Part shown: one piece after another, positions 1 to 24,000 of the stretch | Position numbering within the stretch: the first letter of the stretch is position 1 | Layout: each line of letters starts with the position of its first letter | Assembly (NCBI GenBank): GCA_020634795.1 | Contig: JACKAZ010000006.1 | Location: 76,376 to 100,375, forward strand | Origin: Ardenticatenales bacterium | Lineage (GTDB): Bacteria > Chloroflexota > Anaerolineae > Ardenticatenales > Ardenticatenaceae | Length of the DNA: 24,000 bases | Reading direction: 5' to 3' | The notes under the pieces: generated by a model | Seen by the model: the letters and a program-made list of their open reading frames with translations, nothing else | The model's database searches: none | Told to the model about the DNA's origin: nothing | Made by a program: the position numbers and the translations under genes

Positions 1-605
1 ATGGCATCTCGCTCCGTTTCCATCGGGGGAAGGATTCGGCCTACGCGCACCTGCCTCTGCTCGGCCAACACAGCGTTCACGGCTCGTTGGCGGCAGCAAC
101 GGTCGGCCTGACGCAGGGCATGTCGTGGGGCGAAATCATCGCGGGGCTGAAGAGTATTGCCGAACATGAGGTGCTGCGCATCATGGTGGTCGAGGGGCTG
201 CATGGCTCCACGCTCATCGACGACACCTACAATGCCAGCCCCGACAGTGTGATGGCGGCGCTGAATTTGTTGGCCGATTTGGATGGGCGCAAGATCGCGG
301 TCTTGGGGGATATGAAGGAGCTGGGGCCGTATAGCCATGAAGGGCACGCGCTGGTCTCGCGCCGCGCTGGCACCGTGGCCGATCGCTTTGTGGCGGTCGG
401 CGAGATGGCGCCGCGGATGATCCAGGATGCCCATCGGGCGGGCATGGCCCCCACGGCGACCTACGCCGCCCAAGATGCGGCGGATGCCGAGGCGTGGCTA
501 CGCGGCCAATTGCAGCAGGGCGACATCGTCTTGGTCAAGGCATCCCGCGCGGTGGGGCTGGACCAGCTGGTGACGGCTTTGACCGTGACCCCGGAGGATA
601 TATGA
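1..605 (+). CDS. murF: UDP-N-acetylmuramoyl-tripeptide--D-alanyl-D-alanine ligase MurF, C-terminal part (5' end lies outside the window)
   Basis: Frame 3 is open from the window edge (GISLRFHRGKDSAYAHLPLLGQHSVHGSLAAATVGL...), so the TTG at 87 in the ORF track is not the real start. Mur-ligase C-terminal motifs are present: DDTYNASP, LGDMKELG, KASRAVGL. It lies directly upstream of mraY with an ATGA overlap. Confidence 0.9.
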   Translation, partial: GISLRFHRGKDSAYAHLPLLGQHSVHGSLAAATVGLTQGMSWGEIIAGLKSIAEHEVLRIMVVEGLHGSTLIDDTYNASPDSVMAALNLLADLDGRKIAVLGDMKELGPYSHEGHALVSRRAGTVADRFVAVGEMAPRMIQDAHRAGMAPTATYAAQDAADAEAWLRGQLQQGDIVLVKASRAVGLDQLVTALTVTPEDI

Positions 606-1618
606 CCCTGTTCCGACCCGATACCGCCCGCGCCCTGGCCTTGGGTTTGCTCTGCTTCCTCTTTGCCGTAACGTGGGGCGCCCCGCTGATCCGCCACCTG
701 CGTCGCCGGCAGATCAGCGAGGCGATCCGTGTCGATGGGCCGCAGACCCACCTGTCGAAGGCCGGCACGCCCACGATGGGCGGGCTGATGATCTTGATCC
801 CGACTCTGATCTTTTGTTCGCTCTTTATCATGCCGGAATACCTGTCGTTGATCCTGCCGCTGTCGATGTTGGTATTGATCGGCGGCTTGGGGATCTATGA
901 CGACATCACCAAGTTGCGGCAGAAGCGGGCGGGTCAGCCCAAAGAGGGCATCAGCGCTAACACCAAGCTGGCGTGGCAATTTGCAACGGCCATCGGGGCG
1001 GCGGTGGTCTTGGGCAGCCCCGATCTGTTGGACATGGCGAAAGTGGCCATACCGGGGGTCAGCGACCTGCTGGCGGTACCACTTTGGCTCTACGTGCCAA
1101 TTGCGGCGCTGTTGATCGTGGGCTTTTCCAACGCGGTCAATCTGGCCGACGGGTTGGACGGGCTGGCGGGCGGCGTCGCGGCCATCGCCTTCGCCTCCTA
1201 CGGCGTGCTGGCGTTGCGCCACGGCTTCGTCCACTTGGCGACCTTTTCCTTCTGTATGGCGGGCGGCACGTTGGCCTTTCTCTGGTTCAACGCCTACCCC
1301 GCGCAACTGTTCATGGGGGATACGGGGTCGTTGGCCTTGGGCGCAACGCTGGCCATCGTGGCCCTGATGACACTGCAATGGCCGTTGCTGCCGATCGTGG
1401 GCATCATTTTCGTCGCCATGGCGGCCAGCAATGTGCTGCAGGTCGCGTCGGCCAAATTCTCGCGCCGCTTTTTGGGCAAAGACAAGCGACTCTTCAAGAT
1501 GGCGCCGATCCACCACCACTTCGAGCTGCTGGGGTGGAGCGAGGTCCAGATCGTCCAACGCTTCTGGATCGTGGCCATGCTGGCCGGGATGTTTGGGATC
1601 GCGTTGGGGATGCTGTAG
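602..1618 (+). CDS. mraY: phospho-N-acetylmuramoyl-pentapeptide transferase MraY
   Basis: Polytopic membrane protein with the NAVNLADGLDGLAGG and MGDTGSLALG motifs. ATG 602 overlaps the murF stop (ATGA 602-605). The ORF-track start at 494 lies inside murF and its Arg/Gly-rich extension has no MraY character. Confidence 0.93.
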   Translation: MTLFRPDTARALALGLLCFLFAVTWGAPLIRHLRRRQISEAIRVDGPQTHLSKAGTPTMGGLMILIPTLIFCSLFIMPEYLSLILPLSMLVLIGGLGIYDDITKLRQKRAGQPKEGISANTKLAWQFATAIGAAVVLGSPDLLDMAKVAIPGVSDLLAVPLWLYVPIAALLIVGFSNAVNLADGLDGLAGGVAAIAFASYGVLALRHGFVHLATFSFCMAGGTLAFLWFNAYPAQLFMGDTGSLALGATLAIVALMTLQWPLLPIVGIIFVAMAASNVLQVASAKFSRRFLGKDKRLFKMAPIHHHFELLGWSEVQIVQRFWIVAMLAGMFGIALGML

Positions 1619-1620
1619 GG

Positions 1621-1642
1621 GATAGAGACAGAGAGAGATAGA
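1621..1642. repeat. GA-rich simple tract GATAGAGACAGAGAGAGATAGA, 3 nt after the mraY stop
   Basis: Read directly. It resembles the (AGATAG)n tract at 22701-22728. Confidence 0.7.
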
Positions 1643-1778
1643 ACGGGTCATGGCTTCGGCATTGTTTTGACCCCTCCATTCCGATTCTCGATCCCCCCAT
1701 GGCGGTGGTGCTTGCCACGGTGCCATGGCGCTCACAATCCCCTTACTTTCAGGGCAGATGCAACATGGCGGCAAGGCC

Positions 1779-1799
1779 CAACACGCAACACGCAACACG
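1779..1799. repeat. tandem heptamer (CAACACG) x3, 12 nt upstream of the murD start
   Basis: CAACACG CAACACG CAACACG read directly at 1779-1785, 1786-1792 and 1793-1799. Confidence 0.9.
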
Positions 1800-1811
1800 T
1801 ACAATCGAGGG

Positions 1812-3203
1812 ATGGCAAGGATGAACGTAAGCTATAGCGATCAGCGAGTGACGATCATCGGTATGGCCCGAGAAGGCACGGCGCTGGCCCGCTTCTTCGC
1901 GCAGGCGGGGGCGCGTGTCACCGTCAGCGATCTGCGCGGCGTGGCCGATCTGGCCGACGAGATCGGCCAATTGGCGGGGCTGCCGATTCAAGCGGTGCTG
2001 CGCGGCCATCCCGACGATATTTTGGAGGCGGACGTGATGTACGTCAGTCCGGGCGTTCCGCGTGAGGTGCCGATTGTCCGCAAAGCCCAAGAACGCGGCG
2101 TCACGCTCTCGAGCGAGACGGAGCTGATCTTCGCGCTCTGTCCCGCGCCGATCATCGGGATCACCGGTTCCAGCGGCAAGACAACCACCACCACGCTGAT
2201 CGGCGAAATGATGAAGATGGATCGGCGTCGCAAGATCTGGGTCGGTGGCAACATCGGCATCCCGCTGATCGAATCGGTCACCGAGATGAAGAGCCGCGAT
2301 TGGGTCGTGCTGGAGCTGTCGAGCTTCCAGTTGGAACATCTGACACGCAGCCCCCACGTGGCCGTCGTGACCAATCTGCGCCCCAACCATCTGGATCGTC
2401 ACCCCAGCTACGACGCCTACAAGGCGGCGAAGGCGAACATCTTGCGTTACCAGAGTGCCGACGATGTGGCGGTGCTGAACTGGGACGACTTGGAAGTACG
2501 GGCAATGGCCACGCAGTGCGCCGCTCGGATCCGTTGGTTTAGCATTGAAGAACCGTTGGAAAACGGCGTCTTTTTGGACGGCGATTGGATCGTGGTCCAC
2601 CACGACGAATCGCCCGAGCGGGTGCTGCGCCTCGGCGACTTGGCGTTGCGCGGTAGGCACAACGTCGCCAACGTGCTGGCCGCGCTGAGCGTCGTGACGG
2701 CCACGGGGCTGAAGGTGGAAACGGCGGCGCGGGTGGCCAAACAGTTCAGCGGCGCCCCCTACCGGCTGGAACTGGTGCGCGAAATCGACGGGGTACGCTG
2801 GATCAACGACTCCATCGCCACCAGCCCCGATCGGACGCTGGCGGCGCTCAACGCCTTCGGCGACGAGCCGATCATTCTGCTGGCCGGAGGGCGGGACAAA
2901 CATCTGCCGATGGAGGAGATGGCCGAGGCGATCGTCCACCGCGTGCGCCACCTCATCACCTTTGGTGAAGCGGCGACGCTGATCGAGCAGGCCGTCAAGC
3001 AGGCACAATCACGGCTCAATGGCAATGGGCGAACGGTCCCCGTCAGCCATTGCGACACGATGGAGGCGGCGGTCGCCGTTGCCAAACAACTGGCACAACG
3101 GGGCGACACCGTCTTGCTCAGCCCGAGCGGGACCTCGTTCGACGCATTCAAAGATTTTGCGGCGCGGGGCGACCGCTTCAACGAACTGGTGGCGGCACTG
3201 TAG
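1812..3203 (+). CDS. murD: UDP-N-acetylmuramoylalanine--D-glutamate ligase MurD
   Basis: N-terminal Rossmann-like VTIIGMAREGTALARFF, P-loop GITGSSGKTTTT, Mur-ligase middle and C-terminal domains, dcw position. ATG 1812 is preceded by GAGGG. ATG 1821 is an alternative start. The ORF-track start at 1725 adds a non-homologous leader. Confidence 0.9.
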   Translation: MARMNVSYSDQRVTIIGMAREGTALARFFAQAGARVTVSDLRGVADLADEIGQLAGLPIQAVLRGHPDDILEADVMYVSPGVPREVPIVRKAQERGVTLSSETELIFALCPAPIIGITGSSGKTTTTTLIGEMMKMDRRRKIWVGGNIGIPLIESVTEMKSRDWVVLELSSFQLEHLTRSPHVAVVTNLRPNHLDRHPSYDAYKAAKANILRYQSADDVAVLNWDDLEVRAMATQCAARIRWFSIEEPLENGVFLDGDWIVVHHDESPERVLRLGDLALRGRHNVANVLAALSVVTATGLKVETAARVAKQFSGAPYRLELVREIDGVRWINDSIATSPDRTLAALNAFGDEPIILLAGGRDKHLPMEEMAEAIVHRVRHLITFGEAATLIEQAVKQAQSRLNGNGRTVPVSHCDTMEAAVAVAKQLAQRGDTVLLSPSGTSFDAFKDFAARGDRFNELVAAL

Positions 3204-3311
3204 TAGGACGTCAAGGATCGGCTGGCTTTGCGGGGTCGTTGCCCGGCCCGCGCAAAAACAAGGCAGCCGCAGCATGGACTCGGTACTCCGCACGAACGAC
3301 GAGATAGACTT

Positions 3312-4460
3312 ATGGCACTGGCACTCTTTCGACGACAAAGCGCGACCCAAAAGCGGATTCGACGTGTGACGCAGCGCAGCAGCGACTGGTGGCTGTTGGC
3401 AGCGGTCTTCGCCCTGCTGTTGATCGGCATCCTGATGGTCTTCGCCTCGACCTACTCCACGTCTTATGTCAATTCCGATGGAAAGACCGCGACCTCCTAT
3501 ATCGTCAAACATCTGCAGTGGATCGGGATCGGGAGTGCTGTCGCTCTCGTGGCCTGGCTCTCCGACTACCGGTGGCTCAAACGAGTGAGCGTGCTACTGA
3601 TGATCGGCACCTTGGTGGCGCTGTTCGCGCTCTTCTTCATGGGCAAAGCGACCTTCGGGGCCACCCGCTGGCTTTTCAACGGCTCGATCCAGCCGTCAGA
3701 ATTCGCCAAGCTCGCCACGATCATCTATGTCGCCCATTGGGCCTCTTCCAAAGAAAAGCGAATCAGTGATTTTAAGCAGGGTTTCATTCCCTTCATGGTA
3801 CTGGTGGCCCTCGTCTGTGGTCTGATCGTGATTCAGCCCAGCCTGTCGACCGCGCTGTTGGTCGGGCTGGTGGCGGGCACGATGTTCTTCGTCAGCGGCG
3901 CCGACATCAAGCAATTGTTGGCGGTGGGCAGTGGCGTGGGCGTGCTGACCTGGTTGGTGGCCAGTGCTGGCTGGCGCTTACAACGGATCGAAACGTGGCG
4001 CAACCCGTGGGTCGATCCCGCCGACGCGGGCTACCAGACGACGCACATGCTCTATGCGCTGGCCAAAGGGGGCCTTTTGGGGCAGGGGCTGGGCCGCATC
4101 GGTGGCGACGGCTTTCCCTATGTACCGGCGATCCACACCGACTTGATCATGGCGGTGGTGGGCCACGAGGGCGGTTTGCTGGCCTGCATGGTCGTCTTGG
4201 CGCTCTTTGTGCTCTTGACCTATCGCGGCTTTCACGTTGCGGTCAACGCGCCGGATGCCTTTGGCACGGTGCTGGCCTCGGGCATCACGATCTGGTTCTG
4301 CCTCCAAGCGCTCCTGAATCTGGCGGTGATTACCAACTCGATCCCGACAACGGGAATCCCGATGCCCTTTATTTCCTACGGCGGTAGTGGGCTGGTCACC
4401 GCGATGGCGGGGGTCGGCATCCTGCTCAGCATCTCCAGAGCCGTCCCGAAGAAAGCGTAA
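3312..4460 (+). CDS. ftsW: SEDS-family peptidoglycan glycosyltransferase / lipid II flippase-type protein FtsW
   Basis: About 10 hydrophobic segments, SEFAKL and PFISYGGSGL motifs typical of FtsW/RodA, and a position between murD and murG. ATG 3312 was chosen because the TTG-initiated upstream part of the ORF is Arg-rich and non-membrane. The start is less certain than the stop. Confidence 0.88.
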   Translation: MALALFRRQSATQKRIRRVTQRSSDWWLLAAVFALLLIGILMVFASTYSTSYVNSDGKTATSYIVKHLQWIGIGSAVALVAWLSDYRWLKRVSVLLMIGTLVALFALFFMGKATFGATRWLFNGSIQPSEFAKLATIIYVAHWASSKEKRISDFKQGFIPFMVLVALVCGLIVIQPSLSTALLVGLVAGTMFFVSGADIKQLLAVGSGVGVLTWLVASAGWRLQRIETWRNPWVDPADAGYQTTHMLYALAKGGLLGQGLGRIGGDGFPYVPAIHTDLIMAVVGHEGGLLACMVVLALFVLLTYRGFHVAVNAPDAFGTVLASGITIWFCLQALLNLAVITNSIPTTGIPMPFISYGGSGLVTAMAGVGILLSISRAVPKKA

Positions 4461-4466
4461 CGTACG

Positions 4467-5597
4467 ATGCGACTCCTGATCACCGGCGGTGGCACGGGGG
4501 GCCACGTCTATCCGGCACTGAGCGTGCTGGAAGCGTGGAACCCGCCGCCAACGCTGCTGTGGGTCGGCAAGCAGGGCGGCATGGAGGCAGAGATTCTGCG
4601 CCGGGCGGGCCTACCCTATCAGGGGATTCGGGCCGGGGGATTGAATTCGACCCGTTGGAACCGCCGCCTGCTGCACAGCCTGATGCTGGTGCAGGGTTTC
4701 GGCGAAGCGTGGCAAATTCTGCGTCGCTTCAAGCCGGATGTTGTCTTTGCGACGGGCGGTTACGTGACGGGGCCGGTGGGGCTGGCGGCGCGGCTGCAAC
4801 GCGTTCCGATCGTGATCTACCTGCCGGACATCAGGCCGGGTCTCGCCGTGAAAGCGCTGGCCCCCCTAGCCACCCGCGTCGCGGTCACCACGCCGCGCAG
4901 CGCCGACTTCTTTGGCGACAAAGCGGTGGTCACCGGTTATCCGGTGCGCAAGGCGCTGACCGAGCCGCGTAGCCGCGCCGCCGCGCGTGGCACTTTCGGC
5001 ATCAATGAAGCGGACCGATTGCTGCTGGTGATGGGTGGCAGTTCGGGCGCACACAACCTGAACGTGGCGATCGGCGAGAATCTGGCGCGACTGCTGCCCC
5101 TGACGCGGATCATTCATCTTTATGGCAAGAGCGACGAAGCGTGGCTGATGGCGCAGAAGGCGGCGCTGCCGGACGAACTGCGCGACCGCTATCAACCCTT
5201 CAGCTATCTGCACGACGAGATGGCCGACGCGCTGCTGGCCGCTGACCTGATCGTGGCGCGGGCGGGGGCCTCGGTGTTGGGCGAATTGCCCGCCGCCAAG
5301 CTGCCCGCAGTGCTGGTCCCGTTGCCCATCGCGGGGGTCGGCCAAGACGAAAACGCGGCCTGGCTCGTGGAGAGGGGCGGCGCGGCGCAACTCGATGATG
5401 ATGCGGCGCTGCCCACCACGCTGCCCGCGCTGTTGGCAACGTTGTTGAACGACGAGGCGACGTTGCAACGCATGGCGGCCGCCATGGCGGCCGCCGCGCC
5501 CCCCAACGCGGCCGCGCGGATCGTGGCCCTGTTGCAGCAATGTGCCACCGCGAACGCCAACAACGGCCAGCCGCGCAAAAGCGAGGTGGCGCCATGA
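4467..5597 (+). CDS. murG: undecaprenyldiphospho-muramoylpentapeptide beta-N-acetylglucosaminyltransferase MurG
   Basis: N-terminal GGTGGHVYPALSV glycine loop, GT28 two-domain layout, C-terminal GASVLGEL...P...QDENA region, dcw context. Confidence 0.93.
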   Translation: MRLLITGGGTGGHVYPALSVLEAWNPPPTLLWVGKQGGMEAEILRRAGLPYQGIRAGGLNSTRWNRRLLHSLMLVQGFGEAWQILRRFKPDVVFATGGYVTGPVGLAARLQRVPIVIYLPDIRPGLAVKALAPLATRVAVTTPRSADFFGDKAVVTGYPVRKALTEPRSRAAARGTFGINEADRLLLVMGGSSGAHNLNVAIGENLARLLPLTRIIHLYGKSDEAWLMAQKAALPDELRDRYQPFSYLHDEMADALLAADLIVARAGASVLGELPAAKLPAVLVPLPIAGVGQDENAAWLVERGGAAQLDDDAALPTTLPALLATLLNDEATLQRMAAAMAAAAPPNAAARIVALLQQCATANANNGQPRKSEVAP

Positions 5598-6217
5598 GTG
5601 AACGGTTGGTCACGCTCGACTGGAATACGGTCGTAATCTTCTCGATGCTCTACTTCGTGATCATTGGCGCGGTCAAAGGCTGGCAGCGGGCGCTGGTAAC
5701 GCTCGTCTCGCTCTTCTTCGCGTGGGGTCTCTCGATCAAGACGGTGGACTTCTTGATCCGCGCCATTCAATTCATGTTCGACATCCAAATGGGCGAGACG
5801 GCACAGGGACTCTTCCAAGTGCTGCTCTATCTGGCGGCCGTGGTGATGGTTTTGGTGACGTTTAATCTGGGCAATGTGATCCCGGTCAAGCTGCTCGGCC
5901 CCCGGGATCGGCTCTCTGGCATGTCGGTCGGCATTTTGAACGGCTACTTCTTCGTGGTACTGCTGCTGGATATCGGCGGCACCTGGTTTGCAGAAAATTT
6001 CGAGGGCTTTACCCTGTCGCTCAAAGGCAATTTTGTGGCGGAACGGCTGGCCAAAGGGGCCGAAATCGTGATCGAGTTCATCAACAACCCGGTCGATGCC
6101 TACGCCCAACTGTTGCAAGCGCAAAACTTGGTCCTGCTGGGGCTGCTGGTCGTCTTCTTCCACGGCTTCGTCTATTGGCTGCTCGGCGGCCTCAACAGCA
6201 GGCTACAACCGTCTTAA
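5594..6217 (+). CDS. small polytopic membrane protein, CvpA-family-like (function unknown)
   Basis: ATG 5594 overlaps the murG stop (ATGA 5594-5597). It has 4-5 hydrophobic segments. Its N-terminus (LDWNTVVIFSMLYFVIIGAVKGWQRALVTL) and its DRLSGMSVGILNGYFFVVLLL segment resemble CvpA (N-terminus MVWIDYAIIAV...LIRGFVRE, and DRVLGVCFGALRGVLIV). The family call is from memory of the E. coli protein, not from a search. Confidence 0.6.
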   Translation: MSERLVTLDWNTVVIFSMLYFVIIGAVKGWQRALVTLVSLFFAWGLSIKTVDFLIRAIQFMFDIQMGETAQGLFQVLLYLAAVVMVLVTFNLGNVIPVKLLGPRDRLSGMSVGILNGYFFVVLLLDIGGTWFAENFEGFTLSLKGNFVAERLAKGAEIVIEFINNPVDAYAQLLQAQNLVLLGLLVVFFHGFVYWLLGGLNSRLQPS

Positions 6218-6246
6218 CGCAGAACGCAGAGCAGGTAACGCAGAAC
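6215..6246. repeat. AACGCAG heptamer cluster (TAACGCAGAACGCAGAGCAGGTAACGCAGAAC) starting at the stop codon of the CvpA-like gene
   Basis: Read directly. The 19-mer TAACGCAGAACGCAGAGCA (6215-6233) recurs with 18/19 identity at 22577-22595. Confidence 0.85.
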
Positions 6247-6303
6247 CCTAGTCCTCCGGACCGCTACGCGAACGCTTCGCTCAGGGCAAGCTCCGAACGC
6301 AGC

Positions 6304-6357
6304 ACTCACCAAACTCACAAAACTCACAAAACTCACAAAACTCATCAAACTCACAAA
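6304..6357. repeat. tandem 9-mer (AACTCACAA) x6, abutting the murC start codon
   Basis: CACTCACCA AACTCACAA AACTCACAA AACTCACAA AACTCATCA AACTCACAA. The stretch 6303-6361 contains no G at all. Confidence 0.95.
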
Positions 6358-6363
6358 ACTCGA

Positions 6364-7758
6364 ATGAACAAACAGATCCACTTCATCGGCATCGGCGGTT
6401 CGGGGCTTAGCGCGCTGGCCCAGGTGATGCTGGCCCGTGGCTGGCGGGTGAGCGGCTCCGACCGCGAACGGTCGACGCGCACCGCGCGGCTGGAACGGCT
6501 CGGCGCCACGATCTACGAGAGGCACGAGCGCAGCCATGTGGCGGGGGCCGATGTGGTAGTGATTTCGAGCGCCATTCCGTCGGACAACGTGGAGCGGCGG
6601 GCCGCGCTGGAGATGGGCATTCCGGTGATGAAGCGGGAGCAGTGGCTGGCCGAGATGACGCAGGAATCGGAACTGATCGCGGTTGCGGGCACGCACGGCA
6701 AATCGACCACGACCGCGATGGTCGCGCTGATGTTGCTGAATGCGGGCCTTGACCCGACGGTGGTGATCGGCGCGACCCTGCCGCAGATCGAGGGCAACGC
6801 GCGTGCCGGCAACAGCCATCTTTTTGTGATCGAAGCCGACGAATATGACTTTGCCTTTTTGGGGTTAAAGCCGGAAATCGCGGTTGTGCTCAACATCGAA
6901 CATGACCATCCTGATATGTTTGAGGATGATCTGGCGGTGCAGGACGCCTTCCATCGTTTCATCTCACAGCTTTCACCCGCTGGCACGCTGATCGCCTGTG
7001 GCGACGATGCGGGGGTGCAGCGACTGCTCGACAATCTGTCGCCACGTGGCCGCGTGGTGCGCTACGGCTTTGGCGAGGGGTTGGAATGGCGGGCGGCGGG
7101 CCGCAAACGGAACGATTTGGGCGGCATCGACTTCGTCGCCCTGCACGATGCGGTGCCGATCGGCGCCTTCCGCTTGGCCGTGCCGGGCCATCACAACGTG
7201 CTGAATGCACTGGCTGCCATCGCCGTCGGCGACGTGCTGGGCATCGACACGGCGACGATGCAGGCCTCGCTCACCGCCTTCACGGGGGTCAACCGCCGCT
7301 TCGAAGCGGTCGGCGCGGTCGGCACGATCCAGATTTACGATGACTACGCCCATCACCCGACCGAGATTCGGGCGACGTTACAGGCGGCCCGCCAGCGCTT
7401 CGGCAGACGGCCGTTGTGGGTCGTCTTCCAACCCCACACCTTCAGCCGGCTGAGCGCGCTTTATGAGGATTTCTTGACCGCCTTCGCCGAGGCCGACCAT
7501 GTGGTGGTCAGCGATGTTTTTGCCGCACGCGAATCGGGCGATTCGGCCGCGCAGAGCCGCCAACTGGCGCGGGAGATCGTCGGCACCGACGCTCATTACC
7601 GCGCCACGCAAGCGCAGATCGTCGACTATCTGCTGGCGGCGCTGCCGGAGCGGGCCGTCGTGCTGACGTTGGGCGCGGGGGATATCACCAGCCTTGGCCC
7701 GCGGCTGCGCAACGCGCTGGAAGATCGGCTGGCGCTGGAAAGCGGAGAGCCGGTATGA
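6364..7758 (+). CDS. murC: UDP-N-acetylmuramate--L-alanine ligase MurC
   Basis: MNKQIHFIGIGGSGLSALAQVM N-terminus typical of MurC, P-loop GTHGKSTTTAM, DDYAHHPTE motif. The TTG-initiated upstream part of the ORF (from 6175) overlaps the previous gene and only translates the tandem repeat. Confidence 0.93.
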   Translation: MNKQIHFIGIGGSGLSALAQVMLARGWRVSGSDRERSTRTARLERLGATIYERHERSHVAGADVVVISSAIPSDNVERRAALEMGIPVMKREQWLAEMTQESELIAVAGTHGKSTTTAMVALMLLNAGLDPTVVIGATLPQIEGNARAGNSHLFVIEADEYDFAFLGLKPEIAVVLNIEHDHPDMFEDDLAVQDAFHRFISQLSPAGTLIACGDDAGVQRLLDNLSPRGRVVRYGFGEGLEWRAAGRKRNDLGGIDFVALHDAVPIGAFRLAVPGHHNVLNALAAIAVGDVLGIDTATMQASLTAFTGVNRRFEAVGAVGTIQIYDDYAHHPTEIRATLQAARQRFGRRPLWVVFQPHTFSRLSALYEDFLTAFAEADHVVVSDVFAARESGDSAAQSRQLAREIVGTDAHYRATQAQIVDYLLAALPERAVVLTLGAGDITSLGPRLRNALEDRLALESGEPV

Positions 7759-8696
7759 GGCGGCTGCAAGAGGCGTTCGGCCCACAGCTTCAGGCCAACG
7801 CGCCTCTTTCGCGCTACACCTCTTTCCGTGTCGGGGGCCCGGCCGACTGGCTGCTGCGGGTCAACCGCATCGACGAGCTGCTGCACGCCGTGGCATTGGC
7901 CCGCGAGTTGGCGATGCCCTGCCGCGTGCTGGGCGGCGGTTCCAACGTCTTGGTCAGCGATGCGGGCGTGCGCGGCCTGCTTATCCTCAATCGGGCGCGG
8001 CAGAGCCGGATCGAGCAGGACGGCGCGGCGCGGACGCTGATCGCCGAGTCGGGGCTGTCGTTGCCCCGATTGGCGGGCGAGCTGGCGAAGGCGGGGCTTT
8101 CCGGCATGGAGTGGGGCATCGGCGTGCCCGGAACGGTGGGCGGCGCGGTGGTGCAAAATGCGGGCGCGTGGGGCGTGGAAACGAAGGACCGTTTGCTTTG
8201 GGCCGATTTGCTCAACCGTGAGACGCACGAGGTCGAACGGTGGGCGTTGGGAGATTTGGATTTGCGTTATCGCCACTCACGGCTGCTGGATGCGGCCCCA
8301 GAAACACGACCGATCGTGCTGCGCGCCGCCTTCCGCCTTTGGCCGGAAGCGCCAGAGATCGTCAGCGAGCGGACGATGGGTTACCGCGATCAGCGCACGG
8401 CCAGCCAGCCCCGCGCCGCCAGCGGTGGCAGCACCTTCCGCAACCCGCCGGGCGACTATGCGGGCCGGCTGATCGAAGCCGCAGGGCTGAAGGGCCATCG
8501 GATCGGCGGGGCCGAGTTCAGCCGCAAACATGCCAACTTCATCGTCCACGATGGCACAGCCACGGCTGCCGACATTCGGGCGCTGATCGATCTGGCGCAA
8601 CGGGAAGTGGCGGCACAGTTCGGGGTGCGGCTGATGACAGAGATCGAAATGGTGGGCGACTGGTCGCCCGTGGTCGAGGGCCAAGAAACAGGATGA
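7755..8696 (+). CDS. murB: UDP-N-acetylenolpyruvoylglucosamine reductase MurB
   Basis: YTSFRVGGPADWLL and GGGSNVLVSD FAD-binding motifs, and C-terminal GSTFRNP...AGLKG...S.KHANF. ATG 7755 overlaps the murC stop (ATGA). Confidence 0.93.
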   Translation: MRRLQEAFGPQLQANAPLSRYTSFRVGGPADWLLRVNRIDELLHAVALARELAMPCRVLGGGSNVLVSDAGVRGLLILNRARQSRIEQDGAARTLIAESGLSLPRLAGELAKAGLSGMEWGIGVPGTVGGAVVQNAGAWGVETKDRLLWADLLNRETHEVERWALGDLDLRYRHSRLLDAAPETRPIVLRAAFRLWPEAPEIVSERTMGYRDQRTASQPRAASGGSTFRNPPGDYAGRLIEAAGLKGHRIGGAEFSRKHANFIVHDGTATAADIRALIDLAQREVAAQFGVRLMTEIEMVGDWSPVVEGQETG

Positions 8697-9802
8697 GCGA
8701 GCAGAAAAAGATTCGGGTGGGCGTGGTCTTCGGGGGGCGCAGCGGCGAACACGAAGTCTCCATCGCCAGTGCGCGGGGCATCATGGCCGCGCTCAACCCG
8801 TCCCAGTTCGAGGTGACACCCATCGGCATCACCAAGGCGGGGCGCTGGTTGACCGAGGGCAACCCGATGAAGCAACTGAGCCGGGGCAACGCCGACCGCA
8901 ACGGCAGTTCGTCGCTCGCCCTGCACAGTGGCAGCAGCGCCCCCCTTGAGCAGATCGACGTGATCTTCCCCGTACTGCACGGCCCCTTCGGCGAAGATGG
9001 CACGATTCAAGGGATGTTGGAGATGGCGGGCCTGCCCTATGTCGGCAGCGGCGTGGCGGGGTCGGCGGTCGGCATGGACAAGATTCTGATGAAAGGCATC
9101 TTCATCGCGGCGGGGCTGCCGGTGCTGCCCTATGTCGCGGTCAACCGGCGCGACTGGGAACATCAGCCCGACGACCTGCTCGACCGCATCGAACGACAGT
9201 TGGCCTACCCGCTCTTTGTCAAACCGGCCAACATGGGCAGCAGTGTGGGCATCTCGAAGTGTCGCGACCGCGATGACTTGCGTACGGGGCTGACGGCTGC
9301 GGCCCGCTACGACCGTCGGCTGCTGGTGGAACAGGGTCTCGACCGTCCGCGCGAGCTGGAAGTGGCGGTTTTGGGCAACGATGCACCCCAGGCCAGCGTC
9401 GTCGGGGAGATCGTGCCCCACGATCGGTATGACTTCTACGACTACGAATCGAAATATACCGAGGCGCAGGCCGATCTGCTGATCCCCGCGCCGCTGGACG
9501 AGCCGTTGAGCGACGAGATTCGCCGCTTGGCCATCCTCGCCTTCCAGGCGCTGGATGTGGCGGGGCTGAGCCGCGTCGATTTCCTGCTCGACCGCGAGAG
9601 TGGCGGCCTCTATCTGAACGAGATCAACACGATGCCGGGCTTCACGCCCACCAGCATGTACCCGTTGTTGTGGGAAGCGAGTGGCCTTCCCTACGGTGAT
9701 CTGCTGGCCGAGCTGATCCGACTGGGGTTGGAACGCCACCACGAGAACGAACGCTCCCATCTGGCCGAGGGCCATGACTATCCGGAAGCAGAGGCAGGAT
9801 GA
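8693..9802 (+). CDS. ddl: D-alanine--D-alanine ligase Ddl
   Basis: MSEQKKIRVGVVFGGRSGEHEVSIASA N-terminus, ATP-grasp body (FVKPANMGSSVGISK, EINTMPGFT). ATG 8693 overlaps the murB stop (ATGA). The ORF-track start at 8240 lies inside murB. Confidence 0.93.
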   Translation: MSEQKKIRVGVVFGGRSGEHEVSIASARGIMAALNPSQFEVTPIGITKAGRWLTEGNPMKQLSRGNADRNGSSSLALHSGSSAPLEQIDVIFPVLHGPFGEDGTIQGMLEMAGLPYVGSGVAGSAVGMDKILMKGIFIAAGLPVLPYVAVNRRDWEHQPDDLLDRIERQLAYPLFVKPANMGSSVGISKCRDRDDLRTGLTAAARYDRRLLVEQGLDRPRELEVAVLGNDAPQASVVGEIVPHDRYDFYDYESKYTEAQADLLIPAPLDEPLSDEIRRLAILAFQALDVAGLSRVDFLLDRESGGLYLNEINTMPGFTPTSMYPLLWEASGLPYGDLLAELIRLGLERHHENERSHLAEGHDYPEAEAG

Positions 9803-10611
9803 GCCGTCGCACGAGCAAGCCAAGTTGGAGTGAGCGACTCTTTGGGCAGGGTAGCCCGCGCAAGGGGCAGCGCTCCCAGCGGCAGCGCAAAGCGGTCGTG
9901 GCGTCATCCGGCGGGGCAGGCCGCAACCGGCTGCTGCTCGCTTTGATTCTGGCGGGCGCGCTCCTGTACCTGATGTTCGGCACTTCGTGGTTCTACATTT
10001 ACGAGCTTGAACTGGATGGGGCGCGGCTGCTCGGGCAAGAGGAAGCGTACAACCGCTCGCAGTTGGAGGGGTGGAGCCTGTTCTGGCTGAACCCCACTTC
10101 GGTCGCGGCCCGCCTGAAAGAAGACCCATTGATTTTGGATGCGTTGGTCTCGCCCAAGCCACCGAACGGGGTACGGATTCAGGTGCAAGAACGGCTACCG
10201 GTCGCGGTCTGGCAGTCGCAGGGGCAGAGCTACTTCGTCGATGGCGAGGGCGTGCTCTTTGCCCTACGCGGTGACGCCCGTCGCCACATCGTGGTGCGCG
10301 ATCTCGGCGATGGCGCGGTGCAAGTCGGGGAGCGGGTCGATGTCAACGCGCTGCAGGCCGCCCGCGAATTGACACGGTGGATGCCCGAGCGGCGGGCATG
10401 GGATTGGGCGGCGGGCGAAGGCATCTCGTTCCTGAGCGACGAGGGCTGGCGCGTGGTGCTGGGTGACCAGAGCCAAATCGCCACCAAGGTTCGCGCCTAC
10501 CGCGCCTTCCGTGACCAACAGCAGGAGAGTGAAGGTCCGGCCATCGTGCTGCTGGATGTGAGCGTACCCGAACACGCCTACTTTCGCACCAACACGGCGA
10601 TCGTGGAATAG
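9799..10611 (+). CDS. ftsQ: cell division protein FtsQ (POTRA domain)
   Basis: Basic cytoplasmic N-terminus, a single TM segment (LLLALILAGALLYLMF), a POTRA-like segment (IYELELDGARLL...), and a position between ddl and ftsA. ATG 9799 overlaps the ddl stop (ATGA). Confidence 0.85.
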   Translation: MSRRTSKPSWSERLFGQGSPRKGQRSQRQRKAVVASSGGAGRNRLLLALILAGALLYLMFGTSWFYIYELELDGARLLGQEEAYNRSQLEGWSLFWLNPTSVAARLKEDPLILDALVSPKPPNGVRIQVQERLPVAVWQSQGQSYFVDGEGVLFALRGDARRHIVVRDLGDGAVQVGERVDVNALQAARELTRWMPERRAWDWAAGEGISFLSDEGWRVVLGDQSQIATKVRAYRAFRDQQQESEGPAIVLLDVSVPEHAYFRTNTAIVE

Positions 10612-10816
10612 CGCAAGGGTTGCGAGTTAGTGAGTTAACTGAGTTTGGAATCATTGCAGTGCTGGCGTACCGGAGTGAGTACAGTGACGACACCTTCCTT
10701 TGTAAATCTAAGTGGAAGCAAAGTAATTCTCTATCTTCATTCGCTTCTTGCCTACGACAATTAATGAATTTAATCGCAACGAAACCAAATCTTTTCAAAC
10801 GACGAGGATGTGACCC

Positions 10817-12058
10817 ATGAAACGAGTCACTGGGTTAGATATCGGAACCACGAAAATAGCCTGCTTGGTCGGTGAGCGGGACGAGCGGGGGCGGACCCAT
10901 CTGCTGGGCCATGCTGTCGTGCCGTCGCACGGCATCAAGAAGGGGGTGATCGTGGACGTGCAGGAAGCGGTCAACTGCATCCAGCAGGCGGTGACCGAGG
11001 CCGAGCAGAGCGCGGGCCACGAGATCGAAGATGTTCTGGTCGGCGTCGCGGGCAGCCATATCCGCGCCATGAACAGCCGCGGCACCACCACGGTGATCGA
11101 TCACGGCCAACGGATCGCCCCCCGGGATGTGCGCGGCGCGCTGGAAGCGGCACGGGCCATCGCCATCCCCCATTCGCAAGAGGTGATCCACGTCGTGCCA
11201 CGCGGCTACTGGATCGACGGCTCGAACGGGGTGCGCGACCCCATCGGACTACATGGCTATCGGCTCGATGTGGAAGCGCACATCGTGACCGCGGCCAGCA
11301 ACGCGCTGAAAACCTACGAGCGGGTCTGCGAGGAGGCGGGGCTGTCGGCGCGGGCCTTCGTGCTGGAACCGCTGGCCAGCGGCGAGGCCGTGCTGACCGA
11401 AGATGAACGGGAGATGGGCGTCGTGCTGGTCGATATCGGCGGCGGCACGACCGATGTGTCGATCTTTTTGGAAGGGGCTGTCTGGCACACCGCCTCGATT
11501 CCGGTCGGGGGCAATCACCTGTCGCACGACTTGGCGGTGGCGCTGCAATGTCCGCTGCCGGTCGCGGAGGAGATCAAGAAGCGGTACGGTTATGCCGCCG
11601 CTGACCGACAGTTGGAGGATGGCCCCATTGATTTGGCAGGTTTTGGCGACAGCGCGCAGCACGCGCCCACGCGACGCGAGATCGCGGAGGTGTTGAGCTA
11701 CCGCGTCGCCGACATCTTTGACCTGATCCAACTGGAGATGAAACGGAGCGCCTACGATGGTTTGCTGCCAGCGGGCCTCGTCTTTTGCGGCGGGTCGGCA
11801 CAGTTGACCGGACTGAAAGAAGCGGGGCGCGACTTCTTCGAGCTGCCCGTGCGCGTGGCAGCGCCCCACGGGCCAAGCGGCATGGCCGACATGCTGCGCA
11901 ACCCCGCCTACGCCACCAGCGTGGGGCTGCTGGAATGGGGATTTCACCATGATGACAGCTCACCGAATCAGCCGCTGGCCCGCCGCAACGGGGCACGCAG
12001 CGGTGAGTCGTGGACGCAACAGCTCAGGCAGTTGCTGCGTTCCCTACTGCCGAATTAA
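10817..12058 (+). CDS. ftsA: cell division protein FtsA (actin-like ATPase)
   Basis: GLDIGTTKIACLVGE phosphate-1 motif, VDIGGGTTDVSIF phosphate-2 motif, GGSAQLTGL adenosine motif. GAGGA lies 8 nt upstream of the ATG. Confidence 0.93.
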   Translation: MKRVTGLDIGTTKIACLVGERDERGRTHLLGHAVVPSHGIKKGVIVDVQEAVNCIQQAVTEAEQSAGHEIEDVLVGVAGSHIRAMNSRGTTTVIDHGQRIAPRDVRGALEAARAIAIPHSQEVIHVVPRGYWIDGSNGVRDPIGLHGYRLDVEAHIVTAASNALKTYERVCEEAGLSARAFVLEPLASGEAVLTEDEREMGVVLVDIGGGTTDVSIFLEGAVWHTASIPVGGNHLSHDLAVALQCPLPVAEEIKKRYGYAAADRQLEDGPIDLAGFGDSAQHAPTRREIAEVLSYRVADIFDLIQLEMKRSAYDGLLPAGLVFCGGSAQLTGLKEAGRDFFELPVRVAAPHGPSGMADMLRNPAYATSVGLLEWGFHHDDSSPNQPLARRNGARSGESWTQQLRQLLRSLLPN

Positions 12059-12187
12059 GGAGGTGAGCAACTGAACGATCGGATAGATCCGACGGACGCT
12101 GGCGCTGCACCCTATCGACAACTCTCATTTTCAGACGTAGCTATCAGACCAACCGAATTTCACGATCAGACCCCCCCAGGAGGAACT

Positions 12188-13336
12188 ATGTACGGATACA
12201 ACGACCGCTCAACGAAAGGAATCGATGTGGAGAACTTTGCCAATATCAAGGTGATTGGCGTGGGTGGCGGCGGCTCGAACGCGGTCAACCGCATGATTTT
12301 GGAAGGCATTCATGGCGTGGATTTCATCGCACTGAACACCGATGCCCAAGCGTTAATGCTTTCCGATGCCCCCCACCGCATCCGCATCGGGGACAAGCTG
12401 ACGCGCGGTCTGGGTGCGGGGGGGAACCCCGAGATCGGCATGAAAGCGGCCGAAGAGAGCGAAGATGAGCTGCGGGAAGCGCTGAACGGCGCGGATATGG
12501 TTTTCATCACCGCAGGGCTGGGCGGCGGCACCGGCACGCTGGCCTCGTCGGTGGTGGCGCGCGTCGCCCGCGAAGCCGGCGCCCTGACGATCGGTGTGGT
12601 GACGCGTCCCTTCACCTTCGAGGGCAACCGCCGTGCCGAAAACGCGCGCGTCGGGCTGCAAGCGTTGCAGGACATGGTGGACACGCTGATCGTGATTCCC
12701 AACGACCGACTGCTCCAGATCGTTGATAAGCGCGTGTCGATGCAGGAAGCTTTCCGCACGGCGGACGACGTGCTGCGGCAGGGGATCCAAGGCATTTCGG
12801 AGCTGATCACGAAGCCAGGCTTGATCAACTTGGACTTCTCCGACGTGCGCTCGATCATGGAGCACGGCGGCGCGGCCTTGATGGCGGTGGGGATCGGCAA
12901 GGGCGAAAATCGCGCCATCGATGCCGCCAACATGGCGATCTCCAGCCCGCTGCTGGACATCACGATCGATGGGGCGCAGGGCGTGCTCTTCAACATCACG
13001 GGCGGCAGCGACCTCAGCCTGTTCGAGGTCAACGAAGCGGCGGAGATCATCCGCAGCACGACCGACCCCAACGCCAACATCATCTTTGGCGCGGTGGTCG
13101 ATCCGGAGATGCAAGACGAACTGCAGATCACGGTCATCGCCACCGGCTTCAACAAAGAGAACAGCCCGCGCAGCCAGCCGCGCACGGTCGCAACGCCGCG
13201 CCCCGCCACTGCCGCGAATCAAGCGTCGGCGGTGGCAGCCAGCAGCGCAACCGCCCGCAACGACAAGCGCGACTTCCCGGTCCGCAGCTTCGACCGCGAA
13301 GATCTGGACATTCCGGCCTTCCTGCGCCGTCGCTAG
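12188..13336 (+). CDS. ftsZ: cell division GTPase FtsZ
   Basis: [13 protein letters not shown] and tubulin signature GGGTGT(L), NTDAQAL, and the C-terminal conserved peptide [16 protein letters not shown] (12178-12184) lies just upstream of the ATG. Confidence 0.97.
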
Positions 13337-13365
13337 TCCTTTCGCTCGACCTCCCATCAACCGAA

Positions 13366-13397
13366 CAGCGCCCCGCGGCTTTTGTCGCGGGGCGCTG
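13366..13397 (+). terminator. perfect 12-bp GC hairpin 30 nt after the ftsZ stop (CAGCGCCCCGCG-gcttttgt-CGCGGGGCGCTG)
   Basis: Stem and loop read directly. No U-tract follows on either strand, so it is either a non-canonical terminator or an RNA-stability hairpin. Confidence 0.5.
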
Positions 13398-13403
13398 CCG
13401 CGT

Positions 13404-13466
13404 AGAGGAGCTTGGGGAGCTTGGGGAGCTAGAGGAGCTGGGGGAGCTGGGGGAGCTAAGGGGACC
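13404..13466 (+). repeat. tandem 9-mer array, 7 units of (K/A)GRGGAGCT, G-rich on the + strand
   Basis: AGAGGAGCT TGGGGAGCT TGGGGAGCT AGAGGAGCT GGGGGAGCT GGGGGAGCT AAGGGGACC. Confidence 0.95.
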
Positions 13467-13587
13467 GTTGATTTGCAAAGCGATGGAAATGCCATGGGCT
13501 TTGCACGTTCCCCGATTCACCATACGTCATAGAAGTACACGCTACCCACCCTCGATGGCGGAGCGGTTGTACCCGTGGCACCCCACC

Positions 13588-13608
13588 CCATTCGCCATTC
13601 GCCATTCG
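13588..13608. repeat. tandem heptamer (CCATTCG) x3
   Basis: Read directly. Related GATTCGC-type heptamers occur at 13619-13627 and 22774-22800. Confidence 0.9.
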
Positions 13609-13745
13609 GCGCTCAATGCGCGATTCGCACCCTATTCCCTGAACAGGGTGCGCGCATGCGTTGTGTAAGCCAAGCGTTTGCCGCCCGTTATCAGCCCGTG
13701 GCGTGTGGCGTGTCCAACAGGTCGGTTCAAAGATGGCGCCATGCC

Positions 13746-13835
13746 TGCTCCCCCAACTCCCCTAGCTCCCCCAACTCCCCTAGCTCCCCTAGCTCCCCCA
13801 GCTCGCCCAACTCCCCCAACTCCCCCAGCTCCCTC
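13746..13835 (-). repeat. tandem 9-mer array, 10 units of ARCTCCCCY, the reverse complement of the 13404-13466 unit
   Basis: TGCTCCCCC AACTCCCCT AGCTCCCCC AACTCCCCT AGCTCCCCT AGCTCCCCC AGCTCGCCC AACTCCCCC AACTCCCCC AGCTCCCTC. Confidence 0.95.
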
Positions 13836-13917
13836 CGCGCCCTCTTTTGGGGGATCGCGCTTCTCTAGAACGCGACACCCCTCGTGCGTACACCCCCGCG
13901 AACGCATCCTGTCGAGA

Positions 13918-13952
13918 TGTACATTTTGAAATCTTAAAATTCTTGTATTTGT
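13918..13952. other. 35-nt AT-rich tract (7 G/C of 35, 20% GC), a candidate DNA-unwinding element
   Basis: TGTACATTTTGAAATCTTAAAATTCTTGTATTTGT, counted by hand. The surrounding DNA is above 60% GC. Confidence 0.4.
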
Positions 13953-13983
13953 CCCCAATCCATCGTACGTCGATAGACGTTGG

Positions 13984-14110
13984 TTATCCACACGCACTAA
14001 AGAGGGATGCACAATAATGCACCGTTTTTGTGGGGTTGCTGGCCCGTTTTCCCCATACGGCAGGTAGTTTTCCCCACCAAATCGAGGGTTTTTCCACAAG
14101 CTTCTCCACA
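13984..14110 (+). promoter_or_regulatory. cluster of five co-oriented DnaA-box-like 9-mers
   Basis: TTATCCACA 13984-13992 (9/9 to the E. coli-type consensus), TTTTCCCCA 14047-14055 (7/9), TTTTCCCCA 14068-14076 (7/9), TTTTCCACA 14090-14098 (8/9), TTCTCCACA 14102-14110 (8/9). Confidence 0.5.
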
Positions 14111-14172
14111 GCCGAGCGCCCCCCACGTCGGTTTGTGTCAGACGGCTGGCTATGTTACACTTCTGCTCCGTT

Positions 14173-14220
14173 TTCCGCTATCTAGTGTCTCTTGACAAGA
14201 GACACCACTAGATATAGTAT
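14173..14220 (+). promoter_or_regulatory. predicted nrdR-nrdJ promoter (TTGACA-17 nt-TAGTAT) overlapped by two NrdR boxes
   Basis: -35 TTGACA at 14192-14197 and -10 TAGTAT at 14215-14220 (or TATAGT at 14213-14218). NrdR box 2 CCACTAGATATAGTAT (14205-14220) matches 13/16 of acaCwAtATaTwGtgt. Box 1 TTCCGCTATCTAGTGT (14173-14188) matches 10/16. The box centres are 32 bp apart. Confidence 0.6.
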
Positions 14221-14512
14221 TCTCATGCGCTCGGCACGGCAGATGTAGCCCTTGCACGTTCGCCTCGCGAGGGCGATGCCGCCCCAACGCTTTGCCGCGC
14301 CCCACCGCGTGAACGCTTTGCCGGACCCCTGCCTTAGCCTGGCTCTTTCACAGGGTTAGCATCGCCCCCCTGCCCCGCCACGCGCGGCCCCACGCGGTGA
14401 ACGCTTTGGCGAAAGCGTGGTGAACACTAGGCTGGGCCTGGTGGTCGTCCATGCTGTTGTCGTTGTCGACCTATTATGAACGCCGAGTCCGAGATTCGTT
14501 TGGAGTCACTCA

Positions 14513-15001
14513 ATGCAATGCCCCTACTGCCAACACGAGCAGAACCGTGTGCTCGATACCCGCACCGTCGGTGACGGCATCCGTCGCCGGCGCGAATGCC
14601 AACGCTGCAGCGAACGCTTCACCACCTACGAGCGGGTGGCTCGCGCCCCCCTGATGATCGTGAAACGGGACGGTCGACGTGAAGAGTTCGATCAAGACAA
14701 GCTCTTTGTCGGGCTGAAGAAAGCCTGCACCAAGCGTCCCGTCTCCATCAAAAGCCTTGATCAGATCGTCGATCAGATCGAAGGCGAATTGTACGGCCTC
14801 GGTCAGAGCGAAATCCCCGCCGACTTGATCGGCGAGCGGGTGATGAATGCGCTGATGGAGTTGGACGAGGTCGCCTATGTCCGCTTCGCCAGTGTCTACC
14901 GCCGCTTTGCCGATCTGGAAAGTTTGGCCGACGAAATCCAGAAGCTGAAGGCGCAGAAAGCCCTCGACGCTGAGCGCAAACGCCAGATGGCGCTGTTGTA
15001 G
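14513..15001 (+). CDS. nrdR: transcriptional repressor NrdR (zinc ribbon + ATP-cone)
   Basis: MQCPYCQ...RRRECQRCSERFTTYE zinc ribbon followed by an ATP-cone (VKRDGRREEFDQDKL...VAYVRFASVYRRF). GGAG lies 7 nt upstream of the ATG. Confidence 0.96.
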   Translation: MQCPYCQHEQNRVLDTRTVGDGIRRRRECQRCSERFTTYERVARAPLMIVKRDGRREEFDQDKLFVGLKKACTKRPVSIKSLDQIVDQIEGELYGLGQSEIPADLIGERVMNALMELDEVAYVRFASVYRRFADLESLADEIQKLKAQKALDAERKRQMALL

Positions 15002-15132
15002 ATCGCCTGCGCCATGACCATCACCTTCCTCATTCAACAATAAATTTTGCTGCGCGGCGGCGCCCTTGGGTGCTGTCGCGTAGTCATTTAATAGCTATCA
15101 CCGTCGATTACCATTCAGAAGGAGCCGCCCCC

Positions 15133-18100
15133 ATGTCCGAGTTCACGCCCGCCAAGTCCACCGCGCTAAACGGCAAGGCCGCTGCCAACGAGCCAAGCCA
15201 CGACAAGAATTATCTCTCGCCCCTCGGCGAGAAAATCTTCCTCGACCGTTATGCTTGGAAAGATGGCAGCAAGCAATCGCTGACCGAGGGCGACACGGTG
15301 ATCGTCTGTGTGGACGATGACAGCCGCCAACGGGAAGTCGCCACCGTGCAAGCGCTCTTCCGCGACGAGGGCTATGCCACCGTGAGGCTGCGCGACGGCA
15401 ACATGCGCGATGTGGCGATCGAACATATCGACAAGCCGATGGAGACGACCCCCGAACAGACGATGGCCCGTGTGGCACGGGGCATCGCCGAGATCGAGAG
15501 GCCCGAACAACGAGCGCTCTGGGAAGAACGCTTCCGCTGGCTGCTGGAGGGGTGGAAGTTCGTCCCCGGCGGTCGCACGTGGGCGGCGGCGGGCACCGAC
15601 CAGAATCTGACCTTCTACAACTGCTACGTCATCCCCTCCCCCCACGACTCGCGGGGCGGCATCGTGGAAACGCTGCAGCAGATGATGGAGATCATGTCGC
15701 GCGGCGGGGGCGTGGGCATCAACGTTTCGTCGCTGCGCCCACGCTACAGTTATGTCAAGGGTGTCAATGGCCGGTCGAGCGGCGCGGTTTCGTGGGGCGG
15801 TCTCTACAGCTTCGTGACGGGACTGATCGAACAAGGGGGGAGTCGGCGTGGCGCACTGATGTTAATCTGCAACGATTGGCATCCCGATCTGCTGGAATTC
15901 ATTCACTCCAAGCGAGAGATGGGCAAGATCACCAATGCCAACATCTCGGTGGGGCTGAGCGACGCCTTCATGGCGGCGGTGCGCAACGACGAGGAGTGGA
16001 CGCTGCGCTTCCCCGATACCTCGCATCCCGCCTACGACAGCGAGTGGGATGGCAACATGGAGGCGTGGGAGGCCGCGGGCCGGCCCGTCAATCTCTACAA
16101 GACGGTGCAAGCGCGCGAGGTCTGGCACCAGATCATCGAAAGCGCATGGGCCAGCGCCGAGCCGGGCCTCTGGTTCCGCGAACGGGCCAACGTGATGTCA
16201 AACAGCCACTATTTCAACCCACTGGTATGTACGAACCCTTGTGTAACCGGCGACACGTTACTTTACACGGCTGAGGGGCTCATAAGTGCTGAAGAGCTTT
16301 ACCAACGCGGTAACTTAGTGCAGGCCGTTATCGATAGTCGCTTCGGTCATTCGGAATCCGTTGTCCAAGCTTCTCATGTCTTCCGAACGGGCCGGAAAGA
16401 AGTCTTCAAGCTGCAAACGCGTGAAGGGTATTCTCTGCGGGCAACGGCTGATCACCGCATCATGACGGCACGTGGTTGGGTCGAAATGGGATCTCTCGAA
16501 GTCGATGACGAAATTCACATCTTGAACCAACGCGGTGGATTTGGCCAAGAAGGTACCGAATCCTTAGGACGCATATTGGGCTGGCTGGTCGGCGATGGCA
16601 CGGTCAAACAAGACAAAGCGGTTCTTTCCTTCTTCGGTGAGGAAAAGCAGGAGTTAGCACCCATTTTCGCTGAACAAGTCGAGGCGCTAGTTACGCCTCT
16701 TACTGCTACTAACCGAGAGTATTCCGTATCCGTCGTAGATGTCCAAGGGCGAGACGAAGCGCGAGTTGCCTCCTCCCGCTTGCTCTCGATCGCGGACGAC
16801 TACGGGCTTGTTGAAGAAAAGCATAGGGTTCCACCTAAGTTGCTCGTGAGTAATGAGGCGATGCAACGCGGCTTCCTTCAAGCACTATTCACGGCAGATG
16901 GGAGCTTCCAAAATGGCGGACCAAAAGGCGGCAGCATCCGCCTTGCCTCAAGTTACCTTTCCTTAATTGAGGAGGTACAGCGTCTGCTCCTTAACTTCGG
17001 AATTGCGAGCCGCATCTACACTGATCGCCGAGAGGCGGGCTATCGAGAGATGCCCGATGGAATGGGTGGATTGAAATCCTATTCGTGTCGCGCTCAACAC
17101 GAACTCGTGATCACAAAGCGAAATATGGTGACCTTTGCGGAACAAATCGGCTTCTTGATGGCCCATAAGCAAAAGGCACTGCAAGATTATGTTTCGCGCG
17201 GCAGACGAGGCCCGTACCAAGAGCGATTCACCGCACGAGTGGCGAGTGTTGAAGCTGATGGAGTGGAGGATGTCTACGACATTACCGAGCCGCTTACCCA
17301 CTCGTTCATTGGAAATGGAATCGTCTTACACAATTGCGGCGAACAGCCATTACCAGCGTGGGGCGTCTGCAACCTTGGCGCGATCAACCTGTCGCGCTTC
17401 GTGGAAGAGGGCGAGGTGGCATGGGAGACCCTCGGTAAAACGGTGCGCTACGCCGTCCGCTTCCTTGACAATGTCATTGACGCGACGCCGTATTTCTTCG
17501 AGGAAAACGAAGCGCAGCAAGGCCAAGAGCGGCGGGTGGGATTGGGCGTGATGGGCCTTGCCGAAATGCTGATCCGTTTGGAGCTGCGTTATGGCAGCGA
17601 GGCGGGCAACCGGTTCAGCGAGGAGCTGTTCAAGTTCATCGCCCACGAAGCCTATCTCGCATCGAGCGAGCTGGCCGCCGAAAAGGGCAGCTTCAGCGCC
17701 TTCCAGGCCGAGCCCTTCTTGCAGAGCGGTTTCATGGAAAAGATGTCGAGCGAAGTACGCGAAGCGGTCCGCGAGAACGGGATCCGCAACGTGACGCTGC
17801 TCACCGTCGCCCCCACCGGCACCACCGGCACGATGGTCGGCACGTCCACGGGGATCGAGCCGTACTACTTCTGGAGCTATTTCCGCAAGAGCCGGCTGGG
17901 GATGCACGAAGAGAAGGTCGATGTGGTGGCCGAGTGGCAGGCCGCGAACCCCGACCAGCCGCTGCCCGACTACTTTGTGACAGCGATGGATCTGTCGCCG
18001 GAGGAGCACGTACGGGCACAGGCCGCCGTGCAGGAATGGGTCGATAGCAGCATCTCGAAGACGGCCAACGTCCCGAACGAATACACCGTCGAGCAGTTGG

Positions 18101-18792
18101 CCGAGCTGTACGAGCTGATGTACGACCTCGGTTGCAAGGGCGGCACCGTCTATCGCGATGGCTCGCGGGACGAGCAGGTGCTGTCGGTGGCGAAAGAGGG
18201 CGAGGCGGTGGAAGAAGCGCTGGCCGCCCCCTTCGATCTCAGCCCCAACTACACCAGCCGCGGCGAGCACAAGCAGGCGCGGCCCCGCCGCCTTGCGGGG
18301 GCGACCTACTTCATCCAGACGCCGATCGGCAAGGCCTACGTCACTGTCAACCGCGACGCCAAGACCGAGCAGCCGTTCGAGGTCTTCGCCAACGTGGGCA
18401 AGGTCGGTTCCGAGGGCGCGGCGATGAGCGAGGCGTTGGGCCGGCTGATCTCGTTGGTGCTGCGAATTCCAAGCAACATCAGCCCCAACGAACGGCTGGA
18501 CATGGTGATCAGCGAGTTGGAGGGGATCGGTGGCTCGCGCAGCATCGGCTTCGGCCCGAACCGCGTCACCAGTCTGCCGGACGCACTCTCGCGCGTCTTG
18601 CGGGAGGATTTGGAAGCCGGACGTGACATCGAGGCCAGCTATCTGCTGGGTGAGGCCGAGCCGCCCGCCCAACAGCTCGACCTGCTTTCGACCACGATGA
18701 AAGCCGACCTCTGCCCCGAATGTGGTCACGCCTCCTTCGTGCGGGTCGAGGGCTGCCAGAAGTGCTATTCGTGCGGGCATAGTGAGTGTTGA
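15133..18792 (+). CDS. nrdJ: adenosylcobalamin-dependent (class II) ribonucleotide reductase NrdJ, intein-containing precursor
   Basis: GAAGGAG (15118-15124) lies 8 nt before ATG 15133. RNR motifs are present: NCYV, GGGVGINVSSLRPR, the finger loop TNP/CGEQPLP and TVAPTGTTG. The C-terminal Cys-rich tail CPECGH...GCQKCYSCGHSEC is typical of many class II RNRs. About 854 aa remain after removing the 365-aa insertion. Confidence 0.95.
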   Translation: MSEFTPAKSTALNGKAAANEPSHDKNYLSPLGEKIFLDRYAWKDGSKQSLTEGDTVIVCVDDDSRQREVATVQALFRDEGYATVRLRDGNMRDVAIEHIDKPMETTPEQTMARVARGIAEIERPEQRALWEERFRWLLEGWKFVPGGRTWAAAGTDQNLTFYNCYVIPSPHDSRGGIVETLQQMMEIMSRGGGVGINVSSLRPRYSYVKGVNGRSSGAVSWGGLYSFVTGLIEQGGSRRGALMLICNDWHPDLLEFIHSKREMGKITNANISVGLSDAFMAAVRNDEEWTLRFPDTSHPAYDSEWDGNMEAWEAAGRPVNLYKTVQAREVWHQIIESAWASAEPGLWFRERANVMSNSHYFNPLVCTNPCVTGDTLLYTAEGLISAEELYQRGNLVQAVIDSRFGHSESVVQASHVFRTGRKEVFKLQTREGYSLRATADHRIMTARGWVEMGSLEVDDEIHILNQRGGFGQEGTESLGRILGWLVGDGTVKQDKAVLSFFGEEKQELAPIFAEQVEALVTPLTATNREYSVSVVDVQGRDEARVASSRLLSIADDYGLVEEKHRVPPKLLVSNEAMQRGFLQALFTADGSFQNGGPKGGSIRLASSYLSLIEEVQRLLLNFGIASRIYTDRREAGYREMPDGMGGLKSYSCRAQHELVITKRNMVTFAEQIGFLMAHKQKALQDYVSRGRRGPYQERFTARVASVEADGVEDVYDITEPLTHSFIGNGIVLHNCGEQPLPAWGVCNLGAINLSRFVEEGEVAWETLGKTVRYAVRFLDNVIDATPYFFEENEAQQGQERRVGLGVMGLAEMLIRLELRYGSEAGNRFSEELFKFIAHEAYLASSELAAEKGSFSAFQAEPFLQSGFMEKMSSEVREAVRENGIRNVTLLTVAPTGTTGTMVGTSTGIEPYYFWSYFRKSRLGMHEEKVDVVAEWQAANPDQPLPDYFVTAMDLSPEEHVRAQAAVQEWVDSSISKTANVPNEYTVEQLAELYELMYDLGCKGGTVYRDGSRDEQVLSVAKEGEAVEEALAAPFDLSPNYTSRGEHKQARPRRLAGATYFIQTPIGKAYVTVNRDAKTEQPFEVFANVGKVGSEGAAMSEALGRLISLVLRIPSNISPNERLDMVISELEGIGGSRSIGFGPNRVTSLPDALSRVLREDLEAGRDIEASYLLGEAEPPAQQLDLLSTTMKADLCPECGHASFVRVEGCQKCYSCGHSEC
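16240..17334 (+). mobile_element. 365-aa intein with a LAGLIDADG homing-endonuclease domain, inserted in nrdJ
   Basis: It starts CVTGDTLL (block A) right after TNP. It has LRATADHRIMT (block B TxxH), LGWLVGDGTV and FLQALFTADGSF (LAGLIDADG motifs), and VYDITEPLTHSFIGNGIVLHN (blocks F/G), followed by Cys+1 of CGEQPLP. It is in frame (1095 nt). Confidence 0.93.
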
Positions 18793-18793
18793 A

Positions 18794-18821
18794 GGTACAT
18801 GGTGCATGGTGCATGGTGCAT
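18794..18821. repeat. tandem heptamer (GGTRCAT) x4, 2 nt after the nrdJ stop
   Basis: GGTACAT GGTGCAT GGTGCAT GGTGCAT. Further GTGCAT copies lie at 18846-18851 and 18857-18862. A short hairpin CCGCGTTG-cgt-CAACGCGG follows at 18825-18843. Confidence 0.92.
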
Positions 18822-18897
18822 GGGCCGCGTTGCGTCAACGCGGAACGTGCATCGGCGTGCATGGGTCATACCGACTGAGTAGGCCCAGCGAACAAGA

Positions 18898-18941
18898 AAG
18901 AGCGCCGCGTCCGATGAGGGAGGTGGCGCTCTTGGTTTTGG
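18898..18941 (+). terminator. candidate intrinsic terminator of nrdJ
   Basis: AAGAGCGCC (18898-18906) pairs with GGCGCTCTT (18925-18933) and is followed by GGTTTTGG. The loop is long (18 nt), so this is only moderately convincing. Confidence 0.45.
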
Positions 18942-18978
18942 ATTGGCATCAGTGACTTGCTCGATTGTGGCAGCCGGA

Positions 18979-19157
18979 TCAGCAGGGGAATAAATTCCCC
19001 GCTGGGAGGCCGGGGGCCACGCATCTGCCTTCGCAGACGCTTACCTGCCCTCTCAAGGTCAATGCATTTCAGCAGGGGAATTAATTCCCCGCTGGGAGGC
19101 CGGGGCCACGCGTCTGCCTTCGCAGACGCTTACCTGCCCTCTCAAGGTCAATGCATT
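18979..19157. repeat. two tandem copies (90 and 89 bp) of a double-hairpin element between the convergent nrdJ and DM13 genes
   Basis: Copy 1 is 18979-19068 and copy 2 is 19069-19157. They differ at 3 positions. Each copy carries CAGCAGGGGAAT(A/T)AATTCCCCGCTG and GC(A/G)TCTGC-CTTC-GCAGACGC. In copy 2, GGGGAATTAATTCCCC (19075-19090) is a perfect 16-bp palindrome. Confidence 0.95.
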
Positions 19158-19190
19158 GTTGGTCAGACTGTACTGAGTGCTAACTACTCG

Positions 19191-19871
19191 CTACTCCCCC
19201 AGCGGCGCGATGCCGAAGTTGTGGTCGAAATCCTTGCACCAGACGACGGCGGTCCAATCGCTGCTCAGGTCGAGGTCGGGCGGAATGGTGTAGTTCTGGT
19301 CGCCGACGTTGCCCTTCAGCACGCCAAGGTTGACGTAGCCAGCGTTGTCCGCTTCGGAGAGGACATCGGCTTTGGGCACGAGGATCACATAGAGATCGGG
19401 GCCGGGCGTCACCTCGAACTGCTCGAAGCGGAGGATGCGCGAGCCATCTTCGAGTTGGATCGCCGCAGCGGTTCCGGTGGCACTCACCGTGTTGTCGGCC
19501 GCGCGGAAGGCACCGCTTTTCAACGTGGTCGGACCGGCGGGGGTGGCCGTGGGTTCGGCGGTGGGTTCGGCGGTGGCTTCGGCGGTGGCTTCGGCGGTGG
19601 CTTCGGCGGTGGCTTGCATCGCCGCCTCGTCGTCGGCCATCGCCTCATCCTCGCTCATTTCGTCGCTCATTTCCTCGTCGTCCGTCATCGCTTCGTCGTC
19701 GGCCATTTCATCGTCGGCCATTGCCTCTTCGGCGGTGGGCGATGATTCGATCTGGGCGGCGGGGGCGCTGGTGGGCAAGGCTTCATCAACCACCACATCC
19801 TGCGTCCCACAAGCGGCCAGTACCATCATCACCAAGAGCAACAGGCTCGTCAGTAAAAATCGGTTTGTCAT
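19191..19871 (-). CDS. secreted lipoprotein with a C-terminal DM13 domain and an acidic Met-rich / TAEA-repeat linker
   Basis: Signal peptide with lipobox (MTNRFLLTSLLLLVMMVLAAC). The C-terminal 110 aa match the DM13 pattern (G.F....H/T..G.A....DGSRILRFE.FEV..GPDLYV.L ... G.L.G..G.Q.Y.IP...D......VVWC..F...FG.A.L). The ATG at 19871 has GGAG 7 nt upstream. The in-frame ATG at 19883 is the alternative start. Confidence 0.8.
   Translation of the reverse strand: MTNRFLLTSLLLLVMMVLAACGTQDVVVDEALPTSAPAAQIESSPTAEEAMADDEMADDEAMTDDEEMSDEMSEDEAMADDEAAMQATAEATAEATAEATAEPTAEPTATPAGPTTLKSGAFRAADNTVSATGTAAAIQLEDGSRILRFEQFEVTPGPDLYVILVPKADVLSEADNAGYVNLGVLKGNVGDQNYTIPPDLDLSSDWTAVVWCKDFDHNFGIAPLGE
19549..19612 (-). 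repeat. in-frame tandem 12-mer (GTGGSTTCGGCG, about 5.3 units) encoding (TAEA/TAEP)n in the DM13 lipoprotein
   Basis: Read directly. It translates on the minus strand to ATAEATAEATAEATAEPTAEPTA. Confidence 0.9.
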
Positions 19872-20010
19872 GATTGTCTCCATCGGTCAGTTTCGTGATT
19901 AAGCTGCCCCAGTGTCGGCCAACTCTCTTACAAAGGGCTAACAATCCCCTTAATAAAGGATTACCGGATTTGACGCGGGGTCAAATATGAGGGAAGATTG
20001 GATGGAGCGG

Positions 20011-20066
20011 TGGAACGTTGGAACGCAGGAAACGGAAAGCGTTCTGAACGTTGGAACGGTTCGAAC
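20011..20066. repeat. degenerate 8-mer array with a GGAACG core, able to fold into a long hairpin
   Basis: TGGAACGT TGGAACGC AGGAAACG GAAAGCGT TCTGAACG TTGGAACG GTTCGAAC. 20014-20026 can pair with 20039-20052 (about 13 bp, one bulge, one G-U pair). Confidence 0.8.
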
Positions 20067-20253
20067 CACTTGAGCAACCCAATCAGCCGAAAAACTCATT
20101 ACCCTCGCCAAAGTCCTGAACTCATAAACGCCACTACTCCGGCTAGGACAGGTTCAGCCAGCCAACACCTTAACTTTCAACCCCTGTACAGACGCGCCAA
20201 TGGCGCATCTTTCAGCCACAAACCTCAACTACGCACTCCAGAAGGAGCCACCC

Positions 20254-22518
20254 GTGAGCGAGAACGATCAAGCCGTCAACGCCAGCCCTCCCGTCAGCGG
20301 CCATGGGGTCTCGACGTTACAAGCCCAGATCGACGCGCAAGAAGCAACGAAGTCGAACAAGCTGGGCACCTTCGGCGGCGTGTTCACGCCGACGCTCCTG
20401 ACCATCCTCGGCGTGATTATGTACCTGCGGGAAGGGTCGGTGGTGGGGAATGCAGGCCTGTTGGGGACATGGATCATCATCGCCCTCGCCTTTGTCATTA
20501 CAGGGACGACGGCCCTGTCGATGTCGTCGATCACGACCAACATTCGGGTGGGCGCGGGGGGTGCCTTCTCTATGATCTCCCAGTCGTTGGGGCTGGAAGT
20601 GGGGGGCAGCATCGGCGTACCGCTCTATTTGGCGCAGGCGCTGGCGGTCTCGATGTACATCTTCGGTTTCCGTGAAGGGTGGAATTACATCTTCCCGGGC
20701 CATCCCCCGCTCTTGGTGGATCTGCTGACCTTTGCCTTGGTTGCGGGCATCGCGCTTGTCAGCGCCAACTTCGCTTTTCGAGTGCAATATGTGATCTTGG
20801 TGGTGATTGCGGTCTCGCTCGTCTCGATCTTGGGTAGCATATTCACGGGCGCGATGGTCAACGAACCCACCTTGTGGGGCAGCTATCAAGGTTTTCCGGA
20901 AAACGGCTTCCGAGGCACCAGCTTCGCGCTGGTTTTCGCGCTCTTCTTCCCCGCAGCCACCGGCATTCTGGCGGGGGCCAACATGTCGGGCGATTTGGCC
21001 AACCCGCGCCGCAGTATCCCGCGCGGAACGCTCAGCGCGATCGCGCTCAGCTTCGTGATCTATGTCTCGTTGGCTTACTGGCTGTCGCGCGTGGCGACGC
21101 CCCAAGAGCTGTTGGAAAACTACAACGTGATGATCGACAAGGCGCTCTGGTCGCCCGCCGTGGTGCTGGGATTGCTGGGGGCCACCTTCTCGTCGGGCTT
21201 GGCCTCCTTTGTCGGCGCGCCCCGCATTTTGCAGGCGCTGGGCTCTCACGACATCTTGCCGGGCAGCGAGTGGCTGAGACAAGTTTCTGACAAGGGCGAG
21301 CCGCGCAACGCCCTTTACCTGACCTCGGCGCTGGTGCTTGGCGCGCTGATGCTGCGTGACCTCAACGCGATCGCGCCGCTGCTGACGATGTTCTTCATGA
21401 TCACCTACGCCATGATCAACGTGGTGGTGCTGCTGGAACAGAGCCTAGGCCTCGTCAGTTTCCGCCCGACGATGCACTTTCCGATCATCGTTCCGCTGAT
21501 CGGTACGATCGGTTGTTTCGTGGCGATGTTTGTCATCAATCCAGTCTTTAGTCTCATTGCGCTCGTATTGGTAGTCGGCATCTATGTCTATCTGCTTGGC
21601 CGTCACCTGCGTGCGCCCTTCGGCGACATGCGAAGCGGTCTCTTCAATTCGGTCGCGGAATGGGCGTCAAAGCGGGTGGCGGATATGCCGACGTCGCGCG
21701 AGCGGACGTGGAAACCCGATTTCTTGGTGCCGGTCAAGAACCCGCGCAACGCCCGCGGCACCTTCCGCCTGATCCACGACCTGACCTACCCCAAAGGCTC
21801 GGTTAAACTGCTGGGCATGCGGAGCGATGCCGAAGTGGCGACGCTGAACGACGACTTGGCGACGCTCACCGCCGCTTTCCGCGAGGAAGATGTCTTCGGG
21901 TCACACGCGGTGATCGACGAGGGGGAATTCGGCCCCGGCATGTTGGCCACGATGCAGGCGCTGGGCGGCTCGTTCCGGCCCAACGTGCTCTTTTTGAACG
22001 ACGACCTGTTGGAAGACCAAGGCGAACGGCACAACCTCGACCAGTTGGTCTACAAGGCGCGGGACTACCAGATCGGCGTGGTGGTGATGGCCGATCACCC
22101 CAAGGCGCATTTGGGTCGAAAACGGACGGTCAACATCTGGCTGCACGACCAAGGGCCGGCGTGGGAGTTGAGCATGCGGCTCGGCAACATGGATTTGGCG
22201 CTGCTACTCGGCTACAAGCTACTGCGCAACTGGAAGGGGCGAATGCGGGTCATCACCGCGATCCGTGATGGCGACGACGAGGAAAAGGCCAAGCAGTTCC
22301 TGAACAATCTGGTCGAAGCGGGTCGCTTCCGCAACGCCGAAACGGTGGTCCTCACGCAGCCGTTCGAGGAGGCCGTGAAAGCCGCCCCCCACGCCGACCT
22401 CAACATCTTCGGCCAACCCCAAGTGCTGGACACCGCCTTCATCCGCCGCATGGTCGATCTGTCGGAATCGGCCTGCCTCTTCGTCCGCGACTCCGGCACC
22501 GAAAACGCGCTCGCTTGA
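20254..22518 (+). CDS. cation:chloride cotransporter homolog (SLC12/CCC family, APC superfamily) with a large C-terminal cytoplasmic domain
   Basis: N-terminal signature KLGTFGGVFTPTLLTILGVIMYLREGSVVGNAGL typical of SLC12 proteins, about 12 TM segments, and a C-terminal soluble domain of about 270 aa. GTG 20254 has GAAGGAG (20241-20247) 6 nt upstream. The in-frame ATG 20200 is the alternative start. Confidence 0.85.
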   Translation: MSENDQAVNASPPVSGHGVSTLQAQIDAQEATKSNKLGTFGGVFTPTLLTILGVIMYLREGSVVGNAGLLGTWIIIALAFVITGTTALSMSSITTNIRVGAGGAFSMISQSLGLEVGGSIGVPLYLAQALAVSMYIFGFREGWNYIFPGHPPLLVDLLTFALVAGIALVSANFAFRVQYVILVVIAVSLVSILGSIFTGAMVNEPTLWGSYQGFPENGFRGTSFALVFALFFPAATGILAGANMSGDLANPRRSIPRGTLSAIALSFVIYVSLAYWLSRVATPQELLENYNVMIDKALWSPAVVLGLLGATFSSGLASFVGAPRILQALGSHDILPGSEWLRQVSDKGEPRNALYLTSALVLGALMLRDLNAIAPLLTMFFMITYAMINVVVLLEQSLGLVSFRPTMHFPIIVPLIGTIGCFVAMFVINPVFSLIALVLVVGIYVYLLGRHLRAPFGDMRSGLFNSVAEWASKRVADMPTSRERTWKPDFLVPVKNPRNARGTFRLIHDLTYPKGSVKLLGMRSDAEVATLNDDLATLTAAFREEDVFGSHAVIDEGEFGPGMLATMQALGGSFRPNVLFLNDDLLEDQGERHNLDQLVYKARDYQIGVVVMADHPKAHLGRKRTVNIWLHDQGPAWELSMRLGNMDLALLLGYKLLRNWKGRMRVITAIRDGDDEEKAKQFLNNLVEAGRFRNAETVVLTQPFEEAVKAAPHADLNIFGQPQVLDTAFIRRMVDLSESACLFVRDSGTENALA

Positions 22519-22548
22519 GCGTTCGAGCGTTCGAGCGTTCGAGCGAAA
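22517..22548. repeat. tandem 8-mer (GAGCGTTC) x3.5, overlapping the transporter stop codon
   Basis: GAGCGTTC GAGCGTTC GAGCGTTC GAGCGAAA, followed by GGAAC GGAAC. The unit is the reverse complement of a GAACGCTC-type unit related to the upstream GGAACG array. Confidence 0.9.
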
Positions 22549-22563
22549 GAGGAACGGAACGGC

Positions 22564-22599
22564 AACGCAGAGCATTTAACGCAGAACGCAGGGCAAACG
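22564..22599. repeat. second AACGCAG heptamer cluster (AACGCAGAGCATTTAACGCAGAACGCAGGGCAAACG)
   Basis: TAACGCAGAACGCAGGGCA at 22577-22595 is 18/19 identical to 6215-6233. Confidence 0.85.
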
Positions 22600-22700
22600 A
22601 CCGACAACTTTGAACGAGTAACACCTATCCCACAGAGCGGGATTCTATTTGGGTGTGTTTCAAACGAGTTATCGCTGGCGATCTGTGTTACCTCATCGCT

Positions 22701-22728
22701 AGATAGAGATAGAGATGGAGATAGAGAG
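22701..22728. repeat. tandem hexamer (AGATRG) x4.5
   Basis: AGATAG AGATAG AGATGG AGATAG AGAG. Confidence 0.85.
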
Positions 22729-22773
22729 TGACATAGTTCTGGCTTTGTAATTTCCAAGGCAAGACAAAGTGTC

Positions 22774-22800
22774 CGATTCGCGATTCGCAATTCGCGACTG
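22774..22800. repeat. tandem heptamer (CGATTCG) x3.5
   Basis: CGATTCG CGATTCG CAATTCG CGACTG. Confidence 0.88.
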
Positions 22801-22812
22801 AACCATCCACTC

Positions 22813-22845
22813 AAATGAAACAGACCCGTTTCATTTCTATTTTGG
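22813..22845 (+). terminator. AT-rich hairpin plus T-run, intrinsic-terminator-like
   Basis: AAATGAAAC-agaccc-GTTTCATTT (9-bp perfect stem) followed by CTATTTTGG. It lies 295 nt downstream of the transporter stop. Confidence 0.45.
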
Positions 22846-22907
22846 CAGTGAGAGCTCCAATTTTTGCGATTAGGGCTACGCTCCGACCAACCGACCGTTC
22901 CCCAAGA

Positions 22908-22935
22908 TTGACGATTATTCCCTTTACGCTAGTAT
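22908..22935 (+). promoter_or_regulatory. candidate hsdM promoter TTGACG-16 nt-TAGTAT
   Basis: -35 at 22908-22913 and -10 at 22930-22935, 58 nt upstream of the hsdM ATG. The -10 hexamer is the same as in the predicted nrdR promoter. Confidence 0.4.
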
Positions 22936-22992
22936 AGCCTTTACTTGCAAGCCTCGCCCGAACAGACCACACCCCTAGAAAACGACCCCCGC

Positions 22993-24000
22993 ATGGCCCT
23001 CAAGAAATCCCAGTTGTATCGTTCCCTTTGGCAGAGTTGCGATGAGCTGCGTGGCGGCATGGATGCCTCACAGTACAAGGACTATGTGCTGACGCTGCTC
23101 TTCATGAAGTACGCGACGGACAAGTACAAGGGGCAGCGCTACGCCCCCATCGAGGTGCCAGACAAGGGTGGCTTCGATGACATGGTAGCGTTGCGGGGCG
23201 ATAAGGAGATTGGCGACAAGATCAACAAGATCATCGCGCGCTTTGCCGAGGCCAACGACCTGAAGGGCGTGATTGACGTGGCCGACTTCAACGATGCGGC
23301 GAAGCTCGGCACGGGCAAGGAGATGCAGGATCGCCTCGCGCGGCTGGTGGCCATCTTCGAGGGCCTCGACTTTCGCCGCAACCGCGCCCACGGTGACGAC
23401 CTGCTGGGCGATGCTTACGAGTACCTGATGGCCCACTTCGCCCAGCAGTCGGGCAAGAGCAAGGGGCAGTTCTACACCCCCGCCGAGGTCTCGCGTATCA
23501 TGGCGGCGGTGGTTGGCATCGAGCGGGCGCGCGAGATGGATCAGCCGACGCTCTACGACCCCACCTGCGGCTCGGGATCGCTGCTCATCAAGGCGGCGGA
23601 TCGCGCCGCTACCCCCAAGTTGGCGCTCTACGGCCAAGAGAAGGATAGCGCGACGTGGGCACTGGCTCGCATGAACATGTTCATGCATGGCTACGCCAGT
23701 GCCGTGATTGAACGGGGCAATACCCTGACCTCGCCGCGCTTCTTGGAGGGCGACCAACTCAAAACCTTCGACTTCGCCCTAGCCAACCCTCCGTTCTCCG
23801 ACAAGGCGTGGTCTACTGGACTGGTGCCCGACAAGGATGACTACGCCCGTTTCGTGCGCGGCGTGCCCCCCACCAAAAATGGCGATTTCGCCTTCCTGCT
23901 GCACCTGCTCGCCTCGCTGAACAGCCGTGGCACGGGCGCAATCATCTTGCCGCACGGCGTCCTCTTTCGTGGCAACCGCGAGGCCGACATCCGTCGCCGC
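22993..24000 (+). CDS. hsdM: type I restriction-modification system methyltransferase subunit HsdM, N-terminal 336 aa (3' end outside the window)
   Basis: My own translation from ATG 22993 is open to the window end: MALKKSQLYRSLWQSCDELRGGMDASQYKDYVLTLLFMKY (HsdM N-terminal domain), GQFYTP, the SAM motif DPTCGSGS (23557-23580) and the catalytic NPPF (23785-23796). It is not in the ORF track because no stop is reached. Confidence 0.92.
   Translation, partial: MALKKSQLYRSLWQSCDELRGGMDASQYKDYVLTLLFMKYATDKYKGQRYAPIEVPDKGGFDDMVALRGDKEIGDKINKIIARFAEANDLKGVIDVADFNDAAKLGTGKEMQDRLARLVAIFEGLDFRRNRAHGDDLLGDAYEYLMAHFAQQSGKSKGQFYTPAEVSRIMAAVVGIERAREMDQPTLYDPTCGSGSLLIKAADRAATPKLALYGQEKDSATWALARMNMFMHGYASAVIERGNTLTSPRFLEGDQLKTFDFALANPPFSDKAWSTGLVPDKDDYARFVRGVPPTKNGDFAFLLHLLASLNSRGTGAIILPHGVLFRGNREADIRRR

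Follow-up and report, generated by a model that had tools for sequence, protein, structure and literature searches.

A co-oriented DnaA-box array upstream of nrdR-nrdJ in an Ardenticatenales bacterium, probably part of a control region for ribonucleotide reductase

The 24-kb stretch of Ardenticatenales (Chloroflexota) DNA that was analysed as a whole, referred to below as the window, carries genes that all lie on the plus strand, in the order mraY, murD, ftsW, murG, murC, murB, ddl, ftsQ, ftsA, ftsZ, nrdR, nrdJ and a gene for a cation-chloride (CCC) transporter. This order was established from Pfam matches and from gene calls on identical metagenome contigs. The original prediction had placed a cluster of DnaA-box-like 9-mers between genes that it labelled ftsZ and nrdR, and Pfam shows both labels to be correct. 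FtsZ, which is 73% identical to FtsZ of Ardenticatena maritima and has the same sequence as FtsZ of a metagenome-assembled genome labelled Anaerolineales, is encoded at 12188-13336 and is separated from nrdR by a spacer of 1,176 bp (the coordinates of nrdR and of other features are listed in Table 1). For nrdJ, the gene call of 1219 amino acids begins with the ATG at 15133, where a ribosome-binding site was seen; the longest open reading frame begins at 15070. The intein content of NrdJ varies among related loci (designated by L numbers below): calls of 870-877 amino acids in L112 and L116 are without intein domains, the 1219-amino-acid NrdJ of the window has one intein, and calls of 1644-1652 amino acids in L044 and L114 have intein domains listed twice.

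Table 1. Features of the nrdR upstream region and of the nrdR-nrdJ operon (positions in the window)
Feature	Position	Strand	Basis or remark
AT-rich tract	13918-13952	+	Lowest-GC 35-mer of the 24-kb window
Conserved AT motif CTTAAAATTCTTG	13933-13945, within core 13930-13950	+	Six-lineage comparison
Sixth co-oriented box-like 9-mer TTGTCCCCA	13949-13957	+	2 mismatches; absent from the list of the original prediction
Perfect consensus DnaA box TTATCCACA	13984-13992	+	Anchor of the array
Degenerate box GGATGCACA	14005-14013	+	Aligns with ATATGCACA or TTTGCACA in relatives
DnaA-box-like TTTTCCCCA	14047-14055	+	Pattern search
DnaA-box-like TTTTCCCCA	14068-14076	+	21 bp after the preceding TTTTCCCCA box
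Double DnaA box TTTTCCACAagcTTCTCCACA, i.e., TTTTCCACA-agc-TTCTCCACA	14090-14098 and 14102-14110	+	1 mismatch per half
Putative promoter P1	-35 TTGTGT 14133-14138; 17-nt spacer; extended -10 TGT-TACACT 14153-14161	+	Start inferred near 14168
Two NrdR boxes CTATCTAGTG / CACTAGATATAGT	14174-14220; centres ~14181.5 and ~14212.5, 31 bp apart	+	Inverted repeat
Second promoter-like site TTGACA-17-TAGTAT	TTGACA 14192-14197; TAGTAT 14215-14220	+	Promoter scan; inside the NrdR linker
nrdR, Zn-ribbon and ATP-cone repressor	14513-15001	+	PF22811, PF03477
nrdJ, class II, with LAGLIDADG intein	15133-18792	+	Ribonuc_red_lgC, TSCPD, Intein_splicing, LAGLIDADG_3

Direct reading of the sequence returned the five box-like 9-mers of the original prediction at the same coordinates and all on the plus strand, and the array is confirmed as an observation. 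With the additional 9-mer at 13949, six co-oriented matches to the pattern TTNTCCMCA lie within 162 bp (13949-14110). On both strands of the 24-kb window, this pattern has seven matches, against 0.92 expected, and none of 100 shuffles reached seven; six of the seven are those of the array, all on the plus strand. The region 13900-14200 itself was also shuffled, which serves as a control for its low local GC content. In 20,000 dinucleotide shuffles, the maximum per strand was two, as opposed to the six observed. No box with two or fewer mismatches is present on the minus strand of the same region. Box starts are in part spaced by about two helical turns (21 and 22 bp in the window), and comparable spacings of 22, 31, 32 and 42 bp are found in relatives.

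The members of the array differ in how they fare in an alignment of six lineages. The 9-mer at 13949 is specific to the window and has no aligned box in relatives. The degenerate box aligns with box-like sequences in relatives, and its CACA is conserved in five of the six alignment rows. Overlapping this conserved degenerate box, the hexamer ATGCAC occurs twice, 10 bp apart, at 14007-14022 (ggATGCACaataATGCACcg; the second copy is at 14017-14022), and the same segment was scored as a weak minus-strand hairpin by a promoter/terminator scan.

All six boxes are unchanged in the same-species contigs L001-L006, which therefore provide no information on conservation. Five more lineages (L043, L110, L111, L112 and L116, with NrdR about 75-78% identical) share with the window an ordered module upstream of nrdR. 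The module consists of an AT motif, an invariant TTATCCACA, a degenerate box of the ATATGCACA type, two to four more boxes, a promoter and two NrdR boxes, in this order. The further boxes of relatives often include a pair separated by 2-3 bp, and close pairs are located at 12673/12684 in L043 and at 3761/3773 in L111. All nine columns of TTATCCACA are invariant across the six lineages, while the upstream regions outside the shared blocks are only 43-52% identical (43-50% when the window is compared with each relative); blocks that are conserved amid this level of identity can be regarded as footprints of selection. In every lineage with the array, the nrdR coding strand carries all of the boxes, and the other strand carries none.

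The gene that precedes the array is not the same in these lineages. The upstream neighbour of nrdR is ftsZ in the window, a short-chain dehydrogenase gene in L043, a divergent LacI-type gene in L110 and a divergent DUF6062 gene in L111, L112 and L116. In L043, three genes lie between ftsZ and nrdR, and in L110 the two are about 13 kb apart on the same contig. Since the neighbour differs and the array stays with nrdR, the array belongs to nrdR and not to the dcw cluster. A scan of contigs selected by FtsZ (from Amarolinea, Herpetosiphon and other Chloroflexota) found no nrdR or box cluster after ftsZ. The boxes of one scanned contig, L014, were considered as a cluster and rejected, being dispersed and located mostly inside open reading frames. 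A gene order with nrdR directly 3' of ftsZ also occurs in several Clostridia/Eubacteriales (L020, L021, L023, L026 and L027), and the neighbourhood is thus not peculiar to the Chloroflexota clade.

The array was absent from four sister loci, L044 (Ardenticatenaceae), L113, L114 and L117, whose NrdR proteins are 72-75% identical and which keep the promoter and the NrdR boxes. A metagenome scan with NrdR retrieved 64 further loci, all with at most 68% identity, of which 51 had usable upstream sequence; a box cluster was found in none of these 51. When the 51 distant loci were taken together with L043 and L044, the box density upstream of nrdR was 0.57 per kb, compared with a background of 0.26 per kb, the excess being driven by L043. 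Among the loci compared, only a narrow clade has the array, which is therefore not a general feature of nrdR promoters.

Downstream of the array, the TTG of the P1 -35 element and the sequence TATGkTACACT are invariant in the six-way alignment. The promoter of the array-bearing lineages can be described as TTGnnn, a 17-nt spacer and an extended -10 element TGnTACACT. At the same place, the sisters that do not carry the array have TTGCAA or TTGCCx, 17 nt and TGnTAGAAT or TGnTAGACT. The double box of the window is centred ~68 bp upstream of the predicted P1 start. The two NrdR boxes that follow P1 are conserved in all relatives compared. NrdR sites have been described as two 16-bp boxes with a 15-16-bp linker (PMC13584703), and the 31-bp spacing of the boxes in the window fits this rule. 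Self-control by NrdR is described as frequent (PMC13584703, PMC9110341). The promoter-like site within the NrdR linker, a strong σ70-like site with a predicted start near 14227, is present in the window and in L043 and absent from L110, L111, L112 and L116. We infer from this distribution that P1 is the better promoter candidate; the site within the linker may be a second, lineage-specific promoter.

The AT-rich tract upstream of the boxes is as the original prediction had described it: 7 of its 35 nt are G or C (20% GC), and it ends 31 bp before the perfect box. What is conserved in it is a specific motif of about 17 nt. In each of the six lineages with the array, the motif CTTAAAWTTYNTG precedes the invariant box by 50-51 bp, and its consensus there is aaCCTTAAAwTTTnTGCAT (CTTAAAwTT..TG). 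The 35-mers of relatives that are equivalent to the tract have a GC content of 23-37%, with 37% in L043, L112 and L116. The specific sequence is thus conserved and strong AT-richness is not, which would favour recognition by a protein over helical instability. Most likely, the motif serves another protein as a site of recognition or bending and does not act as a DNA-unwinding element. At promoters that are not preceded by the array, its core CTTAAAATTCTTG is found in inverted orientation immediately upstream of the nrdR -35 element of L114 (3810-3822, minus strand), and in L044, L113 and L117, the sequence ATTTTAAG (followed by C or G) is located 11-21 nt upstream of the nrdR -35 element. These positions suggest that the motif may be a cis element that the nrdR promoter already had before the array came to separate the two. 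The motif was also considered as a σ70 promoter and rejected: a -10-like TAAAAT is conserved, but inspection of five relatives by eye revealed no consistently spaced -35 element.

That DnaA controls ribonucleotide reductase is established for E. coli, and such control has also been proposed for B. subtilis and Caulobacter. Upstream of E. coli nrdA, a co-oriented double box, TTATCCACAaagTTATGCACT, abuts the -35 element TTGCAA, NrdR boxes are located at the promoter, and AT-rich DNA lies upstream; the second of the nrdA boxes reads TTATGCACT. Double boxes of E. coli consist of two co-oriented boxes 2-3 bp apart and are also present at DARS1/2 and mioC, and DnaA binds the nrdA upstream region in vivo (PMC11317965). 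Whether DnaA acts on nrdAB as an activator or as a repressor depends on how much DnaA is present and on the nucleotide that it carries (reviewed in PMC8203912). Cell-cycle control of nrd further requires an AT-rich sequence located upstream (Sun et al. 1994, cited in PMC8203912).

The window resembles E. coli nrdAB in that co-oriented boxes, including a double box with a 2-3-bp gap, precede a ribonucleotide reductase operon on its coding strand, that NrdR boxes are located at or just after the promoter, and that an AT-rich cis element lies further upstream. The -35 sequence TTGCAA of E. coli is also found in L043 and L110. The differences concern number, distance and gene content. Five to seven boxes extend over 130-160 bp, whereas nrdAB has two or three. 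The array ends 23 bp upstream of the P1 -35 element in the window and ~50 bp upstream in most relatives, whereas the E. coli boxes abut the -35 element. Finally, the operon consists of nrdR and class II nrdJ in place of class Ia nrdAB, which puts the repressor's own gene under the array. Compared with known nrdR-nrdJ operons with tandem NrdR boxes, the window adds an upstream DnaA-box array, which is lacking in the four sisters with the same gene pair.

One of the two readings offered in the original prediction was that DnaA directly controls the ribonucleotide reductase operon in combination with NrdR. At the level of sequence, this reading is supported, since in six lineages the array accompanies the nrdR promoter, in one orientation and beside the promoter and the NrdR boxes. 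We consider it probable that the region is the control region of the nrdR-nrdJ operon, with predicted DnaA-dependent transcription control to which NrdR feedback is added. In such a scheme, DnaA would occupy the perfect box at all times, and ATP-DnaA would spread cooperatively over the weaker boxes towards the promoter, so that box occupancy would alter the recruitment of RNA polymerase. By analogy with E. coli nrdAB, low occupancy may activate transcription and a high level of ATP-DnaA may repress it. The synthesis of dNTPs would thus be tied to the state of initiation, with NrdR adding feedback that reflects the dATP/ATP pool. Some DnaA would incidentally be held by the array. Points that count against the regulatory reading are the narrow distribution of the array, its length, which is greater than a simple regulatory site requires, and the ~50-bp gap between the last box and the -35 element in most relatives, which is far for direct contact with the polymerase.

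DnaA boxes at a ribonucleotide reductase promoter are an arrangement of a known kind. The window differs from the E. coli case in the longer array, in its association with a class II enzyme and that enzyme's own repressor gene, and in the phylum; our literature search retrieved nothing on DnaA regulation or oriC specific to Chloroflexota. Should regulation by DnaA be true, a distant phylum would also couple dNTP supply to initiation, and the coupling could act on a class II enzyme and overlay NrdR autoregulation. Close lineages with and without the array would then provide a natural comparison for the gain of such a link. In draft genomes, Ori-Finder-type scoring of boxes and AT tracts could mistake the locus for an origin.

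The module may also be more than a promoter element, i.e., the origin of the clade located beside nrdR, or a datA/DARS-like locus fused to the ribonucleotide reductase promoter. We regard this as unlikely; if it were so, the ribonucleotide reductase promoter and the initiator would regulate each other.

It is distinctly unlikely that the array serves mainly as a datA/DARS-type locus of DnaA control, or as a titration sink, which would hold or recycle DnaA to time initiation and for which the position at the nrdR promoter would be secondary. Like E. coli datA/DARS and the DnaA-box clusters of B. subtilis, it is an intergenic multi-box cluster outside an origin that is predicted to be capable of holding DnaA. 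The number of boxes is above that of E. coli nrdAB and exceeds simple regulatory need, which leaves room for a DnaA-titrating or DnaA-cycle role. The fixed distance between the AT element and the high-affinity box recalls the architectural-protein sites of datA and DARS2, and double boxes are the format of DARS1/2 and mioC. However, the IHF consensus WATCAANNNNTTR has no match anywhere in the window, and the boxes are uniformly oriented, while the DARS core has oppositely oriented boxes. The array is also always co-oriented with, and adjacent to, one conserved promoter, and a pure sink needs neither. Titration and regulation do not exclude each other.

A further question is whether DnaA is the protein that recognises the 9-mers. 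Most copies in the window are TTTTCCCCA or TTCTCCACA and not the perfect consensus, as could be expected if TTnTCCmCA were bound by another transcription factor and the match to the DnaA box were coincidental. We consider this very unlikely, since one copy matches the nine-base consensus exactly and does not vary across six lineages, and since relatives carry two or three perfect or one-mismatch copies. In addition, the double-box format and the variant TTATGCACA, which is present at 12642 in the L043 array, match documented E. coli DnaA sites.

The other reading of the original prediction, in which the dcw cluster ends at a chromosomal origin, found no support, the array being tied to nrdR and sisters with the same nrdR promoter being without it. 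That the oriC of the clade is located beside nrdR, with the AT tract as the unwinding element and the boxes as the DnaA assembly site, is highly improbable. Such an origin would account for the fact that the window has its most AT-rich 35-mer within 200 bp of DNA that also holds one perfect and several weaker boxes, the AT-rich stretch being located ~30 bp from the cluster as in bacterial oriC. It would also agree with the fixed spacings of the conserved module and with the divergent transcription of the upstream neighbour in L110, L111, L112 and L116, and no better candidate is known.

Other features of the locus speak against an origin. The original prediction had itself noted that a strand switch is missing, and this holds true: the plus strand carries all genes on either side, including eleven dcw genes on the left, and L043 is alike. 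No minimum of GC skew is present at 14 kb; GC skew is +0.055 to the left and +0.020 to the right, with corresponding GC3 values of -0.009 and -0.094, a trend that runs counter to the change from minus to plus that an origin should show, 24 kb being a short and hence weak basis for such a comparison. Neither dnaA nor dnaN is present within the 24-kb window, and the module travels with a promoter. The boxes read TTATCCACA with the AT tract on their left, as opposed to TGTGGATAA at E. coli DUE-R1, and in this orientation a DnaA filament would head to the promoter and not to the AT tract. Origin function of B. subtilis incC is lost when its trio-proximal boxes are reversed (PMC6669920). The original prediction had recognised no DnaA-trio periodicity between the AT tract and the first box, and no run of at least three trio-like triplets follows any box of the window, as judged by a crude test in which the E. 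coli control scores only 3. The absence of minus-strand boxes and the GC content of only 37% of the equivalent tract in L043, L112 and L116 are further points against an origin.

Finally, the spacer is low in GC and rich in C and T, its GC skew reaching -0.4, and pyrimidine-rich 9-mers might have clustered in it by chance. This idea is refuted by the shuffle counts and by the conservation of the boxes as blocks in six lineages, the original prediction having named non-conservation in related genomes as the sign of chance.

Several other elements were observed in the spacer and in the leader of the operon assigned above to probable DnaA and NrdR control. Two open reading frames of the spacer, at 13632-14126 (minus strand) and 13575-13868 (plus strand), were rejected as spurious, as they have no Pfam match and are uncalled in six metagenome copies. 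An Rfam search of the whole window returned nothing at gathering thresholds and a single, chance-level match at E<=1 in 13300-14600; it follows that the spacer and the leader contain no known riboswitch or other known RNA. The leader of ~290 nt between the NrdR boxes and the nrdR start contains three copies of GCCCCAC(n)GCGGTGAACGCTTTGnCG at 14273-14411, likewise without an Rfam match, which may form part of a structured leader or represent another repeat to which a protein binds. Closer to ftsZ, tandem 9-mer arrays, (GGAGCTKGG)n at 13403-13465 and its reverse complement (GCTCCCCYA)n at 13729-13854, face each other ~290 nt apart. Their 56-nt arms are 86% complementary, and among 115 loci the facing arrays were found only in the species of the window. 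Between contigs of this species, the spacer is 1186 or 1177 nt long; the difference of 9 nt is one unit length, consistent with one repeat unit.
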